Positions 1 to 64,000 of a stretch of DNA of 64,000 nt are shown here, piece after piece; the stretch's first letter is position 1; every line of letters starts with the position of its first letter. The translations under genes were made by a program, and so were the position numbers. The stretch is from Octopus sinensis. Taxonomy: Eukaryota. The DNA lies in the NCBI RefSeq assembly GCF_006345805.1, contig NC_042999.1, positions 145,204,001-145,268,000 on the forward strand, given 5' to 3'. The notes beneath the pieces were generated by a model that was not told the origin of the DNA, ran no database searches, and saw only the letters and a list, made by a program, of their open reading frames with translations.

Positions 1-768
1 ATTGACCGTGCTACACAAGTGATATTACAAGCAATCAGCGCAGTCTAATTTGACTTTTTATATTCTTATTTCCTTCTGTTTGTTTCATCGTTACCGAAGT
101 ATGAAATAGATTGGCTGGGCAGCCTTTTATGCAACTTTGTGTAAACATAAGTGCTATTCAATAAGCGATAGAAAACTTCTTTAGTTGTAATGTTAATTTT
201 TCTGTTATGACGTTAAAAGTTAACACAATTTTGTTACAGAACGTTCTACTAATATCAAACACTTATATTATGTTCGAAAAGAAATAAAAAAAGAAAGAGT
301 AATTCATGTCATTGGTTAACATAATATATAAGAAATTCTATTCAGTTAAATAATTTTACACTGCTTTTGAAAGAAGAGCTATTTCTTGTTTCTTAAACGG
401 TTCGCTAAATACACGTTCCTAATAAAAAAAGTCTGTAATTGCCATTATACCTTTGAGTTAGTAGCAAATAATCACACACACACACACACACAGACACACA
501 CACAGACACACACACACACACACAGACACACACACACACACACACACACAAGCATATTCATATACGCATGCACGTATATAATTTAGAAAATGTACAATAC
601 AGCAATGTCTTTTAAATTAAAGCCACCATTTGATCTGCTTCATTACCTTCAACATTACATACATACATACAGGCGTAGTGGCTGTGAGGTAAGTAGCTTG
701 CTTACCAACCACATGGCTCCAGGTTCAGTCCCACCGCGTGACACCTTGGGCAAGTGTCTTCTACTATA

Positions 769-1014
769 ATGGGAAGGTTTACGAAAATAAACAAAAGACG
801 AAGGCAGGTTTACGAAAATAAACAAAAGACGAAGGCAGATTTACGAAAATAAACAAAAGACGAAGGCAGGTACAAACAAACAATTGTATTGGTATGGCGC
901 TCAGGAATAGAAATAAAACAAGTCTTTTACGTTTCGAGCCTACGCTCTTCAACAGAAAGATACACAGAAAAGAAACAAGGAGAGAAAAAAAATGCGTGCA
1001 GGAGCTAACGATTC
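769..1014 (-). mobile_element. Short repeat inserted into a SINE, with 3 x 31-bp tandem repeats (778-870) and a hammerhead-like motif
   Basis: Interrupts the SINE between ...CTACTATA and ..GGGCTGACCAAAGCC; unit TTTACGAAAATAAACAAAAGACGAAGGCAGG x3. Confidence 0.75.
923..960 (-). ncRNA. Minimal type I hammerhead-ribozyme-like motif (A6U core variant)
   Basis: UCUUU-CUGUUGA-A-GAGC(GUAG)GCUC-GAAAC-GUA-AAAGA: stem I 5 bp, stem II 4 bp, minimal stem III, GUA triplet. Confidence 0.55.
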
Positions 1015-1927
1015 AGGGCTGACCAAAGCCTTGTGAGTGGATTTGGTAGACGGAAACTGAAAGAAGCCCATCATATATATATATATTTATATATATATAT
1101 GTATGTGTGTGTATGTTTGTGTGTCTGCGTTTGTCCCCCCCCCCCAACATCGCTTGACAACCGATGGTGGTGTGTTTACGTCCCCGTAACTTAGCTGTTC
1201 AGTAAAAGAGACCGATAGGCTTACAAAGAATAAGTCCTGGGGTCGATTTGTTTGACGAGTATGACCATCGCTGACAAATTGTCCTGATGTCTTTTAAGCT
1301 AACGACTGGCACTTTTTGTCACTGGTGCAACACTCATATTCATGCGTTGCAATTGGGTGCTTGATTGTGTACTTTGATGTATCTTGTGAGTCCAGATCGG
1401 CTGGGAAATTCCCTACCACATCAGATTAGCTGCTAGAAATTGGTGGTATTGAATTTGAAGCCTTTTAGTATATTTGCTTAGACGACTCGTGATAGCAGTT
1501 CTGCAAAGGCAAACCCGTCCACATTCATCATATTCAAACTGTGTGACTGTTGGGTTAACAGATTCTCTTTCCATAACTACTCGCTTTACATTAACCTATT
1601 CCTGAAACTTTCTGTGGCCATTGGTAAATGTTGTGCGTCAATTACATTTGTCGAGCATTGAAGACTCTTAGTCAGTTGTTTCAGTCTTGCAAGGAATCTT
1701 TCACAGTCTTTGAAACGCAATTTTGGTTAATGCTGTAGTTTCATACCAAGCGTCAGCTTTCCACAAAGAATTTGATTTGGAATTCTGCTAATGTAATCGA
1801 ATGAGATGTTCTGTCTAGCGGAATCTGTGGATGCACGCATGCATGCAAACATACATACGTACACACATATATGCAAACATACATACGTACACGCATATAT
1901 GCATAAATATATACATCGATAAACACG

Positions 1928-1969
<42 letters not shown>

Positions 1970-1983
1970 CATGCACACACACA

Positions 1984-2014
<31 letters not shown>

Positions 2015-3021
2015 CACGACCTTCTAAACAACTTACTGCAAGAGATCAACAAAATAGATATACCAATTTACAAGCTGCGCAGTATTTCTAGAAACTTCAA
2101 CACCAATTAAAATGTTGACAGGATATATTTTTCTCGCAGGGGCTGTTTTCTTAAATTTGTATTGATGTCATATAAAACACGTACTTAAACACTAAAGTAA
2201 CAACTGCAGCAGAGGAAGAAGACTAATAATTATCTGGCCCAAACATTCGAACACAAAAATAATATAATTAGGGTTGCTAAAGAACTCGAGGAGAGGCCTT
2301 CGATTACGAATACCGGGTTTTTATTCGGTTGACTATTCACAACATCAGTGGATGTTATATTCACCGTTTCCTATATCGGAGGCGACGAATTAGCATACAA
2401 GCATGTGGCTGACTACGAGTACATGTCATTGGAAAAGTCCGAAAAGGCCGAAAATCATCTGGCGTTCTCGTTCAGCGTTGCTGGGTCAATTTTTCGTCTT
2501 TCTCCGATATTTATTGTTCTTAACACAGCATATCCATAAGAGATGTAATCCCAGGGCGAATACTGCAATAACTAACCTATCAACGCTGTATATACATTAA
2601 GTATGATACAAAGGTGTATGTATATGTGCGTGTATGCATTTGTGAACACATTGGCATATGGAGTTTAAATCCCTAATAAACCGCGTATCTATGGGTATAT
2701 TCGTAAGTGCTGACTGAATATATGAATTGTTCGATCAAGCAGTGGGAGACAATATCATCCTCATCACTGTAATACTTATTTTACAACATTCACTAACACT
2801 CTCGTTCTGGTTGAATAAAACACCAGAGCACTTTTGGGCGAATCGAGTTATGTGTACATACATATGTGCGTTCTAAGGTCACAAATTTAGTGGGAGTAGT
2901 CGAGACACACAATTAATTCGACTCCAGCAGTCGATTGGTATTTTATCTTAACACTGAAAGAACGAAATACGAATTTTAAATTCTGAACGTAACGTACCGT
3001 AACTAAATACCGCTTTAACGA

Positions 3022-3690
<669 letters not shown>

Positions 3691-3691
<1 letters not shown>

Positions 3692-6600
3692 TTCGACTCG
3701 TATCAGTCTACGCACCGCCCTTAACAGGTCGGGCGGATTTCTTTCGACGTCTAGAAGTATTCTTGGGAACGTCTCGTCCTTTACTCTTAGTGGGGGATTG
3801 GAATGCTACCTTGGACACGCATGTAGACTACGTGGGTAGAGACAGAAACAGAAGGGGATGCAAATGCCTCAGAGACCTGCTCAGACGATTCCAACTGTCT
3901 GACAGGTACCGACTCGACCACCCAAATGCACCAACGTGGACATGGAGCAACCGCAGTGGGTCGTCGAGATCGTATCTAGATAGGATACTGTGTAGGACAG
4001 TAGACAAGGATAACTTAGGATGTCCACAATTCCACACAGTCAGCTACACGGATCACAAATTGGTGACGTGTACGCTAGACTTAGATAAGGCACATAGACA
4101 GGGTCCTGGGTACTGGAAACTAAACGCGTCTTTCCCATCGAGACAAGTTTTCAGAGACCGGATTAGCACACTAGTAAAGAGGGCTTTGACGGGAGCCATC
4201 ATCAACAACAAATGGTGGTTTGCCCTCAAGAGAGCAGTAAAAGCAGAAGCGATTAGGTACAGCAAAGCACTAGCCATAGATAGAAATAGAGTAGAGGGTG
4301 AGCTAGTTAAGAAGCTAGAAGAGGCAATTAGAAGCGGCATCGCATCCGACGTTTTGGCGGCGAGGTTGGCCCTCGACCAACACTTCAACGCCAAACACGA
4401 AGGATGTGCTGTCAGAGCTAGGATGCGTGCTCTAAGGAACGAAGGTGTTGGAGCCGCGAGAGAGGCCCGGGTGGCAGAGGCGCAACAGGGCAACAAAGCC
4501 ACCATTCGGTCACTGGTAGATGAACAGGGGCGCGAATTGCTCGAGCCAAGTAAAATGTGTGAGGCCTTTCAGCAGCATTTTGCCCGACTGTTCGGGACGA
4601 GTGGAGGGCAAGAACGTAGGGTAGACTTCAGTGCCTACCTACATAGCCTGCCACGACTCTCGACAAGAAAGGCAGGGTGCTGCGAAGGTGCCATCACGGC
4701 GGCGGAAGTGCGGGAAGCGATGGCAGAATGCTCGAGGGACAAATCACCGGGTTTGGATGGTCTACCCTACGAATTTTACTATTGTATGCCAGACTTGTTT
4801 GGAGACGTCTTGGCAGCGGTATACTGCAACTGGCAGCAAAACGGGAGCATACCCGGTTTTGTGAGTCGAGGAGCTGTAACTCTGCTGAAGAAAGATCCAA
4901 ACAAGGGAAACATTATAGATAACTTTAGGCCAATCACTCTGCTCAATGCAGACCTGAAAATTTTGACAAAGGTGTTAGCCAAGAGGTTGGCGCTTGTCAT
5001 GGAGAAACTGGTCGACAACGCACAAACGTGCGCCGTGCCGGGCCGGAGCATCCATGACAACCTCCATCTGATGCGCTACATCATAGACAGGGTAGTTAAC
5101 GAACCTGGCATGGGTGGGGCCCTGATCAACTTGGATCAATCGAAAGCCTTTGATAGGGTAGACCATCGATACTTGGGGGCAGTCCTGAGAGCGGCTGGTT
5201 TCGGTCCCGTCTTCCGCGGCTGGATAGCTGCCTTGTACAGAGGCATCCGTTCGGTAATTCGCGTAAATGGACATCTATCGAGACCCTTCGACATTGCACG
5301 TTCGGTCCGTCAGGGATGCCCCCTCTCGGCGCTTCTATACGTATTGACTCTTGAGCCACTACTGCGGAAGCTGGCGACTCTGAGGGGCATCCCGCGAGAA
5401 TTAGGATGCGGGACGAGCGTGTCTGCATACGCGGACGACGTCACCGTCATAGTGTCAAGCCACGAGCACATCGAGCGGGTCGGCGAGACACTGAAAGACT
5501 ACGAAGCGGTGACAGGAGCAAAAATCAACCGGGAAAAGTCAGTGGGCTTGCGGCTCGGCACCTGGAGAAGCAAACCCATGCCGTCCACCAGTACCTCCGT
5601 CGTGGGACGCTGGACAGACGGCCCGTTGAGTTGCTCGGGGTCTGGTTCGGTCCGGACCTCCAAATGGAGAAGAACTGGAACGAGATAACGAGTAGGGTGG
5701 TCACTCTCGCCCAGCAATGGGCCGAGAGGAAACTGTCCCTAAAAGGTCGGGCGGAGGTGGTGAACGCGTACATCGCGTCCATCATCTACTACCGCCTGAC
5801 CGTCGTACCTTGTCCCGACCCTACCATCACCAAACTAGAACGCATCCTCTTCCGCTTCTTGTGGAAAGGATGCGTCCCGATGGTCAGGCGATCCATTTGC
5901 TGTCAACACCCGTTAAAAGGAGGGCTGGGCATGCCGTGGTTGATGATGCGCAGACACGCGCTGAGACTGCGACATCTCCGGCTCTATGTAGACGACGGTG
6001 AACAGGTGTGGTCGCCGTTTGTGAGGCACGCATTCCCGCAACTCGTCTCCATGACCGAACTACAGTCGTGGATCAAAAAGAGGCCGAGGAAGGGCGAATG
6101 GCACCGCGAGTGTCGCGTTGCTCTCAAGCAACTCTGCCGTCCCGGGTCGACCTTGAGTGACTTCAACACAACCAAAGCATTCTATAGGGGATTAGTGGAG
6201 GGGAGGTACGACGACGAGCTCGGGGCAAACCTGGGCGTCGACGAGGAATACCTGACCCGCCTGTTTCAAACGACTTTCGGCCCGGGACCTATGGACAACT
6301 TCCAGAGATCCCTGGCCTGGCGGTGCTACCGAGAAGCGCTACCCGTTCGGGATAAGCTCTATAGGCATGGCTCGAGAAACACGGGGCCGACCTGCCCGAG
6401 ATGCGGGCAGAGCGACGAAACCGCTCTGCACGCAATCGTGCAGTGTCCAGCAATTTCCCACCTGTGGGCTTATGTCGAACGACTGCTGTCACGTGTGGGA
6501 CGTGTCGGTTTATCAGCCGAGTCTATCGTTAATATCGTCACGCCTCCTTCCTTCAAACGGGAAGGAAGAGCTATTTTTATCATACTTGTGGCTATGGCGA

Positions 6601-7199
6601 AAGAATGTATCTGGTGGACGCGTCTGAAAGGATTAGAGACAAACACTTTCCTCTCTGGTCAATCTCTCATCAACTTCTTCAAGTATCACTTGAAGAAAAA
6701 AGTGAGAGTAGAGAGGCAAGTTTTGTCTAGTGAATGTTTTAAAAAAGATGGGTGAATGTAGCAAGGATGGCACGTATGAATGACGAAGCCACCTTGACTA
6801 TGATTCTATGAACCGTAAAAATTAATACAGAGAGTTGCTTATTTGCAAAAAAAAAAAAAAGAAATATAACATGTGACTTCATTGACCGAGGTTACCGTGG
6901 TCTTTTCCGTAGGCTTTTCTTTCCACGGGTAAACCTCACCTGTCCTCCCCTTTACACTTCATATTGACATTTCTGTGATAACGATCCCTATTGATCAATT
7001 TTTTTTCCTCCCCCCTTTTTTTTTTAACCCCCCCTTTTTTTGTCCTCTTTCTCTCCTTTTACGATCCCTTTTGATCGACCCCCCTTTTTTATTTTATTTT
7101 ATTATTATTATTATTTTTTTTTTTAAACCTTCAAAAGAAAAGCTCTACCTTGTAATTTGTTCTATCTGTGTGCAGCCCTGTGTGGCTAATAAAGAAACA
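3691..7199 (+). mobile_element. 5'-truncated Tx1/L1-clade non-LTR retrotransposon (APE-RT-CCHC ORF2 plus 3' UTR)
   Basis: Starts mid-endonuclease (FRLVSVYAP, GDWN, SYLDRI), then GPGYWKLN, RT motifs KSPGLDG, RPITLLN, DQSKAFDRV, RQGCPLS, YADD, and C-terminal CPRC...H....CP. Single-base frameshifts near 5620 and 6745. Ends with AATAAA followed by (TATC)n. Confidence 0.95.
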
Positions 7200-7313
<114 letters not shown>

Positions 7314-7764
7314 TCTATCTGTCTGTCATATATGCTTGCATGCATATATTAGTGTATGCGCATACACATATTCATGAGCGCGTGCGTGTGTGCGTGTATG
7401 TGTATATGTGTTTTCACCATCTGTGTATACGTGGACACACATGTATGTATGTATGTATGTATGTATGTATGTATGTATGTATGTATGTATGTATGCATGC
7501 ATGTATGTATGTATATTTTTATATTATCGTCGATAATTTTGGTTTGATAATTTACGCACGTATCAGTTTCTATTTCAGAGTATTCAATTAGTGTTTTCCA
7601 GTAGTAAATTTAATATATTTTGTGTACCGAATTTTCACACAGTTATCACTTGCTGGAAATCAACGATGCTCTAGTGTCTTCATACTATTATTTTATAAAT
7701 CTACTCAAATTATTATATTGCTCAAACTGAAACACGGCTTTGGTGACATCTGGGTATGTCTACC

Positions 7765-7865
7765 AGAAGAAGATATTAACAAGATATTAAGATATTAAGA
7801 TATTAAGAAGATATTAAGATATTAAGATATTAACAAGATATTAAGAAGAAGATATTAACAAGATT
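7765..7865. repeat. Degenerate (AAGATATT)n tandem repeat
   Basis: Read directly from the sequence. Confidence 0.8.
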
Positions 7866-10570
7866 TTCACACCTCATAACTTTTCCAAATCTCTCTGAAT
7901 GCTGACTGATTCGAAATGTACATCCGTGGCTTCGATATAAACAATATAAAAGATTATTAAATACTGAAGCTCTAAAGTGAATAGTAGGATAAGGTCGGAA
8001 CCCTACAAGTCTCTTTAAAGTAATACCACACACTGCTTCCTCAAAACTACTACATTTATTATTGAAGTTTTTTTAATATTACATATCAGAATAGGGTGGC
8101 TAGCTGCTAAAATCATCATCGGTATTTCTTTCGTCGTTATGTTCTGGGTTCAAATTCCGCCAAGGTTGACTTTTCATTCCTTCGGAGTCGATAAAATAAG
8201 TACCAGTTGTACACTGGAGTTAGTGTAATCGACTTAATCCCTCTCCTGAACTTGCTGGACTTGTACCAAAATTTGAAACCGATATTACGTATAAGCGATC
8301 TTCAAATAAATTTACATTAAATTTATTAACAAGAAACATTAGAAAATGTTGAATTATTCAGGTTTATTAATTCCTCTGACAAAACTCAATTATGCAAATG
8401 AAGAATCTGTGATAGTTTCAAATATTTTTTGCACTAATTTCAGCACTAAAACTTCTGTTATATTTCTGTACACATATTGCATTGGTAAATTATATTTCAC
8501 AAAACATCTTTCGCCACTAAAAGCATTAGGATATTCATCTAAACATATTTTTTCTCGAATATTTAGAATTTTTTTAACGATAGTCTGCTATATCAAGACT
8601 TTCGGTTTAGAAGCGTGAAGTTCGAAGTTGTAGCATGATAGCAGCATGAAATCCAGAGACAATAGCTAGTTAGTATATTCATAGTCAAGTATCAAATCAA
8701 AGACATGATTAATAAAAAATTAAGAGTTTTACAGGTTGTCAACTCTCTTTTTCATCAGTAATTTCGCTAATAATTTCTGAAAGGAAAATCCTATCGCAAA
8801 GTCTGCTAGTTCAAATATTGTTAAAATACTGGATCCAAGGAGAAGACCAAGAGCGCCTCCAGTATCACCTGAAATAACAAACGTGTTGATGGTTAAGGAA
8901 AATAGCTATAAGAAAAGAATAAAAGAATGCTTTCATATGTGATGATGATACGATGATGATGGTGAAGAAGAAGATGATGATGATGAAAAACATGAAAATA
9001 AAACTTGAATTCTAAACACACACACAAGCGCATAGATACTAACTCACAGATTATTGAGAATAAAATGATACTCGTGGTATCAACCATCATCACAGCACTA
9101 CTCCAGAACGGGACACCAGTCAGCCTCATTTTTGCTAATTTACAGCTGGGCGAAATGGAACAATGTGAAATTAAGTGTTTTGCACAAGAACACAACGCAC
9201 TAGTCATGATCTTGCGTGTAACACCCGAACTACTAAGTCAAGCGGCAGTACTTTAGTGGTCATTCGATCTGCTATAAAAAACCACGAAATGCTCGTCAAA
9301 GCACACTGAATGGATAATGTAATCCGGCGTACATTATTCCTGACACGATGATCATGGCTTGAATGTCTTTGATCATAAACCTGCTTGGTCAGGAGTGACT
9401 GGAAGGGGTAAGGCGGGTTTCGGCAACTGGGTGAGAAATTATTAGTTGTAATAATCATAAGCAACTAAGTACAAAGGCTTAATATTTGAGAGGGAGAGAG
9501 AGGGGGAGAGATAGAGATAGAGAAAAGGGTGGGTAAATGGGAAGATGTGTGTATCATTCAACGGCTTAAGGTAGGTAAATAAAATGAAATGATACAACGT
9601 TGATAAGGTTTTATAAATGTATAAATGTACTCACACAGAAGGGAAAAGAAGCCGTAGGCCACTTGGTCAGTGATTATCTCGTAACTTAATTGCTTGTAGA
9701 AAAACGCAATTTCAAGGATGTTCTCACTAAAATATAAAATAATAATATCATCATCATCATCAACAGTCTTCTCTTCTCCCTTTCCTCAACCACGTCTTCA
9801 TCGTCATTGTTATCATAATTATCATTCTCAACCTCCTCCTCTTCATCTTGCTGAGTTTTACGAGCCTACGAGGGAGCTTGTAAGTAGTCGCTCGACCTGC
9901 TTGAAATAGATAATCTGTTTCAGATATCTTACCGCGGTCAACGAAGAAGAGTGCATTGGATGATGTAACCCTAGATACATTGTGTTCGAAAGAAACGACG
10001 GGATAACCACGACAGCTAGACATGCCTTTGATCATTGGTTAGTTCAAACAGAGCTGACTTGGAGCTAAAGATCACCCAGAATAACTCCAAGATGAAAGCT
10101 TTATCATCAAAATTATAAAAAAATTACAAGCATAGAGAATACTCAACTGAATTTATAAAGGCCTGAAATCGTAAGTATGATAAAAAGAAATGCAGATGAA
10201 ATAATCATTCACTATAAAGCTGGTCATGACCATTTTCTGTGTTCCCAAATCTCTTAGGAAGATAAGAGGAAATTTTTGCTCAGATAGGAGACCTGGTCTG
10301 AATGCTTGCAATAGAGTGAACACTGTTAAATGTAATAATGGGCTAGGTGGTGGTATTAATCGAGAGACAGATTAAGTTTACTAAATGTAAATGACTTGCA
10401 TCTAAAACAACAGAATAATAAGCACTATACTGATCTTATCTTTCTGAGTAAGCGACATTGTGAAAAAGTTATGCTAGACAGAACATATTTTATAGAAAGA
10501 GCACTGGGAAACTTAATCAATTCACATTGTTTAATTATTATGATTAAAGGTTGACTGAATTCATAAATTA

Positions 10571-12823
10571 CACTGGGCAAAAAAAAAAAACCGAAAAAAA
10601 GAAAATTCTTGCTATTTAAACTTTTTCAGCTGATTTAGAATAATTTTAGGGTGCTGGATCCAAATCTAACATCAGTTTTCAGACAGAACAAGTAGTTTTT
10701 TTTAGTCATTCACAGCATCAGCTTTTCCAACCAAATGCTAATATTGACAAAGTAATAGGCTATTTGCTTTCGATTTTCATTCATATACTCATTACTGAAA
10801 CAAAAATAAGTGCTGATAGAGGGTAAGGTATTTATTTTACTTTGTTATCGCTGTAATTATAGTAAAGTTCTCCTCACAGTAGGCTATTGATATTAGGGTT
10901 AGGGTTAGGGTTAGGGTTAGGGTTAGTGCTGTTAAAACCAAGTACATCAAATAAAAGAGACAGGTTATATAAAAAGTAGTTTAGTTATTTATTAAAGTGA
11001 TTAATGTTTGAAATTTAGAGATGGAAAAAATTGTTTCGTGATAGCCATAGCTTCAGTACATTCTATAATAATTTTAAGGATTTTTTTGAGAAATATATTT
11101 TGATGTTTTACAGTAATATTTACAGTTGATTAATTTTATATTTTAGTTTACTGACAGGCTTCCTTGAGTGTTGATTTAGGTTATTACTGTATGTATTTAT
11201 GATGAACAGAAAAGTTTGTGTTAATCATCCGGACACCTTTTGTTACGTGTGGGGAAAATTTATGCCAAAAGATCAGAGAAATAAGCTTACAAATAAATTT
11301 TAAAATGCTTACAAGCTTTACTTTGGGTGCAAAGTTGGGGATCAAGATAAACTGTGGGCGCCTCATGTTTGTTGCAAAAACTGCTACATAGCACTAACCC
11401 AATGGATGAATGGCAAACGGAAAAGTATGCCATTTGCAGTACCAATGATATGTCGTGAACCAACAAACCAATGGAATCTTTTACACGATGGTGTAAAATG
11501 CTCATATTTTCGAAAACAGCATACAGAAATGTATGAATTTTTTACGGAGAAAGATGGCATTTGTTTTTGTTGTGATGTTGAAGGACTCCTACGTGAGATG
11601 GGGTACGGACATAATCCTGCTTTGCTGGAGATTCCAGCAAAGCAAGCCTAAAAGCTGTTTTGCTGCATAATGGCAATCAAAAACCTTCAATACCATTAGC
11701 ACATGCTGTAGGATTAAAGGAAACTTATTAATCAATGGATAAAATTTTGAACTTGATTAAATATTCTGAGCACGAGTGGAATATATGCAGGGACTTGAAA
11801 GTTATTGGTTTACTTCTTGGGTTGCAAATAGGGTATACAAAGCATCAGTGATTTTTGTGCCTTTGGAACACCAGAGATGTCAAGCATCACTATGATCAAA
11901 AGGGTGGCCAAAGAGAAGTGATTTCGCTCTAGGGAGATACAACGTTAAATATATCCCTTTAGTTGATCCTCAGAAAATTTACCCTCCTGTCTTAAACTTG
12001 GCTTGTTTAAGAATTTTGTTAAGGCCATGAATGAAGACGGTGAAGGATCCAAATGACTCTGAAACGTTTGTAGCAAGAGCGAAGCTAAGATCAAAGCTGG
12101 TGTTTTTAATGGACCAGAAATTCGCACACTAATTTGTGATGCGATTTTCAAGAAAAATTAAGCCCGGCAGAGAAAACTGCCTGGGAAAAGTTTGTTTCTC
12201 TTGTAAAATGTTTTTTGGGAAATGAAATATCATCTAACTACGTTGCAATTGTGAATAATTTTTGAAAGCTTATAAGAAACTTGGGGCAAGAATGTCTCTA
12301 AAAATTCATTTTTTCCACTCTCATCTTGACTTTTTTCTACCCAATATGGGTGATGTAAGCGATGAGCATGGTGAGCGATTCCATCAAGTAATCAAAGAGC
12401 TAGAAAAGCGCTATAGTGGCAGACTTACATCAAACATGCTGACGGACTATTGCTGGTTTTTAAAACGAGAAGCGGAATGCAACTTAAACGTAAAAGAAAA
12501 CGCCAAAGCTATTTTTGAAAAACATAAAACTAATAATATTCACATTACACTTTTGTTTTGTGTTGTATTGGCTTTAGAGCTACTTGTCCACCTTGTTGCT
12601 ATTGTTCTTATACCAAATAATGGTAATTTACGCTTAACATAACATTCATTTTATTTGTTATGAATTTTCACATTATTGTAATTTTGATAACAGTATAAGA
12701 ATAATGATAGCGCAAAAACGTCACGTGCTAAAACCAAAATAATTACAGATTCGGAATCAGCGCTCCCAAATTACCTATGAGCATCATTTCGTCTAATAAC
12801 AGCAACAATTTTGTTGCCTAGTG
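10571..12823 (+). mobile_element. Chapaev3-type (CMC superfamily) DNA transposon, decayed transposase
   Basis: Termini CACTGGGCAA...TTGCCTAGTG with a TTA target duplication on both sides (10568-10570, 12824-12826). Transposase fragments FCYV.G...YFGCKVGDQDKLWAPH.CC..C, MPFAVPMI.REP and MSLKIHF.HSHLD...GDVSDEHGERFHQ. The family assignment is from recalled motifs plus the TWA TSD. Confidence 0.8.
10893..10926 (+). repeat. Interstitial telomeric repeat (TTAGGG)5 TTAG
   Basis: Read directly from the sequence. Confidence 0.9.
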
Positions 12824-13190
12824 TTATCAGCTAATACTGATCGAAAAACTTTTAATCTTTGCATTGTGTGACACGCCCTCTACATTCTGTAATCTATTGA
12901 GTCTGTAGAGAAAAGAAAATCTTATTCCCTTCCAACAGAGTGAAAATAGATATAAAAGGGTAGAGGCATTGCTTTATTCTTGTGGAGCTTAATCCTCCTC
13001 TAAAAATAATAAGAATAATATAACATTACCGGTTAGTAAATTAATGAAGGTCGGGCAATTCGGCTTTGTTTATTGCACACATTTCTGCGAGACAGACTCA
13101 ATGTACATTGAACTAGCATTGTTAACTGACTAAAAGGTTAGTGGATAAAAAATCCAAATAATTACAACATCAATAGAATAAATAAATTAC

Positions 13191-14706
13191 CTTACAAATA
13201 AATCGTTTATTGTGTTTCTTTCTTTAAATTTAGTTACATATTCTTTTACGGTTTTGTGCCAGAAAAAATAATCGCGGTCTATGGTGCCAAACAGTTTTGC
13301 CATATTGCTACCTTCCCGATAGCCAGCATACTTGTCTTGAAGATCTGCAGTTACATTTTCCAAAGGAAGCGAGAATTTCGTATAATTAGCATATTCATAA
13401 TAAGCGTAGGAATCACGGTCTTGAATGATATATTGCCAGAGCAATGCAACACTTTCGTTGAGTTTAGTCCAGCTGTGATGGAGCAAAGAACTACGTTCAC
13501 GCAGTTCTTCCATAAATATTTCCAGGTTTATCATATTCAAAACGTGGTTAGGAGAATGCAATATGGCTGCCAAAGATATTTTCGTTACTGATGTGTTCGT
13601 CAAGTATTTAATGATATCCGAAGAGACAGCGAAAACATTTTGTGATGACGTAAGATTTATATGTTTTTGTTCAATTTGGAGACTGGTCAAAGAATTGTTC
13701 ATATCGTTAATAATTTTCCGGATGTTATTCATAGAAGTTTGTAATTTAGCTGCTTTTGATTTGATAATTCCAAGAGCATATTTTGTAGTAAAACTATTGA
13801 AAATACTTTTTATGGAATTAAATGTCTTGGACGTTTGAGTAAATTTGTTTGAGACCTTCGTAAATTTTGTCAAATTAAATCCAGAATCTCTTGTATCCAA
13901 CATATCAGAGAAAATGTACAAACATTCTTTTAAACTAGTTACTGTATTATTAAATTTAATGCTATAATTCGTTTTTGATTGGTTTAATCTGCTGGTTAGT
14001 AACCGCTTAGGAACAGCATAAAAGTTATGACTTCTCGGTACATTAAAATATCTATAACGAAATATACCTACTCCGCTTTTTAACGACTCATAATATTGTG
14101 TAAAGTTGTCTTCCGCCTTTTCGATCATGTTCAATTTGGAGTTAATAGTCATTTTAATACTATGGATTAACATTTCAGAAGCTCGTTGGTTTCCAGAGCT
14201 GTTTATAAATTCATCCAGTTTCAAAAACATATTTTCCAGTGTATAAACGTAATTATAAAAATCAAAACTGACGTGGTGGAACGTCCGTTCAGCTATGGCT
14301 TCCCACGGCCGCTCAAAGTTCTTGTCTATTAAGTACTTCTGATAATTAATCAGGAACAGTTTTGAAGCATACACTTTCTCCATTTTCTTGGAAATATTTT
14401 GAAGAATGGCTAAATTAATTTTAATTGTCATTTCAAGTTTTTCCAGCATCACCGTTCGAAAGGCTACATTTGATGCATTGAGATTTAGGAGCATATTTCG
14501 AAATTCAGAGACTGATCTAGAGTCCATTCTGTGCTTCACTTCTTTAGCATTTATAAGCTTCTGCTTCACGTCAGCCATACGTGGATCCATAATCAATTTA
14601 CTAACTTTATTTTCCGAATGTGCGGTATATGAAATTGAAGGATCGAATAGAAGCATGTTACACGGCAAAGGACAATCGCAATTTAATCGAAAGGAGTAGA
14701 ATTTGT
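13191..14706 (-). CDS. DEG/ENaC exon 8 (1516 nt): end of thumb, beta10 and a ~480-aa extracellular insertion
   Basis: Acceptor ccattttcAG, then (D)KFYSFRLNCDCPLPCNMLLFDPSISY (the C.C..PC motif), running open into the 493-aa ORF; donor AG|GTAATT just before the ORF stop. An alternative donor at 13195 is possible. No downstream TM2 exon was found in the window. Confidence 0.9.
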
Positions 14707-14938
14707 CTGAAAATGGAAATGAAAACTATAAAATATCAGTCAGCATATATTTGAGATAAAAGACGAAATAGTAGATATGACTAACGCATACACTCTTTCG
14801 GCAAGCATAAATTTCTCTAAATATGGACATAGAGACATCCGTCCATACACACATGTATGCACATACGTATCTACTATATATTATGATTGTTAGTGTGTAA
14901 ATTTGTGTAAGACATACAACTGGGCGAAATATGGTTGG

Positions 14939-14998
<60 letters not shown>

Positions 14999-16145
14999 AA
15001 TTGAATCAGTGGGACAGAAAAAGATATAGTTGCAGAAAGAAAAAATGAGATTGGGGTCAGACAAATTATTCCGAGCTTCGTAGGTTCACTATCCACACAC
15101 ACATATGTGTGTGTGTGTGTGTGTATGTGTATGTCTGTGCACGTGCATCAAGCTACGTGTATGTACGGGTGTATGCATATGTGTGCGTGGATGGTAGTGG
15201 TGATGATGCGTGTGTATATGTGTGTGTGAGAGCGTGTGTGCATACATTCGTATATTTATTAATGGATACATTTGTTATGCGCGTTATAGTGGACAGACAG
15301 ATACCTAAAATCTCACATATGCTATGGTGCCAACTGTGACGATAACCATAACAATAGGATATCAATAAAAATAGCAAACGTCATAGACTATGTCGACCTG
15401 CTGTACTACACAGATTAAACGGATAAATTGCATTAGAGAGGTCTTGTCATATTGTTAGGATCACAAAGTGAGGTTACACTCTTAGATAATACCTATCACA
15501 AAATGATAATAACAACGGTTTCCAATTTCGGCACAAGGCTAGCAATTTTAGTGGAAGGAGTCTAGTCAATCACATCGACCCCTGTACTCAACTTATACTT
15601 ATTTTATCGACCCTGAAAGGATTAAAGGTGAAGTCGATCTCGACAGAATTTGAACACAAACATTTTTGCTTATGGACCCCTAGATTCCTATTTTATTCTA
15701 TTGGATCCCCATAGCCATTCGTTGTTTTAAAAAATCCTACTATATTTCTATAATGAAATATAAAGAATTGTAAGAAGAAAAAAAATGTTAAAATATTCTG
15801 TGTATTGTAAAAGTGTACCCAATTCATTGCACGTAAATTTTAACAATGAAATCTTATGCGGACCCTCATGGGCCATGTGGACCCTGGTTGAGAACTACTG
15901 GTTAGAACGGATGAAATACTACTAAGCACTTTCCCCGGCGTGCTAACGGTTCTGCCAACTCACCGCCTTAACAACAACTACAAAAACAATAAATTATAAA
16001 CAATAATAATAATAATCCTTTCTACTGGAAACTCAAGGTCTCAATTTTTTGTGGGGAGGGCACTAGTTAATTACATCGACCCCAGTACTCAACTGGTACT
16101 TAATTTATGACCCCGAAAAGATGAAAGGCAAAGTCAACCTCGACG

Positions 16146-16176
<31 letters not shown>

Positions 16177-16189
16177 TTCATTAAAGCAG

Positions 16190-17215
16190 TAAATACATGG
16201 GCTGTATCCTTTTTGAAATGGACAATGGTCGAGCTAGAGAACTTGGGCAGAAGAAGTAGAAAGCTGGTAATAATGAACAACGCATACCCCTCTAAAAGTA
16301 ATATCGAGAGATTCTGCCTACCAAGAAAGGAAGCTGAGAATTACTAAACACTGAATGCACTCTTGGTACCGAGATATTGGGTTTGAAAAGATATGATGTG
16401 CGGAGTGAAGAAAGAATGCTATCTGTGGCTGGAGATGCCCCCAAAGTTATTGAAACAGTTAGTGAATTCAAGGAGAGTAGGAAGAATTACAGAACAAGCA
16501 GATAGAAATAAATGGAATTCCATGGAAAGTAAAGAACGTTTGATCTAGCTGACGGATAGAAACCTGAAATGAGAGACTGAAAGGCTAACTACAGCTGCTC
16601 AGGAACAAGCTATTAGGACGAATCTGATAAAGGCAAGAATTGACAGAACCCACTCAGCAAATGTAGAATCTGCAGGAAAGGAGACGTTAGTATCAATCAT
16701 CTCTTGAGCGAGTACAGTTAGCTAGCACAAAAGAGTATAAGCACAGACATGGCTGTGAAAGTAATAGAATGCATTGGGATGTTAGCCTAGTGTGTGGTTT
16801 CGAAATAACTGGAAAGTGACATATATACGAACCGGAGGCTGTCACAGAGAATGAAAATTACAGGATCTTCCTCATAAGATTGACCACACTATTGAAGCAA
16901 GAAGATCAGATTTGATAATATAGGATAATATGAACAAACAGTGTAAGATGTTAGAGTTTGCTATTTCCTACCACAGATTCCATACCAAAGAAATTGAAAA
17001 AAATGGAAAATATCAGGATCTAACCAGAGAACTGAAAAAACTGTGGAAGACCACAATTATTCCTGCAGTAGAAGGTGCATTTGGCATAACACCTAAAGTG
17101 CTACCTAAAAGACTAAAGATATTGGTATCGAGACTCGCATTGTCCATTTGCAGGAAAGTACAATCCAAAATTCTGCAAGAATAGTAAGAAAGATTCTTGA
17201 GGTTTGAAACCACTT
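16190..17215 (+). mobile_element. R4/Dong-type (RLE) LINE 3' fragment
   Basis: Decayed C-terminal restriction-like endonuclease region (...EIEKNGKYQDLTRELKKLWK..IIPAVEGAFG) and YP..NIER..LPRKE-like upstream motif. Confidence 0.7.
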
Positions 17216-18515
17216 GTTGTGAGTGTCTGTCTGTCTACCTGCCCGCCTGCCCACCTGTTTTTCTACCTGCCTGCTGTCTATTTGTCTACTTGCTTGTCTG
17301 TCTGTCTAAATACCTGCCAGTCTCTGTTATTTAATGTAACTTAAGCCAGTACTAAAGCTCATATTGTTTATTATTCTGTTCCTATATTTTTGATAACACG
17401 CCATTTTTGTTATGACAGTTTCTCGCACTGCTACAAACTACAATTAACTTCACCGACGCCTTACCCGTAATCAAAAATACGATCATGTGTGTGTGTATAT
17501 GTGTGTATGAGTGATGGCAGTCGATATCCAATCAAACCACGGAAGCTATATTTTATTGGCCTGCCAATATATATATATATGTATATAATTGTATTTCGGG
17601 AGGGTCATTATGCCAATACAACAAAATTTATTTCAGCAAACGTGTTCACATAAGAATCTTGGACACAGACACACGCTATCATATATATTTACTTTTATGA
17701 TAGATACATGGCTGTATGTTTACGGAAATTAGATTCTACTAGCTGATATACAACTCTGTGCGATAGTCATACGCATAAACATAAATGAGTCTTAAAGCAC
17801 TCAAAGCAACGATTTATATATTCTTACAATGGAGGATGTATACACACAACAGTCACAAACAGACATGTAAAAACACACGTACATATATGCACGTAAGCAA
17901 ATGCATACACAGTTATATTTATATTGATTAATGTAATTACGTAATGCCTATATGTATGTATATATGTATGATGTGCATGTGTGGTGTGTATGTGTGCATG
18001 TATAAGTGTTCCATGTTAGGTAGCTGAAATTTTGCATTGCGGTACATCTTTTCCAGAAGACACTAAGCAACTTTTTCTGAAGAAAAAAAAGGAAAAAAAA
18101 AAGAAAAGAAAAATTAATGCCAGTGTGAAAAAAAGAAAGAAAATTAGTTTATTAGTAATGAAGAATGTTATTCACTGATTAGAATAACAATTCATTTAGA
18201 ACAGTTATGCAAATTTCTACAGAGTTTTAAACAAAACATATTTATGAATAAAAAAATGTGAGATGAAAATTTTATTTTGCGTTCTAAAAATTACCCTCTG
18301 TTATTATTTTGTGCATTATTACATACAAACTTCTGAAATTGTTTGGATTCAGATTTTCAGGGAATCAACATTGACGGGCCACATAAAGACTGTCAGTATA
18401 CTTTAACAGTAATTTGTCCAAAATTAGTGAATTGACGTAATTATATATCATTCAGGTGCAATTAAATACGTGCAAAAAGTGTATAGTGCCAATATAGTGT
18501 GTGTGTGAGTGTGTG

Positions 18516-18549
<34 letters not shown>

Positions 18550-18877
18550 AAGTAGGTACTGTAAATTTAGAGTGAATACTTGATAAGTGTAAGCACCTGT
18601 ATATGCCAGATAGTGGTAGAAGTGAGAGAATATATCAAATATAAATCAAATATAAATATAAAATATAAATATATATAAAGGTTAGCTGTCAGAATCGTTA
18701 GCGCATCGGAGAATATGGTTAGTGGCCTTTCTTCCCACTCTTCACATTCCGAGTTCAAATCCTATCGAGGTGACCTTTACCTTACATCCATTTGGGATTG
18801 ATAGAATTATGTACCAATTGGCGAAATAGAGTTGCCCCTTCCTAAAAATTTGCTCGCATTGTGCCAAAATTAGAAAG

Positions 18878-18908
<31 letters not shown>

Positions 18909-19646
18909 TAATCAATGAAATTCCAACTTAGTCTGATTTTCACGTTTTATTATTTGCAATATTTACGTCGTTTAATCACGTTTACGTGCTTTAAATTTGT
19001 GCTATAAATTGTTAGGTTGCAGTCTTTGTTAGCTTATATTCTTTAATTATTCCATATGTTTACAGTTCAACGTTAATTAGTCTTTAGGTTATTATTTTTC
19101 GTTTTATGTATTGGCAACGTGTGTTTTCAACTATGTTCAATAACTTTTACTCTATATCGCTTGTTCGTTTAATGTCATATGAGATATATGTTTTATGATT
19201 CGTAGACATGCAATGTTCATTTTGATGAATTTACCCTGTTTTCAATATTTTATTATATAATTTTTCTGCTTCGTAGCTAAAGGTGTGTAACAATGTATAT
19301 TTTGAGATTTGATGTTTGTATTTGTAACAATGTGCAGGTGTAGACATAATGCACATTTTGCACTAACGTTTCTGTCCTGCTTCTTGTCTCAGACAGCGTT
19401 TATGTTTTGAACGATGTTGATACTGCAAAATTAAATGGTACTGCCCAGGTGTCGAAACTATAATGATATACATTAGGCAGCTGAAGATGAATGTATACAT
19501 CTGATGTACTTGTTGACTGTCAACGTTATGTTTTCGTGATTCTAGGTTGTCCGTCATTGAAATTGAAGTTCTCGTACGATTAAACTTGTTTAGGGATTAG
19601 TGATTTTGTTGTATATATTACAGGGTTTTCTAGTTTATAGAGATTT

Positions 19647-19703
<57 letters not shown>

Positions 19704-20261
19704 TATATATAAACGATTCTACCAGCTCGCTGGCTGACATTTGGTAAGGATTATTCGAACAAATTACCCATTGGGGTATCTGGATAAATTTAATCGAGAT
19801 GAAGTTTGGTAAATAGGTCAGTAAGGTTTACTAACTGGAGGTACATTTATCTTTTTCGGGTTTTGTACAATTTGTTTCGCGCGCGCGCGTGTGTGTGTGT
19901 GTGTGTGTGCGTGTGTATGCGAGTGTGTGTGTTTATTAAAGGGGTAGGTACGTACTGGATTGGAAGCAAATACTGTAAATGAAGTTTCCAGAAGCTCTGT
20001 TCGAAATTATTTCTTAAGAGCATAGTCAGTGTGCTTTCAATGTATGCGTGCTACACACACATACACGTTGTTCATACACACATACTGTATACTCCATCCA
20101 ACCAACCATCTATAAATACACACACACACACACACACATATATGTGTGTGTGTGTGTGTGTGTCTATAGGTGTTTGAATACATATAAATCCAATGGATAG
20201 TTGGGAAGATAGCTTCATTTTCTCAGACACATAAAATTGAATCGAACCCCAAAGCGTTTCT

Positions 20262-20457
20262 TTTATCTTTTACTTGTGTCAGTCATTGGACTGCAGCCAA
20301 CGAAGGGATTAATAGAAGAAATCGACCCCGATACTTATTAATTTTTGTAAAGCCTGGTAATTATTCTATCGTTACTTTTTGCCGAACCGTTAAGTAATGG
20401 GGGAATAAAGAAAACACCAGTTGTCGAGTGGTGGTGGTGGATATACACACACACACT

Positions 20458-20503
<46 letters not shown>

Positions 20504-20660
20504 ACGAACTTCTTTCAGTTTTACATCTACTAAACCTACTCACAAGGCTTTGATCGGCCCGGGGCTATAGTAGATTATATTTGCTCAAGGTGTCACGTAG
20601 TGGAACTGAACTTGGAACCATGTGCTTGGAAATCAAGCTTCTTGCCATACATCCACACCA
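20262..20660 (-). mobile_element. SINE family B copy
   Basis: Reverse-complement homology to 671-1260. Confidence 0.8.
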
Positions 20661-20733
20661 GGAAAAATAATGAAACTGGTAGGGTTATAGAACTGTAATT
20701 AGAGACAGCTAAGGAATATTTGAATTGACTTAC

Positions 20734-20790
20734 CCCTTTGTGGGATGTAGCAGGTTATGAAACTAACCAGTGAACAAAGAGGTACTGAAT
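20734..20790 (-). CDS. DEG/ENaC exon 7 (57 nt): thumb, second part
   Basis: (D)SVPLCSLVSFITCYIPQR; acceptor tctatttcAG, donor G|GTAAGT; phase 1/1; supplies the two thumb Cys otherwise missing. Confidence 0.9.
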
Positions 20791-20906
20791 CTGAAATAGA
20801 GTCATCAAAGATGGTGAGAGGATTAACTCAACAAACAAAATATTATTAGACTATTATTATTATTTTCAACGATACATACATTACATACATACATACGTAC
20901 GTACGT

Positions 20907-21165
20907 ATGTGTTTATGTATTTATTTATATATACAAAATTATATGTATTTATTTACATATGTATTTATGTATTTATTTATATATACAAAATTATATGTAT
21001 TTATTTACATATGTATTTATGTATTTATTTATATATACAAAATTATATGTATTATTTACATATGTATTTATGTATTTATTTATATACAAAATTATATGTA
21101 TTTATTTACATATGTATTTATGTATTTATTTATATATACAAAATTATATGTATTTATTTATATGT
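20907..21165. repeat. About 5 copies of a 52-bp AT-rich minisatellite
   Basis: Unit ATGTATTTATGTATTTATTTATATATACAAAATTATATGTATTTATTTACAT. Confidence 0.85.
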
Positions 21166-21216
21166 TCAAAATAAACGACGAGAATAAAAAACAGAAGATA
21201 AAGTGAAAACAAGGTA

Positions 21217-23374
21217 CCGTGAAATGGGGTTACTTTGAACAGAATATAGTATTTTATTTCGTCTTATTGCTTGTTACTAAAATGTCTTACAGAAGTGTTT
21301 AAATGTGGTGTTAAACTTTAGAATTACATTTCTATGATAGTATAATTTCAATACATAAAGTAAAATTTGTAAATATAACTTTGATTATCCACCCGAAGAA
21401 AGAATTTGTCTACTTCTTCAAATTCCAGCAAAACAAACATTTTTGCAATATATGAAAACTTTTGTCTGTAGCTAAAGCATTTCTTGCATAAAATATACGA
21501 GCTTTTGTTAAAATATAATGTTAATATAACTAGTTAAAAATTTTCTATTGAAGTGTTTTTATAACTTTGGTATCTTTGTAAAAACTTATATGACATGTTA
21601 CCCCACTTTGCTTATCCAGCTGCTACTACGGTTCAAACTAATAGAAGTGCCAAATATAAGTTAAGTATTTAAGATTTTTAAATGTTTTCCCTATTTATGG
21701 ACAATATTTCACCCTTAGAATTAATGAGGTGTAACCCCAAATTTATGATTTTTTTTATTATCGCTTGATAACCAGAATTAGTTTTTCTTTCTGTTGCAAA
21801 GTTTATTTCTTTAAACCATAATCTGTTTTTTTTTAAGGGTCAACTTGTAGTTTGGATCGAGATTAGCATTAACCAAATAGTTATGCCAAAATTTATAATA
21901 GAAAACCTGGCTCTCGAAGCTATAAATCCTATAGCCAAAAGAGTCTGGATAAAGCAGTGACAGATGTTAAAGCAAAGAAAATTATCCTTCGAAAAGTCAA
22001 TGTTGTTTATAAAATTCCAGTCGGAACTCTGAGCCATAGACTGAACCATAAGCATAGGAGGCAACCTGGTCACCCTTCAGTGTTCAGAGAAAAAGAAGAC
22101 GCAGCGTTTGTTGCTCACATTATAGCTGTTGCAGAATGGGAATTTCCATTTGATGCTATGGATTTGAGAGTGCTTACCCATAATTATATCACAGCTCAAG
22201 GTCGCACAGTAACGCAATTTAAAATCAATTTTCCTTCAGCTGAATGGGCTAATTTATTTTTATAGCGAAAGAATTCCCAGTTAGTATCACGCCTGTGCCA
22301 AAATATCAAAAGTTCCAGAGCATGTTTAAGTGCTACAGAAGTATCCTCGTACTTCCAGCACTTAAAAGCGACTCTTATATTTGATGGAAAACTTATCTCT
22401 CCAAATAACATATTCAACTATGACGAGACTAACTTGTCAGACGATCCGGGAGTGAAATAAATGCTTGTTTAAACGGAGAGTCAAACATCCAGAAAGAATA
22501 AAAAACACTTCCAAAGCAGCAATATCAATTATGTATTGCGGCTCTGCATCGGACCAGTTAATGCCTTGCTATGTTGTTTACAAAGCGGAAAATTTATGGT
22601 CAACAGGAACTGAGAGAGCACCAAAAGGGACTCGGTTTAAGCGACGTAGTAGTGGATGGTTTGACGCATGTTGCTTTACCGACTGGTTCGAATCGTGTTT
22701 GCTCCACAAGTCAAAGGAATTCCTGGAAGAAAAGTTGTTATTGGTGTTAACTTAAGCAGCCATTTTACAGAAAAGATGATGAAGCTTGCCAAAGAAAACA
22801 ACATTGCTCTTGTATGCCTACCATCTGATTCCACACATATGCTTCAACCACTTGATGTGGCATTCTATGGGTCTCTTAAAAAAAGTTGGAGAAAAATCTT
22901 AAATGATTGGAAGGCTTATGACAGGAAGAGCTCAAAGACCTTAAATGAAGATGCTTTTCCTGCTCTGCTCACACAGCTTCATGCTGATCTTTTTCATGAC
23001 GGTGTCACCCATAGCAGGTATCTAGAAAGTGGGTTCATGAAATGTGGAATTCACCCGTCACATCCAGACAAAGTTTTGGATCAGCTACCAGACCATGAAG
23101 TGAGCAAAGAAGACGATGAAGTCATCAATGTAAGAGTTGAATATAAGTAAAAAAGCATTACTGTTCAAAGTAACCCCAAATCAGGCGTTACTTTGAACAG
23201 CGACAATTATATTAAAAAATAATCAAATATTGACTGCAATTTATTCTTCTTTCATATATCAGTTTACCTACTTATTCTCCCTAACATAGTCCAATTTAGT
23301 TAAGATTGATATAAAGGTTATGAAATTATTGCAATAAAAAGTCTAAAACTGTTTAAAGTAACCCCGTTTCACGG
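21217..23374 (+). mobile_element. pogo/Tigger-type (Tc1/mariner, DDE_1) DNA transposon, decayed
   Basis: TIRs CCGTGAAATGGGGTTACTTT / AAAGTAACCCCGTTTCACGG with a TA duplication. HTH (IPVGTLSHRL), NYDETNL, SSGWFD...F..WF and LP..STH.LQPLDV..YG.LKK motifs, broken by stops and frameshifts. Confidence 0.9.
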
Positions 23375-24699
23375 TATATAAACTAATATCTATCTGAATA
23401 TATCTAGGATGTGTTTGTGTGTGTGTGTACGGATGTGTGTGTAATACATGACGTAGTACAGAATAAAGCTATAGACTTTTTTGCCAATAATATATAATAT
23501 TCAGACTGATGTAAACAACTTGTCTGTTATACATATACTTATGCCCCAAATGGGGGTCAACGATACTAGTTTTGACCCGCTTTTTTGTGATCTCATTTTC
23601 GAACGCATACCCTATTTAACTGTCCATAGATACATTGTTTATAAAGTGAGAACGTGTGCTTCAGAAAGTCGCATCAATCGACTTCTTAGTGGCTAGTTCG
23701 AGTAATGAATTATTGACATGCCAGCTGTATTTCGGCACGATACTACACTATGCTACAGCATAAAATAAAGCAATTTGAACCGTAGAGTTATAACAAAACG
23801 CTGTTAATGCGTGCGTCCGTCATCTCATAATTGAACTAGAACTAGGTGTGAAAGGATGCGTTAATTTACGCAAATGGGACAAATGGTATACCTACCACTA
23901 CACACATATAATGCGTGTGAATATTGTACGCGTGTACGTATACGAAGATGGTTCTTTCAATTTACTCTTCGTTTCCCCAAATGTGTAGGAATCTATGTAT
24001 GGTCCATATACTGCTTCCTTGTCTTTGTGTATGTGTGTAATTGTATATAAACATTCCCGCACATACATGCACGAATACTTGCGTATATTTATGTTTTCAT
24101 ATAGATGGTTCACATACTTGAATATGTATTTATTGTGTAGATCATTGTTTTGTATTTCCAGTTCTTCTTTTCCTTTATATTCATTGATTCGGTTATAAAA
24201 GTAATTATTTCAGCTCAGCAATATATACTGTATCGTTTCTATATATACTGTATCTTTTCTATAGTAGACCAACTTTTCAATAAACAAGTTTCTTTCACCG
24301 TAATGCTTCTTATATTTTTCAATCCCTTTTGTTCATTAAATAACCACCGTTTGTAAAATAGAATAGTTTATATTTAGTCTGGATTCTATAAAGCACCACG
24401 AAATGAAGACATTTTTCTTTCCTTTGTTAAAGAAGAATAATCTCTTTTATTGTTACCTTTCAGCGATTGTGTTCCAAGTAGTTCAAATAATTCAGTATTT
24501 AAATATTTCACGAAAACTATCTAGTTAATATTTAATTCTATTAAATACGATACCATTCGCATGGTATCGTAATGATACATTTAACTATCGTAAATGATTT
24601 AGTTGTTTGATTTCAAGACTTACTTTGCTACGAAAGCTTGTAATTCGTCGTTTGATGTAGTACACAAAGTCTTGAAAGTATTGCGGCCAAAATGGAAAC

Positions 24700-24700
24700 G

Positions 24701-24735
<35 letters not shown>

Positions 24736-24796
24736 CATTATTATTATTAGTATCATTATTATTAGTATCATTATTATTATTATTATCATTATTATT

Positions 24797-24838
<42 letters not shown>
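24700..24838. repeat. (ATT/ATC)n microsatellite
   Basis: Read directly; source of the poly-Asn, poly-Leu and poly-Ile pseudo-ORFs. Confidence 0.95.
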
Positions 24839-24840
<2 letters not shown>

Positions 24841-25050
24841 GGCGGCGAGCTGGCATAATAGTTAGCATGCCGGGCGAAATACTTCTCGGTATTTCGTCCG
24901 TCTTCATGTTCTAAGTTCAAATTCCGCCGAGGTCGACTTTACCCTTCATCCTTTCGGGGTCGATAAATTAAGTAGCAATGAAACACTGGGGTTGATGTGA
25001 TCGTCTGGTCCCATCCCCCAAAAGTTCAGGCTTTATACCTACAGTAGAAA
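24838..25050 (+). mobile_element. Octopus-type SINE, family A
   Basis: AAGGCGGCGAGCTGGC...GTTCAAATTCCGCCGAGGTCGACTTT...GGGGTCGATAAATTAAGTA; further + copies at about 8090, 18680, 32873, 36312, 37700, 50848 and 52375. Confidence 0.85.
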
Positions 25051-25924
25051 TGATTACTATTGTGTTTATTACAATCATTGACTTTTATACCAGTGCACTC
25101 TTATTAACTTCATCATAATTTCGTGTACTGCTACAGCCATATATTGAATATATAAATTTCAGAAAGGATAAGTCATGCGTTAGTTATTTATTTCCATTTC
25201 ACTACTTTCCTTTAATCTGTTTTTGAAGACAATTTCTTTATAAGGCTTTAATATTTCGGTTTCCAAACCATTTTGGAAGAAACGCTATCTCAAGTTACCT
25301 TATTATTAACGCATAACTCTCCTTATATCACCGATCGTACTACAATCAATGGATCTTAGTGATTTCATTGATCATAGTTATACCAATATCTTTTGAATTT
25401 CAGATTTGATTAAGAATTAATGTATTGATAACTGACCCAATTGCTATCTGATGAAAAAGTCAACTATAATTTTTTTTTAATTCTCTACTATTAAACAGAA
25501 TTTTTTCTTTAGTGACATCAAGACTCACTTCCGTTTTCCTCTACGCATCACCACTGAAATGTCTGGTCTCGTGTCTGTTATCAGTCAGAAAATTGAATGC
25601 TAATATACATTCAGAATCGGTTCTGTGTCGGCCAACATGCTCTATAATATTTACGAAATATTAAAGCCTTATAAAGAAATTGTCTTCAAAAACAGATTAA
25701 AGGAAAGTAGTGAAATGGAAATAAATAACTAACGCATGACTTATCCTTTCTGAAATTCACATATTCAATATATGGCTGTAGCAGTACACGAAATTATGAT
25801 GAAGTTAATAAGAGTGCACTGGTATAAAAGTCAATGTTTGTAATAAACACAATAGTAATCCTTTCTACTGTAGGTACAAGGCCTAAACTTTTGGGGGATG
25901 GGACCAGACGATCACATCAACCCC
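24988..25924. repeat. 271-bp inverted duplication (24988-25258 / 25654-25924), 395-bp spacer
   Basis: Arms aligned by eye with only a handful of substitutions; they include a SINE tail plus unique sequence. Confidence 0.95.
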
Positions 25925-26194
25925 TTTACGACCACAGTTCAAATCACTCCGGATCGATTGTGCGTTTTATATCCCTGATTGGCATCAATAAAATAAGTAC
26001 TGTATAAGAAACTGAATCGATGTTTAGTATATTACTGGTACTTATCAATCCCCATGAGGGATAAAAGATAAAGTCGATCCGGAGTGATTTGAACTGATTG
26101 TAAAGGGGAATAACCAAATATTACAGAGCATTTTGTCCGGCATACAACCAACTCTCTATGTATGCTAACATTCAATTTTCTGATTGATATTGAT

Positions 26195-26405
26195 TTCAAA
26201 TTTTGGCACAAGGTCAGCAATTTCGGAGGAGGGAATAAATCGGTTACATTGACCCTAGTACTCAACTGGTACTTATTTTATTGCCTCCGAAAGGATGAAA
26301 GGCAAAGTCGTCCTCGGTGGCATTTGAACTCAGAACGTGAACACGGACGAAATGCTGCTAAGCATTTTTCCTCGCATGCTAACGATTTGGTCAGCTCACC
26401 GCCTT
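26195..26405 (-). mobile_element. SINE family A copy, reverse orientation
   Basis: Reverse complement of the family A consensus; partial reverse copies also at about 15510, 16000, 26450, 45900, 49705 and 57490. Confidence 0.85.
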
Positions 26406-28739
26406 AATTTTCTGATTATTATGAGAGACGAGATGAGACATTTCTATTGTGATGTATAGAGGATTATATAGATCACACTTCATGACTTGTATTTTATCAG
26501 CTCCTGAAAGAATGGAAAGGTAAGTCGTCCTCGGCGACATTTGGACTTAGATTGTAAAAAGAATACAAGCTTTGTTATTGATACTATTGAGCCCCAACTT
26601 GACCATAACTGAGTCGGCCTATGATTAAAATAACTTCAACCGTGATCATTCACATAATTTTAGTATGTCTAGGCCTGCTGTTCTCAAAATAGACTGTAAT
26701 TTGGTTTAAGTGTGGCTGCCATTTCTGGCAGATCAATCGGCAGCATAGAAACCTTCGCATTGATTCGAACTGTATTTTGTCAGGCAGTCAACTGATTCTG
26801 CTTTCCATTTTCATACACTTTTCAGATTAACATTGCTAACCAATTACTAAATGACAATTAAGAATAATTAGTAATTTACACAACCAAATGAGAAAGCAGC
26901 AAGATTTTAAAGAGATCAGGAATCATAATAATTAGTAATTTGCTTTGGGTGATTAATAGAGAGAAATGCATTTGTGAATATATTTTGCATAATTAAGACA
27001 TTAGCTCACTGTTATGCTGATGTTTAGCTCTAGGGCTGCTCTGAATGAGCAAACTCGTCTATTACCATTGTTTATTTATTCAGTCGTATTTTAAGTAATT
27101 TTTCAAGACGGCGTGCAGGCCTGCCTACTATTTGTAGCAGATCGATCTCTTATTAGTGGCTACCTCATTGGCTCAATACTATCTAGTGGCAGATGACAGA
27201 AGTTGGTCTCATAACCTTATGCAGAGGTCGAAAGGCATCACTGAAAACCTTGATTCAAATGAAGATGTGCACTTGAGATGAGTCTTAATTACTTTTACTG
27301 AAACGTTCTCTAATATTATAGTTCTGCCGCTGTTTGTTGTAATAACATATACTGATTTGCGGTATTATATTTTATCATGGCTTAGTCAGAGGGAAAGTGC
27401 AGAGAGACCAGGTTTCTTTTCAAGAACTCTGCGACCGGTGGGATGAAATTATATGTGAAGCAGTTCTTTCGATGAGATTTCACGCAGTTAGCATCGACTA
27501 GATTCCTCTCACAAGGCTTTCGAATACTCGAGATCATGGTATGCTAATAATCGAACCCAAAACCATATAGTAGTGAAGTAGTTTTTTGAACGGCACTAGT
27601 TAAAGGTAAGTTAATTTGACTGTAGAAAGTTATTTTACTTAACCACGGACAAAATCCAGTTTCAACTCGTGACTTCTTGCTGAGTTCTCGGAAACTCTAT
27701 TGGCTCAACAATCTATAGTTTTTGTATGTCGATAGAAAGTTAAGAAATAGATTTACGAAGCTTTCGAAATTTATCGGTAATGCAAAATGAAATATCAGTG
27801 AATACGTTTTAAATGCAAGTCTACACCAGAAGAAGGAAGTGTAGTTTTATGGTAAAATATAAACCATTGAAATTTTAAACTATTTGTTTGAATCAAATTT
27901 TTATAAATCGTTGTTTAACAGAGATTTTTGAATAATTAATAGCGACATTTTTTGCTGTCTGTAATGCAGCATGTCTGCGAGGTATTTGTTAAACAAGTTG
28001 CCAGGTGAAAATTTAAAGCGAAATGAGCCAGTGGGTAATGTCTTCGATTACCTATTTATGGGTTAAGTCAATATGCATAGCAAGTATTCAGGCGAATTTG
28101 TGATAGCAGACCCAGTTTTACAGAATTCCATTAATGAGTCAACGAGAGAGACCATGTGTGACCACTTGCTTTGCTGGAAACAGCAGCCAAATCTCCCACA
28201 AACGAGACCTGTCACCTTAAAAAAGGAAAGATATACAAGATAATCGAGTCCTAGATTCTATTAAAAAGAAAGAATTATGTACTCGACCACATATCGGTTC
28301 AATCAGCAGTGGTCTGGGGGTTAAAGAACAATAATAAACCTTTGAATATCTAAACAGATAACCTGGTATTATTTTTTATGGAAAACCTTCCAGCCATAGA
28401 CTAGTTTACTATTCCGGGAGAGACGTATGATTCATCTAATTAATCCAATAGAAATAAAACTGAAGTATCACTCCCTTTCCTCCTCGCGATTTCTGAAAGA
28501 ATAAAATTTTCTCCTAATGAAATTTTGCAGAAAAAAAAAGCTTTTTTTTTCACTGTAATTGTTTTAGTTTCACCACATCGTCTCAGATCAAAACACTTGC
28601 CAGACGAGTATGTAAATTCTTTATTCCGTATCGGTGGTCTACATAGAAAGAACAAGACCATACGACTAGGGGTCACGCATGATATAACATTAAGCTGGTA
28701 AAATTATAAAAAATTATCATAATAGATCGAATGATGCAT

Positions 28740-30775
28740 GCTACAAATGAACAACGCAATGAAGTGGGAGACGGGTTTAGCTTCGATCTCACAAGCCCTG
28801 ATCCACCACTGAAACCTTGCGTTACCTTTATGGTGAACACTCAAGCAGGATCACTCATTCTCAACATGCATGCCACATCCTTCCATCTTTTTCCATATGT
28901 ATCGGGCAACAGGCATCTCCTCTCCAGCCTTATTTTCCTTTTAAGACGGAAAACAAAGAAATTCACCAAAGCAAGGCTGGAGATGAAGATGCCTGTTGCT
29001 ACTCCTTTCATCCACGTCTTCCAAATCACCTTTCGTTATAGCGACCACAGCGAGAAAACAGACCTTTCCTTCTTGGTTTAAGGAGGAAGGTGGAACGACC
29101 TTTATAATTGACTTGGAGGACAGTTGTACTCCTCCATGATGTGACAGCAGCTGTTCAGCTTAAACCCACATTTCCGATATTTTCGGACACTGCACAATTG
29201 CGTGCAGAACAGTTTCGTTGTCCTGCTCGCATCTTGGGCAAGTGGGCGAACAAGGAACACCATACCTTGCGAGTTTATCGCGAACTGGTAAAGTTCCTCG
29301 GTAGCATTGCCAAGCTTGAGACTTTTGGAAATTATCCAAACGCCCCAGCCCAAATGTCCTTCAGAACAGGCTGGTGAGCTGAATATCGTCGAACCCCAGG
29401 GTTTTCCCCAGGACATCATCAAACTTGTCCTTTACCAACCCTCTATAGAATGACGAGGTGGAACCCTCGCCGCTGGCATTACCCATGTGGGGGAGGAGCA
29501 CGAGTGCCTGACGGCATACGGCTTGCCAAGCTCCCACCTTCGGTCTAAGCTTGATTCACGGTTCCAGTTCAAAACTAGTAAACCTGAGAAGTATCAATCT
29601 GACGAAAGAAGACCACATCTGTTCACCATCCAGGTAGAGCCATTTGTGCGTGAGCCTCAGCGCATGCCTGTGTATCAATAGCCAAGGCATCCTTAGCTTC
29701 CCTTTAGCGGTTTTTGGCAGCAGATAAAGCACCCTACAAGCGGAAATATGTCCCTCCACAAAAAGCGGAAGAGCAATCGCTCCAGCTTGTTTAGCCATGA
29801 CTTAGAGCAAGGCAAGACGGTTAGGCAGTAGATAATCACAGATGCGATAAACACATTTGCGACCTTCGATCTCCTTTTTAAGGGATAGCCATCGCTCAGA
29901 CCGAGTTAGGAGGGTCACTCTGCACGTCACCTCGCTCAAAATCTTCTCTATCTGGAGGTCTGGACCGAACCAAATCTCTAGCATTTTAACCGGACCGTCC
30001 AACGTCCGACGACGCTGTTGGATGACATTGACTTGTCTCTCCAGATGCCGAGTTGCAAGCCGACCGACTTCTCCCGGTTAATTTTTGTTCCTGCTACCAC
30101 CTCGAAATCCTTAATGGGCACACCTACCTGTTGTGGGTGGATACGATGATAGTGATGTCATCTGCATACGCCAAAACCTATTTTCACAACCTAGCCCACG
30201 TGGGACGTCCCTCTTCTCCAATTTCCGCAGTAAAGGCTCAAGAACCAACACATATAGGAGGAAGAAGAGGAGACAACCTTGATGTACCGAGCGCTTGATC
30301 TAGAACGGTTTCGAGAAGAAACCGTTCACCCGAACGATCGAATCGATGTTGCTATATAAAGCAATGATCTAACCGCGAAAGGTCGGGCCCAAACCGACCG
30401 CCGCGAGGACCGACACCAGATACCGATGGTCCACTCTATCAAAATCTCTGGATTGGTCTAAATGGACCAAAGCTCCACGCTTGTTAGGAATCCTATTAGT
30501 CCTCTCGAAAGTATGGCCTATAGGGTGGAGATTGCCTTGTATGGATCTGCCTAGAATGGCACACGTTTGTGCCTCCCTGACGATTCCACCCACGACACGC
30601 GCCAACATTTTGGCTAATACCTTGGCCAAAATCTTCAGCTCTGCATTAAGTAGAGTGATAGGCCAGAAGTTATCTATTGTTTGGACCCTTTCTAAGCAGC
30701 GTCACCACTCCCTGGCTCATAGATCTGGGAATAAACTCATTCTTCTGCTAGTTAGAGAAGACACACGCGAGTAGG
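28740..30775 (-). mobile_element. Degraded copy of a related Tx1/L1-clade LINE
   Basis: Fragments AKVLAKMLA...AQTCAILGRSIQGNLH...LDQSRDFDRVDHRYL and GPVKMLEIWFGPDLQIEK are homologous to the 3691-6811 ORF2; many stops and frameshifts. Confidence 0.85.
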
Positions 30776-31708
30776 TACCCAAACAAGTTTACTGCCAGAC
30801 AAGTATTTGTTCGAAATTATTATTCTTTAGCATTTAAATCTAACTTCCGTACTAATTCTTTGTTATTTCTCAAATCTGCCAAACAACGAGAGGATTTCAC
30901 CAGCGGTGACTGATAATTTGGACTGTTCCACTATCACAAAAAGAGGATTCCACATATTTCCAATTCATTTTGGTTGCTCTAATATGTTCAAATCCATTGC
31001 TGATTCGACTAACAAATTGCTATTGCTCCACACGGATTTCTATTTCTATTTCGGGTACATTTTTTGCTAGTTCCAACTTCATATCTGGGATAGTTGAAAT
31101 ATTAATCTTTCTTCCGTATTTGTGTACACCAACTTCCAACAATCAGTGATGACAAACTTATTTTCTTCACCTCTTTTATCGCTAACACAAAGGAGACTTC
31201 ACTGAATCGAAAAGAAAACTTGAAACGAAAGACATGAAATTGAGATAAATTAAGACCAACAGCATTGAGATATATTCAGTTATACTGACAACGGAGCACC
31301 GTTGATGCTTCCTACCAAAAAACGTCAATCAAAACAAGCCTAATGTACAAATGAATACATAAATTTTCTGTTACATTTGAGGATGGCTGACTAGAAATAT
31401 TTCTAGCTTATTGTGTGGAAAGAATATAAGGTTTCGATAAAAATGTATAAGTATATAGGCATAAATTATACTAAGTATCGCGCACATACACGTTCACATA
31501 CACATGTATGCACACACGCTTTTCCCGATTTCGTTCACTTCAAAGAAATACTGTTAAATCAATTAAGAATACGTCGGCTTTGCTATCGAAATGAGTCAGG
31601 GAAATATTCTAGATACAAAATGAAATTTTGCAGCGTAATATTATTTGGCTTCGTGTGCAACTTCATACATACATCTTTCTACCTATATTTGTACAAATGC
31701 GCATATCC

Positions 31709-31764
<56 letters not shown>

Positions 31765-32872
31765 GTCTGTCTGTCATTTACAAACACACACATTACATAC
31801 ATTCGTGTGTGTGTGTGTGTGTGTGTATACACGTAAGCATTTATACATATCACATACATATATACATGTACACATACACACACATACATACACAGACATA
31901 TGTATATATACGTTTACAGACACACACACACACACATTAAGATGTAAGGTACGATGTGTATTTAAGGAGACTTAATTATCCGTATATTAATCTCTCCAGA
32001 CTAATTAAAAGATTTTCATTTCTCTCAGATTCCCTATGGCAGATAGAATGCTAACACAAGAAATAAAAAGGGATGCAGTCATGCGCAACACAGTAATTTA
32101 TGAACTGCAAACTTTTTATATGCTGCAAGATATTTTGTACACCAAGTCAGGATAGAAATGGAGACCTTCGGTGGGAAAGTTTCAACTGTTTGAAAGAGGG
32201 GGAAATTCACCCAGGGCTCAAAACATTGTCGATGATGATCCCCCAAAAATTAATGAGGGCTTTTGCCAAAGAATTTCTGGTGTCGGAATGGATTATCGGA
32301 ACTGGTGCTCTGGAATTCTATTTTCTTCTTGAGTTCTTATTTTTGTGCTTAGAACTACAGCCCCCTTACAACACAGGACTTATCTAGAAACTGGAGAGAC
32401 TGAAAATAACTTTAGTCGGAGAACTGAACTACTGAGAACAGCTCTGCGCATGATGTCTTTACTATTTGGAACACTGACTGAACAGTGTACCTTCTCATAT
32501 ACATGGACGGTTCTCTAATGTCTTGTTCCAGAATTTGTTGTACAAAAAGCAATATTGTTATCTTCTAATTCTCGTATTCTACACAACAATTTGATATTCT
32601 AAAAATCTAGCCAATATAACTGCCCACCAAAATACTTACAAAATTTGACTAGTGTTCCCGTTTCCCCAATGACTTAAAATATACTAGGTGCCTTTCTTTC
32701 TTGTATTTTGGGTCTTGTGTCTTCAAAAGAGCAGAACAAGAAAAGATCAGCCTCCACCAACAAAGTACTCAGCACAAAATTTACTTTTGGCGTCGATGAT
32801 ATAATTACCGGTTGAATTATTTGGCTTAACCCTTTTCAATGAGAAATTATTATTATTATTATTATTATTATT

Positions 32873-33085
32873 AAGGCGGTGAGCTGGCAGAATCATTAGC
32901 ACGCCGAGCAAAATGCTTCGCGGCATTTCGTCCGTATCTACATTCTGAGTTCAAATTCCGCCGACTTTGTCTCTCATCTTTTTGGGGTCGATGAATTAAG
33001 TGCCAGTTGAACACTGGGTGTCGATGTAATCGACTCATCTACTGTCCCAAAACTGCTGCCTTTGTGGAAAAATTTGAAGCCATTA
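32873..33085 (+). mobile_element. SINE family A copy
   Basis: Same consensus as 24838; preceded by (ATT)n. Confidence 0.85.
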
Positions 33086-33481
33086 TTATTTGCTATTATA
33101 AATTCTTTTCACGGAAATTCGGTGTGGACTTATTGAATTGGTGCATATCGCTTGGTATTAAAGACAAATATCCTTTAGAATAAGAGAACTTTACTACTGG
33201 TGAGGTTTCTCAATGGAATGAATGAAAATTAGAACATTACATTATACCAACAATCGCCCACCATATTTACAATGCTTATATTGATAAATTCCACTAGACT
33301 AAGGCATCGTCTTAAAGTTTAGAGAATTGGGATATTGAAAGTTAAATATCAAGATTACAAATTCAGAGCTGCGCACCGCTGTCGACGAACAACTAGTTTC
33401 TCACCTAAGGCAAGTAACCTGTTAATTCTACCAAATGCACTTTCAAGGTACATGAAATACTGTTCAAAAGGTTATACATAC

Positions 33482-33635
33482 CGTTAACTTCTGGCATATA
33501 GCTTAGTCGGCATCCACAGGTTTCCACTAAAGCGTATGTGACACATTCTGCTTCACAGGACGAACGGGAATATTTGGGAAACAGGTTTAATTTCCTATTT
33601 TCGCACATACCACGAGGTTTTGGCAAACCTATAAC
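33482..33635 (-). CDS. DEG/ENaC exon 6: thumb, first part
   Basis: VIGLPKPRGMCENRKLNLFPKYSRSSCEAECVTYALVETCGCRLSYMPEVN matches the YS...C...C.......CGC....MP pattern; phase 0/1. Confidence 0.95.
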
Positions 33636-34148
33636 CTAACAGACAACATAGAAAACAATGTTAAAAGAATCAACTTCTTTCAACGTCTAATATTTTGTGT
33701 AATTGAAAGTTATGGCAAGAAGTTTATAATAATTAACATAAATGAGTTCATTCTAGAATTGAGTCGACAATAAAACTGAAATAGTTAACTTTAGTTGAGA
33801 CAATATGAAAGCAAGAATTTCAATAATTGCAGGTTTTTGGGTGAAATGGCAGGAAGCATCGACAAAGATATGGTTAAGATAATAAAACTTCGGATTGAAG
33901 GGAGTGTTCGTCCTATATTATTCCGGTTTTATCTCTTTCTTGTATACCTGTGATGATGATAGTAGAATGCACTAATGTGACTCCCATAACCGTTTAGATT
34001 GTGGAAGTATGATCAAATACTTCGTATGATAGTAAATGATTACTTTGTAGTTGGTGATTTTTAACAAGCAGTTATTATTAGTCTTTTTAAAAAAGAAATC
34101 CATTCTAAGTTGAAACTCACCCCCACTTCTTCGACTCATTTAACTTAC

Positions 34149-34330
34149 CTCCACAACTTGGAGTCCAAAGAAAGAATTAGTTCCTGTGGCTGAAGCTAGA
34201 CCTAAGTTTTTTATAGTCGGCACATCATGGGGGTTATGAAACAATACCTTTAGGCCGACACTTTTCTGACCTCCTGACATATATTCATACTGCTCCACAT
34301 TTAAGGTGAGTTGCAGGCCGTTTTCAATCC
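34149..34330 (-). CDS. DEG/ENaC exon 5: palm/beta-ball
   Basis: (G)IENGLQLTLNVEQYEYMSGGQKSVGLKVLFHNPHDVPTIKNLGLASATGTNSFFGLQVVE matches the G..NGL.L.L..EQ.EY and G.KV..H...P signatures; acceptor ttttattgtAG, donor GAG|GTAAGT; phase 1/0. Confidence 0.95.
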
Positions 34331-35892
34331 CTACAATAAAAAAAAAACATCATTAGAAAAAACAAAACAAAACATTTTTTACATTGACGTAAGGCCACAT
34401 ATTTGTAGAAAAGAGGATATAGTTAGTTGAATCGTCTCCAGTACTTATTTTATTGACCTTAGAAATGATGCAAGGTAAACTTGATATCAACAGTATTTGA
34501 ACCAAAAATGTAGAGTATTAGAACACAACATATTTTAGCTCAGTATCTCGATTGTTTTTACAACTCTACCTACTAATGATTAAAAAAATTGCTCCCAATG
34601 GCCTTTAAGAAGTTATAGAAGACAAGATCGGATGGTACACAAGTATATTATTGGAACTAATATTATTGTTTGAGAGGAATATTTCAAAAATATTTACACG
34701 TACGCTACAGTTCAATCGATTTTATCTTCAATCATCGGTATCTTATTCTTGGATATGTACATAGTACAGAATTGGATTTGAACTGGAAACCTAATTCGAA
34801 TCCAGTTTCATATTCTATACATATAAAATATTAAAAAATATGTTCTTATCTAAATATAAGTCAGGCAGAAGCACAAAATTAAATGTTGTTCTTCGTCTAG
34901 TCAAGCATTCCGTAATTTCTGTCAAATTACCACCCTTATTTATCGTGTTGATAATCCTTTCTGCTAAAGTCACATCGCCAGGAATTTTATCGACCTCGCA
35001 AGGATGAAAGACCAAGTCGACCTCAGCGGCATTTGAACATTAATCCTATTAATTATTTTAAATTTAGACGCAAAAGAAGGGGTGGGGGCATAGTTACTCA
35101 GATCGACTCATGTTATGATTGGAATACGAGTCAACGAGGGTGCATTTGCGTGGTACTTCGACGTCCTAGAAACAGCAGCTAAATATTCCTCAAACTAAAC
35201 ACTACTCTTTTTGAAAAAGAATAATACGTTGGATTTGTAGCGAAAGGTATCTATAAAAAGGCGGGATGGCCATAGCTGAGATACTTTTGATCTTCAATTT
35301 TTTAGATTAAAGCTAACCTGGAACTAAGTATTACCCGGCACAAAGTATATATCGAGAAAGACAAGGTAATCGGGTAGGGATTTGAACTCGTGACCGAGAA
35401 ACTTAACCGTTTTATTATTTTAGTCATATACATCACTTAGTAGTTTTTATTAATCATACCATTCCGCACACATGAAGGACATTTACATTTAAATAAACTA
35501 TCGTTGCACAAAGCATTTAGATTAGTTTTGTTTGATTTCAACTCATTTGTGAATTGTTTAATCTAGAACTTGTTTCTGCAACCGAGTAGAAATGTTGTGG
35601 TTGCGTAGAAAAGATCAAAATATTTTCGTGTGATTTAATATAAATTTCAGAGTTATTTGGTGATGGTAGTAAACACCGACAAGCCCTGGGTTGTCAGCGC
35701 TCACAAATCTCTTATCTTTCGATTTCCATTAGAATAGTTTTCCCGATGATACCAAGGTATTTGGAAAAACTACGAATATCTCAATTCGTCTATGATTTAT
35801 TAGATAGTATTTCATAATACACCCTGTATTAGATACTAACACTGACTTAACTATTGTTCAGTATTGTTGGAGCGCCGGGCAAAATGCTTTAC

Positions 35893-36089
35893 TCTTTTAC
35901 TTGTTTCAGTCATTTGACTGTGGCCATGCCGGAGTACAGCCTTTAGTCGAACAAATCGACCCTAGGATTTATTTTTTGCAAGCCTAGTACTTATTCTATC
36001 GGTTTCTTGTGCCGAACTGCTAAATTATGGGGACGAAGCGATGATGAAGGGTGGGGAACAAACACAGACACACAAATATATACATACTT

Positions 36090-36147
<58 letters not shown>

Positions 36148-36300
36148 CGGGCTTCTTTCAGTTTCCGTCTACCAAATATACTCACAAGGCTTTGGTCGGC
36201 CCGAGGTTACAGTAGAAGACACATGCCCAAGGTGGAAAGCAGTGGGACTGAACCCAGAACCATGTGGTTGGGAAGCAAGCTTCTTATTACACAGCTACTC
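35893..36300 (-). mobile_element. SINE family B copy
   Basis: Reverse-complement homology to 671-1260. Confidence 0.85.
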
Positions 36301-36620
36301 TTGCTCTTATGCTTAGCGGCATTCCATCCGTTTTTACGTTCTGAGTTCAAATTCCTCGAAGTAGACTTTGTCTTTCATCTCTTCAGGGTCGCTAAAATAA
36401 ATACCTGTTAAATACTGGGATCGATGTATTCGACTTACCCCTCCCCCTCGAAATAACTAGTTTGGGTTCAAAGTTTGAAACCGATATATTCCTCACCGTT
36501 ATTTCAACTGTTTAATGCCTCCTACACTGAATGCATTAACTTTACTAGTACTTAAAAAAAAAAATTATGTGGATGACATCTCTGATGTTATTCAACTGAT
36601 ACATAAATTGTTCAACAGAC

Positions 36621-36739
36621 CTGATGAGGCTACTTTGACAGGGTTTGAAGCATCTGTGTTGAAGCCATAACAAACTCCTTCGTCGGTGAATATTGTAGTG
36701 AAATTCTCAGGTCCACATCTCTCACTGCTCCAGTGACAG
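36621..36739 (-). CDS. DEG/ENaC exon 4: beta-ball/palm
   Basis: CHWSSERCGPENFTTIFTDEGVCYGFNTDASNPVKVASS matches the C.W...C....F....T..G.CY.FN signature; phase 2/1. Confidence 0.95.
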
Positions 36740-37699
36740 CTGATAATGAGACAAATATTTTGAATTGTAGCAAGAATACAACAAGACGTCAATTATGTAC
36801 AGCGACATTTTGGCAGCGAAAAGACTTCAGTAAAATTAGAAATAGTATGAAAAAAGCTTTACGTGTGTCTCTTGTCTTTTAGTTGTTTCAGTCATTGGAC
36901 AGCGTCTTGGAGAATTTAGTCGAATAGATCGACCTCGGTACTTACTTTTTAAAGTCTGCTTCTTATTCTATCGGTCTCTTTTGCTAAACTGCTAAATGGA
37001 GGGGATGTAAACAAACACCGATTGTCAAGCAGTGGCGGCGAACAAACGTAAGCGCAAAGGCGCGCGCGCACACGCACACACACACACACACACACTTCGA
37101 GACTACGTGGTTACAAAACGAGCTTTTTGATCAAACAATCATGCTTGCGTCTATAATATAAATATTATAGATGGGAGGGACACCTTAGAATTGACAAATG
37201 TTTTATTGTTGTGGTTGTTAGCTCAGATCATCATAAATCCAATCTATCATTGAAAGTGTTTCAATAAACTGAAAAAAGAGAACCCGTCCTTTATTTTCTC
37301 AATTTATGGGGCCATATAGATTATAAAGGGTTTCGTTGTAAAATTTATGCAATTTAAGATGTGATTTGAGTCTCATCAATTACGTGTGTTCTCCCACAAA
37401 AAAAACCATGTAAAACTTCCACATGTTATTTCAGTAAGAGTTATCTTTGACTCAGTGACATATGTAGGTGCTGTCTAGCCGTAGATCAGAACTCATCAAG
37501 CAGATCTGAGATGGAAATGCATTGCAGCCGTGACCTTCTTTCTTTTTGCGCGTCTGTAATTATATCATTTTATGTTTTCGTCCGTTATAAGGCAACAAGG
37601 AATGATTTAAAGAAAAATTTTCTGTCATTTTTAGTGTTATCGAGCAAAGAGGTGGTGACTTGTCTCAATGACCCATAAACAATATCTGGGTCATTTTGA

Positions 37700-37910
37700 A
37701 GGTGGCGAGCTGGCAGAAACGTTAGCACACCGGGCAAAATGCTTAACAGTATTTCGTCTATCTTTACGTTCTGAGTTAAAACATTCTGAGGTCGACTTTG
37801 CCTTTCATTCTTTCGGGGGTCGATATATTAAGTACCAATTGTGTACTGAGGTCGATCTAATTGACTGGCCTTTCCCCAAAAATTTCGGGCCTAGTGCCTA
37901 GAGTATAAAA
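37700..37910 (+). mobile_element. SINE family A copy
   Basis: Same consensus as 24838. Confidence 0.85.
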
Positions 37911-39446
37911 GAATATCTGGAACATTTTTGAACCATTTGAAATTGTTTCGGAACTCTTTAATCAAAATAACTGACTACCACTTCAAAAACAGTGTAGTAG
38001 TTTGTCAGCATTAATGGATAAGAACTAAGACCAAAGGTATTTCGGCCATGATCATCTCGTTTTGTTTTCATATATGCTATACTCTGCACTTCGTTGTCCA
38101 GTGCATCAATTTTTAAGACGGCAGGATTACTTGAGCAAGATATGCTTACTGTTTTTAGCGCATGGAGCGACCACGCAGAAGCTCTCTCAGTAGTTTCGAA
38201 AACAATGATCTAAACTTTAGATCATTCAGATTCTCAAGCAATACAGCGTTCGAAGAAATATTTTCAGGAAAAAAAAAACACTTTTGAAGGGGAAATTATG
38301 ATTTACATTGGAAATTAAACGAATTATAAACACTACCGTCAGAATAGATAACCACTTAAATCCAGTGTTATTTCATTTAACGACAATAGCATTAATATTT
38401 ATTAGATCATTTAGCATCTTCAAGTGAACGTTGAAAAAAGTGGTGGGAAGGGGGCAAGCTTTTGGAAAACCTCATACGCAGCAAAATTTCAATCCCTGTT
38501 GAAACAAACTTTACTTAATTTCTGGCCCTCGCTAAGAAAACTGTCACACTCCATTGTAAAAAGGGGAGAATAGTCAACATCGCATTACTTTTTATTCAAA
38601 TTAAAGCTCTGCATCTATTCAAAAGAAACCGATATCCACTCGATATGTGATAAATAGTATTATTTAGAATAATAATACTATACACGATTTCGATCACTCC
38701 ATTTATGTCACTAATTTACCGTAAATAAGGAAAGCCTCAACATCATTTTTGTTTCTTGTAATGTTTTAATGATAAGCTTACAATACATATCACAAATTCT
38801 CTCATTGGCTATTGAAGGAAAAATGAACACCATCCCATCTCTTATATATCTCTAAGGTCAATCACCCACTAGTGAGTACTACTCATTATGAAATGATACA
38901 CAATAGACTCTGTCTCATAAATTATCATTTTATCATATTAGTACAAAAAAGCAGCAAATCGTAAGAATCGTTACAGCATCAACCAAAATCCCTATTGTTA
39001 ATTAATTCTTGTTTTAAGTTCTGAGTTCAAATCCTACCAAAATGAACTTCGCCTTTCCGGATTCAATAAAATAAAGTACCAAACATGTACTGGGTCGATT
39101 TAATGACTTAGCCCTTTGCATATCATCAATGCCTTTTGCTTTTGTTAGAAACGGTTAAATAATCACAAAAATTCGCATGTTTAGGGAAGTGATGCAGTCG
39201 ATTGAAATAACCGTATACAGTAACGGGTACTTATTTAAACAATGCCATGCAGGATTTGAACTTATGATGTGGAGGGGCGGATTAAATATTAAAAGGCATT
39301 TAATCTAGTATACTACAACGTCTGTCATTCTATGTGACTGACGAAAAATTTTGTTGATAGAAGTTCAAGCGATCGATAAATACATATAGATAAATATATG
39401 GATATAAGTAGATAGATAGAAATGAATAAATAAAAATAGATAGATA

Positions 39447-39514
<68 letters not shown>

Positions 39515-39637
39515 TAGATATAAATAGATATTTAGATATATATATAGGTAGATATAATAGATATTTAGATATACAGGCGGAGAGGTATAAATCGATAGAG
39601 AGGTAATGTGTGACTTTGTAATCATTGGACTACTTAC

Positions 39638-39811
39638 TCTATTATCATATCTTCTTTAGTATGAGATATTCGTTGACGAAGATCTCTCTCGGAGATATTC
39701 AGTGCCTCGGCTTGCTGGATGAACTCAGAAGAAAATGCAATGCTCCTGTTTTCTGCCTTGTTGACATTTTCAATCATTCTGTATATGCCTAATTTATAAG
39801 CCTCGGTGGCC
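39638..39811 (-). CDS. DEG/ENaC exon 3: finger domain
   Basis: (R)[57 protein letters not shown](D); acceptor tttgctttcAG, donor GA|GTAAGT; 174 nt, phase 2/2, open in frame. Confidence 0.9.
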
Positions 39812-41828
39812 CTGAAAGCAAATAAATATCAACGGTTGAAATAACATCACTAACGAATACGCGTGATGCAGCTTTTGTATGTGAATAAACAATTAATTCT
39901 ACTAGAAGCTCAGGAAGCACAGTTCTTATGCACTTTCGACAATCAATATATGGATTGTCAAGAACTGCCGATTTGACCTGCTAAAGTAAGAGAAAAAAGT
40001 ATTTGAGAATACGAATAAGCAACCAGCCATTTACCACTTTGTAGTTTGATTTTTAACCTTAGAACTTCGTTGTTGAAAGAGTTTTGTTAACGTAGCAAAG
40101 ATTACCATTTTCTTCTGAATACAAATGTAAAATTCTTTTTTACTACACTTGATGTTGCGTAACCAAAGATGCGATGCCTATCATAGATTTACCGAAATAG
40201 CGGTAAATCATCTAAAATAAATAAATCAATCAAAGAGTTGAAAAATATTAATAATTAGATAAAAATGTAAGGGGATATACATAAATTGGTAGAATGTTAA
40301 TTAGCCGTTGTTTCACGTTAACTACTGATTTAAATTAACTACAGCGCCATGTTAAATAACAATCGTACCGTCTTAACTAATTAGTGTATCAAGTTAGTTA
40401 TCGACGACATTTAGTTAACAAACAAGCAAAGCATGTTATCGACGCAATACACCGTGTTACCTAACCACTATATCAAGTTAACTAACCACACAATAGTGTT
40501 AACTAACCGTTATTCTGTTACCTATCCACTGCCCAATGTTATTGAACAACTACATTGCTCATTAATTTCTCCACCTTGTTAAATAACCCTGCACGAAGTT
40601 AAATTAACCATATATCATGTTAACTAACTGTTGTTCTTCTTTCGTTAAAAATAACCAAGACTTTCTCAGCCAATACTGACGCAGGGTCCATCACCAACAA
40701 CGTGTGACATTTGAATAAATATTCATCCTCAGACATTAATATTTCTTACCAGCTGTTTCAGTCTTCCAGTCTTTGTCCTGTCTTCTGTATCCTATAAATA
40801 TTAGAATATCCTTTAATATCTCATTTAATGAGATAATACATCGGACATGATTTGACCATTAGCCACCAGGTGACATTCAGTTTATTGATAATTTTACTTC
40901 TACTCATGTAAGAAGAACTTTTTCTCGCTTTATTTGTTTTTAAAACTTGTTGTTTACCACCTTTAATTACACGTCTGATCGAGCAGACGTATGAATAAAG
41001 GTGTTCCAGCTTTTCCATCAGGTGTTTTTGAATATTCAGGATGTCTTTTACCAACGTGCCTTTCCCATTTAATTTAAAGACTTTAGAATATGATATAGAA
41101 GAAATTTGGCTGTTATTTCTAGTAGATCGAACGACAGTGTGTACGTGCCTGTTGTTGAGTCAAATTGGTATTGTCGGTTTTCTTCACCGTCACTCACTCA
41201 CCCATTTTGCTGTCCACATCATCCTTTTCCTCTCTATATCCTTCCTCTTCTATATATATATATATATATATTTTCTGTTGTTTCTTCTACCAGTACAGTT
41301 TTGTTGTTCTGCTAATTCAAAAGTGTTCTCGATTAACCTGAATATTATTTATATAAATATTTGCCCAAATATTTGAATTAAGAATGGCAGGTGAAAAAAT
41401 AGGTGAAAAAAATCAAAGGCCAAAAAATATTTCTAATTTTCGAGCGAAATAAAAATAAAATATATCTAAAAAGAATTGTTTATTTTCTACTTGTTACTAG
41501 TTATTAGTGAATTAGGCATCAACAGAGAACCATTCTTTAAGCTAAGCCGTTTATAGAAAAACATGATTCTGTAATGAGAGAGTGGGGAGAGGAGGACCGA
41601 AAATGACAACTGAATTTATAGAAATAATAGTTTAGCGAACATACTAAAGAACACTTTATCACATTGTATTGATGTTTTTCAATATTTTTCTCCTGATAAA
41701 CACGTTTTATGGTTTGATGATGCAGAAGTAACACACGTGTGGTTCATTGCTGGAATATACACAGCAAAAAAAAAAAGGTAATTCAAATTAATTCTCCCCC
41801 ACCCCGAACCAAGCGAGGCCGTGTGTGT

Positions 41829-41864
<36 letters not shown>

Positions 41865-44800
41865 AAGAAAAAACATATCTACTGAGAGAAAAGTATGCTA
41901 TTGAAATAAATTATCTTTTACATACATCTTTATTAAATCACTGAGGACAAATCCTTGCAATGACCTCAAGCTTTCCCATATCTTAAAATTATAACCAGAA
42001 ATAATTAGGAAGTTGTTGAAAAAAATCAATAAATTAGATAATTTTTTTTTAATAACATAAATATGTTTATGGAGAGGAAAATATTGAAAAAACATCAATA
42101 CATGTGAGAGTGGCAAAGAAATTGGAAGAGTGATCGTAGGATGTGCTAGAAACAACAACCAAATCTCTCTCAAATCACACACTTTCTCGTCTGAAAATAT
42201 TTGCAGTTTTTCTTTTCTTTTTAACCGAAAAGGCTTTTCCCATGGTTTTTAAGTGCATAGTTTTAAGAAAATTGGTCAAAATTAATCCCGGAAGGGGAGG
42301 AAAGAGGAGGGATGAAGGTGTGTGTGTGTGTGTATATATATATGTGAAAAAAACCCCCATAAATTTTCGAAACTCTTTTCATATAAAGATTCCCCACATC
42401 ATTTCAAAGGCCATGGTGAAATAAAAATTGGAAAATTCCCCGTCAAAACAGAGAAATTCTAACTTGTATGGGCATCCTGATCCGAAATTTCGTCTTGAAA
42501 TGAATTTGTCTTCAAATTTTACCGCGTTGTCTTACAAATTGACGATTGTACTGAATGTTACGACTGGAATATTACTCAAACAATGTAGACAATAATGACC
42601 AAAGAAGCATAAACCATTCCTAAACTTGGAGGATATCTGAAAACAACAACTCTGTACGAAACAGCAAGTATCCATACAAGTGGTGACAAAGCAGTGGGGA
42701 GTGGGCAACTTGTTCACACTGCCAAACTGCACTAAGTATTAGCTTGTGCATTATAGGAATCAACGGAGGCTTGGTATATCTGAAACTATATTTGCGCACC
42801 ATGGGTTTAGTTGATCAGAACTGACATGGGGTTACATAGCAATCGTAACCAGTAATGCAGGAGCGTATATTCAATCGATTGAAGTGTTTTTTTTCTCACA
42901 AATGTATAACCTCATGCTAAACTTATATAAATCAACGCTAATTAACGTATACCATTATCGCGGAAGCCGCGAACAACAGCGAAATTTGAACTGAGACACT
43001 GAAACATCGAAGTAGTATAGCAAGCCTTGTAGTTCGTTGGCCTACACCTTAATCACATTGGTCATTCTCAATATCCTGAAATGCTATTTAAAAGGAAGCT
43101 CATGGTGACCAGTGGTCAAAAACGTGTTTCAGAACGATAAAATATAAAGGCCTTCAAGATATAATGAAATCGTTTGTGCTTGCTAGATCTGTTTAACGCC
43201 TTGTGTAACAACATCCTTGGGTCTTAAGTGCACTTAGTAGAGTTCACTCTGTTCCAAGCGGTCAGTCTAAGTCTCCAGCTTAGTGATAATTCCTTTCTCA
43301 ATCTCCGAAGATCTACAAGAAGATCATTGGCACTCTCCTTTCTTCTCTTACAAAATCGTAAAAACAGAACTATTACGAATGTTCTCAATGTTAGTTGCCA
43401 GATGTTAAGTGACTAGATTCTTTCACGTGGTTGTAAAATAATGAAATGCTGTTGATTAATAATATGCAGTCCATCAATAACAGTTGTTTTATGCAGCGAA
43501 AAATTTAAGGCAGTTTCTTAAGCACCGTAGCAGTCGGCTGCGTCTATAGAATATCATATAATAGCAAGGAGATTAACAGTACCAGTTCTGTAAAAACCAT
43601 TCATGACCAAGACACTCTTAATCCTTAAATAACTCAGTACACCTAGCCGAAAACAGGTACCATAAGACTTGTAACAGCTCAGTGTTGGAAGCATTAACAG
43701 TTTTTTTACAATTATTTTACCATTTGAAATGTAGGATGCCGAATACCAATTATAATGTTAGTGTTTTGATTTTTATGCTCTTAACTAGTTTAATTTTAGG
43801 GAACAATCATCACAGTTGTGGGAAATATTTAAGTTAAAACAGAAGATGGAGAATCGGGACAGTAATTCATATAATTTCTGTATAAATGTTGCTAGCAGTT
43901 AAGAAGAGTACCGTAACTTTTACATATAGCTTGCAATGTTATTTGCAATCCCTACAGTGACTCTGGAGAATTCCTTCTGTATACAGTTAGGCTGACCATA
44001 TTCTCTGTCTGCTTTACAATTATATCGAAATTCCAGGCCTGTTTATAAGCTGTGTGTGATGGCTGGTGTCCATTTGCTCATTCCACGTTAAAATCATCGT
44101 GCACAGTTGAAAAGGTATGAATATCATAACTGCATTTCCTTCACCTATCAAACCAATAAGCTTGAACATTTGTCGATAGATATCTTTAATTAACATAAGC
44201 TCGAGTAATTTCATATCTGTGTTAATCTTCATATCAAAACATCTGTAACTAAAGACCCCCGGCCTTTCTTATTTTCAAACGTACTGTATTTAGAACTATA
44301 TTATTTAATGTAATCTTTGCAGAAAGTTGATATCTTCACTTAAATGTCTTAGTAAAGGTTAAAGAGTGAAATTATAGGCTATTTCAGAACATTGACATCT
44401 CTAACTTGAAAGTAATACTTCAAAACGTTGATACTTCTCTTTTAACAATTTCGTCCTCCTTCATATTTGAAATAAAAGCTCTGCTTTTATACTACGAAGC
44501 CAACTCCTGCTAGAGAGATGCGAGAAGGAAATTAAGAAACAATGATTGTTGCGCAGGACAATGCGAAGATCCAGTGGTACAGTGCTAGTAATAAAATAAT
44601 ATTTACTAATATTGATAGAAAGTAAGACATTTTTGAGACGGGCTGTAGTTAGGCCATCTACTCCTCTAGTTTATAAAATGATATTTTGGCAGAGGATAAA
44701 TAATCAAACTAGCTATTGGATTCTCTGTGAAACAAAATTACTGATATTTCAAACAAATCTTCTTTAGAGAGAAAATATTGTTTAAATGGTTACGGCGCAG

Positions 44801-45197
44801 TGAGAACCTAGGTTTTATATTCTCTGCCTGCTTTACAACTAAATTCCAGGCCTGTTTTATCAAAAGTTGAGAACTTGATGAAATCACTTTTGCCGACGTA
44901 GATCACTGCTCGTTTCATCGGATTATGGTTTATATTGGCTGAGTAATTCTGTTGGTATCGAGTCGATTCTATAACTCTCCACCTTCAGCAATCAGCCTTA
45001 CGTTTATGCAAGAAGTGAATATATTGTAAGTTAGCGCATGCGTCACTGAGTAAGAGATAACATCTGACGGCCGTGAACGCCATGATGCTTCCATCTCCAG
45101 CTGGAAAAAAACAAACGTCACAAGCAAAAGGCACGGCATTGTATCAGCAGCAATTCACTGCATCAAACATACGATATTGAGTCTGTCTTGAACTTAC

Positions 45198-45365
45198 CTA
45201 AATTTATTCTGATTGCATATGGTAATTGTTGGGAAAAGCAACGAGTCATTGTAATTAACATCCAAGAGGACACTGACTGGATATTGGTAGAAGTATAGAA
45301 TACGGTCAAGGATCTGAAATAAAGCCGCAGCTACACATGTCATCAAGAGGAGTAACCAAATCACC
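45198..45365 (-). CDS. DEG/ENaC exon 2: TM1 and the post-TM1 FPTITICNQN motif
   Basis: VIWLLLLMTCVAAALFQILDRILYFYQYPVSVLLDVNYNDSLLFPTITICNQNKF; acceptor ttttctccAG, donor AG|GTAAGT; phase 2/2. Confidence 0.95.
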
Positions 45366-46189
45366 CTGGAGAAAACAAAACAAAGAAATAGCAACAACAA
45401 ATAAAATCTTAAATAAAAAGGAAACTATTCTGATTAAACAGTCCTTGGTGTTTAGTCAATAATTACATATTTACTAGAGTGTTACCCTAACCTTCGTCAT
45501 ATGTTAAGTAACTATGAAAGTATACTTGGATAATATCAGGTAATGTGGAATACATACAATAACCATAATTGGACTTTAATCAAGAATTTTGGTGCTTGTA
45601 CAAAATGACGAAATGAATGCTAATTTCAAAAGAAAAATATTAATTGCCTTAAAAAGTTAAATAAAATTAGATAAAAATTAAACAATTTTTCTCATTTTTA
45701 TAATTCTTCCCATAACTGCTCCGACACTGACTACCTCCTTTCTTCTTCCTCCTTTACTACCTCTTTCTCTGTCAGTAATTCTTTCTCTCTCACTCTCTAT
45801 ATGAAACGTTTCTTTACTTGTTGCTTGCTACCAAGCTTAGTATGCACTCTTTATGTTAAGTCTCTCGGAATCTCTCTTTTACTATTTTATTTCTTTATTG
45901 CCCACAAGGGATAAACATAGAAGGGACAAACAATGACAGACAAAGGGGTTAAATCGATTACATCGACCCCAGTGCGTAACTGGTACTTAATTTATCGACC
46001 CCCGAAAGGATGAAAGGCAAAGTCGCTCTTGTTTACTATTTTCTCGCAGTCTCTGTACCTTGCCTTATAATAATTCTGTTTGACATTACGTTACTTAGCC
46101 CGTCGATAACGCTTTCACATGATTAGTTGAAGGGAAAGAGAGGAGAAAGAAAAGGAGAGAGAAAAAGAGGATAAGGCGAAGAGTGAGGC

Positions 46190-46228
<39 letters not shown>

Positions 46229-46373
46229 AAAGACGGAGAGAGAAGCACCCATGACGTGTGGTAGGGGGAACGTAATACTTATTACATAGTTAAAAAGTCA
46301 ATTGAAGGTAGTGATATAGAGGAGGTTTAGGAATATAATTTTAATAGAGGGGTGATATTCTGATGGTGAGATT

Positions 46374-46433
<60 letters not shown>

Positions 46434-46489
46434 GGTGGAGGTGGTGATGGTGAGTACATAGTGAAAAGTGTATTTTTTTAATTGAACAA

Positions 46490-47260
46490 AGTTTTTTTAT
46501 ATCACCTATCACTTAACGCACGCGCATCTTAAACTTGCCATTCGCTTTAGAAAGAAACCAATATCCCGTTCACCTGTCACATGCAATGATTATCAATAAA
46601 TTAGAAAGGCAGACATTTGATAAAGAGGTTCTGTTCTTCCTTGAACCTGTATTCAGCCATGGTCAGCTATATGTTGCATTCTGAATGTTTCGCAAATTAT
46701 CTGATGTGAGAGTTAAAGTTATCAACACTGACAAACAAGTCTGCAAAGAAGTATTGGATTGAAAGGTGTACGCAAACTGAAATGTGTATTGGCTTTGACC
46801 CATCGCCTTGGCTTATAAGTTACCATCGATGTAGTTTTCAGAGTGCGCCATTTTGCATTAAATTTTTACCCCCGTGAAATTGTGACCCCTATATTTTACA
46901 TATAAAATAATTTTTTTTACTCTAAAATTTTTGTTTTCTAGATATGAAATTGTGACCATGTAAATTTTAAAACGTAATTTTTTCTGTTTATGGGGAAAAT
47001 GGAAAAATAAGAGTGAACATTTATTTTATGAGTGCTGTGTCTATAAAATTGTGCATAAAGTATATAAAGTATATATATAAAGTACATTAAGTAATCATAG
47101 TATTCCAATTTCCTTCACCTTTCATTGAATAGTAGATGAGCGACTATCTTTTGATACAGACACAACACAAGCTACGCTTTCAGGCTTTTTGGATAAAATT
47201 TTAAGGAATAATCTAATAAGTTTATTATTAATTCCATGAAATACTCACGGGTCCCGCTAA
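46490..47260 (+). mobile_element. Helitron 3' fragment (PIF1-like helicase C-terminus)
   Basis: LPFALERNQYPVHLSHAMIINKLERQTFDK...EPVFSHGQLYVAF resembles RepHel motifs V-VI (R.QFP...FAMTINKSQGQT...VFSHGQLYVA.SR); possible 3' end near ACGGGTCCCGCTA. Confidence 0.75.
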
Positions 47261-47896
47261 TAAAGAATGATTAGCGAAATCAACCAACCAAACAACCAAC
47301 CAGCCAACATTTATATCGGATCTTGTTACATGGAGATACACGATGACCTAGTCTTCAGTCGTGGTAACTGAATACGCCTTTACAATCACCGCGAACGATT
47401 TTCCACCTTGGGAAACTAACTTCTATTTCACCCACGGGCCAACCAAAACGTTGTGAATTAAATTTGATGGCTGGAAGACTTGCTTTTATTCTTGTTTGGT
47501 AAATTTAATCCACCGCTCTGTTTAGCACCGTAACCTGTTCCTCGTGTGCCTTTAGTGGGGTTTGCTCTACCTTATAAATTCAGGCAAAGTTTCTGGTTTG
47601 CGGACAACTTTCTTCTTTCCCCCTACAAGTTTGGGAGGTCATTGAAAGGTTCAAGGGCAAATATATTCCCCCTCCAATTAAATGATGAAAAAAATGTATA
47701 TAAAATTATTTAGTTATTTTGTTTTACATTCTGAGTTGAAATACCACAGAATAAGGATCTATTTACCTTCAAAATTTTTCCTACGTGCTGATATATGAGA
47801 ATATTTAGTTACGACACTTTACGCTCATAATACAAATCCTACCGATTCTTCAACATGACATTAACAATGATAATCAAAACAAATATTTATACATAC

Positions 47897-48066
47897 TTCT
47901 GAGGCCTTTTGCTGCTTTCCGAGAAAGCATTTTTCAAGCCGTGCAAACTGCAGTTCATTGCAAAATGTAGAAACATGCTTGAAGGCTTTTCATCATCCGT
48001 AGGAACTTCGATGGTAGGACCTTCTTCTACATTTCCTTTTTCGAAGCGATTTCTGACTGAAGTCAT
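47897..48066 (-). CDS. DEG/ENaC (ASIC-like) channel, coding exon 1: MTSVRNRFEKGNVEEGPTIEVPTDDEKPSSMFLHFAMNCSLHGLKNAFSESSKRPQ(K)
   Basis: ATG at 48066-48064 with an in-frame upstream TGA; acceptor tttctatttacAG before 48087 implies an upstream UTR exon; pre-TM1 'SLHG' motif of DEG/ENaC; donor AA|GTATGT in phase 2, matching exon 2. Confidence 0.9.
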
Positions 48067-48434
48067 GTCTAACGTATATCAGCGAACCTGTAAATAGAAA
48101 CCACAGTGATTGTGACGATGATGATGATGATGAGAATTGGGTAGGTGAGAATGGTGGCGATCATGATTATAATCTTGATTATCATGATTATGATGAGCAT
48201 AACCATCATGTCGGTCGTGAGGATATACTCATATTCAAGTACTTCCCATGTATATTTGGCCTGATTCTTTTCCAGATGTTGAGCCATGCTGTCTCCCACC
48301 AGGTAAGAGTAGAGACTTTGCCAGGACTACGACATGTTTTGTTGTCGCCGCCATATTTTTTGTCATACTGAAATAGTTACGCATTTATATTTCACATATA
48401 AGAATAATGACGATGATGGTAATAATAATAATAA

Positions 48435-48650
48435 TACTTTCTACTATAGGCATAAAACCTGAAGTTTTGTGGGAAGGGGGACAATCAATCACATGGACCC
48501 CAGTATTTGACTGGTACTTAATTTATCGACCCCAAAAGGATGAACGGCAAAGTCGACCTCGGCGGAATTTGAATTCAGAACGTAGCGACAGACGAAATAC
48601 CGCTAAGCATTTCGCCCGGCGTACTAACGTTTCTGCCAGCTCGCCGCCTT
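48435..48650 (-). mobile_element. SINE family A copy, reverse orientation
   Basis: Ends ...TTTCTGCCAGCTCGCCGCCTT. Confidence 0.85.
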
Positions 48651-48696
48651 CTTACCTAATAATATTCAGAACTTCTGCCAGTTCACCGTCTTCGAG

Positions 48697-48748
<52 letters not shown>

Positions 48749-48749
48749 T

Positions 48750-49640
48750 ACACTTTTATAGATGATATAAAACTTTATGCGAAAAATGATAAGCGTACTG
48801 CTCGCATTTTCTCAAATGATGAAGGTTTGAAATTTAGGATTGAAAAGTGCGCTATATTGAAAATGAAACGATGAAGATTTGAAGGAAGCCTGGGAATTGA
48901 AATGCCAATTGGGCATACAGTGAAAGTGGTTGAGAAAGGACAGTTGTTTAAGTAATTTGAGTTACTGGAAGCAGATGAAATAAAATATGCAGAGATAAAA
49001 CAAATTATCAGTAGGAGTAATTGTAGATTGGACCAAAAAGACACACGAAGACTTGTCAGAAAAACTAGAGAGCTATTGACAATGTATGAAACCCACTATC
49101 CGAAAGCTGATATTAACTGGTTGTACATGAAAACAGACCAGGCTGGAGGAGGCTTGAATTGCTGTGGAAGAGTGTGTACAGATGGAAAGAAAAAGCCTAC
49201 AAAAATATTTACAGAACAGCACAGAGAAATTACTAAAGACAATGAATAAAGAACTGGTGATCAAGTGTAGAATAAGAGAAAAGGACAAGAATGAAATTCA
49301 AAGAGAGCTTGCTAAACAGAGTGAAGAGAAACCTTTGCATGGTCAGTTCTGGAATGCCACTGAGGATGTATGTGGAACAAAATCTTGGGCCTGGTTAAAA
49401 AAGGGGCTATTAAAAAAAGAAACAAATAGCTTTATTATAACAGCTCAAGATCAAGCGAAGAAAACAAACAACTTGAGAAAATATCTGTATGGGGAGAAAG
49501 TGTGAGAAAAATGTAGTGTCTGTGGAATTTGGAATGATACGGTAGCACAGATTGTTGCAGAATGTCTCAAGTTGACCAATGCAGTATATAAGAAATGGAG
49601 GCATGACCATGTGAAAGTTTTACACTGGAAGAATAATTAT
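48750..49640 (+). mobile_element. R4/Dong-type LINE fragment (RT C-terminus to zinc knuckle)
   Basis: FIDDIKLYAKND...GLKF.IEKCA, PLHGQFW, WLKKGLLKKET.SFI..AQDQA and a C.VC...H-like region. Confidence 0.7.
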
Positions 49641-49641
49641 G

Positions 49642-49674
<33 letters not shown>

Positions 49675-50012
49675 TAATAATATAATAATAATAATAATAA
49701 TAATACTTTCTACGATAGGCATAAGGCCTGAGTTTTTGAGGGAAGGGGGACAATCGATCACATCGAACCCAGTACTTGGCTGGTACTTAATTTATCGACC
49801 CTGAAAGGATGAAAGGCAAAGTCTACTTCCTCATCCATAGGAACTTCGACGGTAGGACCTTCTTCTTTTTGTCAGAAGTAGATATTTGAAGCTGGAGGTA
49901 CATGGTATAATCATCGGGTCGAAAGAGTGTTGGAGTCGGAGAAATGCAAAATCTTTTGGGATTTTCCTATTGAAACGGGGAAGCTTCTGACAACGCAGAA
50001 AGTTTCACAAAA

Positions 50013-50050
50013 CCTTTATATTTCAGGCGCAAAGGCCCGTCTTCAAAAGA
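50013..50050 (-). ncRNA. Minimal type I hammerhead-like motif (C3U variant)
   Basis: UCUU-UUGAAGA-C-GGGC(CUUUGC)GCCU-GAAAU-AUA-AAGG. Confidence 0.4.
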
Positions 50051-50847
50051 AAACCCATAGAAACACAAAATCCAAAGTATAAGTGAAAATATCCTGCGTT
50101 CCTTTGTAGATAAAATGGCGTCATCAATGTTCACTTTCATAACTGGTAAAAGGAAAAAGAAAGAAAAACGGAAAAAAAATAGGCAAAAGAATACTTAGTG
50201 GAACAGTTTTGCATAAATGTGATGAAATTCACCTGTCATTTTATTCATTCCTCCAGTGCGTGATGTTTGTAATTCACAAATATATTTATCGTCATGCATT
50301 TTGAGGATTGAAAGTGTAGTAGTCAGACTATTTTCTGAGAATATGTACCTTCAGATGTTCCTTAAAATTGCAGCCGTTTGATGTAAGATGTTCGGAATGT
50401 TCCGTCAAAGTACTGCTGTTGTGCCCGACTTTATACCTATACCCGTTGAATCTTTTATTTAACTGTTAGTTTGTGCAACCAACATAAATCGTGTTGTGTT
50501 TGATGCATTCTACTGCGTATACCAAATGGGTATCTTTATAGATAATGAAGACAGTCAAATCCCTGCATGGTTATGAACCAATACTCTGGTTACAATTCCT
50601 TAATGACGTCTTTTTTTGTCTGAGAAGGGCCATGCAACACTTTAGTTATCCTTTTGCATCTGTGGGACCGTTACGCTAAAAACTATGCCTTCTCTTTGCT
50701 AGTTTACCCACATTAAGTTTTTTAATGTTATTGCAGGCGTTAGAAAACGAAATATTAGGTTTTCACGTGTTAGCGTGTGTGCTCTTGCTTCTACCAATAA
50801 AGTAGTTTTTATTGTCTCATTATTTTTCAATATATATTTTTTTGTTT

Positions 50848-51062
50848 TTAAGGCGGGGCGCTGGCAGAAACGTTAGCACGCCGGGCGAAATGATTTGTGG
50901 TATTTCGTCTATCTTTACGATCTCAGTTCAAATTTCGCCGAGGTCAATTTTGCCTTCCATCCTTTCGGGGTCGATAAATTAAGCACCAGTTGCGCACTGG
51001 GGTCGATCTAATCAACTGGCCCCCTCCCCCAAATTTCGGGCCCTGTGTCTAGAGTAGAAAAG
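50848..51062 (+). mobile_element. SINE family A copy
   Basis: Same consensus as 24838. Confidence 0.85.
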
Positions 51063-51554
51063 AATATTTTTTTGTTTGTGTATATCCTGTGACACTAAAA
51101 TTAAATTTTCATTTGTTTTCTTTCTTTATCACAAATATTTATGCGTAAAATCTCTTTCAGCTTTTATAAGAGGCGTTTGATGTTGCAGGCGCCATTCTTA
51201 TATCTCCATACAGAAAACATGAATTGTGCAACCCCCCCCCCCCCCAAAAAAAAAAAACCCAGACAAGCAAACTATATCTGTCTTAATAAGAAATAAATTT
51301 CATTAGTTTGAGAATATTTTTTGCTGATAAAGTAATCTAATGTTTTGTATAAATCCTTCGTTCACATTTCTTAAATCCAACAGTTTGTTACTTCGATATG
51401 CAATAGTAGTAGTAGTAGTAGTAGTAGGAATGTTGTTCTTGATGATGATGATGATATTTTCTTGGTTTCGTACAAGGATACTGAAGAAGGGACATTCCGA
51501 ATGCAAAAAGAAAAAAAGAAAGAACTCCAACAAAAATAAGTGTTACTTTAAGTG

Positions 51555-51640
<86 letters not shown>

Positions 51641-52374
51641 TAAAAAAATCAGACTATAAAACAATTATAGTTTAATAAATATAAGAGATACATATCGCTA
51701 GCGGCCATAGCTTGTGTATTACCGGAAGATATACGGGACGTAACTCCTTTTATAGCTAAGCCATTCTTATCTCAAAATTATTATTCATCACAGTTTTCCT
51801 CGTTTAATATAATGTTCTAACCGATTTATGTATATTAATACACACATACAATCTTTATAATCATTTATAGACTACACTAGGATATTGATTTCAAACAATG
51901 AGATATAAAAAACCTATTTCCGGTAAGAAAAGGTTTGGGGGTGATTTCTCTCAGACTATTTACTGGTTTTCAGAACTTATCTCTTATTCAGTTTCCTCCT
52001 ACATAGACAATAAAAACGAAGTTGATCCCAACATAAATTTATCCTAACATAAAACTGATCTATGCAACAACTGTTGTCAAGTTGGTGTAATTCGTAGAAA
52101 TAAGACACTCAACTTCGCTAGAAGATGAATTTCTGTATTAATTTACTCGAGTTCCTATGGGTGTTTTAAACGGTGTATTAGTATTTCAGCGAGTCATTAA
52201 TTAAAACAACCTCAAATGTACCTATTAAAAGCATTTGGATGATAGGTACCTCTTTTCATTTTTAGTTTTAACTGTAAGAAAATCAGACCACGATATCAAA
52301 CTTTCGAATTTGTTTGAAGCTTTCGAACAATAATGTGACCCTAAACAAAACTAAATGGTAATATAATCTAACAT

Positions 52375-52590
52375 TAAGGCGGCGAGCTGGTAGAATCGTT
52401 AGCATACCGGGCAAAATGATTAGCGGCATTTCGTCCATCCTTACGTTCTGATTTCAAATTCTGCTGAATCGACTTTGCCTTTCATCCTTTCGGGGTTGAC
52501 AAATTAAGCACCAGTGAAACACTGATTTCGATATAATCGACTTATCCACTTCCTAGAAATAGCTGGCCTTGAGTCAAAATTTGAAACCAA
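52375..52590 (+). mobile_element. SINE family A copy
   Basis: Same consensus as 24838. Confidence 0.8.
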
Positions 52591-53202
52591 TATAATCAAA
52601 CAACAATTAACTTATATCATCTAACTTCACGTAGAGAATTGCAACGCTTGCTTAGGTTTGTCGCCTACTTTGTCAGAGTATCTTTTCTTACATTTCGAAA
52701 CTAAGGCCCCCAGTCACTGCACGCTTCCCTCTACCTGATGAGGTTATGAGATGTAACAATTCTGTGGAAAATGATATTAAACAGAAACCTGTGGCTGCTA
52801 TCGATAGTGATTTGCCTTTTACTGTTGAAAGAGAAACTACTCAAGTAACATTTTCACTTGATCTGTGGCATTCTTATTAAGGTCATTGAACACGTCTGTT
52901 GAAAAACTCCACATTCCAAAAAATTACGTACTCAGTCATACATATGGTGAGAAAATGGAAATATTTCCTCACGAAAAGTTTGTAATTTAGTAACAGATTT
53001 TATTTATGGTTGATAATAAAAACTGATGGACTTCGAGCACAAAGCTGATGACATTCTATACTGGAGAACCGAAGTTTCCTCTTTCTCATTCATTATAAAC
53101 TATTGACCTGACTTTTTCAGCGGATCATGTCTTGACTACGGCTACTATATGAGATATATTATATATCTCGTGGATTTAGAATTAATACGCAGCTAATATA
53201 CA

Positions 53203-53914
53203 CCGTATATACTCGTGTAAAAGTCGAATATTTTAGACCACTTTTTATGGAGTCGACTGTTACATGGATACTACTTTTGAGGAGCTGAAATTCAAGCTAG
53301 AATCCGAACTACCGTATCAGCAGCAGAAGCCCAGCTGATCACTAAAAACGTAATGAATTACAGTAATATTATCAATTCTATGCATCAAAACACACACCCT
53401 AGTAAAATATAAAGGTCTAGCTAATAACCGAATATTTTTAGGCTTACCAAAGCCATACCTTGCAAGACTGGGGTTTGCCAGTGATCGCCAATAATGCTGC
53501 CCGTGAAATACGTTTCTCACCATGTAAACCTGTGTTTATTGTGTTTGAAGATGTATGCAGGCTTGCAGCATATTCTGTGCATACAATTTAGTAATGGTGG
53601 TGTAGCACCCATGTAGTACCCATGTGTAGTGCTCGCTATTAAATGGTGTTTTACTATAAGCACCGAGCATTCCATTATAAGCTCCAAACATTCCGCCTAT
53701 CTAGCAGGCTACAGTACAGTAGCCACATAATTTTGTAACAGTGCTTTTTCTACGTACAGGATAATACGGTACCTTGACCCACAAATGTTGTCCGGTCGTT
53801 CATAAAATACTAGGATTGACTTTTATATGGGATCTATGAAAATTTCCCAAGTTTTTGGCCCAAAATAGGGGGTTGACTTTTACATGAGATCGACTCTTAC
53901 TCTAGTATATACGG
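53203..53914. mobile_element. Non-autonomous pogo-like element (MITE)
   Basis: Imperfect TIRs CCGTATATACTCGTGTAAAAGTCGA / TCGACTCTTACTCTAGTATATACGG; TA on the right flank. Confidence 0.7.
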
Positions 53915-54154
53915 TAATTCTTTAGTTCCCTTTGATGATACGAAGAATGATTCATTTTATAAACTGCACAGCTTAATGTGTTCTGCTGAAAGTGTACATT
54001 TTGCTGAATGTGTCTGCAACAACTGCCATGTACATTATTTACATTTGACGGATATTTGTCCTCATCTTGTTTGTTGCTAACACAACGTTTCGGCTGATAT
54101 ACCCTCCAGCCGGGTGAGTAACCCGCTCTCTTAACCACGATGCCATATGCCCAC

Positions 54155-54225
54155 GGGCATATGGCGTAGTGGTCAAGAGCGCAGGCTACTAACCTTAAGA
54201 TTCCGAGTTCGATTCCAGGCAGTGA

Positions 54226-54230
<5 letters not shown>
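54155..54230 (+). mobile_element. tRNA-derived SINE head (Pol III A and B boxes) followed by (AAT)n
   Basis: A box TGGCGTAGTGG, B box GAGTTCGATTCC (54205-54216); no proper acceptor stem, so not a tRNA gene. Confidence 0.7.
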
Positions 54231-54261
<31 letters not shown>

Positions 54262-54294
54262 CAACGACGACGACGACAACAACAACAACAACAA

Positions 54295-54720
54295 TAATAT
54301 AAATGGACGAAATAAGATCGAAGCTATCAACACCTGGGCGATTTCACTCCTTAGATATGGAGTAGAGGTAATCGCATGGACAGTAGACGAACTAAACAGC
54401 TTCGACAGAAAGACAAGGAAGTTGCTAACTAGATATGAGTCACTCCACCCAAAAAGTGACACCAACAGACAGTATTTACCAAGAAAGAGGGGGAAGAGGA
54501 CTAACTGGATGCGAACACAGCATTAGAGCAGAAGGTAACAACATAGCATGGTATGTAAAGAAACGCCACAGAACCGCTACTATTAGAAGTAGGGAGGTCA
54601 GGCTTGTGTAGGATGAAAGATTGCAAAGATAAAGCACTATACAAGAAATTGAAAGCGATGGAAACTGAAAATAGGTGGGTAAAGAAAAGAATGCATGGTC
54701 AATTTCATATGGATGTTGAA
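54295..54720 (+). mobile_element. R4/Dong-type LINE fragment
   Basis: NKIEAINTWAISLLRYG...W...EL..FDRKTRKLLT...HPKSD..R.YLPRK.GGRGL, the same family as 16190 and 48750. Confidence 0.7.
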
Positions 54721-54724
54721 ATAG

Positions 54725-54960
54725 ATGCTCGTCTCGTACAAGTTAATTAACAAGCAGTCTGGAGCATTTCATAAACTTCTGTAGCGTTTTTACCCAGTTT
54801 AACAAAATCTTTATTGCACAACGAGCTTTCAAATTATCTTCACTTCCCGATGCACCCCTGCAAATTTGCCAGCTGCGACAAGCAGCGTATAGTAGTGTGT
54901 GTTCAAAATTCCGTCACAAGCCGTTTCCTTCGATCTGCAATAGCAAACGTTGGTAGGTCA
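54725..54960 (-). mobile_element. mariner transposase N-terminal fragment
   Basis: Decayed ...KDFVKLGKNATEVYEMLQTA resembles the mariner HTH (IKF.VKLGK.ATE.YEML). Confidence 0.5.
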
Positions 54961-55194
54961 GCTTATAAAATGTATAGTAATGATATACTAAAATTACAAT
55001 AAGCAAGGGCAGTTATAACTGCCTCTGCTAAAGAAGTCTCAGACCTTGTGGAATGCACCTTGTATTTATCTCGTTATGTCCATAATTCAGAATTTCAATT
55101 GCTCCTAGAACACAGAGGGTTTGTAGAGGCCCATGACAGGCTCGTAAATGGCAGTGAATACACGGTTTTTCAGGTGATCACATCCCTGTAGATG

Positions 55195-55274
55195 TGTCAA
55201 ACTTTGAGTAAGCTAAAGTTACTGTCACATCCCTGTAGATGTGACAGTAACTTTAGCTTACTCAAAGTTTGACA
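55195..55274. repeat. Perfect 37-bp hairpin with a 6-nt loop
   Basis: TGTCAAACTTTGAGTAAGCTAAAGTTACTGTCACATC-CCTGTA-reverse complement. Confidence 0.95.
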
Positions 55275-56619
55275 AATCTTTCTGAGTTCTGAAAGATATC
55301 TTTTGTAGGTCTTTATTGAACTATTGAATTTCCTCAAGTATAATTAGTTAATTTTTATAGCACTTACCGTTTATATTAGATGATTTGTCGGTCCAGGACA
55401 ATTACCACAGCTTACGGTAGCGTTCAAAGCAACATATCCAAGTTAAGTCGGATGTGTTACTTTTGTACTTTTGTTATGTTTTTCTTGCTACCTCAAGTCA
55501 GCATAGGTGAAGCAGACCAATTATTAGAAGTGGTGTTATATTCTTTATTTGGAATGGCCAGTTTAACTGAAGCAGTAAATAGGGCGCCTGTGGTTAAAAA
55601 ACGTGACATAGACCAAATTCGTTTGACACTCGCTGGAACATGTTTACATCCATAGCTTTTTACCATAATGTGAAGAATCCCGAGTGTGTAGCACATCATA
55701 AATCAACAAGAATGTGTAAGCAAGCATCTAAACTTTTTAATTCTGTTTTGATAAGCTGTGATCTGATTGGTTGCATTATATAATTTCATATAATTAATAA
55801 CGAATGCTAAATTCATATAATTAACAACGAATGTCTGCTTATAGCTGCGATTTTTAATCTCTTAGACTTCATGGCACAGAAGAGGTTAAATGAAAAAGAT
55901 TATAGGCTCCCTTAAATTAAATAAAGAAGCTGGAACCTGATTTTGCTTGGTGAGTTAAATAAATCTAAATTTTAGATTAAATTAAAATCATGAAAAATTA
56001 TTACTTTGTTCTATTGATTACAATTGTAATAAAAAGTATGAATGACAGCTTTCAAATGGCTGAAGAATTCATATGGATTTTTTGCAGTTTTAGATTATAT
56101 TTTATAAAAATTCACGGCACATGCAGACACCACTTATAGAGCATCAGTGCACTGTAAAATTTCAGGAATGACGAGACTTTGCAAAACCTGGCAATCTTCA
56201 CATAGCGAATATCCTGCCTACTTTTTTTAATTGATAGCAAAATCAGTTGGATGTTATTGACTAGATATGGTATGTATGATTATGGTTTTTGTACGACGTA
56301 CGAATTTAGCTTTTGGCTAATCTGAAAGTGAGTTGATAATGCAAACATACTTAGTCGAGGACAGTAAGTTAGAGTTGATCTTTCCAACATTGTGATGCTA
56401 CATTACTTGTTTCACAGATAGACCCTTACTGCTGACGGACGATCTGTTCTGGAAACAAAGTTTTAGCAGTGACATACATACATACATACATACATACATA
56501 CATACATACATACATACATACATACACGCACACATACACGCACACATATATGCATGTATATATATGCATATGTATCTATTTATATATATATATATTATAT
56601 ATATATGTATGTATGCATG

Positions 56620-56824
56620 CGAGGGAATGCTGAAAAGTTCTTGGCTTAGGGTAAAAGTAGATACAGAAGGATAAGTTAATTATAAATTTATTTAACATAT
56701 TCCCCTCTTAGATTCATACAGTGATCCTTCAGGTTTTCTAAGCCCTATAAAAGAACTCGGAAGTTTGGACCACCAACCACGCCTTTCTCAATACGCTTAA
56801 AGCCAGGAACTTTTCATAACTTCG
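56620..56824. mobile_element. mariner-like MITE
   Basis: Inverted termini CGAGGGAATGCTGAAAAGTTCTTGGCTT / AAAGCCAGGAACTTTTCATAACTTCG. Confidence 0.6.
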
Positions 56825-56825
56825 C

Positions 56826-56886
<61 letters not shown>

Positions 56887-57068
56887 CTTTACTTTTCAGA
56901 GCGCTCGGTCTTGTTTGCTCTGGTTGATTCTGTGAGAGCGGACAGCAGGGTGTTGTTAGAGGTCTCACATTGTAAGCTTTGATAATTGGCTGTTAATATC
57001 GTGGAAGACATTCAGAACCCAAGTACCAATCACAAGATCCTAGCTGTTCCTAATGACTATATATATAT

Positions 57069-57152
<84 letters not shown>

Positions 57153-57353
57153 TATATATAAAGATAAAAGAATGGAGAATTATACTTTATTTAAACAGCT
57201 TATGCAAGTTTCGTTTGGAGTGGCAAATCAAAAATTCTACGAAACAGTAATCAAGCACATTAATCGGACCCATATTTGATGGACTAAGAATCTACTGAGA
57301 TAGATAGAAAAATGTGACACCATCCTATCCTTATCAAAGCCATACCATACCGC

Positions 57354-57409
<56 letters not shown>

Positions 57410-58639
57410 ATTTATGTTTCTTATGTATGTATGCATGCTGCTTCCAGCCTGATAAACTTATAGCTAGCAAGATTTCCTTCTTATCCTTTTCTCTTATTCC
57501 ACACTAGTACTAGTTGATCACTGGGGTTGATGTAATCGACTAGCCTCCACCTCGGAATTGCTAGCCTTGTGCTAAAATTTGAATCCAATATTTCATTACT
57601 CATAACAATTATTATTCTTGGTAGACTTATGTTTAATTGGCTTCTTAGCCTACAACACACAGTCTCACATCCGTTATACGACCGCATTAGACGCTGGGAA
57701 ATCTTTTAGTGCATTTAAAAGTTAAATGCATTTTATACACTGGGAATTATGGTAACTGTCATTTGCTTTCAATTTACCGGCGCTAAGTGCAGGAAACATT
57801 CAAGGGAATACAATATGTGAATTAATACGCGAACTTGTGCAAATGACAATAATGCATAAGCACTCTTGGCACACTGCTCAGGACATGTGAACCAGAAATT
57901 CTCTTGGTTCTGTGGGAGATATTTGCTCTTATTTGTTTTTTTTTTTTGCTCTCGACTGTTGTCCTGTAATAATGTCAAGCTCAAGATCCTAAACTAAGTA
58001 GATTAACTCAATGAAGTACTCCGAATTAGTAGATGTTGAAAGTTTAAGGATGTAATTATTGGAGTGATGAAGGAAGATATTAAATAATTTATAACGGGAA
58101 GTTTTTGGAAAGGACTGTTACTGTTCTTTGCTAGTAATAACTGTGTAAATCCCCAAACTGAGCATCATTACTTAGTGCCAAAAGTTCTATCCTCTCTACT
58201 TCAAGTGGCAAATAGTAAAAACAATAGATTACGTATGCACACCAGTATAAGAGTGCATATGTGTGTGTGTGTGTGTATGTAATAAAATGATGGTGAATCC
58301 TTTATAGAATTATGACATTTTTATAGATTATGACATTTTTATAGAGTTTATAGAGATGAAAGATAACTGAATATATAATAAATGAATTCATAAAGAAAGA
58401 AAATCATTCTCAAAGGTTATCGTTAAACTTTAACATTGATCTAAACGACATTGTTCCAGAAGTTATGATATTTACAGTCCGCACCACACTTACCATAATT
58501 TTTGCTGATTTTCTTTGATATTGCATTTCTCGCTAGCTTCTTTTTCTCTTTTCTTTTGTACAATTTTGTGTAGTCGCCATTGTGTCTGGATTTCTCATGA
58601 CTATTTCGTTCAAAGCTAGATGGGAAACTTAACGTTTTT

Positions 58640-58961
<322 letters not shown>

Positions 58962-58965
58962 TCTT

Positions 58966-59250
58966 ACTCTTTTACTTGTTTCAGTCATTTGACTGCGGCC
59001 ATGCTGGATCACCGCCTTTAGTCGAGCAAATCGACCCCGGGACTTATTCTTTGTAAGCCCAGTACTTATTCTATCAGTCTCTTTTGCCGAACCGCTAAGT
59101 GACGGGGACGTAAACACACCAGCATCGGTTGTCAAGCAATGCGAGGGGGACAAACACAGACACACAAACACATACACACACACACACACACACACTTAGA
59201 AATATATATATACATATATACGACAGGCTTCTTTCAGTTTCCGTCTACCA
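58966..59250 (-). mobile_element. SINE family B copy (head truncated)
   Basis: TTTCAGTCATTTGACTGCGGCCATGCTGG...GACAGGCTTCTTTCAGTTTCCGTCTACC. Confidence 0.85.
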
Positions 59251-59254
59251 AATC

Positions 59255-59300
<46 letters not shown>

Positions 59301-59409
59301 CACTACTACTACTACTATTATTACTACTACTACTAAAAATACATTTATATTTCAAAAACGAAAAGAACGACTTTTTCAATGATCAAAAATTGAGAAAATA
59401 AAACAAAAA

Positions 59410-61300
59410 ACTATGATGTGTGGGGGTCTCGGGTTTCTGCGTAAAGAATTCTTTAAACTAGTTTTATTTCATATCAGAATCCCTTTAGTATAGGTTCAGT
59501 ACTTGACTGGTGGATGGAAAGGGTTACACAAAAGCAAGAGGGCTGGTACTAAAACGTGAGTTGAATAAACCAAATTGAAAATAAAAATGCAATTAAATTA
59601 TAAAGCAAATATAACAAAACAACAAAGTTTGAAGAAGTATAAAGGTGATTGAAACAGTGAGTGAATGGCACTGGGTCCAAGTCTTGGGTGTACTTTGAAG
59701 GTGATGCTAACATCATTTGGACAGTGCTGATGGAATCTTTTCCACATCATACAAATAATGTAGCGTTCACGGCGTCGTTGGAATGAATAGAGTTTCAGCT
59801 TTTCTAGTCGACCCCAGTAGTCGAAGTATGACATGCCATCTATTTTTTTTTCGTGATTGACCTTTGGGGAGCTTCAATTTTCATAATGTTTTGTTTCGTG
59901 TGGGGAGACTACAGTGGACAGCAGTATTCAAGGTGAGTTCGGGCAAAAGTAGAGAACTGAAGGATAATGGTGTGTGAATCTCTCGACTGGAAGGTTCTGA
60001 GAATCTAGGAACACATTCTGCGGGCCATGTTAACTTTGCTGCTTATATGTGTAGCCCAGCTTGTGTTGTTGTCCACAGTTACTTCCAAGTCTCTGATGTT
60101 GTTAGATGTCATGAGAATTTCACCAGAAGGAAGGGAATATGGGAGTTTCAGAGCGTCCTCCCTTCCAAAGTGGATCAGTTCGAATTTGTCTTCGTTTAGT
60201 AACATGTTGTTATTTTCCTCCCATTGGACAACAGCCAGTAGGTCTGACTGAAGGCTTATCCGGTCATCCACGCCATTGACGACCTTCTGGTGCTTGGAAT
60301 CATCAGCGAAGATTCTGATGTTACTGTGTTTGATGATATCAGTAATGTCATTAATATAGATGAAGAGAAGTGGGCCCAATACAGTGCCTTGTGGGACACC
60401 ACTACTGACTTTGGTTGGGCTGGATTTGACTCCTTCGACTACAACATGTTGGGTTCTGTTTGACAGGAAGCACTTGATCCACTGCAGCAGCTTTCCATTG
60501 ACATCAATATTGGACAGCTTTCTCAGAAGAATCTTATGATTAACCCTGTTAAAGGCCTTGCTGAAATCAATGTAGATAACATCAACCCTATCCAAGACTC
60601 TCAAAATGTCATCAAAATGATGCAGTAGCTGCGTCAGGCAATCCCTTCCATTACGGAATCCATGCTGGTTGGAGTTCAGTATATTATTACTCTCAAGGAA
60701 GTGAGTCATTCGCGATCTCACCACTCTCTCAAATACCTTAATGATATGAGAGGTGAGTGAGATTGGACGGTAATTCACAGCAAGGGATTTGTTTCCTTTT
60801 TTGAAAACTGGGACAACAGACTGGGATAGAAGGTTTTCTGATATATATCCAGCATCCAGTGAGTTCTGCCACAGATTGGCTAGAGGGGGTGCAAGTTGGT
60901 GTTGACACACCTTCAAGACACAAGCAGGGAACGTATCGGGACCTACTGCTGAATTCAGCTTGATTTCCTTTATTGCTGCTAAGACATCAGGGGCGCCAAA
61001 GGTTATGTCCGATAAGGTGTATTGGGGAGTAACATCACTGACACACTTCAGATCAGCCATATCAGGATTGCTGAAAACAGAGCAGTATTTTTTCTGCAGC
61101 ATTTCTCCCATGGTTTTGGCATTGTCTTGAAGAATGCCATTTTCATCAGTCAGAGGGCCAACAGTAGAGCCAGTGACTTTGTGTTTTCTTTTGCAAATGA
61201 AAAGAACACTTTGGGATTAAGTTTGATCTTCGGGTCTTCTCTGATTATTGATGATAGACATCATATTGTTTTGGAGGTTATGTTTCTTAATATCTAGTGA
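59410..61300 (-). mobile_element. CR1-clade LINE, 5'-truncated, RT region largely open (368-aa ORF 60005-61111)
   Basis: YRPISLTSHIIKVFER, NQHGFR, IYIDFSKAF, SGVPQGTVLGPLLF, FADDSK, and downstream YWGRLEKLKLYSFQRRRERY. Confidence 0.9.
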
Positions 61301-61413
61301 TGTGATGGCAGTCAGTACGATAAACGTAAACAAACAAACGAAGTTTGGTTTAGAAGCGTTCTAATATAATATATATATATTATATACGATATATATAATA
61401 TATATATATATAT

Positions 61414-61456
<43 letters not shown>

Positions 61457-61496
61457 CTATATACATTATTTAAAAGCCGCAGAAATATAACAAAAG

Positions 61497-61532
61497 CTGT
61501 TACTCAGTTTCACGTTCCCGTTCGTCGGACAG
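61497..61532 (-). ncRNA. Minimal type I hammerhead-like motif (U4C variant), left arm of an inverted pair
   Basis: CUGU-CCGACGA-ACG(GGAA)CGU-GAA-ACUGAGU-A-ACAG; stem I extends through AACAAAA/UUUUGUU. Confidence 0.55.
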
Positions 61533-61568
61533 TTTTGTTAAAAAAAAAAGATATTTTTTTAAACAAAA

Positions 61569-61606
61569 CTGTCCGACGAACGGAAACGTAGAACTCTGAG
61601 TAACAG
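61569..61606 (+). ncRNA. Second, core-damaged hammerhead-like motif, right arm of the inverted pair
   Basis: CUGU-CCGACGA-ACG(GAAA)CGU-AGA-ACUCUGAGU-A-ACAG; GAAA is changed to AGAA. Confidence 0.4.
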
Positions 61607-62223
61607 CTTTTTTTATATTTCTACTGCTTTTAAATAAAGCACATTACTCTACCTCTGGTATCTGAGTATTCTTTTTTCCGCCTTGTTTCACATTTATGTG
61701 CTTACTATCATGTTCTTAAGAATGAAATCAACCTCTCTGTCTATATATCTACCCTCTTTATAATGTTGGCAAATGAAATAGGGATAATAATGTGCATTGT
61801 CCGTTTAATTGGAAAATTCTATAAGTGGCTGAAGATTGCTCGACATTTTAAAACTGATGTAATACTTACAGTGTTTAATAAAATGAAGTAGCATGAAGCA
61901 ATTGTACTACTCTACCTTGGATATACTTGTTGCTTATTTTGATTATAATCACCCCATTTGATTTATATGGATAATACCATACAAAAGTCTGGTGCCTTTA
62001 ACTTAAGTACTATATTCATCTGAATCTAAATTTTGCAGAACTTATATATATATAACATATATATATATATATATATATATAAATACATATATGCTTATAT
62101 ATATATTTATAAATATACATATATATATGTATATAATATATGTGTATATGTATTATATAATATATATACATACATAGATTATATAATATATATATTATTA
62201 TATATATATATATATAGATATAT

Positions 62224-62277
<54 letters not shown>

Positions 62278-62328
62278 TATATAATATATATAGACAAATG
62301 TATAAATATATATATATGTATATATATA

Positions 62329-62550
62329 TATAAACAACGTATAAACACGGGCAAAAGGAATTATTTCTATGCTAATATGCTGATAACAGACTTCTAAATC
62401 GTCAATTTCCACATAGCTTTCCTCAATTTCAGCACAACGTATTTCTGTAGTGGGTATAATAATATGTGGAAAATGACGATTTAAAAGTCTGTTATCAGCA
62501 TATTGGCATAGAAATAATTTTCTTTTGCCCTTGTTTATAAGTTGTTTATA
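62329..62550. repeat. Fold-back (MITE-like) inverted repeat, arms about 87 bp
   Basis: 62329-62415 pairs with 62463-62550. Confidence 0.85.
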
Positions 62551-62637
62551 ATTTTAACCTTTAAAAGTATTTTAATATGCTGCCACTTTTTCTGATGAAA
62601 TTTTTTCCTGTAAAAAAACTTCATCCTATATTAGTAG

Positions 62638-62669
<32 letters not shown>

Positions 62670-62733
62670 TGTATGTATGTATGTATGTATGTATGTATGT
62701 ATGTATGTATGTATGTATGTATGTATGTATGTA

Positions 62734-62764
<31 letters not shown>

Positions 62765-62792
62765 ATGTATATATACATACATATATATACAT

Positions 62793-63017
62793 AATTTCAA
62801 TAAAGGATTTATTAAAATATAAAATGGAAAATAGAAATGATGACAAAAATTTTACATCTCGAATGCCTTTATATATATACCGGATATAAAAAGAGATGAC
62901 TTATCCTTATTTTAAAAATATTTTATCTCTTTTTATATCCGGTATATATTTTATGGCATATGTAAAATTTTAATCTTTATTTCTATTTTTACATTTTATA
63001 AATCCTTTATTGAAATT
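62793..63017. repeat. Fold-back inverted repeat
   Basis: AATTTCAATAAAGGATTT...CCGGATATAAAAAGAGAT pairs with ATCTCTTTTTATATCCGG...AAATCCTTTATTGAAATT. Confidence 0.85.
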
Positions 63018-63099
63018 TTATACAAATATTTTATTTATTCTTGTATCATATTTATTATTGTATTTTGTATATCAATATACCCTCATATATACTGGTGCA

Positions 63100-64000
63100 A
63101 TTTCTATAGACTGTGAAGGAGTTTGTAACTTCTCTCTATAGTAATCAATGTATGATATAATACAATATGATATTCATATTCTTTATTTATATCTATATTT
63201 TAGAACTGCATTATATATTTAAGCTTTACTCTATCGTACTGTCGCTGCATGTTTCTCGTTCAGAGATTTAGAACTAATAATTTCTTTATTCATATAATAT
63301 ATATATGATATTTTATGTATATATGTAGTATTTTTATACCATCTTATATCCTTTCAGACTTTTTCATGCTTTTGATAAGGCTTTTAAATACGTTTACCTG
63401 TTATAGAAATATTTATCTTATTTTTTTAGCCCATAATCTTTGGTTTTGATTCTATAGAAAATGTGTAGCCCTATTTGGATGATATTTGAATTTAATTATA
63501 GGTTCATTGTTGAATAGTTTTACCATGACCACCTTAGCATTATGCTAGGAAGAAGCAATGTGAGGTTTCTATTTTACATAATGTCCCCCACTTTTATCGC
63601 TTAGATTGCTTTATCTGTCTTTCATCTCTTACATAGTCCTTAAATCCTTTTCTAAATTTTAATATTTTAATATATAACATTTGCTAAGCTTTGATGCACA
63701 TTTTTTCCCGTACTCTTAATTCCCACACTTAGATCTCACTGTAACCTCCTTTGTTTCCCATTTTAGGTCTCTTTTAGTTGATAATCATATGTTAAGTCAC
63801 TCTGCTCTTCTTTCTGGTTATCTCCTTTTCTCTATATATCATTATCTTGCTAGCATCTTCTTAGACATATTATTTTATGTAGATGTGGCCGATTTTATGG
63901 TCACATTAAAATAAGTGTAGGGCAGAGTATCTGACATTAATTTATTTATCACCACCAACAAGAACTTAACTGTTAATTCCCAATGGTTTAATTCTGAGAT
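63100..64000 (-). mobile_element. Highly decayed Penelope-like RT remnant
   Basis: Broken frames give KMGNKGG.SEI and FSIESKPKI...NISITGK...KPYQK, resembling PLE motifs MG..DGAE..EL and I.IE.N.K...FLD.T.NL..G.YKPY.K. Weak, judged by eye. Confidence 0.4.

What the first reader, a model, noticed from the sequence alone, without database searches (positions are those of the whole stretch)
13191..14706. DEG/ENaC channel with a ~480-residue extracellular module replacing the knuckle, encoded by one giant exon
Seen: the spliced exons give a canonical DEG/ENaC (SLHG, TM1, FPTITICNQN, CYGFN, 10 thumb Cys) up to CDCPLPCNMLLFDPSISY. The frame then stays open for about 490 more codons in the same 1516-nt exon; the other seven exons are 57-182 nt. 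The insert has 14 N-x-S/T sequons, only one Cys, and long amphipathic, helix-like stretches. Established: in ASIC, ENaC and FaNaC only about 35 residues (the knuckle, helices 6-7) lie between beta10 and beta11, at the apex near the three-fold axis. Inference: a trimer would carry a large glycosylated helical stalk or cap above the channel, which could act as a mechanical tether or a ligand-binding/sensory domain. Long-insert relatives may exist in other lophotrochozoans, but I know of no functional characterisation and cannot check this here.
Basis: partly seen in the sequence, partly recalled or inferred. Interest (0 to 1): 0.85.

Follow-up and report, generated by a model that had tools for sequence, protein, structure and literature searches.

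The report
Sodium channel with giant helical tower
This octopus gene encodes an ASIC-like (DEG/ENaC) sodium channel whose top carries an extra, about 460-residue, sugar-coated, all-helical domain; the domain is real, is shared by molluscs, annelids, ribbon worms and a brachiopod, and I found no study of it, so it may be a built-in antenna or tether for sensing.

Summary
Window 14706..13191 (minus strand) is one 1516-nt exon with canonical splice sites. It encodes the end of a DEG/ENaC thumb and beta10, then about 460 extra residues.

They lie inside the window: beta11/beta12 at 9726..9635 and TM2 plus stop at 8868..8729. The ten exons give a 923-aa protein. It is 100% identical to the RefSeq model for Octopus sinensis LOC115209554, named "uncharacterized protein".

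The insert is not an octopus novelty and not a transposon.
- **Spread:** a profile of the exon finds 140 protein clusters. Every named one comes from a mollusc, annelid, nemertean or brachiopod.
- **Length:** the insert region is 487-495 aa in 30 of 33 aligned members.
- **Gene structure:** an annelid gene has the same giant-exon boundaries.
- **Transcripts:** cuttlefish transcripts of a paralogue carry the full insert.
- **Constraint:** against a related octopod, dN/dS is 0.48 with no indels.

AlphaFold2 predicts a confident all-helical bundle with helices of up to about 90 residues. It sits between knuckle helices alpha6 and alpha7, which are both kept. Pfam, PDB sequence searches and Foldseek find no relative. 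I found no paper that describes it.

Function is untested. My best guess is a glycosylated extracellular antenna or tether coupled to the palm strands. It is a new variant of a known channel kind.

The parts
47897..48066 (-). Exon 1 (170 nt). It holds the start ATG at 48066, the cytoplasmic N-terminus and the SLHG (HG) motif.
   Evidence: The donor is GAA|gtatgt. The frame joins exon 2.
45198..45365 (-). Exon 2 (168 nt). It encodes TM1 and the post-TM1 motif FPTITICNQN.
   Evidence: AF2 predicts helix 54-84.
39638..39811 (-). Exon 3 (174 nt). It encodes the finger helices.
   Evidence: Found by tblastn with the Littorina homologue P0002.
36621..36739 (-). Exon 4 (119 nt). It encodes the beta-ball, including CYGFN.
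34149..34330 (-). Exon 5 (182 nt). It encodes palm and beta-ball strands (GIENGLQLTLNVEQYEY).
33482..33635 (-). Exon 6 (154 nt). It encodes the first half of the thumb, with 5 Cys.
20734..20790 (-). Exon 7 (57 nt). It encodes the middle of the thumb, with 2 Cys.
13191..14706 (-). Exon 8, the giant exon (1516 nt, residues 342-847). It encodes the end of the thumb (CDCPLPC), beta10, alpha6, the helical tower domain and most of alpha7.
   Evidence: It is conserved without indels in a related octopod, with dN/dS 0.48. The exon boundaries are shared with an annelid gene.
13205..14590 (-). The tower domain proper (about residues 381-842). It is an all-alpha module between knuckle helices alpha6 and alpha7, with 14 sequons and 1 Cys. 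No Pfam family covers it.
   Evidence: AF2 pLDDT is 85-95. Predicted helices are 404-488, 515-552, 620-710 and 727-769. There is no Pfam, PDB-sequence or Foldseek relative.
14099..14107 (-). Sequon N542-F-T, the one glycosylation motif conserved across the family (32 of 33 members).
   Evidence: Coordinates were read.
9635..9726 (-). Exon 9 (92 nt). It encodes the end of alpha7, beta11, beta12 and the start of TM2 (S)ENILEIAFFYKQLSYEIITDQVAYGFFSLL.
   Evidence: tblastn with ASIC1a. Splice sites are ttttag|TG and CTGT|gtgagt. It is in phase with donor 13191.
8729..8868 (-). Exon 10 (140 nt). It encodes TM2 with the GSS filter (CDTGGALGLLLGSSILTIFELADF), a short C-terminus and the stop TAA at 8731..8729.
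   Evidence: AF2 predicts helix 868-922.

Best explanation
Shown:
- The exon is a genuine, constrained coding exon of a complete 10-exon DEG/ENaC gene, Octopus sinensis LOC115209554 (923 aa).
- The gene belongs to an old, lophotrochozoan-wide subfamily of ASIC-related channels.
- In this subfamily a length-conserved, all-helical, sequon-rich domain of about 460-470 residues is inserted between knuckle helices alpha6 and alpha7, that is, between palm strands beta10 and beta11.
- The channel hallmarks are intact: the HG motif, TM1, the thumb cysteines, a small residue at the degenerin site, a G-x-S filter (GSS), and the acidic residues after TM2.

Inferred (how it works):
- In the trimer, three such domains project from the apex of the extracellular domain. 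Going by helix length, they would form a tower or antenna of the order of 12-17 nm.
- The tower is anchored directly on beta10 and alpha7/beta11. These strands continue into the beta11-beta12 linker and TM2, which control gating and desensitisation in ASICs.
- Displacing the tower would therefore be passed to the gate. The displacement could come from extracellular matrix or mucus bound through its N-glycans, from fluid shear, or from a bound macromolecule.
- I therefore read it as a built-in extracellular tether or antenna of a mechano- or contact-sensitive sodium channel.

Confidence that the domain is real, extracellular and part of the channel is about 0.95. Confidence in the tether/antenna mechanism is about 0.4. 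The confidence field below refers to the mechanism.
For: Gene and exon:
- The splice sites and phases of all 10 exons fit, and the assembled protein is 923/923 identical to RefSeq P0166.
- The exon cannot be skipped. Its length is 1516 nt (3n+1), so joining exon 7 to exon 9 gives a stop after 13 codons. I read this from the sequences.

Constraint:
- Against the octopod contig L001, the exon is 89.7% identical while the flanking introns are 70-81% identical.
- There are 0 gaps in 1516 nt, against 9 gap columns in about 300 intron columns.
- dN/dS is 0.48, with an excess of synonymous changes at p=6e-5.

Family:
- 140 clusters match at E<1e-3 and 32 at E<1e-30.
- Named members come from Octopus, Argonauta, Sepia, Haliotis, Babylonia, Aplysia, Pecten, Mytilus, Ostrea, Mya, Capitella, Paralvinella, Lineus, Tubulanus and Lingula.
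- All full-length hits carry Pfam ASC.
- The insert region is 487-495 aa in 30 of the 33 aligned members, and conserved motifs run through it.

Transcripts and gene structure:
- The cuttlefish paralogue cluster has at least 10 intronless contigs of 3.0-3.8 kb, each with a 917-929 aa ORF that includes the insert.
- The giant-exon boundaries align column for column with those of the annelid Paralvinella gene.

Structure:
- The AF2 full-length model has mean pLDDT 83, with the insert at 85-95. The insert-only model has pLDDT 88.5 and pTM 0.77. It is all-alpha with 81-91-residue helices, and alpha6 and alpha7 are retained.

Extracellular location:
- The domain lies between beta10 and beta11 of the ectodomain.
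- Each member has 5-14 sequons in the insert, and N542 is conserved in 32 of 33.

Precedent for the mechanism:
- N-glycans in the palm and knuckle of alpha-ENaC act as tethers to the extracellular matrix for shear-force activation (PMC6955349, PMC7958617; found).
- That the beta11-beta12 linker controls ASIC desensitisation is established knowledge that I recalled from memory.
Against: - There are no functional data of any kind.
- I could not obtain a trimer model or model coordinates, so the direction, height and packing of the tower are inferred from helix lengths only.
- pTM drops to 0.62 in the full-length model, which means the orientation of the domain relative to the channel is uncertain.
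- The insert evolves faster than the channel core. Between O. sinensis and O. bimaculoides it is 85% identical, against 92-97% for the core. Across phyla it is 17-27% identical, against 38-47%. dN/dS of 0.48 is only moderate constraint.
- No transcript of this particular octopus gene was recovered. The mRNA evidence comes from a paralogue in cuttlefish.
- The best structural neighbour, although not significant, is a ligand-sensing domain rather than a tether.
Confidence: 0.4

Rival explanations
1. The tower is a ligand-binding sensor domain. It would be a long antiparallel helical bundle that binds a soluble or surface-bound chemical cue, such as a peptide, sugar or ion, and gates the channel allosterically. 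This is how helical-bundle sensor domains work in bacterial chemoreceptors.
For: - The top Foldseek hit for the insert is the ligand-sensing domain of chemoreceptor McpZ (8f7n; E=0.033, prob 0.77). Other chemoreceptor bundles are also in the list.
- The family has multiple copies per genome, some on the same contig, which is typical of chemosensory receptor families.
- The insert diverges faster than the channel core.
- Many DEG/ENaCs are gated by ligands, for example FaNaC and ASIC (PMC9234716).
Against: - The Foldseek match is not significant. TM-score is 0.18-0.23 and rmsd is 24 A. It sits among generic coiled-coil hits such as Rad50, MukB and axonemal proteins.
- I could not identify a conserved pocket.
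- Length conservation of 487-495 aa across molluscs fits a structural rod at least as well as a binding site.
Confidence: 0.25
2. The tower is mainly an assembly or spacing device. Three copies would form a trimeric rod that enforces homotrimer formation and excludes short-knuckle subunits. It could also hold the channel at a fixed distance from an apposed surface such as cuticle, mucus, a cilium or a neighbouring membrane. It would not take part in gating.
For: - Very long helices of 81-91 residues with high predicted confidence.
- Strictly conserved length but poorly conserved sequence.
- All structural neighbours are rods or coiled coils.
Against: - Canonical DEG/ENaCs trimerise without any such domain, as the solved ASIC, ENaC and FaNaC structures show.
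- The strongly conserved non-helical motifs (KNFxRxRDAMEERT, GxPIFxYKF..PR..N..I.PK.LL, FFxExRxRG....DxW) suggest specific contacts rather than a plain spacer.
- The attachment point on beta10 and beta11 makes a gating-neutral role unlikely. This last point is inference.
Confidence: 0.2
3. The open frame is not part of the mature protein. It would be a retained intron, an exonised transposon or an annotation artefact, and the real channel would have a short knuckle, or the gene would be a pseudogene.
For: - The insert has no Pfam family.
- Its composition follows the AT-rich genome, being rich in N, K, I, S and F.
- No transcript of this exact gene was recovered.
- The RefSeq label "isoform X1" implies that other isoforms are predicted, and I could not inspect them.
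Against: - P(open by chance) is about 1e-16.
- There are no indels and dN/dS is below 1.
- Homologous inserts of the same length occur in at least four phyla, always inside ASC-domain proteins.
- Intronless cuttlefish transcripts carry the insert.
- Skipping the exon shifts the frame and would also remove CDCPLPC and beta10.
- The insert has no similarity to transposon proteins. The transposon remnants in the window lie elsewhere.
Confidence: 0.03

Closest known systems
Acid-sensing ion channels (ASIC1-5; solved structures such as 2QTS, 6AVE and 9E4A)
   Same: - Best sequence match (E=1.6e-54) and best fold match (Foldseek E=3e-26, about 27% identity).
- Same order of elements: HG motif, TM1, finger, beta-ball, a thumb with 10 Cys, the CxCxxPC motif, beta10, alpha6, alpha7, beta11-12 and TM2.
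- The acidic residues after TM2 are also kept.
   Different: - About 472 residues lie between beta10 and beta11, where ASIC1 has 18.
- The two core determinants of proton activation are absent. His73 aligns to Val87 (His72 to Pro86), and Lys211 aligns to Ser (alignment; the determinants are as listed in PMC10507113).
- The filter is GSS rather than GAS.
- Whether it is proton-gated is unknown.
Alpha-ENaC knuckle/palm N-glycan tethers (Knoepp et al. 2020, PMC6955349; Barth et al. 2021, PMC7958617)
   Same: - It is a DEG/ENaC subunit whose knuckle region carries N-glycans.
- In ENaC those glycans link the channel to extracellular matrix and are needed for activation by shear force.
- The tower multiplies this feature, with 14 sequons here and one that is family-invariant.
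   Different: - In ENaC the knuckle is the canonical short two-helix element and the tether is the glycan itself.
- Here a whole folded protein domain of about 460 residues is added.
- No mechanical data exist for this family.
MEC-4/MEC-10 degenerin complex of C. elegans touch neurons (tether model with the matrix proteins MEC-1, MEC-5 and MEC-9). This comparison is recalled from memory.
   Same: Same superfamily. In the proposed model, gating is driven by force passed from extracellular matrix to the ectodomain.
   Different: - In the model, the tethers are separate matrix proteins.
- The extra MEC-4 domains lie in the finger region, not the knuckle.
- The relation is remote. Some family members are auto-named 'degenerin-like del-10', but that is only an annotation label.
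FaNaC and other peptide-gated DEG/ENaCs of molluscs and annelids (7YVB, 8ON8)
   Same: They are lophotrochozoan DEG/ENaCs with enlarged ectodomains.
   Different: - The match is much weaker (E=8e-28 and 6e-13, against 1.6e-54 for ASIC1).
- From memory of the published structures, their enlargement is in the finger domain, which forms the peptide site. I did not test this here.
- In the ASIC1 alignment the two matched stretches leave only 18 ASIC1 residues between beta10 and beta11. No solved DEG/ENaC I know of has a long insert at that site.
Helical-bundle ligand-sensing domains of bacterial chemoreceptors (e.g. McpZ, 8F7N)
   Same: They are long antiparallel extracellular helical bundles attached to a membrane signalling module. 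McpZ is the top Foldseek hit.
   Different: The match is not significant (E=0.033, TM-score about 0.2). There is no sequence similarity, and the host protein and the kingdom both differ. I treat it as an analogy only.

Membership tests
DEG/ENaC superfamily (Pfam ASC, PF00858) | Significant match to the ASC profile above the curated cut-off | tested here: met
   288 bits against a cut-off of 23.6, E=1.9e-85. The match is split into two stretches by the insert.
DEG/ENaC superfamily (Pfam ASC, PF00858) | Two transmembrane helices flanking a large ectodomain, with short cytoplasmic ends | tested here: met
   AF2 predicts helices 54-84 and 868-922. TM1 and TM2 align to those of ASIC1.
DEG/ENaC superfamily (Pfam ASC, PF00858) | HG motif before TM1 and the FPxxTxCN motif after TM1 | tested here: met
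   SLHG at residues 39-42 and FPTITICN at 101-108.
DEG/ENaC superfamily (Pfam ASC, PF00858) | Conserved cysteine framework of the thumb and palm | tested here: met
   There are 10 thumb Cys. C311, C313, C353 and C357 are invariant across the family, and the others are at least 90% conserved.
DEG/ENaC superfamily (Pfam ASC, PF00858) | G/S-x-S selectivity filter in TM2 and a small residue at the degenerin site | tested here: met
   GSS at 889-891. Ser aligns with ASIC1a G430, and the family consensus at that site is Ala.
DEG/ENaC superfamily (Pfam ASC, PF00858) | Forms a trimeric, amiloride-sensitive cation channel | not testable with these tools
   This needs heterologous expression with electrophysiology, or a solved structure.
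ASIC subfamily (proton-gated channels) | Core determinants of proton activation: His73 in the wrist and Lys211 in the palm (mouse/human ASIC1a numbering) | tested here: not met
   In the phmmer alignment, H72/H73 align to P86/V87 and K211 aligns to Ser. P86 is nearly invariant across the family. The determinants are those listed in PMC10507113.
ASIC subfamily (proton-gated channels) | Canonical short knuckle (alpha6, a turn, alpha7; about 18-35 residues between beta10 and beta11) | tested here: not met
   About 472 residues lie between the two aligned stretches. The insert region is 487-495 aa in 30 of 33 aligned members.
ASIC subfamily (proton-gated channels) | Groups inside the ASIC clade in a phylogeny | not tested
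   I only have similarity ranks: ASIC1 at 1.6e-54, FaNaC at 8e-28 and ENaC at 1e-25. I built no tree. Published trees report no ASICs in the two molluscs that were sampled (PMC9949801).
ASIC subfamily (proton-gated channels) | Current evoked by extracellular acidification | not testable with these tools
   Needs electrophysiology.
Long-knuckle 'tower' DEG/ENaC subfamily (defined here) | A homologous helical domain of about 460-470 aa between alpha6 and alpha7, with the motifs KNFxRxRDAMEERT, N-[YF]-T, GxPIFxYKF..PR and FFxExRxRG....DxW | tested here: met
   The octopus protein carries KNFERPWEAIAERT, NFT(542), GVGIFRYRYFNVPR and FMEELRERSSLLHHSW. The profile search gives E=0 for the O. bimaculoides orthologue, and E=1e-81 to 1e-30 for members in other phyla.

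The most novel reading that the evidence does not exclude
Lophotrochozoans have a whole class of DEG/ENaC channels with a protein-encoded extracellular tether. This would be a trimeric, heavily glycosylated helical tower more than 12 nm tall, rooted on palm strands beta10 and beta11, that converts matrix, mucus or fluid displacement directly into gating. If so, it would be the first case where the long-postulated extracellular 'gating tether' of degenerin-type mechanosensors is part of the channel polypeptide itself. In cephalopods it could serve touch or flow sensing in suckers, skin or statocysts.
Probability: 0.25. Interest if true: 0.85.

Novelty: new variant of a known kind. Interest (0 to 1): 0.6.

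Why it matters
DEG/ENaC channels are a textbook case of one fold serving many stimuli: protons, peptides, shear and touch. How force reaches the ectodomain, the 'tether' question, is still open.

This subfamily adds a folded, rod-like, glycosylated domain exactly where ENaC's force-relevant knuckle glycans sit. The domain has been conserved for hundreds of millions of years. It gives a concrete handle on the question that can be deleted and tested.

The domain is also a good candidate for a new Pfam family. It is about 470 aa and confidently predicted, and it has no sequence or fold relative. Adding it would improve on the present labels for dozens of mollusc, annelid, nemertean and brachiopod genes: 'uncharacterized', 'ASIC-like' or 'del-10-like'.

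For cephalopod neurobiology it flags an unstudied sensory-channel candidate.

Tried and rejected
1. Pfam scans of the exon translation and of 23 family inserts found nothing above noise.

2. A profile of the insert searched against all PDB sequences returned only chance coiled-coil matches, with E of 0.08 or worse.

3. Foldseek of the insert-only model against PDB gave no hit at E<=0.001. The best was the McpZ sensor domain at E=0.033 and TM-score about 0.2, so I rejected it as homology.

4. I tested for internal repeats by hhalign between four segments and between the two halves of the family alignment. All probabilities were 6.4% or lower, so the domain is not built from duplicated modules.

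5. Transposon origin is rejected. The transposon remnants in the window (RVT_1, zf-RVT, DDE_1) lie elsewhere, and the insert matches none of them.

6. The word-index homologue searches with the single exon and with the N-terminal exons each returned one hit. They would have wrongly suggested that the exon is nearly unique. The exhaustive HMMER search and the alignment-seeded search corrected this.

7. I looked for a transcript contig encoding exactly this protein. Only the genome record was found.

8. Literature searches for a described long-knuckle or insert-bearing DEG/ENaC, and for the gene and protein accessions, found nothing. The library covers only open-access papers and bioRxiv, so this is absence of evidence.

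9. I could not name the species behind the 82%-identical Logan contigs (SRR11869385, SRR11869391 and SRR11869394).
Full report
**1. What is at the coordinates**

On the minus strand, 14706..13191 is bounded by a polypyrimidine acceptor (ttccattttcag|AC) and a strong donor (AAG|gtaattta). It is open for 504 full codons. The window is AT-rich, and the stop probability is 0.070 per codon. An open frame of this length therefore has a chance probability of about 1e-16. In 200 shuffles of the window the longest open stretch was 200 codons. The only longer open frame in the window belongs to a retrotransposon elsewhere.

**2. The gene**

I located the other exons in three ways. I ran tblastn with a Littorina homologue. 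I also used motif searches.

There are ten exons, all with AG/GT sites and compatible phases:
- 48066-47897
- 45365-45198
- 39811-39638
- 36739-36621
- 34330-34149
- 33635-33482
- 20790-20734
- 14706-13191
- 9726-9635
- 8868-8729

Together they give a 2772-nt CDS and a 923-aa protein that ends in TAA.

Exon 9 encodes (S)ENILEIAFFYKQLSYEIITDQVAYGFFSLL, which is the end of alpha7, beta11, beta12 and the start of TM2. Exon 10 encodes CDTGGALGLLLGSSILTIFELADF... and the stop.

The giant exon is 3n+1 nt long. Skipping it would shift the frame and hit a stop 13 codons into exon 9, which I read from the sequences. It would also remove CDCPLPC and beta10. The exon is therefore obligatory for any channel product.

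My model is 923/923 identical to the RefSeq protein 'uncharacterized protein LOC115209554 isoform X1' of Octopus sinensis. That gene is recorded on chromosome CM016861.1 of GCA_006345805.1 with the same span of 39.3 kb. So the window is O. sinensis, and the exon is already part of the public gene model.

**3. Family identity**

Pfam ASC matches at 288 bits, split in two by the insert. A phmmer search against PDB ranks ASIC1 first (1.6e-54), ahead of FaNaC (8e-28) and ENaC (1e-25). The alignment has two stretches: residues 33-368 match ASIC1 22-381, and residues 841-910 match ASIC1 399-468. About 472 residues therefore sit where ASIC1 has 18. Foldseek of the full model also returns ASIC structures first (E=3e-26).

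The channel hallmarks are all present:
- SLHG and FPTITICN;
- ten thumb Cys;
- Ser at the degenerin position, where the family consensus is Ala;
- a GSS filter;
- the acidic residues after TM2.

The two core determinants of proton activation in ASICs are absent. H73 aligns to V87 (H72 to P86), and K211 aligns to Ser (the determinants are as listed in PMC10507113). So the protein is ASIC-related, but I do not file it as an ASIC.

**4. The insert is conserved and old**

*Searches.* The first word-indexed search found only one relative, an 82%-identical ORF on genomic Logan contigs from a related octopod. The exhaustive HMMER search with a profile of the exon found much more: 140 clusters at E<1e-3, 78 at E<1e-10 and 32 at E<1e-30.

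*Named members* come from four phyla:
- Cephalopods: O. bimaculoides (also 923 aa), O. vulgaris, Argonauta and Sepia.
- Gastropods: Haliotis, Babylonia, Aplysia, Batillaria, Nucella and Elysia.
- Bivalves: Pecten, Mizuhopecten, Mytilus, Ostrea, Mya, Mercenaria, Solemya and Tegillarca.
- Annelids: Capitella and Paralvinella.
- Nemerteans: Lineus and Tubulanus.
- A brachiopod: Lingula.

Every full-length hit is an ASC-domain protein. I saw no case of the domain in another protein context, and no named hit outside Lophotrochozoa. Several genomes hold several copies, and some copies share a contig.

*Length and motifs.* In a 33-sequence alignment the insert region is 487-495 aa in 30 members; the exceptions measure 453, 464 and 533 aa. 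Recurrent motifs run through it: KNFxRxRDAMEERT, N-[YF]-T, GxPIFxYKF..PR..N..I.PK.LL, KSxFY, FFxExRxRG....DxW and IWxxIxxDxDxxxYYxYxN.T.FL.N.

*Rate of change.* The insert evolves faster than the core. Between O. sinensis and O. bimaculoides it is 85% identical, against 92-97% for the core. Between octopus and the annelid it is 17% identical, against about 38%.

*Constraint.* Against the Logan octopod contig:
- The exon is 89.7% identical, while the flanking introns are 70-81% identical.
- The exon has no gaps in 1516 nt, against 9 gap columns in about 300 intron columns.
- dN/dS is 0.48, with significantly more synonymous change than neutrality predicts (chi-square p=6e-5).

*Transcripts.* The cuttlefish paralogue cluster contains at least ten contigs of 3.0-3.8 kb, each with an uninterrupted 917-929 aa ORF. 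Because the genomic genes are split by many introns, these contigs must be spliced mRNAs that retain the insert.

*Gene structure.* In the annelid Paralvinella the homologous region is also one exon, of 1656 nt. Its start, its end and the end of the following exon fall in the same alignment columns as in octopus. In Aplysia the insert is split across several exons. The giant exon is therefore an old feature, not an octopus peculiarity.

**5. What the insert looks like**

AlphaFold2 was run on the family alignments.
- Full-length model: mean pLDDT 83, with the insert mostly at 85-95.
- Insert-only model: pLDDT 88.5 and pTM 0.77.

The secondary structure runs in this order:
- beta10 (358-370);
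- a short helix (373-380), which I read as alpha6;
- an all-alpha region with very long helices (404-488, 515-552, 620-710, 727-769), interrupted by a conserved non-helical stretch (553-588);
- a short helix (843-849), which I read as alpha7;
- beta11/12 (850-865);
- TM2.

So the knuckle helices are kept, and the module is inserted between them. At 1.5 A per residue, helices of 81-91 residues are 12-14 nm long. The overall height and direction are my inference, because I could not read coordinates or model a trimer. The lower pTM of the full-length model (0.62) also shows that the orientation of the domain on the channel is uncertain.

Family members carry 5-14 sequons in the insert. One sequon, N542-F-T at window 14107..14099, is present in 32 of 33 members. 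This fits an exposed, glycosylated extracellular domain.

No relative was found outside the family:
- Pfam gave nothing.
- The PDB sequence profile gave only chance coiled-coil matches.
- Foldseek gave no hit at E<=0.001. The best was the McpZ chemoreceptor sensor domain (E=0.033, TM-score about 0.2), among generic rods such as Rad50, MukB and axonemal proteins.
- hhalign detected no internal repeat.

**6. How it most likely works**

*Shown:* a complete channel gene; a constrained, conserved, extracellular, confidently helical domain placed between beta10/alpha6 and alpha7/beta11.

*Inferred:* in the trimer, three such domains rise from the apex. They are rooted on the palm strands that lead through the beta11-beta12 linker to TM2. 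From memory, that linker controls desensitisation in ASICs. Displacement of the tower should therefore reach the gate.

The closest precedent for the mechanism is alpha-ENaC. N-glycans in its palm and knuckle link the channel to extracellular matrix and are required for shear-force activation (PMC6955349, PMC7958617). The tower would be a protein-encoded, glycan-studded elaboration of that arrangement.

I put this antenna/tether reading at about 0.4. The rivals are:
- a ligand-sensing bundle, about 0.25;
- a gating-neutral assembly or spacing rod, about 0.2;
- an artefact, retained intron or pseudogene, about 0.03.

**7. Novelty**

The protein models are public but carry only automatic names: 'uncharacterized', 'ASIC1/2/4-like' or 'degenerin-like del-10'. 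No Pfam family covers the domain.

I searched the open-access library and read the main DEG/ENaC phylogeny papers (PMC9949801, PMC9822975, PMC10507113, PMC9234716) and an Octopus nociceptor paper (PMC12919962). None mentions a knuckle insertion or this subfamily. Subscription-only literature was not covered.

I rate the finding as a new variant of a known kind: a DEG/ENaC channel with a previously undescribed extracellular domain.

**8. Verdict**

- The structural interpretation is largely right, with two corrections: TM2 is in the window, and the knuckle is retained.
- The function is open.
- Interest is 0.6.

Noticed in passing
window 3763-6755 (+): A GC-rich (54% against about 35% background) non-LTR retrotransposon lies downstream of the channel gene. 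It has an endonuclease remnant, RVT_1 (8e-32) and zf-RVT in two overlapping ORFs, so it is frameshifted.
   Followed up: partly
window 60005-61111 (-): A reverse-transcriptase (RVT_1, 7e-26) ORF of 368 aa, from a second retroelement fragment, lies upstream of the channel gene.
   Followed up: partly
window 22668-23150 (+): A DDE_1 transposase fragment (3e-10) lies inside the 12.7-kb intron between exons 6 and 7 of the channel gene.
   Followed up: partly
window 12262-12642 (+): A 126-aa ORF (MKAYKKLGARMSLKIHFFHSHLDFF...DEHGERFHQ) lies on the opposite strand, in the intron between the giant exon and the beta11 exon. It looks like the tail of a transposase-derived protein but has no Pfam hit.
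   Followed up: partly
window 20902-21160: A 52-nt AT-rich minisatellite of 5 copies (96% match) lies about 110 nt upstream of the 57-nt exon 7. Other arrays are:
- (ATCT)n at 3022-3123
- (TATC)n at 7200-7324
- (ATT)n at 24701-24839
- (TGC)n and (CTA)n at 58640-58960
- (TA)150 at 62043-62332
   Followed up: no
L007 (Paralvinella palmiformis JAODUP010000740.1) 3777-5432; L006 (Aplysia californica KB942367.1): The annelid orthologous gene is compact (5.7 kb against 39 kb in octopus). It keeps the giant exon with the same boundaries. In Aplysia the insert is split by introns, which points to lineage-specific intron gain.
   Followed up: partly
L005 (Logan SRR29271460 contig, 3474 nt): A full-length spliced transcript of a cuttlefish paralogue (929 aa; its cluster includes Sepia pharaonis 'ASIC2'). 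At least ten similar transcript contigs exist in other runs, so this paralogue is readily detected in RNA-seq.
   Followed up: partly
proteins P0166 / P0003 / P0168 compared with the family consensus (alignment A3): The octopod LOC115209554 lineage departs from the family consensus around the pore. It has CDTGGALGLLLGSSILT against the consensus CDIGGSMGLFxGASVLT. Octopus also keeps a second paralogue closer to the consensus ('degenerin del-10', P0165). This may reflect relaxed or new function in the lineage encoded by this window.
   Followed up: no
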